The notes under the pieces: generated by a model | Databases searched by the model: none | Seen by the model: the letters and a program-made list of their open reading frames with translations, nothing else | Told to the model about the DNA's origin: nothing | Assembly (NCBI RefSeq): GCF_003334315.1 | Contig: NZ_QOWR01000109.1 | DNA: 2,574 nucleotides | Strand: one strand, 5' to 3' | From: Escherichia coli | GTDB taxonomy: Bacteria > Pseudomonadota > Gammaproteobacteria > Enterobacterales > Enterobacteriaceae | Shown: piece after piece, positions 1 to 2,574 of the stretch | Position numbering within the stretch: position 1 is the first letter of the stretch | How the letters are laid out: each line of letters starts with the position of its first letter | Position numbers and translations under genes: made by a program

Positions 1-61
1 TGTTTTTGTCATGTGAGTCACCTCTGACTGAGAGTTTACTCACTTAGCCGCGTGTCCACTA

Positions 62-397
62 TTGCTGGGTAAGATCAATCAGCTTCCCCCTACGGAAGAT
101 AATAAACAGCCTTCTTTTGATGTTCTTGATGATGATTGGGATGCGCCTTTGCCGTGGGAGACGGAAGAAACACCTGTTTCATCAAGTGAAAAGGTAGCTA
201 ATGATAAGGAGGATGTGTTAGAGAATTTTGCCTCTCTTATCATCCAGGAGAAGACTACTAGAACAGGAGGGGCATCATTTATAGAATTTGCAACATCGTT
301 AGCCTATAAGCACAGGTTAAAGCTACCAAATGGTATTGAGGCATATTTTTCTAAGAATTACCCAAATGTATACGAAGACTTTGATCTTCCCTTTTAA
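62..397 (+). CDS. Hypothetical acidic protein (111 aa) with an SSB-tail-like C-terminal tip ...YEDFDLPF; start codon uncertain
   Basis: Open frame from TTG at 62 to TAA at 395-397. An in-frame TGA at 29-31 rules out any start upstream of 62, and there is no in-frame ATG anywhere in the ORF. No clear SD precedes the TTG, so the start is uncertain; an in-frame GTG at 215 follows an AAGGAGG at 206-212 but the spacing is only 2 nt. The N-terminal half is strongly acidic and low-complexity (DVLDDDWDAPLPWETEE). The downstream gene's SD sits 5 nt after the stop, consistent with an operon. Confidence 0.5.
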   Translation: MLGKINQLPPTEDNKQPSFDVLDDDWDAPLPWETEETPVSSSEKVANDKEDVLENFASLIIQEKTTRTGGASFIEFATSLAYKHRLKLPNGIEAYFSKNYPNVYEDFDLPF

Positions 398-413
398 AAA
401 GTAAGGAGGACTA

Positions 414-692
414 TTGATCCAATATTTAGTAAAAAATCAAGTAGACAGAATTCAGTGTAATGACACAGGAAAACGCATCTACGAAACACTTGCTTACCTC
501 TATAAAGGAAAGCCAACACCGCTAAAATATAGCGATGTGTTACATCGAGCAGGGTGCTCTGAAGATGGTTTAAAATTCTGGCTTAGACAGCTATCAAATT
601 TCGGTGTTATAGAGATTAAAGAATTATCTTTCTCTACATTCAATCTCAAAAGACTAGACAGAGAAATAGACTTCATCTATTCCACTCTCTAA
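414..692 (+). CDS. Hypothetical small protein (92 aa), possibly helix-turn-helix or winged-helix DNA-binding
   Basis: TTG start at 414 is the first possible start after an in-frame TAA at 402-404, and is preceded by a consensus SD AAGGAGG at 403-409. The frame runs uninterrupted to TAA at 690-692. The segment YSDVLHRAGCSEDGLKFWLRQL has the spacing of a helix-turn-helix (A-G at the turn), but the assignment is by eye only. Confidence 0.65.
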   Translation: MIQYLVKNQVDRIQCNDTGKRIYETLAYLYKGKPTPLKYSDVLHRAGCSEDGLKFWLRQLSNFGVIEIKELSFSTFNLKRLDREIDFIYSTL

Positions 693-733
693 AATCTCTC
701 TATGTAATTAAAATATAAAAGGAAAACATTATT

Positions 734-850
734 ATGATAGTAGCTATGTATTGGTTATTGTTCTTTCTCACGTTAGAAACATACTTCGGGGTGTTTTCCT
801 TTAAAAGAAAAGGAAAAGTAAATGGCAAAAAGAAAAAACAACGTTGTTAA
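734..850 (+). CDS. Possible small hydrophobic peptide (38 aa): MIVAMYWLLFFLTLETYFGVFSFKRKGKVNGKKKKQRC
   Basis: ATG at 734 follows an AAAAGGA at 717-723 with 10-nt spacing. The peptide has a roughly 23-residue hydrophobic segment followed by a Lys/Arg-rich tail, and ends at TAA 848-850. It overlaps the 5' end of the 822-1232 CDS in another frame. It was read by hand and is below the ORF-track length cutoff; it could be a chance ORF in AT-rich DNA. Confidence 0.2.
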   Translation: MIVAMYWLLFFLTLETYFGVFSFKRKGKVNGKKKKQRC

Positions 851-1232
851 GAAAATCGGTGATTCAGCTTCTCTTCTAAGTAAACCTAAATCTCTTCTAA
901 GACGCAAAGACTTTAAAGAGCTAGTTACGCTCACCAAGCAAAATAGCGCCCCTGGCGAATGGAAAACAGAGATTATAGAACATTCTCCCTCTGTGCCTTG
1001 TGGAGATGAATATATCGCATTACAAGAAATCTTATCTTCAACACCTGGCGTATTCTGGAAACCTAGAAAAAGAAAAGAGTATATTGTTGACAGCTCTGAT
1101 CTACGCAAATACCAGATTTTAGGATTTGAAGATTATAACCACTATGTTGGTTATCTCGCCACCAATGGCCTAAATAATTTAGTTCCAGAATTCCAGATTT
1201 TAGATAATGCTGATCACTATGGAGACTTTTAA
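822..1232 (+). CDS. Hypothetical basic protein (136 aa), Lys/Arg-rich N-terminus
   Basis: ATG at 822 immediately follows an in-frame TAA at 819-821, with AGGA at 812-815 (6-nt spacing). The frame is open to TAA at 1230-1232. The N-terminus MAKRKNNVVKK...SLLRRKD is very basic; no family recognised. Confidence 0.65.
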   Translation: MAKRKNNVVKKIGDSASLLSKPKSLLRRKDFKELVTLTKQNSAPGEWKTEIIEHSPSVPCGDEYIALQEILSSTPGVFWKPRKRKEYIVDSSDLRKYQILGFEDYNHYVGYLATNGLNNLVPEFQILDNADHYGDF

Positions 1233-1233
1233 T

Positions 1234-1572
1234 ATGAACAAAAACACGTATGACACAATTTACTCACTAATTAATTATTATGAGGATGATTACCTCCTGC
1301 CTTTAAACCGCGCTGAACTTGAAGCATACAAAGAAAACACGCCAGCGGCACTAAATGAGGCGTTTAAACACTGGGATTTAGCTGTGAATGCCTTTGAGCA
1401 CCTCTCTAAGCGTGTAGAGATGCTCTGTAAGCGTGAGAACGCATATCTAACAGCGGATCAGATATGGAGTCTCTCAAACTGGATAGAAGGTATTGAATCG
1501 GACGTTCGCTATGTAGGGGATGGCCTTGTTGAACTCGCACAACGCTTAGGCGCTGCTATCACAGAAGAATAA
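1234..1572 (+). CDS. Hypothetical acidic, probably alpha-helical protein (113 aa from ATG 1234), translationally coupled to the upstream CDS
   Basis: The ORF track starts this frame at ATG 1207, but ATG 1234 is preferred: GGAG at 1221-1224 lies 9 nt upstream and the upstream gene's TAA (1230-1232) is 1 nt before this ATG, the classic coupling arrangement. ATG 1207 and ATG 1219 have no SD. Stop is TAA at 1570-1572. Protein from 1234 begins MNKNTYDTIYSLINYYEDDY... Confidence 0.6.
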   Translation: MNKNTYDTIYSLINYYEDDYLLPLNRAELEAYKENTPAALNEAFKHWDLAVNAFEHLSKRVEMLCKRENAYLTADQIWSLSNWIEGIESDVRYVGDGLVELAQRLGAAITEE

Positions 1573-1601
1573 AAAAAGCAACAAAAAAGTTGTAAAATAT
1601 C

Positions 1602-1630
1602 TTGACATTTCATATATTGTATGTTAATAT
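1602..1630 (+). promoter_or_regulatory. Sigma-A-type promoter: -35 TTGACA (1602-1607), 17-bp spacer, TGn-extended -10 TAATAT (1625-1630)
   Basis: Perfect -35 hexamer, a 5/6 match at -10 with TG at 1622-1623 in the extended -10 position, and optimal 17-bp spacing. An A-rich tract (1571-1590) sits where an UP element would be. Predicted transcription start is near 1637. Sequence inspection only. Confidence 0.6.
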
Positions 1631-1636
1631 AATTAT

Positions 1637-1839
1637 ATAGGGTGATTATTTTTCCTTTATTGGTTCGATATTAAAAATTCTTCTTGTCGTTAAAGGGGAG
1701 TAAAATCTCCGCTCCCCGCTTCTCCTCCTTAAGTAATACTGTGTCATTTACCTCTTTTTTCCTTTGTTATGCATACATCTTGGAGTGTGCATAACATAGG
1801 GTAATTACAAAGGCGGCTTTAAATGCTGCCTTTTATTTT
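1637..1839 (+). ncRNA. Putative structured 5' leader or small RNA (about 200 nt) running from the predicted start site to the terminator hairpin
   Basis: Bounded by the promoter at 1602-1630 and the hairpin plus U-tract at 1809-1839. It contains a G-rich block AAAGGGGAG (1692-1700) that can pair with any of three CU-rich blocks (1706-1710, 1712-1717, 1721-1727), and an imperfect 10-bp inverted repeat (1767-1776 with 1785-1794). No ORF with a credible SD lies inside. I could not match it to any riboswitch class from memory. Confidence 0.3.
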
Positions 1840-1851
1840 GCCCGTTATGCA
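1766..1851 (+). repeat. Three copies of the 8-mer GTTATGCA: 1766-1773 (+), 1788-1795 (inverted, TGCATAAC), 1844-1851 (+)
   Basis: Exact 8-bp matches read directly from the sequence. The first and second copies form an inverted repeat with a 14-bp spacer; the third lies between the terminator hairpin and the 1902 CDS. Candidate operator half-sites or RNA structural elements. Confidence 0.3.
1809..1839 (+). terminator. Intrinsic-terminator-like hairpin with U-tract (AAAGGCGGC-TTTAAAT-GCTGCCTTT then TATTTT)
   Basis: The GC-rich stem GGCGGC (1812-1817) pairs with GCTGCC (1825-1830) including one G-U pair, is extended by three A-U pairs, has a 7-nt loop, and is followed by TTTTATTTT (1831-1839). 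It sits 237 bp after the stop of the 1234-1572 CDS and 62 bp before the 1902 start, so it could terminate block A, attenuate readthrough into block B, or both. Confidence 0.55.
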
Positions 1852-1901
1852 ACTTAAAAGTTGTATTTCTTACTTTAAACAAGGTAACAAGGTTTATATA
1901 A

Positions 1902-2114
1902 ATGTTGTTCTTAAATGATAAAGAGCAAATCATCAAGTATCGAGATGAAATGCTGCGAATTACTCCACAAATTACCGAAATGGTAGCTAAATACGCTGGG
2001 TGTTCTGTCGAGGAAGTAGAAAGATGTGTTGAAAAATATTTTTCTCCTTCTTCTCCGTCTACACCTTCCCTTAATGAATTAATCAAATTAAAAGCTAAGG
2101 AGATTACTAAATGA
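1902..2114 (+). CDS. Hypothetical small protein (70 aa): N-terminal helical region with possible HTH, Ser/Pro-rich linker, Lys-rich C-terminal helix
   Basis: ATG at 1902 with AAGGT at 1888-1892 (9-nt spacing). The frame is open to TGA at 2112-2114, which overlaps the next start as ATGA. Contains ITEMVAKYAGCSVEEVERCVEKY, then SPSSPSTPS, then LNELIKLKAKEITK. No family recognised. Confidence 0.55.
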   Translation: MLFLNDKEQIIKYRDEMLRITPQITEMVAKYAGCSVEEVERCVEKYFSPSSPSTPSLNELIKLKAKEITK

Positions 2115-2473
2115 TTATTGATTTAGACACTCTGTTTCCAGTTCGAAAGACTTTCACAGATATTGTAAGTTATTGTACTGATCCGTTTGCCTCTGTAGAA
2201 AGCAAGGTTTTTGCTTCTCTTCCTGCTGATGTTGAATGCGGAGACTTGATCACCAGCACGGGCGCTAAATATGTATCAGGAGATGATATCTATGTTGTTA
2301 TGAGTGAATTTGTAACGGCTGGAGAAAACAAGCCTGTAGATGTTTTACGTAGCAATGCTGGCCTTGTGTGCATTAAAGCTGATGCGCTGAATGCTGTAAG
2401 TGAAGCAGCAAAAACAGCATTAATTAAAAAAGGCTTCCAGCTTGAAGGCTTCCACTCTGTTTTCACTTCTTAA
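2111..2473 (+). CDS. Hypothetical acidic protein (120 aa), translationally coupled to the upstream 70-aa CDS
   Basis: ATG at 2111 overlaps the upstream TGA (2112-2114) in an ATGA arrangement. AAGGAG at 2097-2102 gives 8-nt spacing. Open to TAA at 2471-2473. No family recognised. Confidence 0.6.
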   Translation: MIIDLDTLFPVRKTFTDIVSYCTDPFASVESKVFASLPADVECGDLITSTGAKYVSGDDIYVVMSEFVTAGENKPVDVLRSNAGLVCIKADALNAVSEAAKTALIKKGFQLEGFHSVFTS

Positions 2474-2492
2474 TAAAAGGAATAATAATAAA

Positions 2493-2574
2493 TGATTTGG
2501 ATTGGCCCCTATATTTCCATACACTTTTTATCACTTAACCCATTACTGGTTCGCCGCCGCAGATATTCCCGTGG
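2493..2574 (+). CDS. Possible 5' end of a further CDS, truncated by the window edge (MIWIGPYISIHFLSLNPLLVRRRRYSR...)
   Basis: ATG at 2493 follows AAAAGGA at 2476-2482 (10-nt spacing). The frame has no stop through the window end (27 codons). There is no terminator between 2473 and 2493, so it would be co-transcribed with block B. Low confidence because it is short and incomplete. Confidence 0.3.

Follow-up and report, generated by a model that had tools for sequence, protein, structure and literature searches.

What kind of element carries a tight run of small, unrecognised genes at this Escherichia coli locus? The window, by which we mean the whole 2,574-nt stretch analysed here, had been described in an initial annotation as a co-directional array of small ORFs with coupling and overlaps, and all seven plus-strand ORFs are found where they were placed (62-397, 414-692, 734-850, 822-1232, 1207/1234-1572, 1902-2114 and 2111-2473) with the spacing confirmed. 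The gap from 397 to 414 is 16 nt, the 38-aa ORF overlaps ORF3 by 29 nt, a single nucleotide separates ORF3 from ORF4 (start 1234), and ORF5 and ORF6 meet in an ATGA overlap at 2111-2114; a further ATG lies at 2492, 18 nt past ORF6. Sequence comparison indicates that the window holds 2.42 kb from the interior of a ~12.6-kb island, cut by two insertion sequences, with the following features.

1-77, minus strand: left end of IS3 (terminal inverted repeat, 5' UTR and first 4 orfA codons, ATGACAAAAACA)
78-2497: island segment, 2.42 kb
78-397, plus strand: last 106 codons of a Rep-like replication initiator (intact form 222 aa), cut by IS3
414-692, plus strand: ORF2, 92 aa, TTG start
734-850, plus strand: 38-aa hydrophobic peptide, MIVAMYWLLFFLTLETYFGVFSF then a basic tail, overlapping the ORF3 start
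822-1232, plus strand: ORF3, 136 aa, basic N-terminus, conserved core FWKPRKRKEY.VDSS.L.K.Q.LGF
1234-1572, plus strand: ORF4, 112 aa, start 1234 with GGAG 10 nt upstream
1578-1594, no strand: palindrome GCAAC-N6-GTTGTA just 5' of the -35, repeat family D8, candidate operator
1602-1630, plus strand: sigma-70-type promoter TTGACA-17-(TG)TAATAT, extended -10 TG, 10/12 consensus match
1637-1842, plus strand: predicted structured leader or short RNA of ~200 nt, transcript ends putative
1849-1865, no strand: second palindrome copy, GCAAC-TTAAAA-GTTGTA, between terminator and ORF5
1902-2114, plus strand: ORF5, 70 aa, first capsid-operon gene, HTH-like segment VAKYAGCSVEEVERCV, basic C-terminus
2111-2473, plus strand: ORF6, 120 aa, lambda gpD/SHP-like head decoration (cement) protein
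2492-2497, plus strand: first two codons (ATG ATT) of the major capsid gene, cut here by the IS2-like insertion
2498-2574, minus strand: right end of an IS2-like IS3-family element (transposase gene 3' end, stop near 2509)

The island and its boundaries

The IS elements at both ends of the window, which truncate the flanking genes, had been overlooked in the initial annotation. Bases 1-77 are 100% identical to IS3 in a related locus (L002), and CDS orientation places the transposase running leftward out of the window. Bases 2498-2574 show 91-93% identity to IS3-family elements on Serratia and Klebsiella plasmids and an 87% match in two further loci (L009 and L014). Similarity to 2792 plasmid records is confined to these window ends, as IS3-family elements, and both ends lie outside the ORF array. 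IS3 interrupts the Rep gene and the IS2-like element sits at codon 2 of the capsid gene; split in this way, the window copy of the island may be non-functional.

The intact island is GC-poor and spans 12,562 bp between attL and attR, which repeat 25 nt of the tRNA-Thr (thrW) 3' end in direct orientation. It encodes a tyrosine integrase, an HTH_36 Rep and a lambda-E-type major capsid protein (MCP), the gene for which lies immediately downstream of the window segment and is followed by genes for tape-measure-like and Dit-like proteins. Iterons (TACCCCTATCAA; 5 copies of family D2, one more in a D1 unit, plus three 21-mers) occupy an ORF-less gap upstream of Rep. The integrase, att repeats, thrW insertion and downstream capsid gene bear out the earlier proposal of a mobile element, as does a patchy distribution: only 303 of 5426 complete E. 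coli genomes carry close copies, and no copy lies on a plasmid. The island also occurs in Klebsiella, Citrobacter, Leclercia and Cronobacter, with a tRNA gene adjoining every time, and a second E. coli type, Klebsiella variicola, Leclercia and Cronobacter share the same compact gene order, with tRNA-Gly, tRNA-Leu or tRNA-Thr as the neighbour. Variable cargo sits elsewhere, for example between tRNA and recombinase (HNH, glycosyltransferase and EAL genes).

We compared the window with 13 relatives of 93-97% identity (14 copies in all). Five ORFs (92, 136, 112, 70 and 120 aa) are under purifying selection: ORF substitutions fall mostly at third codon positions, and dN/dS is 0.20 for ORF2, 0.13 for ORF3, 0.19 for ORF4, 0.34 for ORF5 and 0.08 for ORF6. 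Minus-strand ORFs at 773-1108, 1805-2086 and 2290-2466 give values of ~0.5, and another at 500-676 gives 0.18, no higher than the genuine genes. Syntenic homologues of all five ORFs (ORF2 to ORF6) are present in other genera, and the window ORFs belong to a syntenic, conserved island core extending across at least five genera.

This conservation bears on whether the region is merely the decaying remnant of an ordinary prophage, its small ORFs being leftover early genes without present function. Such decay would fit the splitting of the window copy by two IS elements, the IS3 inside ORF6 in another strain, the recording of such loci in IMG/VR as proviral contigs and the lack of most virion genes. 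It is nevertheless very improbable given that at least five genera, using at least three different tRNA sites, share one minimal gene set and order (54-97% protein identity), with intact ORFs (dN/dS 0.08-0.34) and the element's own iterons and Rep; random decay is not expected to yield one shared 12-kb architecture. Nor is this the prophage region that had been suggested, at least of the ordinary kind: portal, terminase, protease, sheath, tube and lysis genes were not found in the island, nor was any virion gene beyond the few described here.

Rep remnant and putative early genes

The left part of the segment (78-1572) may form a replication and early module, comprising the C-terminal half of Rep, ORF2, the 38-aa peptide, ORF3 and ORF4. 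We rejected the ORF at 62-397 as a gene because its TTG lies in the IS3 terminal repeat and the rest, 78-397, is truncated Rep. The alternative TTG starts previously proposed thus survive for ORF2 but not for this ORF, which is an IS3 end fused to a Rep remnant. The remnant aligns to 15001-15320 of a related locus (L001), within CDS 14652-15320, and has a dN/dS of 0.24. The intact protein matches HTH_36 and replication-initiator PHROGs; the part retained here is the satellite-specific C-terminal half, and comparison of C-termini reveals a terminal EDFDLPF resembling the SSB C-terminal tail. This half would presumably recruit the replisome.

The ORF2 reading frame is intact in 14/14 copies. Its TTG start is genuine: 5/14 close copies use it, as do Leclercia and Cronobacter, and the remainder have ATG. 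In Klebsiella, Leclercia, Cronobacter and the thiM mini-islands a homologue comes after Rep, and matches to wHTH regulators are weak and non-significant (PefI, E 0.015); ORF2 is probably a winged-helix DNA-binding protein paired with Rep. The 38-aa ORF, missing from the RefSeq annotation, is likewise intact in all 14 close copies, one with an in-frame 3-nt insertion, and Klebsiella, Leclercia, Cronobacter and the second E. coli type have a 31-36 aa 'MIxAxxWL...' ORF at the equivalent position. Its product is a conserved membrane peptide.

ORF3 falls into 653 clusters at 90% identity, the named ones all from Enterobacteriaceae and all 'hypothetical' without Pfam domains; it had no match in Pfam, PHROG, NCBIfam, PADLOC or PDB. 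ORF4 is predicted to be helical or coiled-coil: its syntenic homologues share 29-33% identity, and its matches are generic designed or coiled-coil helical proteins only. Profile and structure database searches returned no significant match to proteins of known function for ORF2 to ORF5 or the peptide. Going by position, ORF3 and ORF4 are the foremost candidates for a role in regulation or helper takeover.

Promoter, leader and capsid genes

The right part of the segment (1578-2497) would be the head of a morphogenetic operon, ordered as a promoter flanked by two palindromes, a ~200-nt terminated leader, ORF5, ORF6 and the capsid gene. The strong internal promoter noted earlier, at 1602-1630, proved to be conserved. 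It is the sole 10/12 consensus match in the window, its hexamers are invariant across the 14 copies, and 10 of the 12 relatives scanned have an equivalent 10-11/12 promoter there; it is the candidate capsid operon promoter. The palindrome at 1578-1594 is kept in 13/14 copies, and inspection by eye finds a type-specific palindrome at the equivalent place in 4 of 5 leader types.

Among the long features of the window, intergenic region 1573-1901 varies least (7.6% variable columns). Its leader has a predicted MFE of -59.8 kcal/mol (z = -5.2), with predicted hairpins at about 1695-1717 and 1766-1795 and a predicted intrinsic terminator (stem 1809-1833 plus U-tract). The sole covariation for the window's own RNA is one-sided, G1787A, converting a U.G pair to U-A. 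The leader (1637-1842) matches no Rfam family, and leaders of this type could not be aligned with those of other types. Relatives repeat the layout of promoter, long structured leader and terminator, and in one of them (L020; z = -7.9) compensatory double changes affect 10 of 135 predicted pairs.

The late genes of lambda are arranged as PR'-6S RNA-tR' with Q antitermination, and in P4 late or immunity transcription is controlled by premature termination in the leader after a constitutive promoter. The island resembles lambda PR' in its strong promoter, predicted short terminated transcript of ~200 nt and following morphogenetic operon, but no Q-like protein or qut site was identified in it. 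The leaders of relatives are 560-750 nt long and highly structured, so that an RNA-based or helper-encoded mechanism is equally possible.

ORF5 is intact in 14/14 copies and has homologues of 44-45% identity at the same position, with no significant Pfam or PDB match. ORF6, translationally coupled to it through the ATGA overlap, is a capsid decoration protein and has the fold of that class. It lies directly 5' of a Phage_cap_E MCP gene, as in rV5-like and Otagovirus phages. Identity to lambda gpD, phage 21 SHP and the Sf14, PhiTE and Bas63 decoration proteins is only 5-22%, and it went unrecognised by Pfam, PHROGs and NCBIfam. Unlike those phage proteins, ORF6 is encoded by a non-autonomous island. 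In another strain an IS3 is inserted within it. The intact capsid protein has 342 aa (Pfam Phage_cap_E, PF03864, in relatives) and only 22-26% identity to known phage MCPs; the L001 capsid CDS (17411-18439) aligns from window position 2492, and identity ends at 2497.

These assignments count against the initial view of the ORFs as accessory cargo of a prophage or integrative element, serving anti-defence, superinfection exclusion or host takeover. The ORFs do encode small, unannotated proteins, all read in one direction within a GC-poor mobile element, and the membrane peptide, ORF3 and ORF4 could act on host or helper. Cargo is still a highly unlikely description of genes that are core, syntenic and conserved in every family member examined, among which ORF6 is structural and the first ORF is part of Rep. 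The window ORFs gave no defence or anti-defence matches, PADLOC included, and the variable cargo lies elsewhere in these islands.

A putative satellite of phi92-like phages

Several genes link the island to phi92-like phages. Its Dit-like protein shares 64% identity with phi92 gp135 (E 1e-97). Its tape-measure-like protein matches phrog_16051 (3e-51) and has ~35% identity to the tape measures of phi92 and Phapecoctavirus, and the order small gene, tape measure, Dit-like matches phi92 gp133-gp134-gp135. A 413-bp stretch (the Rep upstream region and first 123 codons) is 97% identical to Justusliebigvirus muut. In phage proteins muut gp094 and Mt1B1_P17 gp053, two Rep-type HTH_36 domains, ~100% and ~80% identical to two island Rep types, are combined with a MUG113/T5orf172-type nuclease domain.

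ICP1 Odn destroys the origin of the PLE satellite (PMC8263062), and the two phage proteins have its architecture, in which a nuclease of the GIY-YIG superfamily is joined to a DNA-binding domain copied from the satellite initiator. The nuclease of the island-linked phages differs in having two tandem DNA-binding domains. It is conceivable that the two genes encode ordinary homing endonucleases, sharing the domain by chance recombination. The island further resembles PLE as a chromosomal island with an integrase and a non-coding iteron origin (PMC8263062), in an initiator that joins a swappable DNA-binding domain to a conserved C-terminal half, and in its virulent myovirus helper, presumed in the case of the island. 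There is no sequence homology between island and PLE genes, however, and the initiators differ (HTH_36 versus RepA_N); PLE remodels stolen ICP1 coat protein, whereas the island encodes capsid, decoration, tape-measure-like and Dit-like proteins.

The cf-PICIs are Enterobacteriaceae satellites whose capsid consists of an HK97-fold MCP that they encode themselves, the remaining virion parts coming from a helper (PMC10085698), as is proposed for the island. They encode portal, protease, head-tail adaptor and connector and terminase subunits, stealing tails only, whereas the island lacks those head and packaging genes and has tail genes (tape-measure-like and Dit-like); the regulation and replication genes are also unlike. 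P4-like elements are comparable in size (about 11-12 kb), tRNA integration and Enterobacteriaceae hosts, but the island has no homologue of Psu, Delta, Sid, alpha primase-helicase, epsilon or AlpA, and P4 itself lacks a capsid protein gene and uses the temperate phage P2 as helper.

The partial structural gene set could be taken to mean that the island is an anti-phage defence element, whose diverged capsid, decoration, tape-measure and Dit proteins, produced upon infection, poison phi92-like assembly as dominant-negative decoys without packaging. Distances to the helper genes are uneven (Dit 64%, tape measure 35%, MCP about 22%), the island yielded no packaging determinant (terS, cos or pac), and the Odn-like phage nuclease suggests that islands exert pressure on phages. 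We consider pure defence unlikely: an own integrase, att sites, Rep and iterons, together with varied tRNA sites across several genera, indicate horizontal mobility, the MCP and gpD-like module under strong purifying selection (dN/dS 0.08) exceeds what decoys need, and no PADLOC model matched. Since PLE and SaPI satellites both interfere and transfer, decoy and satellite functions are not exclusive.

We favour, with a probability of about 0.68, an undescribed family of self-replicating, tRNA-integrating Enterobacteriaceae satellites that parasitise virulent phi92-like myoviruses (Stephanstirmvirinae). In uninduced cells such an island would be integrated and silent, its capsid-operon transcripts halting at the leader terminator. 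Infection by the helper would lead to excision, Rep/iteron replication and either read-through into the operon or its activation. The decorated capsid would then be the island's own, as would the tape-measure and Dit proteins, and the helper would provide portal, terminase, sheath, tube and lysis functions.

The window as a cut piece of a tRNA-associated island

The best-supported reading of the window is that it represents a piece, cut by insertion sequences, of a satellite-like island of phi92-like virulent phages, and that its small ORFs are the island's conserved replication and early module together with the start of its capsid operon.

Features of the window
1-77, left end of IS3, 100% identical to the IS3 copy in the E. 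coli locus L002
78-2497, island segment, GC 30-43%, 93-97% identical to an E. coli chromosomal segment
78-397, + strand, remnant of the Rep gene
414-692, + strand, ORF2
734-850, + strand, 38-aa peptide
822-1232, + strand, ORF3
1234-1572, + strand, ORF4
1578-1594, palindrome GCAAC-N6-GTTGTA, copy 1
1602-1630, + strand, promoter TTGACA-17-TGnTAATAT
1637-1842, predicted leader of ~200 nt with two hairpins and an intrinsic terminator, z = -5.2 against shuffled controls
1809-1833, the intrinsic terminator, with its U-tract following
1849-1865, palindrome GCAAC-N6-GTTGTA, copy 2, upstream of ORF5
1902-2114, + strand, ORF5
2111-2473, + strand, ORF6
2498-2574, IS2-like element of the IS3 family, right end, matching IS3-family copies elsewhere at 87-93% identity

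Both ends of the window are IS3-family termini, as judged from terminal identity and an adjoining transposase gene. At the left end the start of IS3 orfA is the reverse complement of bases 1-12 (orfA start at window 12), and the transposase reads leftward, out of the window. At the right end the IS2-like transposase gene has its 3' end on the minus strand, with its stop near 2509, ~11 nt inside the element end. The window 5' end is not an SRP-like or tmRNA-like RNA, the sequence being that of the IS3 end, and the window contains neither a tRNA gene (ARAGORN) nor an Rfam family (no match at E <= 1). A composite transposon is likewise rejected, as the flanking elements differ (IS3 versus IS2-like). 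Thousands of plasmids match the window at its two ends only, as IS3-family elements. The island segment between them is never found on plasmids and is present in only 303 of 5426 complete E. coli genomes (~5.6%), the carriers including O26, O111 and O103 STEC strains. The copy in the window is probably inactive, unless the missing gene halves sit just past the IS elements. In E. coli OkiPb01688 and related bovine strains (L026:11021-12644) an independent IS3 insertion splits the ORF6 homologue, so that IS3 has hit the AT-rich island more than once.

An intact copy is present in E. coli E400634 (L001), where the segment lies within a 12,562-bp island between 25-nt direct repeats of the tRNA-Thr(CGU) 3' end.

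Parts of the intact island in E. coli E400634, in order
1, small serine recombinase, opposite strand
2, ~2 kb without ORFs, holding the iterons
3, two genes of ~60 aa
4, Rep-like initiator, 222 aa, matching Pfam HTH_36 and PHROGs 'replication initiation' families at ~1e-10
5, the genes of the window
6, major capsid protein (MCP), 342 aa, phrog_29, with Pfam Phage_cap_E in relatives
7, 67-aa gene
8, tape-measure-like protein, 611 aa, phrog_16051, 3e-51
9, Dit_like protein, 238 aa
10, tyrosine integrase with a DUF6538 domain

The initial annotation had seen in the window a prophage or mobile-element accessory region, for which an integrase, att sites, a tRNA insertion point and phage structural genes should lie in the flanks and presence should vary between related strains. 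The tyrosine integrase and 25-nt tRNA-Thr repeat of the intact island, the capsid, tape-measure-like and Dit_like genes downstream, and the restricted distribution among E. coli genomes all agree with that view as regards mobility.

A second E. coli island type shows this gene order too, as do Klebsiella variicola, Leclercia adecarboxylata and Cronobacter sakazakii, in each case beside tRNA-Gly(CCC), tRNA-Leu(CAA) or tRNA-Thr, and the island is also carried by Citrobacter and Enterobacter. A profile search of genome contigs returned five loci. A copy 90% identical to that of E. coli SCPM-O-B-8794 is found in a contig labeled 'MAG: Bacillota bacterium' (L032, JAEWTL010000083.1), a label that probably reflects MAG mis-binning or contamination.

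An ORF-less gap of similar size is common to all family members. In the intact island it contains iterons, TACCCCTATCAA, in five copies by repeat family D2 plus one more inside a D1 unit, with a spacing of ~18-24 bp, and a second repeat set of three 21-mers (both within L001:12728-13002). This ~2-kb stretch, with the recombinase on one side and the small genes that precede Rep on the other, is likely the replication origin. A blastn comparison of the region with phages gave nothing meaningful, leaving the idea that the island origin mimics a phage origin unsupported.

Two related E. coli mini-islands of ~6.7-7.7 kb lie between rcnR and thiM (L002 and L003), at the thiM TPP riboswitch, which is present in duplicate, at both ends of the insert. 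They contain an integrase, recombinase, origin gap and Rep and no structural genes, L003 having in addition an HNH gene and ORF2; what they share with the full island is limited to the recombinase, origin, Rep and ORF2 part.

The full 12.6-kb island contains no portal, terminase, protease, sheath, tube or lysis gene, and its virion genes are confined to those for the MCP, decoration, tape-measure-like and Dit-like proteins. It thus combines an integrase and its own replication module with an incomplete virion set, which is the composition of a satellite.

Coding status of the window genes and the assignment of ORF6

The seven + strand ORFs of the initial annotation, with their tight spacing, overlaps and strong internal promoter, are all present as described. 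One of them, ORF 62-397, is nonetheless an artefact as a gene, since its TTG start lies inside the IS3 inverted repeat and 78-397 is the last 106 codons of the 222-aa Rep gene. The proposal of alternative TTG starts consequently fails for this ORF but holds for ORF2, where the TTG is genuine and recurs in several lineages.

Coding potential was assessed from an alignment of the window with 13 close relatives. Substitutions in the ORF2-ORF6 frames fall mostly at third codon positions, with dN/dS values of 0.20 (ORF2), 0.13 (ORF3), 0.19 (ORF4), 0.34 (ORF5) and 0.08 (ORF6, the most constrained gene of the window); three of the minus-strand ORFs gave ~0.5 and the fourth (500-676) 0.18. ORF2 to ORF6 are intact in every copy aligned, and the positions of all five are conserved across island types. 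Searches of the window ORFs against PHROGs, NCBIfam, Pfam and PADLOC produced no significant match, tblastn of concatenated ORF2-ORF6 against 50,697 phage records produced nothing at E <= 1, and PDB sequence searches with ORF2-ORF6 profiles returned only generic wHTH or coiled-coil noise. ORF2 appears wHTH-like, a faint resemblance from which a role can be suggested only tentatively. ORF3 falls among 653 clusters, all hypothetical, ORF4 is helical and ORF5 has an HTH-like segment; any role for these proteins, as for the 38-aa peptide, would be presumptive. The possibility that ORF5 mimics the C-terminus of a helper scaffold, in the manner of SaPI CpmB, finds little support, the scaffold C-termini of JES2013 and PN09 resembling it by a vague basic helix only.

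Substitution counts alone gave a doubtful coding signal for the 38-aa ORF (734-850). An ORF of 31-39 aa starting MIxAxx(W)L is, however, found at the equivalent position in Klebsiella, Leclercia, Cronobacter and the second E. coli island type, and indeed in every island type examined, each homologue consisting of one hydrophobic helix and a basic tail and overlapping the start of the ORF3 homologue. Because position and layout recur in this way across genera and in the second E. coli type, we conclude from these comparisons that 734-850 encodes a real small membrane peptide. It is unannotated in the RefSeq record of the intact island; the gene caller did call its counterpart in the Leclercia locus L023.

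Direct family searches with ORF6 (Pfam, PHROG, PDB sequence) gave no match. When an ORF6 profile built from 24 homologues was searched against 1.84 billion representative proteins, it recovered two distant members, P0112 (E 9e-7) and P0113 (E 2e-6), which themselves match phrog_2680 'head decoration' (1.7e-5 and 7e-4), so that the link of ORF6 to this family is transitive. A broadened ORF6 alignment aligns over 98 columns with ORF59, the decoration protein of the rV5-like phage JES2013 (hhalign P 8.9e-5, probability 60%), the gene for which is directly upstream of the phage capsid gene. The AF2 model of ORF6 has a pLDDT of 50 with a shallow alignment and 86 once distant homologues are added. 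Capsid decoration or cement proteins make up all of its best structural matches, the top seven Foldseek matches (Sf14, PhiTE, Bas63) having probability 1.0 and TM-scores of 0.49-0.66, with phage 21 SHP also matched (probability 0.95), and as modeled the protein fits a gpD-like fold of about 110-145 aa. In all intact relatives the gene after ORF6 encodes a 342-344 aa Phage_cap_E protein (PF03864, the lambda-E-type MCP); of this gene just the first two codons remain in the window. On its predicted fold, ORF6 is a lambda gpD/SHP-type head decoration protein. This fold and the strongest constraint in the window identify ORF5-ORF6-MCP as a putative head module sharing the gene arrangement of the lambda D-E pair.

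The non-coding cassette ahead of the capsid operon

Among the long features of the window the interval 1573-1901 varies least: 7.6% of its columns are variable, compared with 9-17% in the genes. The two copies of the palindrome, 271 bp apart, bracket the promoter, leader and terminator, and a dimeric regulator could loop them together. From the terminator to ORF5 no sigma-70-like promoter was detected. Within the leader, G1787A in relatives converts a U.G pair to U-A, the single such substitution.

Leaders of the other island types are unalignable to that of the window except for short motifs, yet their layout is the same: a near-consensus promoter in each, with a type-specific palindrome just upstream in four of the five, followed by 560-750 nt of structured sequence and a terminator ahead of the ORF5 homologue. 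Leaders of 560-600 nt are seen in the Klebsiella, Cronobacter and Citrobacter islands (L020:9136-9740, L024:9138-9715 and L033:9184-9745). The Klebsiella leader has z = -7.9, a three-genus leader alignment shows compensatory double changes at 10 of 135 predicted pairs, and the L018, L020 and L024 leaders have no Rfam match. Because of this combination of stable fold, compensatory pairs and absence from Rfam, the Klebsiella/Cronobacter/Citrobacter leader may be a new large structured RNA.

The window leader carries CUUCUCCUCCUUAAG (1719-1733), within which CUCCUCCUUA resembles the anti-Shine-Dalgarno end of 16S rRNA and is complementary to the strong ORF2 RBS UAAGGAGGA (404-412). This complementarity could be chance or could signify RBS sequestration in trans. 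Relatives likewise have CU-rich runs in their leaders. Action of the leader as an antisense RNA against the helper was rejected, blastn of 1573-1901 against phages giving chance-level matches only.

We infer that the leader is the point at which capsid-operon transcription is gated. Gating might operate by antiterminator read-through, by helper-induced activation acting through the palindromes, or by an RNA-based switch. The logic would be similar to that of lambda PR'-6S-tR' and the P4 leader; no component of either was found in the island.

Relationship to phi92-like phages and to known satellites

The structural proteins of the island point to phi92-like phages. Its Dit-like protein has 64% identity to phi92 gp135 (E 1e-97), the order small gene, tape-measure, Dit is that of phi92 gp133-gp134-gp135, and the tape-measure-like protein has ~35% identity to its phi92 and Phapecoctavirus counterparts. 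The capsid and decoration proteins fall within the rV5, FelixO1, phi92 structural supergroup.

A megablast comparison of the whole island with phages identified 413 bp of Justusliebigvirus muut that are 97% identical to the island and cover the Rep upstream region and Rep codons 1-123. Residues 1-123 of the phage protein, muut gp094 (YP_009985769.1, L035:2545-3543), are essentially identical to the window-type Rep's DNA-binding domain. Two Rep-type HTH_36 domains stand in tandem in the protein, with ~100% and ~80% identity to those of two different island Rep types, and are followed by a C-terminal nuclease domain of the MUG113/T5orf172 type (GIY-YIG superfamily); gp053 of Phapecoctavirus Mt1B1_P17 (L036:1542-2528) shares this domain plan, except that its first domain differs. 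The ICP1 nuclease Odn similarly joins a T5orf172 nuclease to a domain that shares 42% identity with PLE RepA_N, and cleaves the PLE origin at its iterons (PMC8263062). From this domain composition muut gp094 and Mt1B1_P17 gp053 are apparent analogues of Odn, with two 'warheads'.

Identity between muut and the island stops at ...PDQLPPTE, which is the Rep domain boundary, and island sequence in the window starts at this same point. What the window retains of Rep is thus its satellite-specific C-terminal half. This half parallels the C-terminal domain of PLE RepA, which is conserved and presumed to recruit the replisome. Comparison of five Rep types (L001, L003, L018, L023, L024) identifies an acidic C-terminal (I/L/T)PF motif, which is SSB-tail-like in four of the five (DDFDIPF, EEDDFDIPF, YDSIPF, FSLPF), with FGTPF also among the termini, and the window's own fragment ends EDFDLPF (377-397). 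The C-terminal tail of E. coli SSB is DFDDDIPF, and the Rep motif suggests recruitment of SSB-binding replisome proteins.

The 42-49 bp directly upstream of the Rep start codon (L001:14611-14659) are 94-98% identical to phage sequence, one match lying upstream of the Phapecoctavirus Mt1B1_P17 nuclease gene and the other in an unannotated stretch of phage BI-EHEC. Because of this near-identity, the island Rep may use a phage-type expression signal.

The island lacks the defining features of P4-like elements, PICIs, cf-PICIs and PLEs alike, as SatelliteFinder lists them (PMC10085698). P4-like satellites are defined in SatelliteFinder by a Psu-Delta-Sid operon, alpha primase-helicase, epsilon/Ash and AlpA (PMC10085698); Pfam and PHROGs searches of the window and island proteins gave no match to any of these, and the island Rep, a wHTH protein of 222 aa, has neither a primase nor a helicase domain. 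PICIs possess int, an alpA/stl/merR regulator, pri-rep, a capsid-morphogenesis gene and terS, with tail genes forbidden (PMC10085698), whereas the island has no AlpA, primase/pri-rep or TerS match and carries forbidden tail genes (tape-measure-like and Dit_like). The cf-PICIs combine an MCP with portal, protease, head-tail adaptor, connector and terminase (PMC10085698); the island shares with them only the possession of its own capsid, its MCP being of a different family (Phage_cap_E) and the other components absent from the 12.6 kb. The defining traits of PLEs are an initiator of the RepA_N type, the PLE core genes, a Vibrio cholerae host and ICP1 as helper. The island differs in its HTH_36 initiator, in showing no PLE homologues and in its Enterobacteriaceae hosts, but PLE is the closest in working, a purely functional likeness comprising a presumed virulent myovirus helper, a modular Rep with iterons and an Odn-like phage counter-measure.

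Searches of the full-text literature outside subscription-only papers found no paper on this island or on any satellite of phi92-like phages, and we rate the island family as a putative new satellite family. Gene exchange with phi92-like phages and the Odn-like phage nuclease hint, indirectly, at helper-dependent induction, packaging and transfer. The most far-reaching interpretation, to which we assign slightly less than even odds (about 0.45), is that these islands are undescribed Enterobacteriaceae satellites of virulent phi92-like (Stephanstirmvirinae) phages, equipped with capsid, decoration, tape-measure and Dit proteins of their own. Satellites and phages would be engaged in an arms race of the PLE/ICP1 kind, the phages wielding 'double-warhead' Odn-like nucleases built from captured Rep DNA-binding domains. 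ORF3, ORF4, ORF5 and the 38-aa peptide would then be helper-takeover, regulatory or packaging factors, and the promoter-leader-terminator cassette a new helper-sensing switch of the capsid operon.

For annotation, the analysis gives context to five 'hypothetical proteins' and a function, that of decoration protein, to one of them, and it adds a conserved 38-aa gene absent from RefSeq. To our knowledge, detailed knowledge of satellites with strictly virulent helpers comes only from Vibrio PLE/ICP1, with marine PICMIs as a second case, and the interpretation, if true, would provide an equivalent system in the genetically tractable E. coli. It would make testable how a 12-kb element makes a capsid and influences tail assembly with only four structural genes, how phage origin-directed nucleases evolve by capture of satellite domains, and how a structured leader RNA gates a morphogenetic operon. 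The system would involve phages under consideration for therapy, namely phi92, phAPEC8 and rV5 relatives. Since ~5.6% of complete E. coli genomes, STEC strains included, carry the island, it may affect the host range of phi92-like phages.

Follow-up and report, generated by a model that had tools for sequence, protein, structure and literature searches.

An IS3 left end in an Escherichia coli chromosomal island carries a predicted leader hairpin that may hide the transposase ribosome binding site

Results

An IS3 end within an interrupted gene

The window (the whole stretch of 2,574 nt of E. coli DNA analysed here) carries the end of an insertion sequence at each edge and part of a chromosomal island between them. 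Alignment to known elements shows that positions 1–77, read on the minus strand, are the left end of an ordinary, known IS3 insertion sequence. These positions correspond to IS3 nt 1–77, such that IS3 nt n is window position 78 − n, and the sequence, TGATCTTACCCAGCAATAGTGGACACGCGGCTAAGTGAGTAAACTCTCAGTCAGAGGTGACTCACATGACAAAAACA, is identical at 77 of 77 positions to the IS3 copies in loci L001, L003 and L004. In BLAST searches of plasmids and E. coli genomes, window positions 1 to ~93 matched thousands of records annotated ‘IS3-like element IS3 family transposase’; the sole match in a phage collection was a 76-nt piece of IS3. Compared with IS3 of E. coli (IS3 family, IS3 group), the tip (TGATCTTACCC...), the 39-bp left terminal inverted repeat (IRL), the Shine-Dalgarno (S-D) sequence AGAGG and the ATG are the same over all 77 bases, and with zero sequence differences from the known element, only the insertion site is particular. 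The reference copy in L003, whose end is identical, carries orfA-orfB and the IRR, and is annotated with a programmed frameshift. In the window, orfB, the DDE transposase, the IRR and the other end of the element fall past the left edge.

The IRL (nt 1–39, tip TGATC...) lies at window 39..77 on the minus strand, as do all the IS3 features described below. Comparison of the IRL with the IRR in the full copy from L003 gave agreement at 28 of the 39 positions, and the match stops at nt 39 (...CTAAG-GAG). The S-D sequence of orfA, AGAGG, is at nt 53–57 (window 21..25), and there are 6 nt from the end of the GAGGUG run to the AUG. The orfA ATG itself (window 12..10) is 65 nt from the tip, and the annotated IS3 transposase coding sequences in L001 and L003 begin at the homologous ATG. 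The first four codons of orfA (insE), ATG ACA AAA ACA (window 1..12), encode MTKT, with which the annotated InsE/IS3 transposase also begins; the window edge falls after orfA codon 4, and only these four codons are inside it. Within the leader, TAAACT at nt 40–45 (window 33..38) is a candidate −10 element of a weak resident promoter, judged by its sequence. A promoter scan of the IS3 left end found no consensus σ70 promoter.

Two side observations concern the IS3 tip. The left tip of IS3A in K-12 (L087 2227–2232) reads GCCTCTTACCC, not TGATCTTACCC, and is thus altered relative to the window copy. A GATC (Dam) site lies at window 73–76 within the TGATC tip, and another lies in the IRR; IS3 activity is reported to respond to Dam methylation.

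To the right of the IS3 tip, window 78–2497 is a segment of a low-G+C chromosomal island; islands that match it at 96–97% identity occur in some 300 complete E. coli genomes. For related E. coli islands that lack IS3, the alignment to the window begins at position 78, and E. coli E400634 represents the empty site, being continuous across the insertion point. BLASTP and the empty-site alignment identify window 78..397 (plus strand) as the 3′ remnant of a 222-aa helix-turn-helix (HTH) gene, comprising its last 106 codons and the stop. Window position 78 is codon 117 of the HTH gene in the uninterrupted island, and residues 6–111 of ORF 62–397 match residues 117–222 of the uninterrupted 222-aa protein, with BLASTP identity of 96/107 to residues 117–222 of the protein encoded by L002 CDS 2652–3320. 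The TTG start and first five codons of ORF 62–397 are IRL sequence of IS3. An earlier reading of the window, made from the sequence only, had taken this as the first ORF of an operon; it is not an intact gene but a fragment of the HTH gene with an IS3-derived start. The alignments show that IS3 inserted into the chromosomal island, which is of E. coli type, and cut its HTH gene. A search of 5,426 complete E. coli genomes did not find the exact junction between IS3 and the island.

The same sequence-only reading had drawn attention to an inverted repeat at window 13–43, and had suggested that it might be an operator or leader element for the operon of the first plus-strand ORF. That assignment does not hold: the dyad belongs to IS3, whose transposase gene, encoded by the minus strand, runs leftwards out of the window. 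Because the dyad is part of the mobile element that broke the HTH gene, it is not functionally upstream of a plus-strand operon. It does lie outside coding sequence, and its place is the 5′ leader of IS3 orfA. We conclude that the annotation of the window should be corrected, in that its 5′ edge is an IS3 end rather than a region that regulates an operon.

The island has several other features of note. In other genomes it carries a recombinase gene, the HTH gene, small ORFs of unknown function, and then a major capsid protein gene. It looks like a phage satellite because a recombinase gene flanks it and the major capsid gene follows in those genomes; PHROGs searches with the six island ORFs returned no matches. 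A further copy of IS3 sits elsewhere in the same island, at L003 5213–6470, inside the homologue of window ORF 2111–2473, and several bovine and human E. coli strains carry IS3 at this second place. Given that the IS3 copies sit at different places, the island has been struck by IS3 more than once. A long non-coding gap at window 1573–1901 contains the best σ70-like site of the window (1602–1630; TTGACA-17-TAATAT with an upstream TG), a 16-nt inverted repeat that is 88% complementary (1761–1776/1785–1800), and a terminator-like hairpin with a T-run (1809–1833).

At the right edge, window 2498–2574 is one end of another IS3-family element, distinct from IS3, with the tip TGGATTGGCCCCTATATTTCC... 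and its transposase gene on the minus strand. A K. michiganensis plasmid carries an element whose right end matches this one at 93.5% identity; the plasmid element is ~95% identical to ISEc36/ISEc27. The second element interrupts the major capsid gene of the island directly after ATG ATT (window 2492–2497). The bases outside the ISEc36-like tip are alike in the two places (window 2485–2497, ATAAATGATT; K. michiganensis plasmid L084 ~1799–1811, ATAAATGAGA), which may reflect a target preference.

A predicted hairpin over the orfA ribosome binding site

The inverted repeat is present as the sequence-only reading described it: GTGAGT (window 13–18) is the exact reverse complement of ACTCAC (38–43), and TGAGTCA (14–20) is an inverted match to TGACTGA (25–31) at 6 of 7 positions. 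A better nested stem, formed by CTCT (22–25) and AGAG (31–34), had been overlooked. A repeat search joined this stem with the outer one, giving composite arms of 13 nt (13–25/31–43) that are 85% complementary and have 5 nt between them; this composite ranked 8th among the 27 inverted repeats of the whole window. The bare 6-bp dyad is not above chance, as the window contains 37 perfect 6-bp inverted repeats with arm spacings of 3–30 nt and dinucleotide shuffles contain 27.0 ± 8.3. The composite hairpin stands out to a moderate degree. Its predicted energy is −12.6 kcal/mol on the minus strand (z = −2.78; matched by 3 of 200 shuffles) and −11.9 kcal/mol on the plus strand (z = −2.56), and only 0.7% of 37-nt minus-strand windows fold equally well. 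We conclude that the inverted repeat originally noted does exist, that as a bare dyad it is nothing remarkable, and that it lies in an element that is already known.

In RNA of the orfA sense, the outer stem of 6 bp pairs GUGAGU (nt 35–40; window 38..43), at the inner end of the IRL, with ACUCAC (nt 60–65; window 13..18), which forms the spacer between the S-D sequence and the AUG and adjoins the AUG. Five of the six bases of the 5′ arm are within the part of the inverted repeat that is common to the IRR. A 3 × 3 internal loop separates the outer stem from an inner stem of 4 bp, in which CUCU (nt 44–47; window 31..34) pairs with AGAG (nt 53–56; window 25..22), the core of the S-D sequence, around the 5-nt loop CAGUC (nt 48–52; window 26..30). 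This two-stem hairpin was both the minimum free energy (MFE) fold and the centroid fold, whether the hairpin was folded alone or within the whole 77-nt end.

The predicted cost of exposing the ribosome binding site depends on where the RNA begins. For RNAs with a start no later than nt 34, which included read-through RNA with the window's own flank, opening the S-D sequence costs 5.2–6.3 kcal/mol and opening the whole ribosome binding site costs 8.4–9.3 kcal/mol. For RNAs that start from nt 41 onward, the corresponding costs are 2.7–3.1 and 3.5–6.1 kcal/mol. A search of the whole window against Rfam returned no family at E ≤ 1. In agreement with the sequence-only reading, which had noted that the dyad is not a typical terminator, a U-tract is absent 3′ of the dyad on both strands, and a terminator scan found no terminator-like site at the dyad on either strand.

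Conservation of the leader among IS3 relatives

We compared the leader across 80 loci encoding OrfA relatives of 62–100% identity, drawn from Enterobacterales contigs with one genome per species. The same two-stem MFE fold was obtained for nearly all 60 distinct left ends in which an IRL is present; only one degenerate copy and two distant groups, whose OrfA is no more than 71% identical, departed from it. Mean pairwise difference (π), calculated from a 56-sequence alignment, was 0–0.07 across nt 32–47 and nt 53–58, as compared with 0.40 at orfA third codon positions. Within these conserved stretches, π was 0–0.04 for both the 5′ arm of the outer stem and the 5′ half of the inner stem and at most 0.07 for the TAAACT sequence, and the S-D sequence was invariant in close relatives. 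Variation was concentrated in the loop, where π was 0.17–0.40 and indels occurred; loop variants included CAACC, CUACC, UAACC and CAAGUA, among others. The conserved block reaches 8 nt (nt 40–47) past the part of the inverted repeat that is common to the IRR.

Across 32 distinct leaders, 96.2% of pair cells form standard pairs. However, we found no pair with compensatory double changes among these leaders, and column shuffles scored equally well. Because there are no double changes and the shuffles are equal, conservation of sequence and conservation of structure are inseparable here: the pair counts from the 32 leaders show a conserved potential for pairing rather than a structure proven by covariation. 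All but a few of the one-sided changes are compatible with G·U pairing, and 24 G·U cells pair in the sense RNA only, such that 96.2% of cells are paired in the sense RNA versus 90.0% in the antisense RNA. The 3′ arm variants GCUCAC, ACUCAU and UUACUCAU keep or extend the pairing in the sense RNA. Leaders with a frequent 2-nt deletion (GACUC AUG) still form six pairs, in which the AU of the AUG takes part, and the stem reaches 8 bp in the GAUUACUC variant. Note that these hints from indels and wobble pairs rest on perhaps 5–6 independent compatible events, as against about 3 disruptive ones. The distance between the arms is 26, 27, 28, 29 or 30 nt among the relatives.

The sequence-only reading had raised the question of whether the dyad is conserved in homologous loci, and the two nested repeats that it proposed fared differently. 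The outer dyad is conserved. The inner dyad, TGAGTCA/TGACTGA, was rejected as a structure, since its two central pairs are broken in 24–25 of the 32 distinct relatives.

More distant IS3-group elements, with OrfA 62–71% identical (L067, L068, L071, L078, L070 and L079), have other small hairpins, which pair the inner end of the IRL with nearby sequence and leave the S-D sequence mostly free. In four loci (L022, L023, L058 and L074), the sequence upstream of orfA is unrelated to the IRL except for the last few bases before the ATG; these are probably truncated or rearranged elements. The leaders of K-12 IS150, IS2 and IS911 had no common S-D-sequestering design when compared, and because these elements do not share such a design, no family-wide argument is possible.

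Discussion

The inverted repeat belongs to an IS3 left end, as the alignments show, and the best explanation overall, to which we give an even chance, is that it forms a leader hairpin there that hides the ribosome binding site of orfA. The more specific proposal is that, in any RNA that includes nt 35–65, the hairpin makes translation of OrfA and the OrfAB transposase less efficient; we judge this to fall just short of an even chance. The affected RNA could be a transcript entering from outside the element, or one begun in the outer part of the IRL. Such an RNA would fold so that CUCU pairs with the S-D sequence and the inner end of the IRL pairs with the spacer between the S-D sequence and the AUG, and initiation of OrfA and OrfAB translation would be reduced on the folded RNA. 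If a weak resident promoter uses TAAACT as its −10 element, transcription of the native mRNA would begin within the hairpin, and this mRNA would escape. Silencing would then affect read-through RNA only, as in the fold-back scheme that has been put forward for IS10 and IS50. The earlier suggestion of a structured RNA element at the 5′ end of an operon is supported in part: a structured RNA element is plausible in the leader of IS3 orfA, but the operon to which it had been assigned was the wrong one. A stronger version of the proposal is that the hairpin is a selected, previously undescribed translational gate that uses the inner end of the IRL as the arm against the ribosome binding site, and that keeps external transcripts silent and internally started ones active. 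We regard this version as possible but doubtful. The hairpin would also be present in a transcript from a circle-junction promoter, and this fits uneasily with a role in protection only.

Pairing of the S-D sequence, conservation of the fold, indels that are compatible with pairing, the asymmetry of G·U pairs in favour of the sense strand, and the precedents of IS200, IS10 and IS50 all count for a function of the hairpin. To our knowledge, no IS3 transcription start and no measured effect on IS3 translation are known, and we know of no antisense RNA for IS3. In the literature that we searched, whose reach ended short of the original IS3 papers, no IS3 leader hairpin or transcription start was found.

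The main rival to translational attenuation is that the dyad is a by-product, in which the inner end of the IRL and the ribosome binding site are each conserved for their own reasons and are complementary without a selected function. In this rival the inner end of the IRL, a possible OrfA site and P_IRL promoter, and the S-D sequence would each be constrained separately, and we consider it a serious contender, if somewhat less than evenly probable. Most of the stem halves have a constraint of their own: nt 35–39 lie in the inverted repeat segment that is common to the IRR, and AGAGG (nt 53–57) is the S-D sequence. Conservation of nt 40–47 could reflect a −10 element or an OrfA site, and at the equivalent position IS2 has an OrfA docking site and P_IRL (PMC3299598). 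The by-product explanation also fits with the complete lack of compensatory double changes and of any excess over shuffles, with the frequency of 6-bp dyads by chance, with the loss of the hairpin from relatives whose OrfA is 62–71% identical, and with the leaders of IS150, IS2 and IS911, in which the hairpin is not a common design. It accounts less well for the spacer between the S-D sequence and the AUG, CUCA[C/U], which is under no other known constraint but whose pairing survives a deletion, an insertion and substitutions that are compatible with wobble pairing. The concentration of variation in the loop and the bias of G·U pairs towards the sense strand also count against it.

The remaining alternatives place the function of the dyad in DNA, on the other strand, or in termination. 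A dimeric protein such as IS3 OrfA might bind GTGAGT/ACTCAC as an operator and repress the transposase promoter; OrfA proteins have an HTH, OrfA of IS2 sets a precedent at the inner end of the IRL (PMC3299598), and the 5′ arm and its neighbouring bases are highly conserved. However, the operator option of the sequence-only reading fits poorly with an arm distance that ranges from 26 to 30 nt among relatives, a variation too great for a rigid dimer site, and several variants pair by G·U only. Since the arm distance varies and wobble pairs are meaningless in duplex DNA, a two-arm DNA operator is unlikely. Moreover, the half-sites would be about 25 bp apart centre to centre, with the second arm downstream of the S-D sequence and far from any plausible −10 element, and we give this alternative only a slim chance. 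Control of plus-strand ORF 62–397 and the genes that follow it, by an operator or leader RNA, has in its favour the position of the dyad 5′ of the ORF and the predicted folding of the plus-strand RNA, but the chance that it is correct is negligible. The dyad is IS3 sequence that is absent from uninterrupted islands, such that the empty-site comparison refutes this alternative, and the ORF is a truncated remnant with a start codon derived from the insertion sequence. In addition, the plus strand of window 1–100 contained no promoter-like site in our scan, and the wobble variants are unpaired on this strand. The left end of IS200 has a transcription terminator (PMC4513863), and the position of a stem-loop at the left end of IS3 raises the possibility that it similarly shields the element from outside transcription. 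An intrinsic terminator is nonetheless excluded by the absence of a U-tract on either strand; the scan was also negative and the stem is short and interrupted, and we consider this alternative highly improbable.

If the hairpin works as we propose, IS3 would join the insertion sequences that limit translation of their transposase by hiding the ribosome binding site, and would extend a familiar theme only modestly. The general concept of such control appears in the literature for IS10/IS50, IS200, ISPpu9 and P_IRL of IS2. IS2, which belongs to the same family, has a weak promoter, P_IRL, just inside the IRL, and OrfA binds the inner end of the IRL just upstream and represses P_IRL; these elements are defined at the DNA level, as an extended −10 and a TAAATAA docking site (PMC3299598). 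IS3 resembles IS2 in having a conserved block at the same position, at and just inside the inner end of the IRL and upstream of orfA. However, the sequence of this block differs in IS3, which lacks an extended −10, and the IS2 leader does not have the same hairpin. In IS200, a stem-loop in the tnpA 5′ UTR pairs with the S-D sequence and lowers 30S binding, as demonstrated by toeprinting and mutagenesis; this stem is long (nt 69–138) and forms part of the native mRNA, where an antisense sRNA and Hfq act alongside it (PMC4513863). By comparison, the IS3 hairpin has 10 bp and is predicted from sequence. IS10 and IS50 have an inverted repeat near the left end, with the distal arm over the ribosome binding site, and transcripts that include both arms are proposed to be silenced. 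The IS3 dyad likewise lies near the left end with its distal arm over the ribosome binding site. For IS10 and IS50, sequestration of the signals for translation initiation has been proposed (bioRxiv 10.1101/2025.01.24.634351).

Follow-up and report, generated by a model that had tools for sequence, protein, structure and literature searches.

The stretch of Escherichia coli DNA analysed here (2,574 nucleotides of contig NZ_QOWR01000109.1, hereafter the window) carries near its left end a short reading frame, 62-397, whose product would end in EDFDLPF, and the question it raises is why a peptide so close to the C-terminal tip of SSB, the protein that binds single-stranded DNA, should sit on a protein that does not look like an SSB. 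The C-terminus of E. coli SSB (EcSSB) is MDFDDDIPF and that of the Gram-positive SsbA is DDDLPF (PMC5531588), and two sources describe the EcSSB peptide as a docking site for PriA and others, with PriA binding the SSB C-terminal peptide in a defined pocket (PDB 4NL8; PMC5531588; PMC5872125). An earlier note, made from the letters of the window alone, proposed that the frame encodes a small, acidic, stand-alone decoy or adaptor that uses its tip to sequester the host's SSB-interacting proteins, as a takeover or anti-defence tactic. The analysis presented here leads elsewhere: we consider it moderately probable that IS3 cut the initiator gene of a satellite-like element, leaving its 3' half as window 78-397, and that the tip of the intact protein, of the SSB C-terminal (SSB-Ct) type, recruits host proteins.

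A reading frame between two insertion sequences

The frame is present with the translation given in the earlier note, and every coordinate offered there proved right, including those of the terminal EDFDLPF and its stop codon, the upstream DDDWDAPLPW, and the AAGGAGG with its in-frame GTG at 215-217 (Table 1). Its product is indeed acidic (pI 4.3, with 21 Asp plus Glu vs 10 Lys plus Arg). A natural gene of 111 codons starting at TTG 62, on the other hand, does not survive inspection. The frame contains no ATG, in-frame stops stand at 14-16 and 29-31, and the TTG, the sole candidate start, has no preceding Shine-Dalgarno (SD) sequence and sits within the inverted repeat of IS3. The first 77 bases of the window carry a terminal inverted repeat and leader identical to those of IS3 together with the start of its orfA gene, the ATG of which is the reverse complement of window 10-12, and IS3 extends beyond the window at this left end. 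Aligned with the IS3 copy of pTB-nb1, the window is identical base for base over 1-77 and diverges thereafter; IS3 matches that reach 90-99 were set aside as chance, gapped extension past base 77, on the alignment of that one copy. Homology to the intact gene described below starts exactly at base 78 in the alignment, and always does so in 5,426 complete E. coli genomes. Because window 1-77 is IS3, it is this insertion sequence that supplies the TTG and the first five to six codons (MLGKI-N). Transcription of orfA runs opposite to the frame, and no promoter-like site lies upstream of it on the + strand. The shorter product that the earlier note had imagined arising from the internal AAGGAGG and GTG fares no better, since only 2 nt separate the two and the intact copy of the gene reads AATGAGGAGGATGCG (N-E-E-D-A) at this place, with no GTG; judged by that comparison, 206-217 is ordinary coding sequence of the acidic stretch and no start site.

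When the window was compared with plasmids by megablast, only its two ends matched, both to IS3-family insertion sequences; 2792 plasmid records gave a match, those at the left end being IS3-like (IS3 family) copies. The junction between IS3 and the gene is absent from the 5,426 complete E. coli genomes (megablast), and an exact 32-mer scan for it across the GTDB representative genomes returned 0 matches. Klebsiella and Serratia plasmids carry IS3-family elements whose ends are 91-93% identical to the right end of the window. The insertion sequence at this end looks IS2-like, and its end (TGGATTGGCCCC... from 2498) interrupts the major capsid gene of the element after codon two. With insertion sequences at both ends, the window is an internal piece of an element bracketed by the two of them.

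Table 1. Features of the window (positions without a prefix) and of related loci (positions or names with the prefix L)
Feature	Position or locus	Strand	Remark
IS3 left end: terminal inverted repeat TGATCTTACCCAGC..., leader, first four orfA codons	1-77	-	
Apparent start (TTG) of the frame, with its first five codons	62-77	+	IS3 inverted-repeat sequence
Initiator-gene 3' remnant: last two bases of codon 117, codons 118-222, stop	78-397	+	
DDDWDAPLPW motif within predicted acidic disordered linker	128-157	+	
Small four-helix C-terminal domain (predicted)	185-385	+	
AAGGAGG and in-frame GTG, encoding D-K-E-D-V	206-217	+	Coding sequence
SSB-Ct-type tip E-D-F-D-L-P-F (374-394), then TAA (395-397)	374-397	+	
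Five further element genes	414-692, 822-1232, 1234-1572, 1902-2114, 2111-2473	+	Syntenic with intact copies
Major capsid gene of the element, codons 1 and 2 (ATG ATT)	2492-2497	+	Cut by second insertion sequence
End of second IS3-family insertion sequence (TGGATTGGCCCCTATATTTCC...)	2498-2574		91-93% identity (see text)
Iteron arrays upstream of initiator gene	L001:9600-10070; L013:3780-3913; L004:7072-7165; L002:1691-1887; L020:6166-6255		
N-terminal module type A	L001, distant L002		Iteron TACCCCTATYAA...
N-terminal module type B	L013, distant L004		Iteron CCCCCACAGAAnnCTGTTA
N-terminal module type C	L012		Iteron differs again
N-terminal module type D	L020		Iteron differs again

The intact gene and its element

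Window 78-397 is 96.6% identical to L001:12001 onward, where L001 is a locus of strain E400634 that holds an intact copy of the gene (L001:11652-12320), and the frame corresponds to the final 105 codons of this gene of about 222 codons, the 222-residue product of which ends NVYDDFDIPF. Residues 1-116, with the winged-helix DNA-binding domain, are missing from the window copy; mapped onto the domain limits predicted for the intact protein, the IS3 cut falls between that domain and the linker that follows. As it has no DNA-binding domain, no promoter and no usable ribosome-binding site, the window copy is most likely a non-functional remnant, and we regard frame 62-397 as probably an inert pseudogene fragment made by IS3.

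The intact protein, of about 220 residues, is predicted to consist of a basic winged helix, an acidic disordered linker of about 60 residues, a small helical domain and a [DE]DFD[IL]PF-COOH tip. AF2 places the winged helix at residues 13-102, leaves residues 100-158 disordered with a pLDDT of about 30 (the acidic linker, with a pI of 4.05 vs 9.7 for the N-terminal domain), and builds a four-helix domain at 160-218 (pLDDT 71-79; mean 77.6 when modelled alone), after which the last three residues form a low-confidence tail. The matches of the protein to PHROGs 428 and 270 (replication initiation), 391 (O-like) and 186 (DnaD-like), with E-values of 2e-10 to 3.5e-8 and all within residues 27-168, and the weak Foldseek matches of its N-terminal domain to a Vibrio cholerae N-domain (4ro3), to RepA_N initiators (4pql, 4pt7 and 5kbj) and to the DnaD N-domain (2v79) are alike modest and confined to the winged-helix domain, which among the two copies is present in the intact homolog only. 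Pfam places HTH_36 at residues 34-83 (E = 1.9e-7). A sequence search of the PDB gave only MarR-like matches, to the winged helix, at a best E-value of about 5e-4, and NCBI (PGAP) names the protein a transcriptional regulator. There were no NCBIfam or PADLOC matches for the initiator and its five neighbouring ORFs, and no informative structural neighbour for the C-terminal four-helix domain.

The family is built from exchangeable parts. At least four unrelated N-terminal winged-helix modules share one linker and C-terminal module, and nearly all full-length members have a DNA-binding domain. The C-terminal module itself is narrow: an exhaustive search for it gave only 11 representative clusters, and it was not found in sequenced phages, with one weak match on a plasmid. 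A rare alternative C-terminal module has no BLASTP similarity to the common one, and a homology search with it gave only two fragments. Co-variation of the C-terminal module with the next gene was considered and discarded, the replacement module preceding the same 92-aa gene. Damaged versions of the initiator gene are common in databases, among them frameshifted forms and truncated or fused C-terminal fragments (P0122, P0123, P0045, P0048 and P0049), as well as a deletion in L019.

Upstream of the gene, at a distance of 1.6 kb in L001, an iteron array lies beside an AT-rich tract (L001:9854-10002 and 10054-10067); such arrays hold 4-6 tandem iterons at a spacing of 18-24 bp, and none is found in the window. 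Four types of N-terminal module go with four iteron sequences, and the pairs are kept in the distant loci L002 and L004 (Table 1). Among the computational evidence for binding of the repeats by the protein, this pairing carries the most weight, and together with the PHROG matches it suggests that the protein is the replication initiator of the element. Two of the element's N-terminal winged-helix modules also occur in tandem in gp154 of Escherichia phage muut, a virulent 146-kb phage (P0053, 332 aa, MN850573.1:81258-81656); P0053, which is without the C-terminal module and the tip, could bind the iterons of the element.

The element is integrative and about 12.5 kb long (L001:7272-19853), and it is bounded by 20-bp direct repeats, one copy of which is the 3' end of a tRNA-Thr gene (thrW), downstream of proA. 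Region 78-2480 of the window was found in 455 of the 5,426 E. coli genomes and was always chromosomal. The element carries a DNA invertase, a non-coding stretch of about 2 kb in which repeat arrays lie, small ORFs, the initiator-like gene, the five ORFs that make up the rest of the window (no PHROG matches), a capsid, a 611-aa tape-measure-like protein, a Dit-like protein and a tyrosine integrase. The capsid gene (L001:14411-15439) belongs to PHROG 29, and in related loci its homologues are assigned to Pfam Phage_cap_E; in those loci a resolvase and an integrase are the only enzymes recognised by Pfam, and the ORFs scanned gave no match to a helicase, primase, loader, terminase or portal family. 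Related copies lie at a second site beside a LysM/M23 peptidase gene (L028-L033 and L004). The gene set looks like that of a phage satellite, and as no description of the element turned up in our incomplete coverage of the literature, the family of satellite-like elements to which it belongs is apparently undescribed.

One intergenic region of the window (1602-1845) has features of its own. At 1602-1630 stands a strong sigma-70-like promoter (TTGACA-17-TAATAT with TG), and at 1809-1833 plus a T run an intrinsic terminator. The transcript of about 209 nt that would run between them folds far better than shuffled sequences (z = -4.9) and includes a CUCCUCCUU stretch complementary to Shine-Dalgarno sequences. 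Its stems are invariant across seven loci, with indels in the unpaired linkers, so that there is no covariation, and Rfam has no match to it; it could be a regulatory RNA that the element encodes.

The SSB-type tip

Homolog alignment, which the earlier note had suggested as a check on the tip, strengthens the case for it. The tip [DE]DFD[IL]PF or a close variant ends 113 of 120 homolog clusters; those without it are truncated or frameshifted or, in the case of the phage muut protein, have another C-terminus. At 31-43% identity, three relatives have the ends YDDFEIPF, YEEFELPF and DYFDTSLPF; among distant relatives neither the proline nor the terminal phenylalanine varies, position -3 holds either Ile or Leu throughout, and in one of them (P0131, DTSLPF) the acidic run is weaker. 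That the tip is selected independently of the domain before it can be seen in this distant [IL]PF end, in the alternative C-terminal module, which ends EEDDFDIPF with tip codons that differ from those of L001 by three synonymous changes, and in L019 (~1-558), where an in-frame deletion removes the helical domain and the tip is kept. The chance of a C-terminal [DE]F[DE][IL]PF is about 1e-7 per protein.

The tip also matches the ends of true SSBs. When IMG/VR was scanned for DFDIPF followed by a stop codon, 20 loci were obtained: 11 encode members of the initiator family, six encode proteins read as SSBs (PHROG 44 confirmed both of those scanned against it, and four are assigned from N-terminal sequence only), one an ImmA-like metalloprotease and one a PHROG 1501 protein, and one was too short to classify. 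Exactly DFDIPF is thus found on phage SSBs and, as true SSB tips include DFDIPF and DDDLPF, both the Ile and the Leu variant of the initiator tip lie within natural SSB tips; the assignment to the SSB C-terminal type made in the earlier note stands. The metalloprotease is of the ImmA/IrrE-like kind with zinc ribbons (L015:~9500-10535; PHROGs 19315 and 87), and the PHROG 1501 protein is encoded at L022:5416-~5890; several kinds of phage protein other than SSBs may bear SSB-type tips. The beta-clamp-binding consensus is QL[SD]LF, and a motif of that kind was rejected for the tip, which is acidic and without Gln.

Also upheld is the view that the protein has no OB fold: neither Pfam nor PHROG assigns it to an SSB family, and the AF2 model is a winged helix plus helices. 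It does have an acidic [IL]PF tip after a disordered linker, with the helical domain in between. Some features speak against docking in the manner of SSB: the tip comes straight after the folded helical domain, where SSB has a long disordered linker, its position -5 is Phe instead of Asp, the acidic run of P0131 is weaker, and AF2 puts YEDFD in a helix, so that only D-[IL]-P-F may be free. The tip has a pLDDT below 50 in the full-length model. The upstream acidic motif noted earlier, DDWDAPLPW, hardly varies in the close family, where L140, P141 and W142 of L001 do not change at all; ELPW is retained in the unrelated replacement module, and no counterpart is recognisable in the relatives at 31-43% identity. 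The motif could represent a further short linear motif, on evidence weaker than that for the tip. In the incomplete literature that we covered, the strings DFDIPF, DFDLPF, DDFDIPF and EDFDIPF occurred in no paper found, nor was there any description of an initiator with an SSB-type tip.

A proposed mechanism, its alternatives and known systems

We infer both the origin function of the protein and the binding of its tip to host proteins. In the mechanism that we favour, the winged-helix domain would recognise the iterons of the element and the intact protein would oligomerise on them, so that initiators bound to the iteron array would display several SSB-like tips. These tips could dock in the SSB-Ct pockets of host SSB-interacting proteins, among which the most useful candidate partners would be PriA or PriC, which would load helicase without DnaA, the primase DnaG and chi of the Pol III clamp loader, and a host replisome would thereby be assembled at the origin of an element in which no gene for a helicase, loader or primase is recognisable. 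More tentatively, and with somewhat less confidence than we hold in the identity of the gene and the recruiting role of its tip, we propose that satellite-type initiators took over the SSB-Ct peptide as such: an initiator bound to double-stranded iterons would imitate SSB-coated single-stranded DNA and so recruit PriA or PriC, primase or the clamp loader. If this is true, origin firing would take place with neither DnaA nor a dedicated loader. Should the tip act as proposed, a minimal element would have a simple way to obtain a host replisome, by joining the peptide of the SSB hub to an origin-binding protein, and a further class of SSB-Ct carriers, none of them SSBs, would be added. The analysis also points to an apparently undescribed family of satellite-like elements in E. 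coli whose initiator and iteron modules are exchangeable. The tips of the ImmA-like metalloprotease (L015) and the PHROG 1501 protein (L022) hint that copying the SSB-Ct peptide could be a wider strategy of mobile elements.

One alternative overlaps with this reading, because it invokes the same docking chemistry: the tip could be aimed at the SSB-Ct binders of a helper phage (recombinases, Orf-like mediators or parts of its replisome), either coupling the element's replication to infection by the helper or interfering with the helper. The satellite look of the element, with its Phage_cap_E capsid, Dit-like and tape-measure-like genes and integrase and no terminase or portal found, speaks for this, as does the interaction of phage proteins such as lambda Red-beta with E. 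coli SSB described in one source (PMC6393309); yet the element has no known helper, and we think a helper target unlikely.

The tip and linker might instead form an autoinhibitory tail that folds back onto the protein's own basic winged helix and competes with DNA, with no docking on host proteins at all. Intramolecular competition with DNA has been proposed for the acidic tails of SSB, T7 gp2.5 and T4 gp32, and both the opposite charges of the N-terminal domain and linker (pI 9.7 vs 4.05) and the order of DNA-binding domain, disordered linker and acidic tip, which parallels that of SSB, would suit such a tail. However, it is the hydrophobic [IL]-P-F-COOH end, more than the charge, that is conserved, a single tip is paired with N-terminal modules of at least four or five kinds, and AF2 leaves the tip undocked in the full-length model (pLDDT <50). 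We regard autoinhibition as improbable.

Still less credence can be given to the idea that the intact protein is a plain transcriptional regulator, with the repeats as its operators and a tip that has no part in replication. The PGAP name, the MarR-family regulators that are its best PDB sequence matches (E about 5e-4) and the generic nature of the HTH_36 family all fit a regulator, and an array of iterons could be an array of operators. The PHROG matches, however, are all to replication-initiator, O-like or DnaD-like families, the repeats are 4-6 tandem iterons spaced 18-24 bp apart and adjoin an AT-rich tract, and a conserved SSB-type tip is hard to explain on a repressor.

The stand-alone decoy is the reading to which we give least weight: its tip is a real SSB-type tip, the fragment, if made, would be a pure tip carrier without a DNA-binding domain, and other independently truncated versions (P0122 and P0123) are called as proteins in databases, but the frame begins in IS3 sequence whose orfA is transcribed the opposite way, with no promoter-like site upstream on the + strand, no SD before the TTG and only 2 nt between the internal SD and its GTG, PADLOC offers no match, nearly all full-length members have a DNA-binding domain, and the frame turns out to be a fragment of a winged-helix replication-initiator family member, an outcome that the earlier note had itself named as fatal to the idea.

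The preferred reading, that of an initiator whose SSB-Ct-type tip recruits host proteins, can finally be set against what is established for related systems. With SSB the protein shares an acidic run leading to [IL]-P-F with a free carboxylate, in the exact form DFDIPF found on phage SSBs, and the order DNA-binding domain, acidic disordered linker, tip. It differs from SSB in having, in place of an OB fold, a winged helix that would bind double-stranded iterons, in a folded helical domain that separates linker from tip, and in position -5, which is Phe where SSB has Asp. The element resembles the phage satellites (PICI, cfPICI and P4-like) in being a small element at a tRNA gene with an integrase, a predicted initiator and origin of its own and a few morphogenesis genes, but its set of a Phage_cap_E capsid, a 611-aa tape-measure-like protein, a Dit-like protein and a DNA invertase matched no satellite family found in the literature. 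The winged-helix initiators (PHROGs 391, 428, 270 and 186 and the staphylococcal RepA_N proteins) likewise have an N-terminal winged helix for iterons and a separate C-terminal recruiting part, and their specificity modules are exchangeable. Lambda O binds P and recruits P-DnaB; pSK41 RepA binds DnaG, which in staphylococcal RepA_N proteins is recruited by a host-specific C-terminal domain. The iterons here, however, are 1.6 kb upstream of the gene, whereas those of lambda lie inside it; a lambda O-type arrangement was looked for, and no repeat array is present within the initiator gene, nor does the downstream 92-aa ORF match any family. Neither a P-like or DnaC-like partner nor a match to Pfam RepA_N or Phage_rep_O was detected, and the C-terminal module with its SSB-type tip is foreign to those families. 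The closest analogy in logic would be the C-terminal domain of RepA_N recruiting DnaG, and also lambda O recruiting P-DnaB, and the protein appears, from its sequence and predicted structure, to be neither an SSB nor a stand-alone decoy: it is best described as a putative winged-helix iteron-binding initiator of a broadly known kind with an apparently undescribed tip of the SSB-Ct type.

Follow-up and report, generated by a model that had tools for sequence, protein, structure and literature searches.

The window analysed here, a stretch of 2,574 nucleotides from Escherichia coli, carries two small adjacent genes, which we call A and B, together with part of an integrative island that in this copy is bounded by the ends of two insertion sequences. 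Its features, with coordinates and strand, are as follows.

1-80, strand not assigned: end of an IS3-family element, which truncates the replication gene of the island and is 93-96% identical to IS3 ends in ~2,800 plasmids (Megablast).
80-397, plus strand: remnant of a replication-initiator-like gene, covering the C-terminal ~105 aa; the window ORF at 62-397 aligns to the C-terminus of the protein from the E. coli-type locus L001.
414-692, plus strand: 92-aa ORF that precedes A, with orthologues at the same position in Klebsiella and Enterobacter.
734-850, plus strand: unannotated hydrophobic ORF of 38 aa (MIVAMYWLLFFLTLETYFGVF...), overlapping the start of A out of frame.
822-1232, plus strand: gene A, 136 aa from an ATG start (ORF list, dN/dS, family alignments).
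1221-1224, plus strand: Shine-Dalgarno sequence GGAG for B, read from the sequence, within the 3' end of A and 9 nt before the ATG of B.
1234-1572, plus strand: gene B, 112 aa from an ATG start, closing the early operon (ORF list, dN/dS).
1602-1630, plus strand: predicted near-consensus sigma-70 promoter (TTGACA-17-TAATAT with an extended -10 TG), 30 nt past the stop of B.
1809-1840, plus strand: hairpin and T-run resembling an intrinsic terminator (9-bp stem with 5 GC pairs, T tail, deltaG -13.7 kcal/mol).
1902-2114, plus strand: 70-aa ORF that opens the late module, with positional counterparts in the other lineages examined.
2111-2473, plus strand: 120-aa ORF, directly upstream of the capsid gene in intact islands and 57% identical to its Klebsiella orthologue.
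2476-2574, strand not assigned: end of a second IS3-family element, standing in the place of the capsid gene and 91-93% identical to IS3-family ends.

A and B are real genes, and purifying selection acts on both (median pairwise dN/dS 0.145 and 0.197, respectively). The initial annotation had drawn A correctly as a coding sequence of 136 aa at 822-1232, as the ORF list bears out, and had also placed the ORF of B correctly at 1234-1572, although it gave B a length of 113 aa where the product has 112 aa. Its reading of the junction holds in each particular, with the TAA of A at 1230-1232, the ATG of B at 1234 and the GGAG at 1221-1224 inside A. This junction (...GGAGACTTTTAATATG) is unchanged, GGAG included, in 15 of 15 related E. 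coli-type loci, and a cross-lineage alignment favours the start of B at 1234 over an upstream ATG at 1207. At the position of the hydrophobic 38-aa ORF, similar peptides are encoded in the Klebsiella-type and Enterobacter-type loci (L003 and L005), and a further locus, L021, has a hydrophobic ORF whose likeness to the 734-850 peptide is less obvious; the DNA there cannot be aligned.

The surroundings of the pair are best understood from intact copies of the island, which measure 12.3-12.6 kb, have 39% GC against 52% in their flanks, and lie at tRNA-Thr next to proA, with 20 bp from the 3' end of this tRNA gene repeated directly at their borders. A small recombinase gene, on the opposite strand, comes first in the island, and the next ~2 kb contain few ORFs. 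Its early part consists of two small ORFs, a replication-initiator-like protein, the 92-aa ORF, A and B. After B come an intergenic region, the 70-aa ORF, the 120-aa ORF and the major capsid protein (MCP; Phage_cap_E), whose gene begins 19 nt past the 120-aa ORF, and the island ends with a 65-aa ORF, a tape-measure-like protein (TMP) of ~611 aa, a Dit-like protein of ~238 aa and a tyrosine integrase. The only virion proteins recognised are the MCP, the TMP-like protein and the tube initiator. No ORF is big enough for a portal or large terminase: beyond the integrase, the replication gene and the recognised virion proteins none exceeds 240 aa, a limit that excludes both a portal and TerL. As in a phage satellite, the island has an integrase and att repeats at a tRNA gene, a foreign GC content, a replication module of its own and an incomplete virion and packaging set. 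The replication module of the E. coli type is a replication-initiator/DnaD-like protein, and the intact 222-aa version (L001, 19630-20298) has PHROG matches at E ~1e-10 to families of replication initiation and of O-like and DnaD-like proteins; other island types carry as their replication module a 482-486 aa protein with a faint DEAD-helicase signal.

The copy in the window is a remnant of such an island, since its replication gene is truncated by one IS and its capsid gene is replaced by another, and A and B may for this reason no longer function in it. The part homologous to the intact island begins at ~80-100, and the N-terminal HTH part of the replication protein has been lost to the IS. 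Of 5,426 complete E. coli chromosomes, 455 match the interior of the window, with identities reaching 96.6%; no plasmid of that set does. The 92-aa ORF at 414-692 has no match in Pfam or PHROG; its identity is 29% (local) or 25% (global) to the Klebsiella orthologue and 41% or 39% to that of Enterobacter. A role as head-decoration protein was considered for the 120-aa ORF and set aside: the position is that of the decoration gene in phage PaulScherrer, but sequence similarity was not detected. An Rfam search of the window and of the whole island returned the tRNA only.

The boundary between the early and late parts of the island lies just past B. The predicted promoter at 1602-1630 scores 10/12 and is the best promoter-like site in the window. 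Seven of eight lineages have a TTGACA-17-TG-TAnnnT site 13-93 nt past B, with a conserved TAGGG behind it; in L022, the eighth, the site is a looser TTTGCA-18-TATAAT that lacks the TG. Because a strong and conserved promoter follows at this short distance, B closes the upstream (early) unit, and the promoter presumably marks the start of the late (capsid) transcription unit. Some 200 nt past the promoter, but before the late module opens at 1902, stands the predicted terminator, and in the lineages compared leaders of 200-900 nt with terminator-like hairpins precede the capsid genes; the capsid/tail unit is probably under post-initiation control. A blastn search of the intergenic region after B against phages gave nothing meaningful.

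Some further observations concern the same region. A palindromic element of 17 nt occurs twice in the window (1578-1594 and 1849-1865), and short, lineage-specific palindromes with arms of 4-6 nt lie 7-10 nt upstream of the -35 in five of eight lineages. We do not use either set as evidence, since arms this short could arise by chance in AT-rich DNA. An antiterminator resembling lambda Q or N was also considered for A/B, which lie beside a promoter-terminator unit, but there is no Q-family Pfam or fold match, and the likeness of the arm of A to an N-like arm is compositional only.

The A protein comprises a basic, largely disordered N-terminal arm (residues 1-43), a small alpha/beta core (residues ~44-120) with an AlphaFold pLDDT of 84-92, and an acidic, disordered tail. 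Within the core are a PRKRK loop at residues 81-85, near-invariant in the family alignment, and an aromatic, C-terminal helix-hairpin motif at residues 95-119 (KYQILGFEDYNHYVGYLATNGL). The initial annotation had called A strongly basic, which overstates the case: the window protein has a pI of 8.57 and a net charge of +2, made up unevenly, with +8 in the first 34 residues and -6 in the C-terminal third. Among 40 family members the pI ranges from 4.6 to 9.6 and is mostly 5-6 (median ~5.5), and the median charge is +6 for the N-terminal arm, -5 for the folded core and -3 for the C-tail. Since most A homologues are acidic overall, the pairing of opposite charges proposed earlier describes the E. 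coli variant and does not extend to the family. The suggestion that A binds nucleic acid has fared better, and the conserved basic arm and PRKRK loop make such binding plausible.

Homologues of A form 387 clusters at 90% identity, from Escherichia, Klebsiella, Enterobacter, Raoultella and Leclercia; at 50% identity, a set of 1.8 billion representatives contains just 38. A has no match in Pfam, NCBIfam, PADLOC or annotated PHROGs, and searches for an HTH, RHH or Q-type domain detected none. Foldseek searches (BFVD, AFDB50) with a fused model, described below, returned for A its own uncharacterised family only, the top match being a Shigella sonnei protein at 95% identity.

B was described from the outset as acidic and all-helical, and this description is borne out. 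The window protein has a pI of 4.55 and a net charge of -10, and the family is acidic throughout, with net charges of -5 to -15 and a pI of 4.1-5.1. Three long helices are predicted at residues 5-34, 37-66 and 74-108 with a pLDDT of 83-92 (AlphaFold, fused chain), so that B is confidently predicted to be a plain three-helix bundle. A search with the single sequence found relatives in E. coli only, and a profile that included the positional counterparts from Enterobacter and Klebsiella reached 396 clusters at 90% identity. B has no match in NCBIfam, PADLOC or annotated PHROGs, and in Pfam only a marginal one to DUF5829, in members of the B family. For B, the Foldseek searches with the fused model returned its own family and otherwise generic helical bundles. 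In sequence searches of the PDB the matches of B were designed helical bundles, and PDB searches for A and B together, with single sequences and profiles, gave noise or such designed bundles only.

The two genes are firmly linked across lineages. Ten A-bearing loci were examined: the E. coli type (L001), the Klebsiella type (L003), the Enterobacter type (L005), six others (L020-L025) and a copy on an IncF plasmid (L026), the set including A homologues only 24-38% identical to the A of the window. A homologue of B lies downstream of A, on the same strand and at the end of the early operon, in all ten, the distant homologues being called at profile E-values of 5e-15 to 2e-4, with a marginal match in L022 and a call by position only in L026. 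The synteny analysis that the initial annotation had proposed thus finds A always followed by B in these loci. With 387 and 396 clusters at 90% identity, the two families are also similar in size. Six of the ten loci (Klebsiella, L021, L022, L023, L024 and L025) have one or two small ORFs between A and B, and in the Enterobacter type the genes overlap by 8 nt. Because of the intervening ORFs elsewhere, the 1-nt spacing is confined to the E. coli lineage, with the Enterobacter type coupled by overlap; judged from this layout, A and B are translationally coupled in these two types. They are predicted to be co-transcribed, and their order is constant in every lineage examined, all of which supports a conserved, co-oriented and functionally linked unit.

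Wherever the pair was found, it belonged to the constant backbone of a single island family; no free-standing or patchily distributed cassette turned up, and a scan of species-representative genomes returned one locus only. Between the E. coli, Klebsiella and Enterobacter types, identity is 41-56% for A, 22-35% for B and down to 19% for the MCP, and the replication and integrase genes have been exchanged. In this mosaic island A is therefore the gene whose conservation is most even, and B is among those that evolve fastest. By all searches described, both are orphan families confined to this one island family.

Structure prediction of an A-B complex, another check suggested at the outset, was run in a surrogate form in which A, a 30-residue Gly/Ser linker and B were folded by AlphaFold as one chain, with 17 paired rows plus unpaired rows. 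This weak test gave a pTM of 0.44 and did not raise the confidence of A, and hence provides no positive sign of A-B contact or of a complex.

Clues to the origin of the island come from its phage relatives. Against phage PaulScherrer (Stephanstirmvirinae), the island profiles match over their full length, at E = 6e-27 for the MCP, 3e-112 for the tape measure and 3e-104 for the tail-tube initiator, and on this similarity the relatives of the structural genes are virulent phi92/phAPEC8/rV5-like myoviruses. We infer that Stephanstirmvirinae and Vequintavirinae are candidate helpers.

A itself has a partial counterpart in the same phages. Its aromatic motif matches PHROG 5488, a family without known function, at E = 0.016 for the window protein and E = 9.5e-6 for a divergent member, and the residues common to A 95-119 and this family follow the pattern KW-x3-GF-x-D-x2-HY-x-GW-L-x-FN-x-L. 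The PHROG 5488 proteins are 76-82 aa long, occur in Vequintavirinae and Stephanstirmvirinae, and are encoded between thymidylate synthase and nrdA; named carriers of the motif are KB57_134 of Klebsiella phage KB57, TH18 peg.182 of an E. coli phage and bas60_0222 of PaulScherrer. In the Vequintavirinae the motif proteins have 76-81 aa, are acidic and carry the motif N-terminally (tblastn and profile searches). The 82-aa bas60_0222 has a strand, a basic stretch and the motif in the same order as A. The phage proteins differ from A in being shorter, in lacking the long basic arm and in being encoded in a nucleotide-metabolism cluster. The motif of A aside, tblastn searches with A and two B variants against 50,697 phage genomes found no counterpart. 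A fragmentary match of the B profile to PaulScherrer bas60_0241 (E = 0.005 among 2,499 segments) is marginal and was not accepted.

Given a satellite-type gene set with relatives in virulent myoviruses, we read A and B as early satellite proteins acting on the helper or on late timing. That they are core early genes of a satellite-like island, and not a toxin-antitoxin (TA) pair, is probable. The best overall explanation, which we put forward tentatively, is that they are satellite early or hijack proteins, with A an adaptor and B its partner. On this view they close the early (replication/take-over) operon of an Enterobacteriaceae integrative island, and this island would be a phage satellite of large virulent phi92/phAPEC8/rV5-like myoviruses, its induction, packaging and dependence on a helper being suggested by gene content. 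A would dock onto a helper or host factor through its helper-derived motif, and its basic arm and PRKRK loop would hold nucleic acid, either the satellite DNA or the adjacent late leader; as a specific mechanism, an adaptor that joins a helper-derived motif to a nucleic-acid-holding arm is rather doubtful. B, acidic and protein-binding, would be the partner or modulator of A, with its target exerting the pressure to diversify. The two would serve helper take-over or the timing of the late module and not toxin/antidote addiction. In its fullest form, which is possible though less likely than not, this account describes a new satellite family in which A mimics the small phage protein encoded next to nrdA and docks onto the partner of that protein, B is the fast-evolving partner of A, and the two together trigger or time the take-over of the helper.

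Alternatively, and this we regard as unlikely, A and B could be regulators of the late operon, with A binding the late promoter or leader RNA as activator, anti-terminator or repressor and B modulating A. The near-consensus promoter directly downstream of the pair does keep both its position and its sequence across lineages and is followed by a leader with terminator hairpins, yet the phage counterpart of A belongs to a nucleotide-metabolism cluster and not to the neighbourhood of late genes. A is the best-conserved protein of the island, the promoter is conserved too, and the basic arm of A resembles the arginine-rich RNA- or DNA-binding arms of known proteins, but no HTH, RHH or Q-type domain was detected. 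The short palindromes upstream of the -35 in five of eight lineages would suit such regulators, although chance may account for arms of that length.

A part in morphogenesis or packaging is still less likely. Here B would be a scaffold or a capsid-size-determining helical protein, and A a DNA-binding protein of packaging specificity, small-terminase-like or Rpp-like, that redirects the helper terminase to island DNA. With an MCP of its own and neither terminase nor portal, the island needs some means of packaging recognition; scaffold proteins are typically acidic and helical, as B is, but profile searches gave no similarity of the pair to PaulScherrer scaffold, terminase or decoration proteins. 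One locus (L025) has an ORF with a PhiTE-type head-tail adaptor domain directly upstream of A, but the pair belongs to the early operon, with a promoter and terminators lying between it and the capsid module, and A is conserved independently of MCP type.

The initial annotation had proposed, beside a DNA-binding protein with its chaperone, an effector with its neutralising partner; in such a TA or effector-immunity pair A would be a nucleic-acid-targeting toxin neutralised by binding of the acidic B. Like type II TA modules, A and B are two small, co-directional genes on a mobile element, adjacent and coupled in the E. coli and Enterobacter types, one product with a basic segment and the other acidic; they co-occur in all loci examined, and the downstream B evolves faster than A, as antitoxins and immunity proteins often do relative to their partners. 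This reading is nevertheless very improbable and as a TA module the pair is unsupported, because neither protein belongs to a toxin, antitoxin or defence family (Pfam, NCBIfam, PADLOC) or matches such a fold, the charge match is not conserved (A being acidic overall in most lineages), one or two ORFs intervene in six of ten loci, the pair is the fixed backbone of a single island family and not a mobile cassette, and the fused model carries no complex signal. Neither an antitoxin DNA-binding domain (HTH, RHH or AbrB) nor a toxin-wrapping segment was found in the pair, B being a plain three-helix bundle.

Under the satellite reading, the pair gains its interest from its setting; a basic/acidic coupled pair alone would be a modest finding, and the island context is more interesting. 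No description of the island or of the A and B proteins was found in the searchable literature. Should virulent phi92/rV5-like phages prove to be its helpers, the island would represent a new type of satellite in E. coli, Klebsiella and Enterobacter, and its unusual structural genes, for capsid, tape measure and tube initiator, suggest remodelling of the helper's head as well as its tail. Phages of the phi92/rV5-like group attract wide interest as therapeutic agents, and if a resident island exploits or blocks them, this would matter in practice. Of the island's orphan genes A and B are the most characteristic, and since A is the marker conserved best, efforts to detect the islands or to test them genetically would naturally start from the pair.

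In gene content the island differs from P4-like elements, PICIs, cf-PICIs and PLEs as these are known. Satellite accessory proteins that act on the helper include PtiA/PtiM and Ppi of SaPIs, Rpp of E. coli PICIs, Sid, Delta and Psu of P4, and CapR, NixI and TcaP of PLEs, and PtiA/PtiM offer a precedent for an effector with a co-encoded modulator. No sequence or structure similarity between these proteins and A or B was detected in the family, PDB and Foldseek searches; A and B nevertheless resemble them as short, fast-evolving orphans that lie between the replication and morphogenesis modules and are confined to satellites. The cf-PICIs have genes for portal, protease, head-tail connectors and terminase and borrow nothing but tails. 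The present island is like them in being an integrative element of ~12-15 kb in Enterobacteriaceae with its own HK97-fold major capsid protein, but it has no portal, terminase, protease or connector genes and carries a tape measure and a tail-tube initiator instead. The PLE of Vibrio cholerae is a satellite of the virulent myovirus ICP1 and uses the coat protein of its helper. No homology to PLE was found, and our island encodes its own MCP, TMP and tube initiator; like PLE, however, it sits in the chromosome and would draw on a large virulent myovirus, not on a temperate phage.

The island as a whole, possibly a satellite of large virulent myoviruses that has not been described before, is inserted at tRNA-Thr, is 12.3–12.6 kb long and is found in 455 of 5,426 complete E. 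coli genomes. Its MCP, tape measure and tail-tube initiator are homologous to those of the phi92-like phage PaulScherrer (E = 6e-27, 3e-112 and 3e-104, respectively), and the island has neither a portal nor a terminase.

L001 15250–27831: whole island, intact E. coli type; also in L003 (Klebsiella type), L005 (Enterobacter type) and L020–L024 (further lineages)
L001 17119–19196: ORF-poor stretch of ~2 kb, no ORF longer than 80 aa

The ORF-poor stretch sits between the first early genes and a small recombinase in divergent orientation. In E. coli this recombinase is a serine invertase type, outside it a short tyrosine-recombinase type (184–205 aa). An Rfam search of the stretch gave no match; it might be an origin or a packaging site, or else a segment that can invert.

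Further ties to large myoviruses concern gene A (window 822–1232, 136 aa) or the ORF next to it.

L025 2698–3201: ORF with a Phage_Adaptor_PhiTE (head-tail adaptor) domain
L027 2507–2737; L028 2525–2770; L031 26829–27077 (minus strand): PHROG 5488 protein in phage loci

In the metagenomic variant L025, A is directly preceded and overlapped by the Phage_Adaptor_PhiTE ORF, which links the island once more with PhiTE/rV5-like myoviruses. A also shares its aromatic motif with the PHROG 5488 protein, an acidic protein of 76–82 aa conserved in Vequintavirinae and Stephanstirmvirinae phages, whose gene is flanked by those for thymidylate synthase and the ribonucleotide reductase alpha subunit.

The window itself is an island remnant between two IS3-family ends.

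Window 1–80; window 2476–2574: IS3-family ends

Its replication gene has lost the N-terminal HTH part, and an IS stands in place of the capsid gene. L026, a related copy carried by an IncF plasmid, is likewise riddled with IS3.

There are several further small features in and around A and its downstream neighbour B (window 1234–1572, 112 aa).

Window 734–850 (plus strand); L003 9916–10020; L005 9916–10029; L021 7904–8053: small ORF, 34–49 aa across loci
L003 10405–10572; L021 8379–8609; L022 1654–1857; L023 7456–7668; L024 7712–7918: third small helical ORF
Window 1402–1435: 13-nt direct repeat, spacing 21 nt, within B

The start of A is overlapped out of frame by the unannotated small ORF, whose product has an N-terminal hydrophobic helix (in the window, MIVAMYWLLFFLTLETYFGVF) and, after it, a basic tail. 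L003 and L005 retain a similar peptide, and L021 has a hydrophobic ORF at this position with a less obvious likeness to the window peptide, although the DNA cannot be aligned there. The product might act as a small membrane peptide, or the ORF might serve as a leader to which A is coupled. In most lineages the A–B gap holds the third ORF (55–76 aa), several copies of which share a K-R-Q-x-F...L-x-x-L start and one of which matches PHROG 9455 (E = 1.3e-4); the E. coli and Enterobacter types are without it. The direct-repeat copies in B (CTCTCTAAGCGTG and CTCTGTAAGCGTG) encode the repeated peptide KRVEMLC / KRENAYL. Among E. coli variants of B, one 7-residue unit is gained (P0123, one extra copy) or lost (P0131, one fewer), which makes the end of helix 2 polymorphic in length.

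Just 3' of B lies a putative late promoter.

Window 1602–1630: near-consensus promoter with extended -10
Window 1809–1840: terminator hairpin in the leader

The promoter, with a conserved TAGGG, occupies the same position in L003, L005, L020, L021, L023 and L024, and 3' of it the capsid genes are preceded by a 200–900 nt leader with terminator hairpins. Two copies of a 17-nt palindromic element (GCAAC-N6-GTTGTA) lie in the window, one just 5' of the -35 (1578–1594) and the other just 3' of the terminator (1849–1865), and four other lineages have short palindromes 7–10 nt 5' of the -35. With such short arms in AT-rich DNA, these palindromes may have occurred by chance. Rfam returned no match for the promoter/leader region. 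The arrangement of promoter and leader terminator suggests that the late unit is controlled by anti-termination or a non-coding RNA, and it resembles the pR'-tR' layout of lambda.

Follow-up and report, generated by a model that had tools for sequence, protein, structure and literature searches.

A conserved small reading frame for a predicted membrane-helix peptide, and an RNA helix over its ribosome-binding site, in a capsid-encoding island of enterobacteria

Introduction

Does a 38-codon open reading frame (ORF), squeezed into the gap between two hypothetical genes of Escherichia coli, encode a peptide that is maintained as such, or is it an accident of AT-rich sequence? The ORF lies on the plus strand at positions 734–850 of what we call the window, i.e., the whole stretch of 2,574 nucleotides that was analysed (contig NZ_QOWR01000109.1). 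The original prediction had described it as an unannotated ORF for a hydrophobic helix with a Lys-rich tail that overlaps the start of the next gene. It had likened the peptide to type I toxins and to small phage lysis or holin-like proteins, and it had allowed that the ORF could equally be a chance product. The comparison of homologous loci reported here points to a conserved small gene for a predicted membrane peptide, with a conserved ribosome-binding site that would mask itself, rather than to a chance ORF. Within a widespread family of compact capsid islands in E. coli, Klebsiella and Enterobacter, few features are conserved as persistently as the small ORF.

Results

The small ORF in the window and in databases

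The ORF starts with an ATG at 734 (ATG1) and ends with a TAA whose last base is 850, and its 38 codons preceding the stop are translated as MIVAMYWLLFFLTLETYFGVFSFKRKGKVNGKKKKQRC (38 aa). A plausible Shine-Dalgarno sequence, AAAAGGA, is located at 717–723, 10 nt 5' of ATG1. The gap that harbors the ORF extends from 693 to 821, between the end of the upstream ORF at 692 and the start of the next coding sequence (CDS) at 822 (ATG2), and the last 29 nt of the small ORF (822–850) overlap the first codons of that CDS. The two starts are 88 nt apart (822 − 734), which is 1 mod 3, and the small ORF and the 822 CDS are therefore read in different frames. Coordinates, Shine-Dalgarno sequence, gap and overlap were all as originally described, and the overlap is kept in all lineages considered below. 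The conserved left neighbour of the small ORF is a hypothetical, winged-helix-like gene of 92 aa (414–692, plus strand). The conserved right neighbour is a hypothetical gene of 136 aa (822–1232, plus strand) with a Lys-rich N-terminus and a PRKRKEY motif; analyses of this overlapped 136-aa protein gave no clue to its function.

Judged from the window alone, the small ORF is unremarkable and not beyond chance. There are 34 ORFs of at least 20 aa in the window, and 38 open codons in sequence of 27% GC have a probability of ~0.02 per frame and start. What lifts the small ORF above chance is its conservation across lineages. Other ways of reading the gap were considered and rejected. Specifically, a minus-strand ORF at 700–828 (42 aa) is not conserved, no minus frame of the Klebsiella gaps being open for more than 14 codons, and a 35-aa ORF in an alternative frame is present in Enterobacter only. 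Joining of the helix with the 136-aa protein by a programmed frameshift, which would have to be +1, is considered unlikely; the A-runs are short (5–7) and are absent from the Enterobacter lineage.

Annotation pipelines routinely drop small membrane peptides, and the RefSeq/PGAP records examined do omit the small ORF. GenBank and UniRef, on the other hand, list the exact peptide, so that the ORF is unannotated in the former records only. In GenBank, the exact window peptide is a "hypothetical protein" (e.g., ELC02767.1) found on 752 contigs, and gene callers have predicted the peptide repeatedly (10 clusters, 37–50 aa). Proteins of 442 and 452 aa that fall into its 90% clusters are unrelated and were set aside as clustering artefacts. 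For the peptide searches, the query was the 38-aa peptide together with the two natural in-frame upstream residues. Nothing better than E = 0.01 was obtained against PHROGs, where all matches were families of unknown function, and no family was matched among the NCBIfam and PADLOC profiles; no toxin, holin or defence family was matched in any of these three collections. The precomputed Pfam entries of the peptide clusters (P0001–P0010) give no domain ("-"), and a literature search found no paper containing the peptide sequence. The peptide is already public as a database entry, "hypothetical protein". Its family, the RNA helix and the dual-coded tail appear to be new, as far as the libraries and papers searched contain no description of them.

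The island carrying the small ORF

At both of its ends, the window matches termini of IS3-family elements that come from plasmids and chromosomes of enterobacteria, and homology to the island begins at ~nt 78. Among 5,426 complete E. coli genomes, 455 matched the window interior, the match being chromosomal in every case, and in 303 of the 455 genomes it was full-length at ~93–98% identity. The intact island is compact (~8–12 kb) and integrated, and it has much-diverged relatives in Klebsiella, Raoultella and Enterobacter. In the intact copy L001, which adjoins tRNA-Thr/proA, two small ORFs are followed by a Rep-initiator/HTH protein (phrog_428, HTH_36), the 92-aa gene, the gap with the small ORF, the 136-aa gene, a 112-aa gene and a 330-nt non-coding gap. 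Next come genes of 70 and 120 aa, a lambda-E-type major capsid protein (PF03864), a 67-aa gene, a 611-aa tape-measure-like protein, a 238-aa tail-fibre/baseplate-like protein and, finally, a tyrosine integrase. No terminase, portal or holin was recognised among the island genes, and a weak endolysin-like match (phrog_1517) concerns a protein that is better matched as a tail fibre (phrog_817), ~5 kb downstream of the small ORF. The host element looks like a compact, integrase-bearing and capsid-encoding island that resembles phage satellites, and the small ORF is located in its replication-side operon, between the ~92-aa and ~136-aa genes. Note that the window's own element is a dead fragment, in which an IS cuts the Rep gene on the left and an IS replaces the capsid gene on the right.

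Conservation of the small ORF across lineages

Conservation in homologous loci had been named in the original prediction as a way to check the ORF, and this check, when run, came out in its favour. The small ORF was open in all 15 intact E. coli islands. The copy in L007 has 13 differences in the first 51 nt, and despite them its peptide reads MVIAMWWLLFFMLVETY, indicating that all its replacements are conservative. Remnants of a related island sit between rcnR and thiM. In some of them (L003 and L005), the first 17 codons survive, joined to sequence that is unrelated, and the L004-type remnants, a class also matched in O157:H7 genomes, carry a stop and a frameshift, as expected for decay.

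We picked diverged islands via the downstream gene only, and then by exhaustive profile search; a scan of genome contigs with the profile of the downstream protein gave one close relative only. In Klebsiella, Raoultella, Enterobacter and Leclercia, the identity of the downstream gene is 50–58%. An ORF of 30–41 codons occupies the same slot, in the same relative frame, in every diverged island in which the gap is kept, and the flanking proteins of the diverged islands that carry it are only 23–58% identical. These ORFs always start with ATG and have a purine-rich core 8–11 nt upstream. A GGAAA core is kept upstream of ATG1 in the main lineages, and the distant lineage L045/47 has CGGGCAA instead. 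The stop of the small ORF falls 16–37 nt beyond ATG2 in all lineages. The peptide begins with MIILYWTLFIYITVYYSGMFSVKRNNNN in Klebsiella pneumoniae (L018), with MIIMLYWTFFIYITAYYSGVFSSYKDKNNN in Raoultella (L039), with MITALWWWALLYGLYVMTRQGVSPLRG in Enterobacter (L019), with MIIAMYWLFAFYAVWTLTRTNGSFPLRG in a metagenome (L044) and with MANAFMAIFIVTMALSFYNPHKKR in the distant E. coli-type L047. In the five lineage representatives, the chance of an open frame was 0.02–0.09 each.

The homologue of the upstream 92-aa gene shows only 23–28% identity in the most diverged islands, and the three-gene arrangement is therefore old. In L041–43, the 92-aa gene is frameshifted and the small ORF is intact. 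The only two islands without the small ORF (L021 and L036) have their upstream module replaced, with no gap left, indicating that the small ORF is not essential for the downstream gene.

Coding signature of the small ORF

The distance from ATG1 to ATG2 is 82, 85, 88 or 91 nt, i.e., always 1 mod 3. Between L019 and L037, a compensated pair of indels (+A/−C) occurs within 8 nt and the frame stays open. For the part of the ORF upstream of ATG2, pairs within the Klebsiella clade had pS of 0.25–0.65, pN of 0.06–0.21 and pN/pS of 0.15–0.52; pN/pS of the downstream gene over the same pairs was 0.20–0.30. In the Klebsiella clade, variable sites at codon positions 1/2/3 numbered 8/4/18, and the counts for the whole set were 22/17/38 (chi-square p = 0.009). 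Furthermore, pN/pS summed over the first 27 aligned codons was 0.50 in the true frame versus 0.84 and 0.94 in the shifted frames. Substitutions of this kind suggest that the small ORF is under purifying selection in the Klebsiella clade. The coding signal is weaker in the Enterobacter clade (pN/pS 0.67–0.89, position counts 9/10/13), and the pair of window and L007 gave a pN/pS of 0.61. In addition, T was found at codon positions 1/2/3 in 38/43/25 of 90 cases among the five lineage representatives (p = 0.018). Such a T excess at positions 1 and 2 is what one would see if codons for Phe, Leu, Ile, Tyr and Trp were selected.

A long-range RNA helix that encloses the start codon

The Shine-Dalgarno region of the small ORF (SD1), AAAGGAAAACA at 718–728 on the plus strand, forms the 5' arm of a long-range helix, with 11 of 11 positions Watson-Crick complementary to 792–802. 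The latter stretch, TGTTTTCCTTT on the plus strand, lies in codons 20–23 of the ORF, and we call it the anti-SD element. Alternatively, it can pair with the Shine-Dalgarno region of the 822 gene (SD2), AAAGGAAAA at 809–817 on the plus strand, 9 of whose 9 positions are complementary to 794–802. The SD1 and SD2 regions are direct repeats of each other. A perfect complement to SD1, 8–11 nt long, was found at the same position of the ORF in E. coli, in most Klebsiella-group loci and in Enterobacter-like loci. The complementarity of the E. coli arms given above was reached by 0–1 of 2000 shuffles. The SD1 and ORF arms are GGAAAACAT and ATGTTTTCC in Klebsiella (L018 and L022; 22–25 of 2000), AGGAAAACA and TGTTTTCCT in Raoultella (L039; 22 of 2000), and GGGAAACT(T) and (A)AGTTTCCC in the Enterobacter-like loci (5–31 of 2000). 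Klebsiella michiganensis L041 has a run of 7 nt only (AAACATC with GATGTTT), which 337 of 2000 shuffles reached and which is not significant; the longer pairing in this locus has a one-base bulge.

Across lineages, the helix between SD1 and the anti-SD element spans 8–13 bp and carries compensatory changes, namely A-U to G-C, A-U to U-A, and an A4/T4 run to A3/T3. It closes the minimum-free-energy (MFE) fold as well as the centroid fold, enclosing ATG1, in all six lineages that were folded independently. A MAFFT alignment of the whole leader lost the register of the arms between lineages, and we used a hand-registered alignment of the arms instead. In this arms-only alignment, which has 7 sequences only and leans towards structure, 87% of the cells pair versus 46–66% with the partner slid, three pairs are changed on both sides, and the covariation score was reached by 0 of 500 shuffles. 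The z-scores for folding of the whole region were modest (−2.0 to +0.4), and the loop of the helix, which is the part coding for the hydrophobic segment, has no conserved secondary structure between lineages. In the distant L045/47 lineage, the helix is absent and the hydrophobic ORF is kept, indicating that conservation of the peptide does not depend on the RNA structure.

Both L019 and L037 keep GTTTCCC and read it in different phases, so that the "G-V/M-F-S" motif of the peptides is better explained by the nucleotides. The complement of the anti-SD element to SD2 is 7 nt in Klebsiella, and the local hairpin of anti-SD and SD2 had z-scores of −2.6 to +0.9 against shuffles and was not the MFE fold in the Enterobacter lineage. 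An SD2-masking local hairpin was accordingly dropped as the main feature, being not significant against shuffles and weak in Enterobacter, and it now ranks as a secondary hypothesis. No known RNA family was matched in Rfam. The helix over SD1 is a feature at the level of RNA, and the original prediction had overlooked it.

The hydrophobic segment and the basic tail

Codons 2–23 (737–802, plus strand) encode a hydrophobic, aromatic-rich segment, the predicted membrane helix, as judged from KD and Hessa scores and from a helix in the AlphaFold model. All variants start with 18–23 uncharged, aromatic-rich residues, the segment being hydrophobic in every lineage, and the first Lys or Arg is at position 19–25. 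The hydrophobicity is borderline for a membrane span, with a KD maximum over 17 residues of 1.4–2.1 and a summed Hessa value of ~0 to +1.5 kcal/mol. AlphaFold with the family alignment gave a single helix over residues 2–28, with pLDDT ~83 over residues 1–20 and a disordered tail.

The predicted architecture of a helix plus a cationic tail was borne out in that a predicted hydrophobic helix is followed by a basic stretch, but the tail is not independently conserved. The residues just past the helix are the purine-rich Shine-Dalgarno codons of the next gene (e.g., AAA GGA AAA, AAA CGG AAT or CGA GGA), and the remaining tail is the A-rich, Lys/Arg-rich start of that gene read in the other frame. 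The tail varies freely in length and sequence, and frameshifted and stop-loss tails occur. The Lys-rich tail is thus largely a by-product of the Shine-Dalgarno sequence and A-rich first codons that the next gene contributes. The architecture itself appears to be real, with a tail that is probably at least in part such a by-product. As the tail and the G-V-F-S motif illustrate, protein-like features can be dictated by overlapping RNA signals.

Discussion

The best explanation of this locus is that the small ORF is probably a translated gene of a capsid-encoding island, which encodes a membrane-helix peptide of ~38 aa and whose own translation would be held down by the RNA helix. The first ~22 residues would form one hydrophobic, aromatic-rich helix, which most likely inserts into the inner membrane and leaves the basic C-terminus cytoplasmic. 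Pairing of 718–728 with 792–802, which encloses the start codon, would hold down translation of the small ORF, and initiation on ATG1 would then take place mainly while the mRNA is nascent or transiently open. In E. coli and Klebsiella, the anti-SD element may toggle to the Shine-Dalgarno sequence of the next gene, by which peptide translation and an independent start of the next gene would be linked as alternatives. Ribosomes on the small ORF would unwind the anti-SD element and cross SD2 and ATG2, which could result in translational coupling. A single element able to mask either its own or its neighbour's ribosome-binding site would be a compact and easily testable regulatory design.

As for the effect in the cell, our best guess is a membrane-active peptide that has to be kept at low dose and may be used in the induced cycle of the island. 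Tight control of the dose of a hydrophobic peptide suggests a membrane activity that is harmful in excess. If the peptide is membrane-active, it would be a candidate means for minimal elements to manipulate or lyse the host or to interfere with a helper phage.

A functional sub-case of this explanation, which we regard as possible but doubtful, is that the ORF encodes a membrane toxin or a peptide of the lysis type, which would depolarise or lyse the host once the island is induced. It is consistent with one predicted hydrophobic helix followed by basic residues, with the lack of a recognised holin in the island, and with intramolecular Shine-Dalgarno sequestration as in toxic small-peptide mRNAs. 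Full-length mRNAs of type I toxins are poorly translated through such sequestration. As in hok, tisB, zorO and aapA1, the peptide has less than 50 aa and one predicted hydrophobic helix, which places it among the hydrophobic peptides of less than 60 aa with one predicted transmembrane helix by which type I toxins are recognised, and its Shine-Dalgarno sequence is sequestered by an intramolecular complementary element. Unlike type I toxin loci, the small ORF is embedded in an operon and overlaps the start of the next gene; it shares no sequence similarity with them and comes without a detectable antisense RNA antitoxin. A consensus scan, of a kind that could miss a weak or atypical promoter, found no minus-strand promoter near 700–900 of the window. 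The sole promoter-like antisense site, in L018, is conserved neither in L022 nor in the window and is within shuffle expectation, and Rfam gave no match. The toxin or holin reading of the original prediction is only partly supported: beyond Shine-Dalgarno sequestration, no defining feature of a type I toxin-antitoxin locus was found.

Holins are normally proteins of 60 aa or more, mostly with at least 2 transmembrane segments, and 38 aa with one helix is outside the known holin classes. The ORF has no lysis-cassette context, being placed in the replication-side operon at a distance of ~5 kb from the sole weak endolysin-like gene. phiX174 E, the Sgl proteins of ssRNA phages and pinholins are similar in being small proteins with one transmembrane segment and a basic region, and in that very compact genomes encode them in overlap with a second gene. 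They differ in that the small ORF is outside a late or lysis context and has neither their conserved motifs nor a match to their families. Matches to toxin, holin or defence families were likewise missing from the profile searches, and the persistence of the ORF in decayed fragments such as the window would be unexpected of a strong toxin that is left unguarded.

Another reading, unlikely in our judgement, goes further on the regulatory side. It takes the locus as a self-contained translational toggle in undescribed mini HK97-capsid islands, in which a dose-limited, membrane-active peptide would alternate with the 136-aa protein. The peptide would then be an effector of lysis, host takeover or helper interference that is made from nascent or unfolded mRNA only. 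If so, a toxin-like peptide would be controlled without any antisense RNA.

It is also improbable that the small ORF is a purely regulatory leader, in which the act of translation matters, as it would open or occlude the anti-SD element and SD2 and couple ribosomes to the 136-aa gene, and the released peptide is functionless. This would agree with the fact that the small ORF always crosses the Shine-Dalgarno sequence and start of the next gene, with the possible choice of the anti-SD element between SD1 and SD2 in E. coli and Klebsiella, and with a G-V/M-F-S motif explained by nucleotides, as judged from the phase shift of L019 versus L037. The unconstrained tail and the weak coding signal in the Enterobacter clade point the same way. 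Leaders of the ermC type and coupling leaders are similar in that a short ORF lies upstream of a gene and overlaps its ribosome-binding site (here covering SD2 and ATG2), and in that one RNA element may have two alternative partners, one of which is the downstream Shine-Dalgarno sequence. However, the peptide sequence and hydrophobic character of the small ORF are conserved, unlike in those leaders, and in the Enterobacter lineage the alternative pairing with SD2 is weak or missing. The N-terminal 18–23 residues are hydrophobic and aromatic in every lineage, including the helix-less L045/47, which is contrary to a leader that needs translation only. The third-position bias and the gene-like pN/pS upstream of the anti-SD element in the Klebsiella clade also argue against a functionless product.

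We consider it very improbable that the small ORF is untranslated, with an open frame that is incidental and a conservation that reflects only RNA structure or a leader regulating the downstream gene. The conserved long-range helix, the direct repeats resembling Shine-Dalgarno sequences, the unremarkable ORF statistics in the window and the missing call by RefSeq/PGAP are in line with this. However, the frame is open in all lineages at saturated divergence, with an invariant ATG that is properly spaced from the GGAAA core, indels occur only in multiples of 3 with one frameshift compensated, and substitutions are biased to the third position. Moreover, the loop structure is not conserved between lineages, and L045/47 keeps the ORF without the helix. 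A chance ORF of AT-rich sequence is rejected by cross-lineage conservation, 3-nt indels, the compensated frameshift and third-position bias.

For the preferred reading, a translated gene for a membrane-helix peptide, the small regulatory proteins MgrB, AcrZ, MgtS and UgtS of the enterobacterial inner membrane offer a further comparison. They are similar to the product of the small ORF in having 30–50 aa and a single predicted transmembrane helix, and in being often missed by annotation. These proteins are chromosomally encoded and bind known partner proteins. The small ORF differs from them in lying on a mobile island and in having no sequence similarity to them in the NCBIfam search. UgtS, too, is encoded by the leading cistron of an operon, a bicistronic one whose translation is controlled (PMC8896665).

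Intact island and its fragment in the window

The intact island, of which the window carries a fragment, was located in an E. coli locus (L001) at 7197-15668, and this region includes the counterpart of window 78-2473. The island is compact (roughly 8-12 kb); its products include a Rep initiator, an integrase, an HK97 capsid protein of the lambda-E type, and one tape-measure-like and one tail-fibre-like protein, whereas no terminase, portal or protease was recognisable. Among 50,697 phage records, the best identity of its capsid protein to a phage capsid was only about 25%, to Pseudomonas myophages, and no phage homologue was found for the 136-aa gene (window 822-1232). The island may belong to a satellite or "mini HK97" family that has yet to be described (compare bioRxiv 10.1101/2025.06.18.659913). 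In the window, the island fragment is flanked on either side by IS copies, with termini of IS3-family elements occupying both window ends (1-77 and about 2476-2574). Specifically, the Rep-initiator gene is truncated, ORF 62-397 being its C-terminal part only, and the capsid gene, which is located after 2473 in intact islands, is missing.

Islands of Klebsiella and Raoultella have an extra gene of 73-75 aa (3405-3632 in L018, 3409-3630 in L022 and 3405-3629 in L039), which separates the homologue of the 136-aa gene from that of the 112-aa gene; the E. coli islands lack it. Note that a Dam methylase gene adjoins some of the islands with this extra gene.

Variation at the start of the small ORF

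Codons 1-17 of the small ORF (window 734-850, encoding a predicted hydrophobic membrane-helix peptide) were divergent in another intact E. coli island, L007, where 13 of the 51 nt differed (L007 3321-3371 vs window 734-784). The flanking genes were far less diverged between the two islands, with pN of 0.01 and pS of 0.07-0.14. A remnant of a related island was also present between rcnR and the thiM riboswitch in several hundred E. coli genomes, O157:H7 included (e.g., L003, L004 and L005). This remnant terminates inside the small ORF, at the equivalent of window 783, where an IS-derived "HTH-like" fragment adjoins its end, and the version of codons 1-17 in the remnant lineage is identical to that of L007. 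The divergence in L007 would mark either a hypervariable site or a short patch acquired by recombination.

In addition, unrelated proteins of 442-452 aa were co-clustered at 90% identity with the small-ORF peptides of 32-39 aa (protein clusters P0210 and P0236), and one of them even serves as the representative of its peptide cluster. This co-clustering is a clustering artefact, which should be kept in mind when cluster representatives of very short proteins are read.

Non-coding gap

The non-coding gap at window 1573-1901 has a long counterpart in all related islands. In the window, this gap contains a strong sigma-70-like promoter on the + strand (TTGACA-17-TAATAT with a TG extension, 10/12) and, about 200 nt downstream, an intrinsic terminator at 1809-1833 plus a T-run. 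The promoter-terminator unit (1602-1833) may correspond to a small RNA or a leader, and no Rfam match was obtained. Multiple direct and inverted repeats, such as 1761-1776/1785-1800, also lie within the gap.

Follow-up and report, generated by a model that had tools for sequence, protein, structure and literature searches.

In bacteriophage lambda, late control runs through the constitutive promoter PR', the 194-nt 6S RNA and the terminator tR', which is read through by Q. The immI operon of P1 consists of a promoter, a structured RNA and an ORF of about 70 aa that is translationally coupled to the next gene. The put sites of HK022 bring about processive antitermination by RNA alone and form two short stem-loops (about 70 nt) that act in cis on RNA polymerase. 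Small RNAs of enterobacteria usually have a promoter of their own and a U-tailed terminator. In Vibrio cholerae, the satellite PLE carries the gene for a small RNA, SviR, that regulates genes of both the phage and the satellite (bioRxiv 10.1101/2022.04.08.487710).

Here we describe a promoter, a structured RNA and an intrinsic terminator at the head of the capsid genes of a mobile element in Escherichia coli. We tentatively read this cassette as a terminator-gated leader of the capsid (late) operon, with a probability of about 0.4.

The window, the whole stretch of 2,574 nt that was analysed, comes from E. coli. The initial annotation spoke of sigma-A and thereby implied a Gram-positive host; since the host is E. 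coli, the relevant factor is sigma-70. The window is enterobacterial in origin despite its low G+C content (37%), and about 300 complete E. coli genomes have a chromosomal match to positions 78-2497 at 94-97% identity. It holds a remnant copy of a low-GC element that IS3 has cut on both sides, with the right edge of the element match at 2488-2497. The IS3 transposase ends have thousands of matches in plasmids and E. coli genomes, which is the basis for assigning 1-93 to IS3. In the plasmid database, the window matches through these ends only, and an IS3 fragment was the sole match when the phage database was searched at the DNA level with the window, the intergenic region and the 600-nt RNA described below. 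Of 5,426 complete E. coli genomes, 307 have the intergenic region that carries the cassette, in every case on the chromosome and at 90-100% identity. E. coli 47-1826 (NZ_CP184839.1) has an intact element with a 100% identical cassette. A scan for tRNA and tmRNA found none.

Intact copies (L001, L002) form an element of about 12-12.8 kb at tRNA-Thr, downstream of proA, with this order:

First gene, opposite strand: small recombinase gene.
Next, 2.35 kb without ORFs: seven 22-23-bp iterons.
Early operon, plus strand: near-consensus promoter, two small ORFs, a replication-initiator-like protein and three small ORFs annotated without function.
Intergenic, plus strand: the 329-bp region that separates the early (replication) operon from the capsid operon.
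Capsid operon, plus strand: 70-aa ORF, 120-aa ORF and major capsid protein (MCP).
After the MCP gene, plus strand: 67-aa ORF, a protein of about 610 aa and a Dit-like/tail-fibre-like protein.
Last gene, opposite strand: tyrosine integrase.

The replication-initiator-like protein matches several PHROG replication-initiation families (best E = 4e-9), the MCP matches phrog_29 (E = 2.6e-15) and PF03864, and the protein of about 610 aa matches a "tape measure" PHROG. The MCP gene starts 18 bp after the 120-aa ORF in intact copies. We recognised no portal, terminase or protease in the element, and the nearest MCPs of cultured phages are Pseudomonas myovirus proteins at about 25% identity, with no coliphage match. 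For these reasons we treat the element as a probable phage satellite that depends on a helper phage. Five small ORFs had no match in PHROG or NCBIfam; the 92-aa and 136-aa ORFs had none in Pfam, the 136-aa ORF had none in the PDB, and the 120-aa ORF had no useful PDB match. A candidate idea for the 120-aa product was a gpD-like decoration protein, and its AlphaFold model was unusable (pLDDT 41.6). Literature searches, including searches by sequence strings, returned no description of the element or its RNAs. The element family and its RNAs thus appear to be undescribed in Rfam, in the phage collection and in the literature searched.

The features of the window are as follows:

1-93, no strand: IS3-family end that truncates the left side of the element and cuts the replication-initiator-like gene.
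1234-1572, plus strand: 112-aa ORF, last gene of the early operon, encoding an acidic helical protein (RefSeq annotation of an intact copy).
1579-1592, no strand: palindrome 1, CAACAAAAAAGTTG (CAAC-N6-GTTG), just upstream of the -35 element, with its centre about 51 bp from the predicted start.
1602-1630, plus strand: sigma-70 promoter with TTGACA (1602-1607), a 17-nt spacer ending in TGT, and TAATAT (1625-1630), extended -10.
1637-1842, plus strand: predicted non-coding RNA that begins A(U)AGGG and is about 205 nt long, with both ends inferred.
1695-1717, plus strand: hairpin 1, GGGGAGU paired with GCUCCCC, -12.2 kcal/mol; next comes the pyrimidine tract GCUUCUCCUCCUU (1718-1730).
1765-1796, plus strand: hairpin 2, 12-bp stem, -15.9 kcal/mol.
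1809-1842, plus strand: intrinsic terminator with a 9-bp stem, AAAGGCGGC paired with GCUGCCUUU (1809-1833), five G-C pairs, a 7-nt loop and a U-tract.
1850-1863, no strand: palindrome 2, CAACTTAAAAGTTG (CAAC-N6-GTTG), between the terminator and the ribosome-binding site.
1902-2114, plus strand: 70-aa ORF, first gene of the capsid operon.
2111-2473, plus strand: 120-aa ORF, second gene of the capsid operon, overlapping the 70-aa ORF by ATGA.
2476-2574, no strand: second IS3-family end, truncating the capsid operon 3' of the 120-aa ORF.

The initial annotation had placed a TTGACA-N17-TGnTAATAT promoter in a 329-bp intergenic region, and both are borne out. The stop codon of the 112-aa ORF ends at 1572 and the next ATG is at 1902, which leaves 1573-1901. 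The promoter scores 10/12 and carries the extended -10 TG, an A-rich stretch lies upstream of it, and it is the top-scoring promoter of the window in a consensus scan. Only two promoters that combine TTGACA with TG occur on the plus strand of the intact 12.8-kb element, this one and the one that drives the early operon. Relatives share homology with this promoter region (blastn E = 2e-6 for L022), including the upstream palindrome and the AGGGT start, and a promoter stands at the equivalent position in 16/16 representative loci, though the flanking sequence changes.

The GC stem and U-tract that had been noted at 1809-1839 form a canonical intrinsic terminator, with a hairpin of -13.7 kcal/mol and the tail UAUUUUG. 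This is the sole good plus-strand terminator in the window. The intact element has two, and the other one follows the capsid gene. The hairpin stands 62 nt ahead of the first gene of the capsid module and is the first terminator on the plus strand downstream of the early operon. Since the early operon has no terminator of its own, the hairpin would end that operon too.

A sceptical reading of this arrangement is that an ordinary terminator of the upstream operon happens to lie beside a fortuitous promoter-like sequence, without any dedicated function. Promoter-like hexamers are frequent in this AT-rich DNA (31% G+C in the intergenic region; 11 observed in the window versus 6.9 expected), and the terminator is the first to follow the early operon. 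The promoter nevertheless outscores all others in the window and carries an extended -10, and its position is kept in every diverged relative examined despite changed flanks. Furthermore, the promoter precedes the terminator, which is the reverse of the usual order between two operons. We consider a chance arrangement distinctly improbable.

Transcription from this promoter is predicted to start near 1637-1639 and to end near 1839-1842, giving an RNA of about 203-206 nt. The RNA region (1637-1845) folds at -59.4 kcal/mol versus -39.2 +/- 4.1 kcal/mol for 200 shuffles (z = -4.87), which agrees with the structured RNA of about 200 nt proposed earlier. Three hairpins are strong, namely those at 1695-1717 and 1765-1796 and the terminator. 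Leaders of the Q-dependent kind also have a Q-binding element at the promoter and, within roughly the first 25 transcribed nt, a pause signal resembling a -10 element. In the window, a GATTAT sequence at 1644-1649 has the A2 and T6 that matter most in a -10 element; such matches are commonplace in AT-rich DNA, and this position is not conserved in relatives. By eye, we also saw resemblances to the RfaH ops element and to nut boxA/boxB.

To describe natural variation, we aligned 18 distinct E. coli versions of the intergenic region. Across these versions, the three stems and the tract GCUUCUCCUCC hardly change, and neither does the stretch that runs from the terminator to the ATG. In hairpin 1 and its tract, we found one 2-nt deletion and one C>U change in the tract. 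The sole variation in hairpin 2 is a G to A change at 1787 that turns a U-G pair into U-A, and the terminator stem is invariant while its loop varies (U or C). The number of G residues at the start of the RNA ranges from 3 to 5. The linkers are different: the one 3' of the pyrimidine tract is rich in indels, and linker indels of 1, 2, 3, 9 and 17 nt occur among the variants. The region is therefore non-coding, and these natural indels rule out the two ORFs considered there, one of 36 aa on the plus strand and one of 33 aa on the minus strand.

The initial annotation had looked to compensatory changes in homologous regions as evidence for structure. Among the E. coli variants, the stem changes go from wobble to Watson-Crick only, and there are two of them (the U-G to U-A change in hairpin 2 and a G-U to A-U change in the hairpin after the terminator). 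None of the 18 variants has a double compensatory change, and with so little variation in the window type, covariation speaks neither for nor against the fold of the window RNA. Strong covariation did come from a longer type of RNA at the same position in related elements, as described below.

The 17-nt indel lies directly upstream of the terminator stem and abuts it, which argues against a finely tuned overlap of terminator and antiterminator. No alternative structure that competes with the terminator, and no antiterminator overlapping its 5' arm, is apparent. These observations bear on the suggestion that the leader is a metabolite- or tRNA-sensing riboswitch or attenuator, for which the general layout of promoter, leader and terminator is the one point in favour. 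The leader had been said to match no known riboswitch class, and Rfam agrees: neither the window nor the intact element nor any of six related loci gave a relevant hit, whether scanned at the gathering threshold or by E value. The top Rfam score in the RNA region was 15.4 bits for SprD, against a gathering score of 100, and there was no hit even at E = 10. In addition, related loci do not conserve the RNA body, the frame-shifting indels leave no leader peptide intact, and the genes downstream are for a capsid and not metabolic. We regard a sensing leader of this kind as having very little chance of being correct.

The earlier view that no acceptable promoter lies between 1840 and 1901 holds up, as nothing on the plus strand there passes the consensus scan. 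The same is true of the stretch from the last terminator to the 70-aa ORF, both in the window and in 16 representative relatives, with all five RNA types described below covered, although a consensus scan is blind to an activator-dependent promoter downstream of the terminator. Of the translation signals claimed for the ORF at 1902, the ATG and the coupling to the next ORF stand. The Shine-Dalgarno sequence consists of AAGG only, 9 nt 5' of the ATG.

The arrangement brings to mind the CI RNA of P4 and the C4 RNA of P1 and P7. On such a model the RNA, or a part processed from it, would base-pair with the read-through transcript around the ribosome-binding site that serves the small first ORF, and thereby block translation and, by polarity, transcription of the coupled genes. 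The likeness is real at the level of layout. In both cases an enterobacterial mobile element has a constitutive promoter and a structured RNA that comes from the leader of the operon it controls, and as in P1 immI the first ORF is of about 70 aa and coupled to the next gene, here by the ATGA overlap. The window RNA also contains anti-Shine-Dalgarno-like tracts (CUCCUCC, UUACCU and CCUUUGUU), and for the 600-nt type RNAalifold predicts pairing between a UUCCUUU tract and the ribosome-binding site GAAGGAA, with a few compensatory changes. However, several pyrimidine tracts are present, and chance pairing to a purine-rich site is expected. The window RNA matches neither the C4 covariance model nor any other Rfam family, and it lacks significant complementarity to the downstream initiation region: 152 of 300 shuffles formed an equally good duplex with the initiation region of the 70-aa ORF. 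The controlled genes also differ, being capsid genes here and replication or antirepressor genes in the described systems. Taken together, a C4-type mechanism seems improbable to us.

When the RNA was compared with the 15 translation-initiation regions of the element using RNAduplex, no distinctive duplex was found, and no inverted repeats or extended complementarity join the RNA to the rest of the element. We also considered a cos site resembling lambda cosN; the match was not beyond chance.

Homologues of the 120-aa ORF (54-70% identity) occur in Citrobacter, Klebsiella, Kluyvera, Leclercia, Cronobacter and Enterobacter and in a second E. coli type, and their loci have the gene order of the window element. 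Homologues of the 112-aa ORF (29-33% identity) stand at the equivalent position in relatives. Between the last early gene and the ORF of about 70 aa, the relatives have an ORF-free stretch of roughly 450 to 1000 nt. Five unrelated RNA bodies occupy this position, with lengths of about 205, 450, 600, 600 and 800-1000 nt. Every type has a strong promoter immediately past the stop codon of the preceding gene, a transcript start at or adjoining (T)AGGG and several pyrimidine-rich tracts. Every type also has a terminator-like hairpin shortly 5' of the ORF of about 70 aa; some of the relatives' terminators were called by eye, as a simple scanner misses stems that run into the U-tract. Conservation of the leader in homologous loci, which the initial annotation had anticipated, therefore extends to the layout and not to the RNA body, as judged by nhmmer and a covariance model.

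One RNA type of about 600 nt is widespread, with copies in elements of Citrobacter, Klebsiella, Cronobacter, Leclercia and Enterobacter, and a conserved 18-mer from it retrieved 34 more copies from metagenomes. We aligned 33 non-redundant sequences of this type, for which RNAalifold gave a consensus of 128 pairs. In this alignment, 86.1% of cells were paired, compared to 42-49% with slid partners, two-sided changes occurred in 248 cells (62-82 with slid partners) and the covariation score was 0.233 (about 0.08 with slid partners). None of 500 shuffles attained the observed values. These data clearly show that the structure of the 600-nt RNA is under selection. Many of its pairs alternate with G-U, and thus the structure is that of a plus-strand RNA and not of DNA. 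The 600-nt RNA has no match in Rfam or the phage database, and it carries two successive terminator hairpins, which suggests that the capsid genes have to be tightly insulated.

Does the window RNA belong to this family as a short member? The 600-nt RNA is three times as long. An nhmmer comparison was marginal (E = 0.089 over 65 nt), and a covariance model of the central domain of the 600-nt RNA (R1) had no hit in 1637-1845 at E values up to 10. Membership was rejected on these grounds. Position and strand are shared and the promoter region is homologous, while the RNA body is not detectably so; judged by sequence comparison, the window RNA is therefore called a positional counterpart of the 600-nt RNA and not a member of its family.

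The RNA unit is flanked by the two palindromes. In the 18.3-kb locus L002, CAAC-N6-GTTG occurs twice against 0.26 expected, and both copies flank the RNA unit. Palindrome 2 sits within a weak 8-bp RNA hairpin (1847-1866, -6.5 kcal/mol). In relatives, the promoter-side motif lies either in the spacer, overlapping the -10 element, or upstream of the -35 element, and L022 and L039 have TAAC-N6-GTTA at the position homologous to palindrome 1. After the last terminator, relatives have TAAC-N6-GTTA or, in some, CA[A/G]C-N6-G[C/T]TG. The half-sites change in concert: both sites read CAAC/GTTG in the window type and TAAC/GTTA in L043 and in most members of the 600-nt type, while some relatives, L023 among them, have CAAC/GCTG variants in both places, with GCTG as the right half in L023. 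This concerted change points to a dimeric DNA-binding protein that recognises both sites, and both palindromes are probably binding sites of one such sequence-specific protein. In L039 and L043, the downstream palindrome is 27-28 nt from the ATG, which leaves no space for a promoter with a normal leader. The spacing favours a putative operator or roadblock at this site over an activator site.

The terminator-gated leader brings these features together as follows. Polymerase would initiate efficiently at about 1637 and mostly halt at 1840, so that a discrete RNA of about 205 nt would accumulate, and the same terminator would close the replication operon. As the capsid genes have no recognisable promoter, they would be transcribed solely when polymerase passes the terminator. 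Passage could be brought about by an antitermination factor encoded by the element or its helper, or by removal of a protein bound to the palindromes. Such a protein would act as a second lock, and the copy past the terminator could be a roadblock. In support of the gate, the layout is conserved while the RNA sequence diverges, and it always stands directly before the same ORF. Capsid expression must stay off in the integrated state, which fits gating of the downstream module.

The comparison with lambda is close in several respects. In both, a strong sigma-70 promoter stands directly before an operon of virion genes, an intrinsic terminator ends an RNA of about 200 nt before the first late gene, and the late genes lack another promoter (for the capsid operon, as judged by the consensus scan). 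By analogy, the cassette layout can be regarded as a variant of known phage late-gene control. In contrast to lambda, there is no Q homologue beside the promoter, just upstream of which a Q-family gene normally lies, or elsewhere in the window element by PHROG, NCBIfam, Pfam or PDB searches. The hairpins of the window RNA are also conserved, the unit lies between a pair of palindromes, and the element's MCP is not closely lambda-like. Against the gate, we found no antiterminator, the upstream ORFs having no match in these four resources, and no structure that would compete with the terminator is apparent. With an MCP identity of about 25% and no coliphage match, a lambdoid helper that supplies a Q protein is not indicated. 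HK022 put offers a second parallel, since there too a phage-like E. coli element has a structured RNA transcribed directly downstream of a strong promoter and before terminators. However, constitutive read-through of the put kind would give no discrete terminated RNA.

Gating by itself does not account for the RNA body. A pure by-product of termination needs no conserved hairpins, and here the stems are invariant while the linkers vary, which counts against a leader that serves as a gate only. The conserved hairpins suggest that the RNA has a role beyond filling space, and the selected structure of the 600-nt relatives fits an RNA with its own function.

The main rival to the gated leader takes up this point. 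It holds that the RNA of about 205 nt is independent and acts in trans on host, helper-phage or element transcripts, for instance by base pairing or by binding a protein, and that the capsid operon uses an activator-dependent promoter by palindrome 2. The RNA has its own strong promoter and a U-tailed terminator, its hairpins and the candidate seed tract CUUCUCCUCC are near-invariant whereas the linkers take indels, and its relatives of 600 nt are structured RNAs under selection. Diversification between element types is as expected in conflict with a helper. SviR of PLE is a precedent (bioRxiv 10.1101/2022.04.08.487710), likewise a non-coding RNA from a phage-satellite-like island. The two differ in that their sequences are unrelated, the host and element family are others, and we found no targets for the window RNA within its element; as noted, its duplex with the 70-aa ORF was no better than those of shuffles. 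In line with this, no conserved complement to the conserved loops of the 600-nt RNA exists within the elements that carry it. The capsid-operon promoter that this reading calls for is also not detectable. We therefore see an independent trans-acting RNA as possible, if somewhat unlikely. It is compatible with the gated leader, and the two readings are not mutually exclusive.

A broader proposal is that these RNAs, about 205 nt in the E. coli type and 600-1000 nt in relatives, are a new class of large structured non-coding RNAs with an active role in the life cycle of the element. We hold this to be doubtful. Possible roles for such an RNA are RNA-mediated processive antitermination, a determinant of helper-phage specificity or immunity, or a cofactor of capsid assembly or packaging.

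The cassette stands at the control point of the capsid genes in an element family that about 6% of complete E. coli genomes and several other Enterobacteriaceae carry. If it is a true gate, it would show how these elements silence and time their capsid genes, and it would imply a factor for antitermination or derepression. The RNA of about 600 nt, with its strong covariation support, appears undescribed and is absent from Rfam. To our knowledge, large structured RNAs of undefined function are rare in enterobacteria, and this one is experimentally approachable in a model host.

In related elements from Citrobacter, Klebsiella, Cronobacter, Leclercia and Enterobacter, and in gut or wastewater metagenomes, the position of the window RNA is occupied by a structured non-coding RNA of ~600 nt. 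We aligned 33 non-redundant sequences of this RNA (alignment A4), from the following loci:

L016:3117-3790, ~600-nt RNA
L040:5112-5790, ~600-nt RNA
31 further loci, ~600-nt RNA

The alignment has 128 predicted pairs; the paired fraction is 86%, compared with 42-49% for slid controls, and compensatory changes are numerous. A search of Rfam and the phage database with the ~600-nt RNA returned no match. The RNA carries two terminators, which are separated by a conserved promoter-like stretch:

A4 columns ~700-730 (e.g. L012:3629-3656, L016:3621-3649), promoter-like stretch, TTTAGA-16-CATAAT or TTAACA-17-GAAAAT

On the 3' side of this stretch a hairpin is conserved (AAUGCUUUCU...AAGGGCAU), and the two together may form a second small transcription unit of ~85 nt.

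One and the same long intergenic RNA is found in L020 (JAEWTL010000083.1) and the second E. coli type, another related element within this species. L020 is a MAG contig labelled 'Bacillota bacterium' that contains this enterobacterial element, and its 120-aa ORF shows 69% identity. The contig is probably mis-binned.

Downstream of the window RNA, the start region of the 70-aa ORF contains a further feature:

Window 1886-1909, palindrome AACAAGGTTTATATAAATGTTGTT, covering both the Shine-Dalgarno element and the start codon of the 70-aa ORF

Directly 5' of the palindrome, AACAAGGT is tandemly duplicated, and one natural variant is missing one of the two copies.

IS3-family insertions have affected some copies of the element. 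The window copy is flanked on both sides:

Window 1-93 and 2476-2574, IS3-family ends

Its left part is lost, with the replication gene cut, and everything 3' of the 120-aa ORF is gone, including the capsid gene. In E. coli MLI104K2 (L009:340-401), an IS3-family element inserted exactly at the AGGG start has replaced the RNA promoter, and this insertion is a natural promoter knockout.

The intact copy in the 18.3-kb E. coli locus L002 includes these features, which lie outside the window:

L002:4368-6720, ORF-poor region of 2.35 kb with no ORF >62 aa
L002:6582-6650, early-operon promoter, TTGACA-17-TGtAATAAT (11/12), then TAGAGGG

The ORF-poor region contains seven iterons of 22-23 bp (GGTAGGTCACTGTGAACTAGGGG) at 5087-5454 along with several further repeat sets, and probably serves as the element's origin of replication and control region. 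The early-operon promoter and the RNA promoter share one layout, with TAGAGGG following the former and TAGGG at the RNA start. Because of this matching layout, the G-rich start may belong to the element's promoter design and not to the function of the RNA.

The capsid-gene region of the same copy includes:

L002:9933-13843, major capsid protein; ~610-aa protein with a tape-measure PHROG match; Dit-like/tail-fibre-like protein
L002:10973-11051, strong terminator immediately 3' of the capsid gene

A sub-threshold Rfam match to 'caiA RNA' in the latter interval (27 bits; gathering score 55.5) probably reflects nothing more than the terminator hairpin. The major capsid protein shares at most ~25% identity with cultured-phage proteins, and none of the element genes could be recognised as encoding a portal, terminase or protease. 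This gene set is unusual for a satellite or minimal virus.

Follow-up and report, generated by a model that had tools for sequence, protein, structure and literature searches.

A predicted ~200-nt noncoding RNA with exposed anti-Shine-Dalgarno-like motifs upstream of the capsid operon of an integrative Escherichia coli island

Results

Genomic context of the locus

The window, i.e. the whole stretch of 2,574 nucleotides that was analysed, belongs to a ~12-kb island found at thrW in E. coli, in a copy disrupted by IS elements, which cut the rep and capsid genes. An intergenic region precedes a 70-aa gene (1902-2114, + strand) and a 120-aa gene (2111-2473, + strand), which are the first and second late genes ahead of the capsid gene and keep this order in all relatives. 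At least 80% of the window is present in 303 of 5426 complete E. coli genomes, and the intergenic region in 307 of the 5426; the carriers of the island (~6% of complete E. coli genomes) include O26 STEC and APEC O1. When phage and plasmid records were searched, only the two ends of the window had matches, and these correspond to the ends of IS3-family elements. A known phage or plasmid sequence was ruled out, since the interior of the window is unmatched in these records.

An intact copy of the island (L001) is ~12 kb long, has a low G+C content and adjoins the tRNA-Thr gene thrW, downstream of proA. Its early part starts with two small genes and a replication initiator (rep) that has PHROG matches and iterons upstream; three genes encoding proteins of 92, 136 and 112 aa follow. 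After the long intergenic region come the genes for the 70-aa and 120-aa proteins, the major capsid protein (MCP, PF03864), a protein of ~65 aa, proteins of 611 and 238 aa, and an integrase. The 611-aa protein is tape-measure-like, with 31-36% identity to the tape-measure proteins of Justusliebigvirus and Phapecoctavirus, and the 238-aa protein shares 63-64% identity with the tail-tube initiator of the same phages, which are ~147-kb virulent E. coli myoviruses resembling phi92. In gene order, the island parallels phage PHB05 (decoration - capsid ... small protein - tape measure - initiator). Because of the homology of the tail-tube initiator and tape-measure proteins and of the PHB05-like gene order, the island looks like a satellite of phi92-like phages, and would behave as one. 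The candidate helper phage has a promoter of the same type as the one at 1602-1630 described below. In the literature searched, no paper was found describing this island, and none containing the sequence or linking satellites with Stephanstirmvirinae.

Architecture of the noncoding unit

The best promoter of the window is a sigma-70 promoter at 1602-1630 (+ strand), made up of TTGACA, a 17-nt spacer and the extended -10 element TG-n-TAATAT, with 10 of 12 matches in addition to the TG. The best intrinsic terminator is found at 1809-1840 (+ strand; stem 1809-1833 plus U-tract) and reads AAAGGCGGC-UUUAAAU-GCUGCCUUU, then UAUUUU. Together they delimit a predicted noncoding RNA of ~200 nt (1637-1840, + strand), whose 5' end was placed from the -10 hexamer and whose 3' end was placed from the U-tract, and whose transcription we infer from these elements. 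The 205-nt unit folds with a z-score of -4.8, which none of 200 shuffles matched. It is flanked by two palindromes of 17 bp (repeat family D1, no strand assigned) that are 88% identical to each other: GCAACAAAAAAGTTGTA at 1578-1594, directly upstream of the -35 hexamer, and GCAACTTAAAAGTTGTA at 1849-1865, between the terminator and the Shine-Dalgarno (SD) sequence of the 70-aa gene. The relatives have G(T/C)AAC-N6-GTT(A/G)Y at equivalent places.

Within the unit, all features are on the + strand. The 5' pyrimidine segment UUAUUAUUUUUCCUUUAUU (1644-1661) is followed by the blocks at 1692-1728, and then by a pyrimidine-rich linker, predicted to be single-stranded (1718-1764), which contains the third CU block, CCUCCUUA, UUACCUC and UUUUUUCCUUU. 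Hairpin 2 (1765-1796; repeat entry I3) is formed by UGUUAUGCAUAC and GUGUGCAUAACA around the loop AUCUUGGA, and carries the sole exposed GGAG of the RNA (1782-1785). The repeat UUUUUCCUUU (repeat family D3) occurs twice, at 1649-1661 and at 1756-1768. As modelled, the blocks form the nearly invariant centre of an independent noncoding RNA that has no annotation, is bounded by a promoter and a terminator of its own and lies just ahead of the capsid operon. The initial annotation had placed them in a leader, a label which is imprecise: the region does fall within a predicted promoter-to-terminator transcript, but the unit stops at a strong terminator 60 nt ahead of the next gene.

The G block (AAAGGGGAG at 1692-1700, or AAAGGGGAGU at 1692-1701), as read directly from the sequence, had been described as an SD look-alike with no start codon, and this description holds: ATG, GTG and TTG are absent from the 15 nt downstream (TAAAATCTCCGCTCC), and the block serves no open reading frame. 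The two small frames that cross it are frameshifted among close, near-identical variants, which also rules out a coding origin for the region. It is complementary, as proposed, to three anti-SD-like CU blocks, namely CU1 (TCTCC/UCUCC, 1706-1710), CU2 (CTCCCC, 1712-1717) and CU3 (CTCCTCC, 1722-1728; TCTCCTCC/UCUCCUCC at 1721-1728). The earlier coordinates stand for the G block, CU1 and CU2, and need correction for CU3, which had been given as 1721-1727. The pattern itself exceeds chance expectation in its folding, motif and diversity statistics.

In both the MFE and centroid structures, GGGGAGU (1695-1701) pairs with GCUCCCC (1711-1717) to form hairpin 1 (-12.2 kcal/mol; fold z-score -2.0, with 4 of 200 shuffles folding equally well). 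CU2 lies within its 3' arm, which has an unpaired probability of 0.01 and GGAG as its partner, CU1 is inside its 9-nt loop AAAAUCUCC (1702-1710), and CU3 is located in the linker. Two of the CU blocks are therefore predicted to be exposed, in agreement with the initial annotation, with unpaired probabilities of 0.97 for the UCUCC of the loop and 0.84-0.87 for CUCCUCC. The mutually exclusive hairpins suggested there do not, on the other hand, amount to a balanced switch. In the folding model, the G block is a self-neutralised SD look-alike and not an orphan ribosome-binding site (RBS), because its hairpin with CUCCCC dominates in constraint folding and its pairing with CUCCUCC arises only when CUCCCC is blocked, at a penalty of 3.8 kcal/mol. 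Disruption of the terminator was looked for under every folding constraint tried and was not found, nor does any alternative structure compete with it. A riboswitch-like thermodynamic G/CU switch controlling the terminator was ruled out, since constraint folding leaves the terminator intact.

Downstream of hairpin 1, CUCCUCCUUA is predicted to be single-stranded and opens the unpaired pyrimidine-rich linker of ~47 nt that extends up to hairpin 2. The octamer CCUCCUUA (1724-1731) is identical to the one that terminates 16S rRNA at its 3' end in E. coli. Hairpin 1 and the CU tract do not form the GC-rich stem with a direct U-run that makes an intrinsic terminator: U accounts for 6 of the 13 nucleotides of the tail GCUUCUCCUCCUU, and the hairpin is absent from the list produced by the terminator scan.

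Several known classes of RNA were considered for the unit. The initial annotation had drawn a comparison with the RsaE/RoxS family of Firmicutes. The window lies in E. coli chromosomes and its relatives in other Enterobacterales, not in a Firmicute host, and no Rfam family, including the C4 antisense RNA model, was matched in the window or in six related loci (cmscan, E up to 1). Given the E. coli host and the lack of an Rfam match, an origin in Firmicutes or of the RsaE type was rejected. A tRNA, tmRNA or tRNA-like molecule, prompted by the GGUUCGAU and UCGAAUC motifs, was rejected as ARAGORN was negative, and an origin of replication at the unit was ruled out as the iterons are elsewhere (L001 ~9850-10000). 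The RNAs of type III toxin-antitoxin systems consist of tandem direct repeats of ~30-40 nt upstream of an endoribonuclease gene. A ToxI-like RNA of this type was also rejected: 1637-1840 has no tandem repeat, only dispersed repeats of 13-17 nt, and the downstream proteins have no nuclease match in PHROGs or NCBIfam.

Conservation among E. coli copies

Nucleotide diversity (pi) was computed on 15 distinct E. coli copies. The lowest pi of the locus, 0.0036 (1 variable column in 37), belongs to the segment 1692-1728; the corresponding values are 0.009 for the spacer between the terminator and the gene (1841-1901), 0.0255 for the whole RNA and 0.047-0.098 for the third codon positions of four flanking genes. 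Judged from these sequences, the RNA segment 1692-1728 is under purifying selection, because its diversity is so far below that of the third codon positions. The G block is invariant in the 15 variants, and CU1 and CU3, which are predicted to be unpaired, vary no more than CU2, which is paired. Changes among the variants include a CUC expansion and length variation just 3' of CU3, further variation in the linker, and a 17-nt insertion ahead of the terminator. In hairpin 2, U-A replaces U.G at 1787 and the pair is kept. Covariation within the window-type hairpin was sought by a degenerate pattern scan of IMG/VR, which returned identical copies and chance hits only.

Relatives in other Enterobacterales

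Relatives of the island were found through capsid homologues with 37-78% identity. The loci are spread over eight genera, comprising E. coli variants, Klebsiella, Enterobacter, Citrobacter, Cronobacter, Dryocola, Sodalis and Serratia; a scan of species-representative genomes gave four loci only. All relatives have an intergenic region of 330-1000 nt at the same place, between the early and late modules, and in the same orientation. It contains a near-consensus promoter (usually with an extended -10), the start region TAT(A/T)GGG, a noncoding stretch and 1-3 intrinsic terminators, and the length of the RNA ranges from 200 to ~950 nt.

Seven members, referred to as group A, have an RNA of ~600 nt with 120 consensus pairs, 40 of which show compensatory changes. 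Because many of the consensus pairs are G.U, the RNA is fixed to the + strand. The group A structure includes a strongly covarying GC-rich hairpin with GUCGUUCCGAAGG before it and (A)UCUCC after it, an arrangement comparable to that of the window, GUCGUUAAAGGGGAG - hairpin - GCUUCUCCUCC. Hairpin 1 is therefore read as a minimal counterpart of the group A hairpin, on the basis of architecture and short motifs. At the position of hairpin 1, as read from the sequences, three relatives (L011, L017 and L019) have a GC hairpin with a true U-run, i.e. a true terminator, and in group A and Klebsiella the GC hairpin is followed by UCUCC-rich tracts. In L021, L024 and L043, CCUCCUUAA occupies a hairpin loop. 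Other loops of group A, e.g. UCGAAUCAC and UUCCCAUAG, are equally conserved. An nhmmer search with the group A profile gave no match outside group A, and the RNA types could not be aligned with each other. As sequence homology between the types is undetectable, speaking of one family rests on position, architecture and short motifs.

Enrichment of CUCC motifs

Motif counts in 16 related RNAs (9263 nt) were compared with those of dinucleotide shuffles. CUCC was observed 72 times against an expected 33.6 +/- 5.3 (z = 7.3, about twofold), UCUCC 32 times against 11.4 (z = 6.4) and CCUCC 20 times against 8.5 (z = 4.0). GGA is depleted (63 observed, 92 expected, z = -4.0), and GGAGG was observed 0 times against an expected 3.8 (z = -1.9). 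CUCC and CCUC also came out as the most enriched 4-mers of an unbiased scan of 11 representatives, in which AGGG, AGGGG and AAGGG were enriched as well. The enrichment of AGGG and AGGGG means that part of the CUCC excess may merely serve internal stems. The excess of CUCC is limited to the RNA, where its density is 6-17 per kb, against 1-3.7 per kb elsewhere in the same elements, and family-wide the predicted unpaired probability is 0.63 at CUCC positions compared with 0.36 at other positions.

Complementarity to translation-initiation regions

Within the island, the 5' segment of the L001 RNA (+7 to +22, one base different from the window copy) pairs at 15 of 16 positions with the translation-initiation region of the MCP gene (z = 3.5), and ungapped scoring against the island's own genes gave this modest MCP signal only. 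Read by eye, the loop AAAAUCUCC is complementary to GGAGAUUUU in the initiation region of the rep gene and to GGAGAUU of the 120-aa gene, and CCUCCUUA to UAAGGAGG ahead of the 92-aa gene. RNAduplex applied to the island's own genes produced long spurious duplexes with mostly insignificant z-scores and no consistent signal. In a cognate versus non-cognate comparison, the initiation regions of the same element were not significantly better paired than those of other members, the best being MCP (p = 0.076). A specific target among the island's own genes was therefore rejected, as the cognate test is not significant and the RNAduplex signals are weak.

In Justusliebigvirus PHB05, the best matches fall in three initiation regions. 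That of the tail protein gp146 is complementary to CUCCUUAAGUAAUA over 14 bp, that of the large terminase to CCGCUUCUCCUCCU (UCUCCUCCU facing AGGAGGAGA), and that of the portal to AAUCUCCGCU; we infer the identity of these candidate target mRNAs from complementarity. The summed pairing to PHB05 exceeds that of dinucleotide-shuffled RNA (z = 2.1, p = 0.02). For the highest individual score, 9% of the shuffled RNAs do equally well (p = 0.09). Pairing is stronger at initiation regions than within coding sequences (936 vs 807 for internal windows). No long antisense match to any phage was found in 50,697 phage records. A lncRNA counterpart in the helper was also considered, and was rejected as the CUCC-dense intergenic regions of PHB05 were read as tRNA-array-like. 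At the sequence level, the complementarity to initiation regions is real but generic (4-9 nt against SD sequences), and no specific target stands out.

Discussion

The RNA unit has likenesses to several known regulatory RNAs, and the closest functional parallel may be SviR. This 210-nt sRNA of the PLE satellites of Vibrio cholerae has its own promoter and an intrinsic terminator, is flanked by inverted repeats and is encoded intergenically in a satellite of a virulent myovirus; it is helper-induced and occludes the RBS of satellite and helper mRNAs through two defined seeds (bioRxiv 10.1101/2022.04.08.487710). Like SviR, the predicted RNA described here is an intergenic RNA of a putative satellite, ~200 nt long, with its own promoter, a Rho-independent terminator and a flanking pair of repeats. 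For the pairing to ribosome-binding regions that characterizes the SviR class, the sequences give generic complementarity in excess of shuffled RNA and candidates of 14-16 bp, and no cognate-specific signal. The two have no sequence or Rfam relationship, and their hosts, satellite families and helpers differ. The promoter of the window looks like a constitutive consensus sigma-70 promoter, in contrast to the helper induction of SviR, the RNA of the relatives varies from 200 to ~950 nt, and a generic CUCC motif stands in place of two defined seeds.

The likeness to RsaE/RoxS is one of design only, and consists in unpaired C/U-rich motifs complementary to SD sequences, displayed by a loop and by an inter-hairpin linker; CU1 and CU3 have predicted unpaired probabilities of 0.84-0.97. 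The host (E. coli), the motif (CUCC/CCUCC and not a CCCC run) and the mobile-element context differ. The c4 RNA of P1/P7 and the CI RNA of P4 are antisense RNAs that form the C4 family of Rfam, in which short segments transcribed from a constitutive promoter pair with repeated sites including the RBS. Our RNA would likewise be phage- or satellite-encoded and constitutively expressed, but it has no Rfam match and no defined pairs of complementary sites were found, and it precedes capsid genes, not replication or antirepressor genes. With CsrB and RsmZ it shares a short motif repeated in exposed sites of a structured RNA and the depletion of the complementary motif, although the motif is CUCC instead of GGA and is present in fewer copies. 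In phage lambda, the promoter PR' gives the short 6S RNA, which ends at tR' and is controlled with Q, and StxS, an sRNA of Stx phages, illustrates that such a terminated RNA can itself regulate. The window presents the same order, with a strong promoter and a terminated transcript of ~200 nt (as predicted) just upstream of late, structural genes. It differs from the lambda arrangement in that no Q-like protein was found with PHROGs or NCBIfam and neither an element for Q binding nor a proven pause site is apparent, in that the RNA is structured with covariation, and in that the helper is not lambdoid.

The sequence analysis shows how the unit is built, that it is conserved and does not encode a protein, and that its motifs are enriched and predicted to be accessible. 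In our best reading, which we hold tentatively, the RNA would regulate by base pairing through its anti-SD motifs, as a functional analogue of SviR of the Vibrio PLE. A very strong extended -10 sigma-70 promoter would make the RNA, and the intrinsic terminator would end it before the capsid operon. The G block would be neutralised by pairing with CUCCCC, the resulting hairpin presenting UCUCC in its loop, and the unstructured pyrimidine tract would then offer CUCCUCCUUA, a copy of the anti-Shine-Dalgarno end of 16S rRNA. These exposed motifs and the two UUUUUCCUUU segments could pair in trans with purine-rich ribosome-binding regions of mRNAs and so lower translation, with targets either in the island itself or in the helper phage. 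Of the possibilities raised by the initial annotation, the trans-acting seed is the one favoured here, with generic anti-SD complementarity as its basis. A more specific version, in which the ~12-kb integrative satellites of phi92-like (Stephanstirmvirinae) virulent myoviruses use a 200-950-nt RNA with exposed 16S-like CUCC/CCUCCUUA motifs as a multi-site anti-SD device, silencing the translation of helper morphogenesis genes (terminase, portal, tail) and/or holding the capsid genes of the satellite off until infection, is unlikely in this full form.

The unit could also be a cis gate for the capsid operon, which is somewhat doubtful taken by itself and yet nearly as plausible as the sRNA reading. 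The promoter would feed a leader with 1-3 terminators, and the late genes would require a polymerase made terminator-resistant by a factor encoded by the helper or the satellite; the hairpin of the G and CU blocks, with its pyrimidine tract, would represent a first, weakened terminator or pause. The RNA that accumulates would then be a by-product or have a second role, as for StxS, so that a dual role is compatible with this arrangement. As the promoter search gave nothing in the stretch from the terminator to the first late gene, the late genes seem to depend on read-through. The placement of the unit right at the junction of the early and late modules, with the same orientation in every relative, the 2-3 intrinsic terminators in series of several relatives, and the alternation at the hairpin 1 position between true U-runs and UCUCC-rich tracts all fit a gate. 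The conservation of TAT(A/T)GGG at the transcription start in both promoters of the elements is only suggestive; the motif resembles a -10-like element followed by GGG, as in lambda PR'. Against a gate, no antiterminator is identifiable, the neighbouring proteins having no family matches in PHROGs or NCBIfam and none being Q-like, and the candidate helper is a virulent myovirus and not a lambdoid phage with Q. The terminator has no competing structure, hairpin 1 of the window is not called as a terminator, and a simple terminator cassette needs neither extensive covariation nor CUCC motifs exposed throughout the family.

Two other explanations concern the motifs themselves. The resemblance to the anti-SD sequence could be incidental, the runs of G and CU being strands of stems (G.U pairs included) and the function residing in the conserved loops or in the DNA palindromes. 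The enrichment of AGGG, AGGGG and AAGGG alongside CUCC and CCUC is in line with this, as are the full pairing of one CU block of the window with the G block, the pairing of some group A CUCC motifs with a preceding GGGG, and the equal conservation of the UCGAAUCAC and UUCCCAUAG loops. It is nevertheless improbable, considering that most CUCC positions are predicted to be unpaired, that the Watson-Crick partner GGAG is not enriched and GGA is depleted, and that in window-type copies CU1 and CU3, though unpaired, match the paired CU2 in invariance. Alternatively, the RNA could be a protein sponge or decoy, comparable to CsrB, which presents GGA to CsrA. The exposed CUCC/CCUCC motifs would in that case capture a protein with affinity for pyrimidine-rich RNA or for the 3' end of 16S rRNA, supplied by the host, the helper or the satellite; Rho, S1, Era and an anti-SD-directed nuclease are examples. 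Short CUCC motifs are dispersed along each RNA in 2-7 copies and tend to be unpaired, while GGA, the reverse motif, is depleted, and a specific RNA target is lacking in the RNAduplex and cognate tests, all of which is in line with a sponge; so are the exact 16S 3'-end octamer of the window and the position of CCUCCUUAA in hairpin loops. With no candidate protein identified, a motif count per RNA that is low in comparison with CsrB-type sponges, and motif positions that differ between RNA types, we consider this the least probable of the explanations.

Whatever the mechanism, the locus adds a strongly conserved, unannotated RNA family with covariation support which is absent from Rfam. If the base-pairing anti-SD reading is correct, a second satellite-encoded regulatory RNA would join SviR, the only one known, and E. 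coli would have its first. In the more specific, unlikely version, the fast-evolving structured RNA at the border of the replication and capsid modules would represent the RNA arm of a conflict between satellite and helper in this species. The island appears to parasitise phi92-like phages, which are under consideration for phage therapy, and the promoter, the terminator, the three invariant motifs and the candidate helper offer an experimental handle. If it occurs, damping of the translation of helper or satellite structural genes would affect both phage yield and satellite transfer.

Sequence elements in and around the RNA unit

The predicted noncoding RNA is flanked by two near-identical palindromes, GCAAC-N6-GTTGT (window 1578-1594 and 1849-1865). 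In the relatives, the corresponding element G(T/C)AAC-(A-rich N6)-GTT(A/G)Y follows the last terminator and precedes the first late gene, and in many cases it also occurs upstream of the promoter. Since the half-sites are conserved and the spacer is fixed, this arrangement suggests an operator in the DNA or, alternatively, a hairpin whose loop is A-rich. SviR, the satellite sRNA of Vibrio cholerae PLE, likewise has repeats on both sides. Within these borders, a direct repeat (window 1632-1648, ATTATATAGGGTGATTA, and 1791-1807, ATAACATAGGGTAATTA) places one motif at the 5' end of the RNA and again right before the terminator, and the two copies could pair and thereby close the RNA.

Among 11 representative RNAs, the 5-mer with the highest enrichment is UAACA (20 versus 6.1, z 6.2), and UGUU, GUUGU and CGUUA are enriched alongside it. 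UGUUA...UAACA inverted repeats are recurrent, for instance in the second hairpin of the window RNA and as UGUUAUUCGUAACA in the seven-member group A of the relatives. Sites of this motif are found in the window at 1765-1769, 1792-1796 and 1885-1889, and TGTTA is a component of every extended -10 element.

A purine repeat consisting of 5.5 copies of AAAGGA (window 803-836) spans the initiation region of the early 136-aa gene; both UUUUUCCUUU repeats of the RNA (window 1649-1661 and 1756-1768) are complementary to it. For the 70-aa gene, the first of the late genes, the SD region is formed by two tandem copies of AACAAGGT (window 1878-1893), which are partly complementary to UUACCUC at 1748-1754. 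The coding sequence of the same gene contains three tandem copies of the CU-rich TTCTCCTTC (window 2042-2068).

The start of the 136-aa gene is moreover overlapped by an unannotated 38-aa ORF on the plus strand, preceded by a good SD (window 734-850, MIVAMYWLLFFLTLETYFGVFSFKRKGKVNGKKKKQRC). The product has a hydrophobic N-terminal part and a basic tail, and in Klebsiella a 41-aa gene has been called at the equivalent place (L013 3783-3908). A toxin or small membrane peptide is a possible identity.

Promoters of the island and of a candidate helper phage

The early operon is headed by another promoter that, like the one of the RNA unit, is of the extended -10 type (about 11080-11150 in L001, the intact E. 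coli copy of the island, and at L013 2070, L010 2810, L016 2322, L017 2378 and L018 1274 in other loci). Its predicted transcript would begin with UAUUAG(A)GGGACAG, and the two promoters of each element have in common about 25 nt that span the -10 hexamer and the start site. The AGAGGGACA stretch is identical to a segment of the initial transcribed sequence of T7 A1. The candidate helper, phage PHB05 (L065), has many promoters of the form TTGACA-N15-TGTTAnAnT (L065 523, 943, 1611, 1752, 3064, 8046, 20240 and 34341), which is also the form of the satellite promoters; several of them appear to drive tRNA arrays.

A further region of about 400 nt with no annotated genes separates the iterons from the early promoter (L001 10060-10480). 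It contains GC-rich inverted repeats as well as GTGTAATT motifs in several copies, and may be a site for packaging or replication or else one more structured RNA.

Integrity and nature of the island

The island copy in the window is broken at both ends (window 1-~92 and ~2497-2574). At the first, the replication-initiator gene is cut short by an IS3 end, so that ORF 62-397 represents only its C-terminus; at the second, the capsid gene is interrupted five bases past its ATG at 2493 by an IS2/ISEc36-like end. Between these two ends, the RNA unit is intact.

In L001 the island extends from about 7300 to 19700, the window corresponding to 12001-14416, and it is also present in L002 and L013-L024. 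It includes an integrase at thrW and a rep gene with iterons, as well as capsid, decoration-like, tape-measure-like and tail-tube-initiator genes of its own, the tail-tube initiator being 63-64% identical to its Justusliebigvirus/Phapecoctavirus counterpart. Neither a terminase nor a portal gene was seen. The island has the appearance of a satellite that has not been described before; roughly 6% of the complete E. coli genomes carry it, as do other Enterobacterales.

Follow-up and report, generated by a model that had tools for sequence, protein, structure and literature searches.

Known Terminator-Gated and RNA-Controlled Phage Operons

The late promoter PR' of bacteriophage lambda carries the pause signal AACGAT-GGG, and the late terminator is read through by the Q antiterminator. 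In the immunity system of P4, seqB of the CI RNA is complementary to both seqA and seqC. Operators of the phage 434 type, in turn, have a geometry in which a helix-turn-helix (HTH) dimer contacts successive major grooves of the DNA. In Pseudomonas aeruginosa, the small DNA-binding protein AlpA binds at the alpBCDE and PA0807 promoters and allows RNA polymerase to bypass one or two intrinsic terminators within the leader ahead of the first gene (PMC7969949, PMC9371919). Finally, IsrK of Gifsy-1 is a short terminated RNA that acts on its own read-through isoform (PMC4825925).

The locus considered here belongs to a 2,574-nt stretch of Escherichia coli DNA, which is referred to as the window throughout. 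Upstream of a predicted capsid-side operon, it contains an 8-mer, GTTATGCA, in three exact copies, which a sequence-only reading had interpreted as possible operator half-sites. As detailed below, the region most likely represents a terminator-gated late-operon cassette that would be analogous, not homologous, to the lambda PR'-tR' and AlpA systems. Coordinates are those of the window and directional features lie on its plus strand unless stated otherwise; L numbers denote the loci used for comparison.

The Host Element and Its Relatives

Both termini of the window match ends of enterobacterial IS3-family elements, with positions 1-77 being the reverse complement of an IS3 end and positions ~2476-2574 an IS2-like end. 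The window itself represents what insertion sequences have left of an integrative phage-like element of ~9-12 kb. No relative of its AT-rich core was found among the phage or plasmid records searched. Among 5426 complete E. coli genomes, 455 carry the core on the chromosome, with 80-97% identity; the element is present in ~8% of the complete E. coli genomes, and relatives occur in six to seven other genera.

An intact island of ~12 kb that adjoins tRNA-Thr and contains the window core is found in a 32-kb stretch of E. coli chromosome (L001). Its products include PHROG matches to a DNA invertase, a replication-initiator-like HTH protein, a tyrosine integrase, a tape-measure family protein and a tail-fibre/Dit-like protein, and its capsid protein is of the lambda gpE type (PF03864). 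Five small island proteins, including all of those encoded in the window, have no match in PHROG, Pfam or NCBIfam. Homologues of the capsid protein with 37-78% identity are encoded in Citrobacter, Enterobacter, Klebsiella, Cronobacter, Dryocola, Sodalis and Serratia, and the gene order at these loci is the same as in the E. coli island. Small, integrative and phage-like, the element resembles a phage satellite. No description of this island family was found in the literature searched, which is no proof that none exists.

Architecture of the Leader Region

In the window, the gap between the genes for proteins of ~112 aa and ~70 aa spans 329 bp, compared with 450-1000 bp in the relatives. It opens with a near-consensus promoter (1602-1630) that is composed of TTGACA, a 17-bp spacer and the extended -10 element TGTTAATAT, i.e. 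TG-n-TAATAT, and that matches the consensus at 10 of 12 positions in addition to the TG. The transcription start is predicted near A1637. Transcription from this point to the terminator would give an RNA of ~200 nt (1637-1840) with a predicted folding energy of -57.2 kcal/mol (z = -5.15); no shuffled sequence folds as well, and the read-through RNA reaches z = -5.99. Among the predicted elements of the leader are a GC-rich hairpin, GGGGAG...CUCCCC (1695-1717), and, directly adjacent, the CU-rich tract GCUUCUCCUCCUUAA (1718-1732), which resembles the 16S anti-Shine-Dalgarno sequence. An analogous GC hairpin with a CU-rich tract, as well as a CCUCCU(A)AG motif, can be read from the sequences of other lineages. 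The predicted intrinsic terminator (1809-1839), AAAGGCGGC-UUUAAAU-GCUGCCUUU followed by UAUUUU, is located ~60 nt ahead of the first gene, whose untranslated leader comprises ~265 nt. Further downstream, AACAAGGT is directly repeated in tandem (two copies, 1878-1893), and, as judged from its spacing to the ATG at 1902, the second AAGG (1889-1892) probably serves the 1902 gene as ribosome-binding site.

The same arrangement is seen in 13 leaders (E. coli, Citrobacter, Enterobacter, Klebsiella, Cronobacter, Dryocola, Serratia and Sodalis), which all follow one order, i.e. a consensus extended -10 promoter, a leader of 0.2-1 kb, one or more terminators and a small inverted repeat, followed by the ribosome-binding site, the ~70-aa gene, the ~120-aa gene and the capsid gene. 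Every related leader is closed by an intrinsic terminator, and the longer ones contain two. In all lineages, a -10-like hexamer followed by GGG is found near positions +1 to +6 relative to the predicted start.

The cassette resembles the PR'-6S-tR' region of lambda (L038) in several respects. There, too, a strong constitutive promoter gives rise to a short terminated RNA of ~190-200 nt, with the terminator placed ahead of the late genes. The -10-like hexamer and GGG of the family leaders resemble the pause signal of PR', with the qualification that the start is a predicted one here, and the element shares with lambda a capsid gene of the gpE family. In contrast to lambda, the family leaders are up to 1 kb long and very strongly folded, and a small dyad lies beyond the terminator as well as by the promoter (see below). 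Comparison with phage late promoters and lambdoid PR' regions gave no DNA similarity, only generic AT-rich promoter-like matches with E ~1, and no Q-like antiterminator was detected among the island proteins with PHROGs, NCBIfam or Pfam, although a Q protein might be supplied by a helper. A separate observation concerns the loop of lambda tR', which contains TGCATAAC (L038:957-964), a form in which the 8-mer is considered again below; this is treated as a coincidence.

Strong folding is a property of the whole family. In 13 of 13 leaders, z lies between -5 and -14 and the plus strand is more stable than the minus strand. When composition is controlled for by comparing each strand with its own shuffles, the window still gives z = -6.0 for the plus strand versus -2.3 for the minus strand; across lineages, this test favours the plus strand in four of six and slightly favours the minus strand in two of six. 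Among the E. coli copies, the leader and the flanking genes are conserved to the same degree (0.962 versus 0.948-0.974, respectively). Usable sequence diversity is confined to a subgroup from Citrobacter, Enterobacter, Klebsiella and Cronobacter, in which most leader pairs are invariant and compensatory double changes occur in two pairs only; with so few informative pairs, covariation lends the leader fold little support. No Rfam family was found in the window (E-value mode, with the best matches far below threshold) or in 11 related loci, and a tRNA/tmRNA scan returned nothing.

The Three 8-mer Copies

The three exact matches to GTTATGCA are located at 1766-1773 (copy 1) and 1844-1851 (copy 3) on the plus strand and at 1788-1795 (copy 2) on the minus strand. 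The sequence-only reading had placed them correctly, including the 14-bp spacer between copies 1 and 2 and the location of copy 3, downstream of the terminator but ahead of the ribosome-binding site of the 1902 gene. It had also called such a triple unlikely by chance. With respect to the window as a whole, this is borne out by 200 dinucleotide-preserving shuffles, which contain GTTATGCA 0.07 times on average and in no case three times. The 32-kb L001 sequence contains the same three exact copies and no others. The improbability shrinks, however, once the hairpin formed by copies 1 and 2 is taken as given. The chance of finding an 8-mer of its core stem again elsewhere in the 329-bp gap is then 0.056, rising to 0.28 when the T-rich stem base is counted as well, and the third copy alone is only borderline improbable. 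Since copies 1 and 2 are contained in a longer inverted repeat, two of the three copies amount to one hairpin counted twice, and in view of the conditional chance of 0.056 the apparent significance of the triple stems mainly from this hairpin.

The island shows no enrichment of copies with one mismatch (9 observed versus 12 +/- 3 expected), no further copies lie near other promoters or regulatory regions of the island, and GTTATGCA is not a shared word in the related elements of other genera. The words that are common family-wide are promoter words, a single word from the ribosome-binding-site region and T-rich low-complexity words only.

The proposal that the first pair forms a hairpin or dyad proved accurate. 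Hairpin A (1761-1800) is built from arms at 1761-1776 and 1785-1800, which are 88% complementary and include copy 1 and copy 2, respectively. It consists of a 12-bp core stem, a 4-bp base and an 8-nt loop, with a predicted energy of -21.3 kcal/mol (z = -6.6). The core forms a perfect 11-nt inverted repeat, GTTATGCATAC-N8-GTATGCATAAC, in 16 of the 24 E. coli copies. A G at position 1787, found in the window and seven other E. coli copies, turns a U-A pair into U.G; on the opposite strand, the same A/G change would produce a C.A mismatch. The only other variable stem position in the E. coli copies is 1849 in hairpin B (see below), and both positions toggle between A-U and G.U on the plus strand. 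Between hairpin A and the terminator lie 8 nt, or 25 nt in a long form with a 17-bp insertion that is present in 16 of 24 E. coli copies. Stable pre-terminator hairpins also occur in other lineages, with unrelated sequences. Taken together, an RNA stem explains copies 1 and 2 better than an operator does. A candidate antiterminator helix between 1761-1770 and 1804-1813, which would take up the base of the terminator, was considered separately and dropped because the 17-bp insertion in 16 of 24 copies abolishes the required complementarity.

Copy 3 has a different context. It lies beyond the terminator, shares two bases with a second dyad described in the next section and makes up the greater part of the 5' arm of hairpin B (1847-1866), an inverted repeat of ATGCAACUU and AAGUUGUAU that is predicted to fold in the RNA. 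In 6 of 24 E. coli copies (25%), it reads GTTATACA. This change, G1849A, converts the pair G1849.U1864 into A-U and makes hairpin B and the embedded dyad perfectly symmetric, and copy 3 then no longer matches copies 1 and 2. That copy 3 equals copy 1 is probably incidental or the relic of a duplication.

The arrangement of the copies around the terminator could also be read as an RNA-RNA switch, in which copy 2 pairs with either copy 1 or copy 3, in cis within the read-through transcript or in trans via the short RNA, and thus alters the processing, stability or translation of the long isoform. Precedents would be IsrK of Gifsy-1, retroregulation by lambda sib/tI and the seqA/seqB/seqC pairing of the P4 CI RNA. 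P4 and IsrK indeed share with the cassette a constitutive promoter, a short RNA and complementary repeats around a terminator that decide on downstream expression; as in the P4 scheme, there are two direct copies and one complementary copy here. For IsrK, a short terminated RNA is documented to act on its own read-through isoform (PMC4825925). Over 23 nt, arms 1773-1795 and 1844-1866 show 74% complementarity, the predicted duplex reaches -17.5 kcal/mol versus -19.6 kcal/mol for hairpin A at a cost of only 5.5 kcal/mol when enforced in a read-through transcript, and the complementarity of the sequences before and after the terminator amounts to z = -4.4 in the window and z = -2.9 in L003. Yet, pairing of copy 2 with copy 3 is absent from the minimum-energy fold, and a hairpin of -21 kcal/mol sequesters copy 2 within the short RNA. 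The complementarity is broken in 6 of 24 copies by the natural GTTATACA variant, which places an A.C mismatch midway along the 8-bp helix and at the same time strengthens hairpin B, and it is absent in other lineages (z between -1.0 and +1.5). In addition, the cassette has no sequence or Rfam similarity to the P4 and IsrK systems. A switch of this kind is thus distinctly unlikely, and a structural role of hairpin A within the short RNA is the preferred interpretation.

The copies were also compared with DnaA boxes and origin iterons. On the reverse strand, copy 2 of the window reads TTATGCACA, an exact match to the DnaA consensus TTATNCACA, and the same 9-mer recurs in the promoter spacer of L027. 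Most E. coli copies of the element, however, have TTATGCATA instead, and the two perfect boxes found family-wide, versus 0.41 expected, are equalled by 6% of shuffles. Moreover, the island possesses a textbook origin-like site elsewhere, with at least seven ACCCCTATCAA iterons beside an AT-rich tract (L001:12840-13050). A replication function of the 8-mers is therefore highly improbable.

A Conserved AAC-N6-GTT Dyad

The operator-like site that is conserved in this family, with its position kept across genera, is not the 8-mer but the short inverted repeat AAC-N6-GTT. The window contains two such dyads. Dyad 1, CAAC-AAAAAA-GTTG (1579-1592), is centred at about -51 from the predicted start within a direct repeat (1578-1594), and dyad 2, CAAC-TTAAAA-GTTG (1850-1863), lies 45 nt before the ATG inside hairpin B. 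In the 11.7 kb of gap sequence from 16 leaders, AAC-N6-GTT occurs 22 times, i.e. 1.88 times per kb compared with 0.23 per kb outside the gaps of the same loci; shuffled gaps contain 3.8 +/- 1.9 sites, with a maximum of 10 in 300 shuffles. Eighteen of the 22 sites occupy three fixed positions and the other four lie inside leaders. The first position is centred at -51/-52 (window, L035, L057 and L037), the second at -17 inside the promoter spacer (L026, L027, L036 and L058, as well as L033 by eye), and the third, beyond the terminator, precedes the ATG by 28-56 nt in 10 lineages (L024 by eye). While the centres vary (TTAAAA, AAAAAA, GCTTTC, AAATAA, AGAAAA, AAGAAC), the half-sites do not. Both dyads of the window lineage have the form CAAC..GTTG, and those of other lineages TAAC..GTTA. 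Promoter-side and post-terminator dyads are absent in L029, L034, L031 and L032, with a single internal match in L029.

Sites that lie upstream of the start point are not part of this transcript and cannot function as its RNA, so the dyad is read as a DNA site, probably one that is bound by a putative dimeric protein. Its layout is reminiscent of the 434 Cro-CI operators (ACAA-N6-TTGT), which likewise consist of 4-bp half-sites separated by a 6-bp gap; in the dyad, the halves are invariant and the centre is free. The half-site sequence differs, however, and the dyads bracket a leader and its terminator instead of lying between divergent promoters. A comparable mixture of likeness and difference emerges for AlpA. 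In the five lineages with a dyad between -35 and -10, one of them assigned by eye, the site is positioned like the AlpA element, whereas the window dyad is placed at -51 and not in the spacer. The AlpA element, GGGACG-N5-GGTA, is unlike AAC-N6-GTT, and the second, post-terminator dyad has no counterpart in the AlpA system. No AlpA-family protein (PF05930) is recorded for the called genes of the related loci. As neither a Q or AlpA homologue nor sequence similarity to these systems was found, the cassette is placed outside both families.

The dyad also provides a yardstick for the original proposal, according to which the three 8-mers are DNA half-sites for a small HTH protein of the element, such as the 92-aa product, that regulates the 1902 operon. 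An operator in this region is supported insofar as an operator-like dyad lies at copy 3; the 8-mer as the repeated recognition unit is not. The proposal draws on the improbability of three exact copies in the whole window, on the confident winged-helix model of the 92-aa product and on the match between the 8-mer, written as TGCATAAC, and the extended left half-site GCATAAC at the dyads of L027, L037 and L057. Owing to this match, a role of the 8-mers as orphan half-sites is possible. Furthermore, the promoter spacer of L027 carries the 9-mer GTGCATAAC of window copy 2, as part of GCATAAC-TTTTAT-GTTAC. Yet, copies 1 and 2 face outward (GTTA-N22-TAAC), and none of the three copies has a partner half-site at N6. 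Two 4-bp inverted half-sites at 6-bp spacing, with a position kept relative to the promoter, characterize the dyad and not the 8-mer, and the dyads of the window lineage itself are CAAC/GTTG rather than TAAC/GTTA. Other lineages do not keep the 8-mer, other island promoters have no extra copies, copy 3 is mutated in a quarter of the E. coli copies, and the variation in the stem preserves RNA pairing through G.U. It is therefore unlikely that the 8-mers serve as half-sites, and the triple should not be entered as an operator in annotations of this locus. A site of the dyad type is the better candidate for protein binding.

Proteins Encoded by the Element

The suggestion that small HTH-like proteins are encoded in the window applies to one of the two products named. 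The 92-aa protein (414-692) is a candidate DNA-binding regulator with a confident winged-helix model (AlphaFold pLDDT 92); its best counterparts in the PDB are DNA-binding domains, namely those of CodY, HlyU/ArsR, TubR, MarR and CRP-type regulators. The similarity of its recognition helix is highest in lineages without the dyad (L029 and L034). An assignment of the dyad to this protein by co-variation was dropped for this reason, and the pattern also counts against the protein as a reader of the 8-mers. For the product of the 70-aa gene (1902-2114), the model is of moderate confidence (pLDDT 70) and has no fold match, and the protein has no match in Pfam, NCBIfam or PHROG. The same three collections yielded no family match for the product of the 120-aa gene (2111-2473). 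As judged from the conserved gene order, these two genes are the first and the second of the capsid-side operon. Of the early proteins, that of 56 aa appears ribbon-helix-helix-like by eye and has a weak antitoxin match; no solved structural relative was found for this protein or for that of 62 aa. No antiterminator gene or dyad-binding protein was identified in the element.

The position of the 70-aa gene invites a comparison with the lambda packaging region, where the sites R3, R2 and R1 lie upstream of Nu1. By analogy, the 8-mers could be cosB-like sites that are read by a Nu1-like 70-aa product. A set of three sites with one in inverted orientation, immediately ahead of the leading gene of a morphogenetic operon, would fit this idea, as would the capsid protein of the lambda gpE family (PF03864). 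On the other hand, the island has no lambda-type cosN, the moderate model of the 70-aa protein matches no winged-helix or Nu1 fold, and the sites are not kept in related elements, which together make a packaging function a very remote prospect.

A Proposed Terminator-Gated Capsid Operon

On balance, we favour the view that the three 8-mers do not form one three-site operator. Instead, two copies would belong to a hairpin within a leader that ends in a terminator, the third would lie beside a separate dyad, and expression of the downstream operon would be gated by the terminator. From the features described above, we infer the start and stop of transcription, the gating by the terminator, the binding of a protein to the dyads and a structural function for hairpin A. 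In the resulting model, the near-consensus sigma-70 promoter transcribes a strongly folded RNA, and most transcripts would stop at the intrinsic terminator, which would leave the capsid operon off. Hairpin A may act as an RNA structural module that folds the 3' part of the short RNA and thereby keeps the terminator free to form. Expression of the capsid operon would then require read-through or antitermination, conceivably controlled by a dimeric regulator that is encoded by the element or by a helper phage and acts at the two dyads bracketing the cassette. The early operon of the island follows the same promoter-then-terminator design, with a consensus promoter (L001:14058-14086) and a bulged 12-bp hairpin with a U-run ahead of the first gene. 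This suggests that gating by terminators is a general logic of the element.

A more far-reaching, rather unlikely variant is that the leader of 0.2-1 kb represents an undescribed class of large structured regulatory RNAs that gates the capsid operon in an equally undescribed family of satellite-like elements. A winged-helix protein or a helper factor at the dyads might then render RNA polymerase terminator-resistant in a manner similar to Q or AlpA. If this were true, hairpin A and the half-site-like copy 3 would be lineage-specific switch modules, not passive structure.

If the preferred, terminator-gated reading is right, widespread and apparently uncharacterised small capsid-encoding integrative elements of the Enterobacterales lock their structural genes behind a consensus promoter and a terminator, and this lock would be bracketed by a conserved operator-type dyad and preceded by an unusually large and strongly folded leader RNA, which would provide a further candidate RNA family. 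The binder of AAC-N6-GTT and the bypass of the terminator would then offer a testable handle on how such elements may sense their helper phages.

Gene content of the element family and state of the island copy

The island interrupted in the window belongs to one family of integrative elements of about 9-12 kb, which is represented by an intact copy (L001:10269-22700) in a 32-kb E. coli chromosomal locus and by the related loci L024-L037, L039 and L052-L058. These elements share a fixed gene order that begins with small early genes, a replication initiator, three or four small ORFs and the long leader, followed by the gene for a protein of about 70 aa, a gene for one of about 120 aa, a lambda gpE-type capsid protein and a gene for one of about 63 aa. 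The order is completed by a tape-measure-like protein of about 615 aa, a Dit-like protein and a tyrosine integrase, often with DUF6538. Terminase, portal and tail-tube genes were not seen in any of these loci. To our knowledge, this gene content lies outside the gene sets of P4-like elements, PICI, cf-PICI and PLE, and literature searches did not find a description of the family.

In the window, the core of the island is flanked by insertion sequences, i. e. an IS3 left end in reverse complement (1-77) and an IS2-like end (about 2476-2574). The IS3 insertion cuts the replication-initiator gene: in L001 its product has 222 aa, and ORF 62-397 represents the C-terminal half of that protein. The IS2-like element takes the place of the capsid gene. 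Because of this truncation and replacement, the island copy in the window is a decayed remnant.

Origin-like region and early operon

In an unannotated 2-kb stretch of L001, at least seven copies of the iteron (G)ATACCCCTATCAA form an origin-like array, after which comes a tract that is extremely rich in A and T (L001:12840-13050). Close to it, (A/T)TTACACA(G) occurs about eight times (L001:12210-12700) and GTGTAAT(T) several times (L001:13190-13425).

The early operon (L001:14058-14196) is built like the late operon. Downstream of its consensus promoter (TTGACA-17-TGTAATAAT) lie a leader of about 75 nt and a bulged 12-bp hairpin (arms CACUUUG-AAGCC and GGCUU-G-CAAGGUG) with U6CU4, and next in order is the ribosome-binding site of the 62-aa gene. 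A 56-aa early protein (L001:14405-14575), which contains the stretch RTCFHIPDEVFQVLFKEARSRRITVTDYILDMLKRE, reads like a ribbon-helix-helix DNA-binding protein, the sole match behind this reading being a weak one to an antitoxin chain (E = 0.48).

Leader architecture

The predicted initially transcribed region of every leader carries a -10-like hexamer and then GGG (TATATA-GGG within 1631-1650 in the window), resembling the sigma-70-dependent pause signal AACGAT-GGG of lambda PR'. Further downstream, a CU-rich tract (GCUUCUCCUCCUUAA, 1718-1732) lies 3' of a GC-rich hairpin and is similar to the anti-Shine-Dalgarno end of 16S rRNA. Similar motifs occur in L024, L025, L027, L029 and L033-L037, and CCUCCU(A)AG recurs in the leaders of other lineages, often within a hairpin loop.

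Between hairpin A (1761-1800), which holds the first two copies of the 8-mer, and the terminator, a 17-bp insertion/deletion (ATAGGTACAAGTTAATA) distinguishes the window (1800-1809) from 16 E. coli copies, L003 among them. Eight of the 24 E. coli copies, the window included, have the short form and 16 the long form; the distance from hairpin A to the terminator is therefore variable. The reverse complement of the 8-mer, TGCATAAC, is also present in the loop of the lambda tR' terminator (L038:957-964). Since no further similarity was found between the two regions, this match is probably coincidental.

Just 5' of ATG 1902 lies a perfect tandem duplication, AACAAGGT AACAAGGT (1878-1893). In the predicted fold, the first of its two AAGG motifs pairs with UUACUUU; the second is likely the ribosome-binding site.

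Operator-like sites in related elements

Beside the AAC-N6-GTT dyad that follows the terminator, GCTTTCGT(T/A)ATTAAT is locally duplicated in L056 and L058 (alignment A6, columns 190-225). The Klebsiella element L029 lacks positioned dyads and has one internal match only. Two 12-bp palindromes, AGGAATGTTCCT and AGGAATATTCCT, are found 5' of its leader promoter (L029:4866-4893) and may constitute a different operator that serves a diverged regulator.

Follow-up and report, generated by a model that had tools for sequence, protein, structure and literature searches.

The 3' edge of the stretch analysed here (the window, 2574 nt of Escherichia coli DNA, 37.2% GC) ends in a GC-rich run with consecutive arginine codons, which raises the question of whether it marks a junction with DNA of different origin or simply a basic motif in the next protein. 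Both readings were offered by the original prediction, made from the letters alone. The last 27 nt, GGTTCGCCGCCGCAGATATTCCCGTGG at 2548-2574, are 66.7% GC. This value is extreme relative to the 37.2% of the window, as had been claimed, but it is not unique, since 6 of the 2548 27-mers of the window reach it, at three places (137-139, 2238-2239 and 2548). For the 77-nt foreign segment delimited below (2498-2574), GC content is 46.8%, and 10.9% of the 77-mers of the window are equally high. GC composition by itself, without homology, would not be significant as evidence for a junction.

The open frame at the edge gave a similarly mixed picture. It lies on the + strand, begins with an ATG at 2492-2494 (not at 2493, where its start had been placed) and is still open at the end of the window, with the translation MIWIGPYISIHFLSLNPLLVRRRRYSR. 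Its four arginine codons, CGC CGC CGC AGA, occupy 2552-2563, and the hexamer CGCCGC is absent from the rest of the window. The idea that CGC is alien to the codon usage of the window did not hold, because CGC already accounts for 6 of the 24 arginine codons in the six main ORFs.

To identify the terminal DNA, we searched with the whole window by megablast, fetched the relatives that it matched, and made profile comparisons with NCBIfam, Pfam and PHROG. Positions 78-2497 were 94-97% identical to a chromosomal island of hundreds of E. coli genomes, while both edges of the window matched IS3-family transposase features rather than the island. The segment 2498-2574 was identical at 77/77 positions (E=1e-31) to DNA annotated as 'IS3-like element ISEc27/ISEc36 family transposase'. 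Matches to this segment at 99% identity or more were present in 22 E. coli records and in 290 plasmid records, the plasmids being mostly from Klebsiella. In four copies of the insertion sequence (IS) that lie in differing flanks, the homology begins exactly at TGGATTGG. Homology of this order makes the junction certain. It also relocates the compositional shift, which is real but had been placed at the visible rise in GC: the true discontinuity, at 2497|2498, lies approximately 50 nt further upstream. The features of the 3' edge are as follows.

2474-2491, + strand: island spacer that separates the capsid gene from a 120-aa ORF (stop codon at 2471-2473) and aligns colinearly in every uninterrupted relative
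2477-2481, + strand: Shine-Dalgarno-like AAGGA of the capsid gene, read from the sequence
2492-2497, + strand: ATG ATT, capsid codons 1-2; every pattern-matched uninterrupted relative reads AAATGATTCTAGGYAATGATTACG...
2493-2497, no strand: TGATT, left copy of a presumed 5-bp target-site duplication, by reference to the 5-bp duplications of the reference copies
2498-2574, - strand: right end (IRR, donor) of an IS2-group element (ISEc27/ISEc36), outer 77 nt, with 77/77 identity to many annotated copies
2498-2538, - strand: terminal inverted repeat IRR, TGGATTGGCCCCTATATTTCC..., whose minus-strand end ...GGGGCCAATCCA-3' is a CA-3' donor terminus
2509-2574, - strand: last 21 codons and stop codon of the transposase (OrfB/OrfAB), translation PREYLRRRTSNGLSDKKCMEI*, which the ISEc36 transposase of the reference copy L005 also has at its C-terminus

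IS2 has a 41-bp IRR with a CA-3' end, and its IRR is the donor end (PMC3299598); the 41-bp length given here to the IRR was taken by analogy with IS2. The segment 2498-2538 has the form of an IS2-type terminal inverted repeat with the donor-end TG...CA, and it pairs with the left repeat (IRL) in the complete copy L005 (inverted repeat I1). Read on the minus strand, the element finishes with ...CCAATCCA-3', the CA-3' donor (IRR) end. A DDE (rve) transposase runs into this repeat; the window carries its 21 terminal codons and stop, and the catalytic domain lies beyond the window. The terminal peptide, PREYLRRRTSNGLSDKKCMEI*, is homologous to the C-terminus of IS2 InsD. CGC CGC CGC is the complement of CGG CGG CGA (Arg-Arg-Arg), and Leu-Arg-Arg-Arg stands near the C-terminus of the transposase. 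The arginine run noticed on the + strand is therefore present as CGC CGC CGC AGA, but it is a coding feature only on the opposite strand, in the transposase.

Profile comparisons of the reference proteins agreed with this assignment. OrfB scored 205 bits against NCBIfam NF033516, IS3 family transposase (cutoff 160). Against NF006918, 'IS2 transposase TnpB', it scored 575.5 bits, under the cutoff of 597, with a query that lacked the first 15 profile positions, which may explain part of the shortfall. OrfA scored 263 bits against the NCBIfam IS2 TnpA profile (cutoff 229). On the evidence of its sequence, then, the DNA at the 3' edge is the end of an IS3-family, IS2-group element, indistinguishable over 77 nt from ISEc27/ISEc36. 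The proposed junction with DNA of different origin was thus correct: beyond 2497 lies an IS end, from an element of 54% GC that abuts DNA of 37-38% GC (by part, 0.366 for the island portion of the window, 0.385 for the island in relative L001 and 0.543 for the full IS).

The architecture of the element could be read from complete copies elsewhere. One of these (L005:2501-3831, 1331 bp) lies inside the topoisomerase III gene of an mcr-1 plasmid; it starts with TGGATTGGCCCC and finishes with GGGGCCAGTCTA. Its terminal inverted repeats are imperfect, its transposase is annotated as having a programmed frameshift, and a 5-bp duplication, AGAAT, borders it on both sides. An orfA/orfB arrangement with an annotated programmed -1 frameshift (OrfAB) was seen in the reference copies, and the 5-bp duplications of three complete ones are AGAAT, TGAGA and ATTAC. 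The part of the element visible at the end of the window shows no difference from ISEc27/ISEc36: all 77 nt are identical, and these include both the transposase C-terminus and the IRR with its terminus TGGATTGGCCCC. As annotated (NCBI PGAP names), ISEc27 and ISEc36 are 99.4% identical over 838 comparable nt, so that 77 nt cannot decide which name applies.

IS2A of K-12 (insC1/insD1) is colinear with the L005 copy; both are 1331 bp and they are 81% identical without gaps, and the right end of IS2A matches the terminal 77 nt of the window at 67/77 positions. The two have in common an IRL beginning TAGACTGGCCCC..., an IRR of the form ...GGGGC(A/C)AATCCA, the orfA/orfB arrangement and a 5-bp target duplication. 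Because OrfB falls below the NF006918 cutoff and the nucleotide identity to IS2A is 81%, the IS in the window is classed, from these comparisons, as a relative (sister) of IS2 and not IS2 proper. The mechanism of IS2, in which a figure-of-eight is followed by a minicircle and the IRR donor ends in CA-3' (PMC3299598), is presumably shared by the ISEc27/ISEc36 lineage.

The surroundings of the IS copies gave two further observations. The flanks of three independent copies (2476-2497 of the window, L002:2495-2516 and L003:2501-2524) are alike and AT-rich, for example ATAAATGA just before the IS end, and because of this similarity BLAST matches ran 16-22 nt beyond the IS terminus. The resemblance may reflect a target preference or chance. 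On the Serratia plasmid L003, a deposited 'hypothetical protein' CDS (L003:1915-2565) runs from the flank into the same IS end; it is a chimeric ORF of the same kind as the + strand frame of the window.

We next determined what the element had interrupted. All 29 distinct uninterrupted E. coli relatives that were fetched are colinear with the window to exactly 2497 and then read on as ATG ATT CTA GGY AAT GAT TAC...; the window reads ATG ATT | TGG ATT GGC CCC..., with the break at 2497|2498. The interrupted gene encodes a protein of 342 aa annotated as a major capsid protein, which matches Pfam PF03864 (Phage_cap_E) and PHROG 29, major head protein (E=5e-15). Alignments, annotation and domain matches all identify 2492-2497 as the start of this annotated capsid gene in the uninterrupted relatives, in which the gene is 44% GC inside an island of 38.5% GC. 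The original prediction had proposed extending the window downstream and identifying the next gene by homology, and had named an ordinary continuation of the operon as the outcome that would speak against a junction. Extension was possible by proxy, and it leads into an IS of 54% GC in this genome and into the capsid gene at 44% GC in the uninterrupted relatives. Ordinary operon continuation was found only in the relatives, where ATG ATT opens the major capsid gene.

The same junction was present in a second assembly, possibly not independent of the source of the window. This Logan contig (SRR3824135, L031) is 100% identical to positions 78-2527 and has the identical junction; it stops 30 nt into the IS and lacks an IS3 at window position 77/78. 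The proA-thrW flank of the contig matches K-12 at 99.6% identity, so the host is E. coli or Shigella. Exact-protein look-ups recovered numerous relatives without the interruption and a single contig, L031, that shares the junction; among the relatives none was identical near the 3' end. Megablast with positions 2400-2574 found no record spanning the junction in 5426 complete E. coli genomes; insertion of ISEc27/ISEc36 between capsid codons 2 and 3 was thus seen in none of the complete E. coli genomes searched. Exact-match scans of genome_contigs and metagenome_contigs for the predicted right junction, with a second TGATT, gave no match.

Taken together, these results indicate that the 3' edge is almost certainly a transposon junction, at which an IS2-group IS has split a major capsid gene between its second and third codons, in a small island that carries an integrase and resembles a prophage or a satellite. 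An IS insertion into a prophage-like island is an ordinary feature of an already-known kind. The element, of about 1331 bp, would have inserted between these codons by a copy-out/paste-in route through a circular intermediate. It is oriented with the IRR (donor) end facing the window and the transposase on the minus strand, so that the GC-rich stretch and the arginine codons are those of the transposase C-terminus in reverse. As a gene the + strand ORF is functionless, consisting of two capsid codons followed by antisense IS DNA. A simple insertion with a TGATT duplication would give the far junction ...GGGGGCCAGTCTA-TGATT-CTAGGTAATGATTACG..., and by a polar effect the capsid gene would lose both its ribosome-binding site and the transcription coming from upstream, so that the capsid module would be disabled.

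The far junction of such an insertion, ...GGGGGCCAGTCT-A|TGATT|CTAGGT, would also rebuild ATG ATT CTA GGT, leaving the capsid ORF intact. The rebuilt ORF would lack its own AAGGA ribosome-binding site and the upstream operon. It is conceivable, but quite improbable, that the IS rewires capsid expression rather than destroying it, with the intact ORF behind a G-rich Shine-Dalgarno-like leader, AGGGGG, 7 nt upstream. If true, such rewiring could, for example, be a reversible switch through IS excision.

Several other explanations of the edge were weighed against an IS2-group insertion into the capsid gene. A real operon gene starting at 2492, whose small protein product would be hydrophobic at the N-terminus and carry a basic RRRR motif, would account for an ATG with an upstream AAGGA (2477-2481) that opens a frame unbroken to the end of the window. 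However, the ATG and ribosome-binding site at 2477-2494 are those of the capsid gene in all uninterrupted relatives, and from codon 3 onward the frame is antisense to the IS end, where a complete IS would stop it after 41 aa. The same 77 nt stand beside unrelated flanks in hundreds of records and so have no fixed upstream start, and over 2509-2574 the coding strand is the minus strand, with the transposase C-terminus. The length, the start and the flanks of the frame are therefore not those of a genuine + strand gene, and this candidate, which we consider to have next to no chance of being correct, was rejected: its start belongs to the capsid gene and its remainder is antisense IS. The basic motif in the next protein was lost with it, since the ORF is two capsid codons fused to antisense transposase. 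An attachment (att) boundary of a horizontally acquired island, in place of a transposon, was an equally remote prospect. The island is integrase-borne and AT-rich relative to E. coli, as such a boundary would suggest, but the foreign 77 nt are IS sequence and not chromosome, and in relatives the island runs on for about 4 kb (capsid, 67-aa, 609-aa and Dit-like genes and integrase) before chromosomal genes are reached. As the island extends past 2497 in relatives, the att boundary was also rejected.

An assembly artefact, in which reads from the island and from the IS were joined although the genome contains no insertion, is suggested by the resemblance of the window to a short-read contig with repeat ends, where misjoins arise. 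Such an artefact is very hard to credit, given that the join coincides to the nucleotide with the IS terminus (TGGATT...), as is also the case where four other copies meet their flanks, and that the Logan assembly SRR3824135 has the identical junction although it was made with a different assembler and k-mer size. The alternative that deserves most attention, though still unlikely, is an IS-mediated rearrangement: DNA between two IS copies would have been deleted or inverted, or the IS truncated, with the capsid and downstream genes absent or located elsewhere. It would fit the lack of a match to the far IS junction in the genome_contigs and metagenome_contigs scans, the presence of further IS insertions, and of truncations, in this island elsewhere (strains L010, L007/L008 and L036), and the additional IS3 carried by the source island. 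Against it, the junction lies at the exact IS terminus, the flanking pentamer fits an ordinary 5-bp duplication like those of the three complete copies, and no positive sign of rearrangement was seen. A simple insertion of the IS2-group element therefore remains our preferred explanation of the 3' edge.

The 5' edge of the window also falls within an IS, of a different kind, with the following features.

1-77, - strand: left end of IS3, comprising the IRL and the first four codons of orfA (ATG ACA AAA ACA), 77/77 identical to two IS3 copies
78-80, no strand: ATC, presumed 3-bp target duplication of IS3, aligned with the uninterrupted L031 sequence ...CCTGATCAGCTTCC

The start of orfA at this edge reads ATGACAAAAACA on the minus strand. 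The IS3 end abuts the island at position 78 and interrupts a replication-initiator-like HTH gene, the uninterrupted sequence of which is present in L031. Exact-match scans for the left junction in viral_contigs, genome_contigs and metagenome_contigs gave no match, nor did an exact-protein look-up of the chimeric IS3/island ORF. The IS segments at the two edges are exactly 77 nt each. At repeat boundaries, de Bruijn-graph contigs leave k nucleotides (77 for k=77) or k-1 (30 for k=31). The two edges fit the first case and the Logan contig, with its 30 nt of IS, the second, so the window is probably a complete short-read contig (k=77), broken at both ends inside multi-copy IS elements. A complete contig would allow no extension in its source.

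The order of island genes in relatives is a resolvase and, after about 2 kb free of genes, small ORFs; next come a replication-initiator-like HTH protein, four to five unknown ORFs and the capsid gene, followed by a 67-aa ORF, a 609-aa protein that matches a tape-measure PHROG, a Dit-like protein and a tyrosine integrase. It is located at thrW (the CP4-6 site of K-12) or beside the pao genes. The integrase-bearing island is about 11 kb (L001:1215-13690; L006-L035), and it has a capsid of the lambda-gpE type with no portal or terminase annotated. The island resembles a phage satellite that has yet to be characterised; searching the literature for a satellite at thrW turned up no description. 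The gap, from the resolvase to the first small ORFs, corresponds to L001:3141-5218, about 2 kb without an annotated gene, and the same gap is present in the gene calls of L006-L012.

The window itself contains a shorter, 330-nt gene-free gap at 1573-1901 (+ strand). Within it, at 1602-1630, lies TTGACA-17-TAATAT preceded by a TG, the site most like a sigma-70 promoter in the window, and a terminator-like hairpin at 1809-1833 is followed by a T-run. The promoter-like site and the hairpin would bracket a transcript of approximately 200 nt (-57.5 kcal/mol, MFE z = -4.69), which is conserved with small indels across nine variants of the island. An Rfam search of the window, this stretch included, gave no match. 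The transcript may be a small RNA or a leader belonging to the island.

Other IS3-family insertions occur in this island family, involving different IS and different sites: IS3 in strain OkiPb01688, and elements in L010, L007 and L008. Insertions were located at L036:5235-6397, L010:7254-8744 and L007/L008:10250-11406, and in other strains the IS lie in the 120-aa gene, towards the 3' end of the capsid gene, and inside or beyond the Dit-like gene. Either the island is a recurrent IS target or it is decaying.

The biological weight of the finding is small; insertions of this sort into prophage-like islands happen routinely, and Enterobacterales plasmids commonly carry this IS. Its main consequences are for annotation. 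The 3'-terminal 'ORF' should not be called a gene, the arginine run belongs to the transposase on the other strand, and both edges of the window are most probably assembly breaks at repeats and not biological boundaries. The capsid gene and the replication-initiator-like gene of the island should be treated as interrupted in this strain and, with both genes interrupted, the island is probably immobile or defective here.
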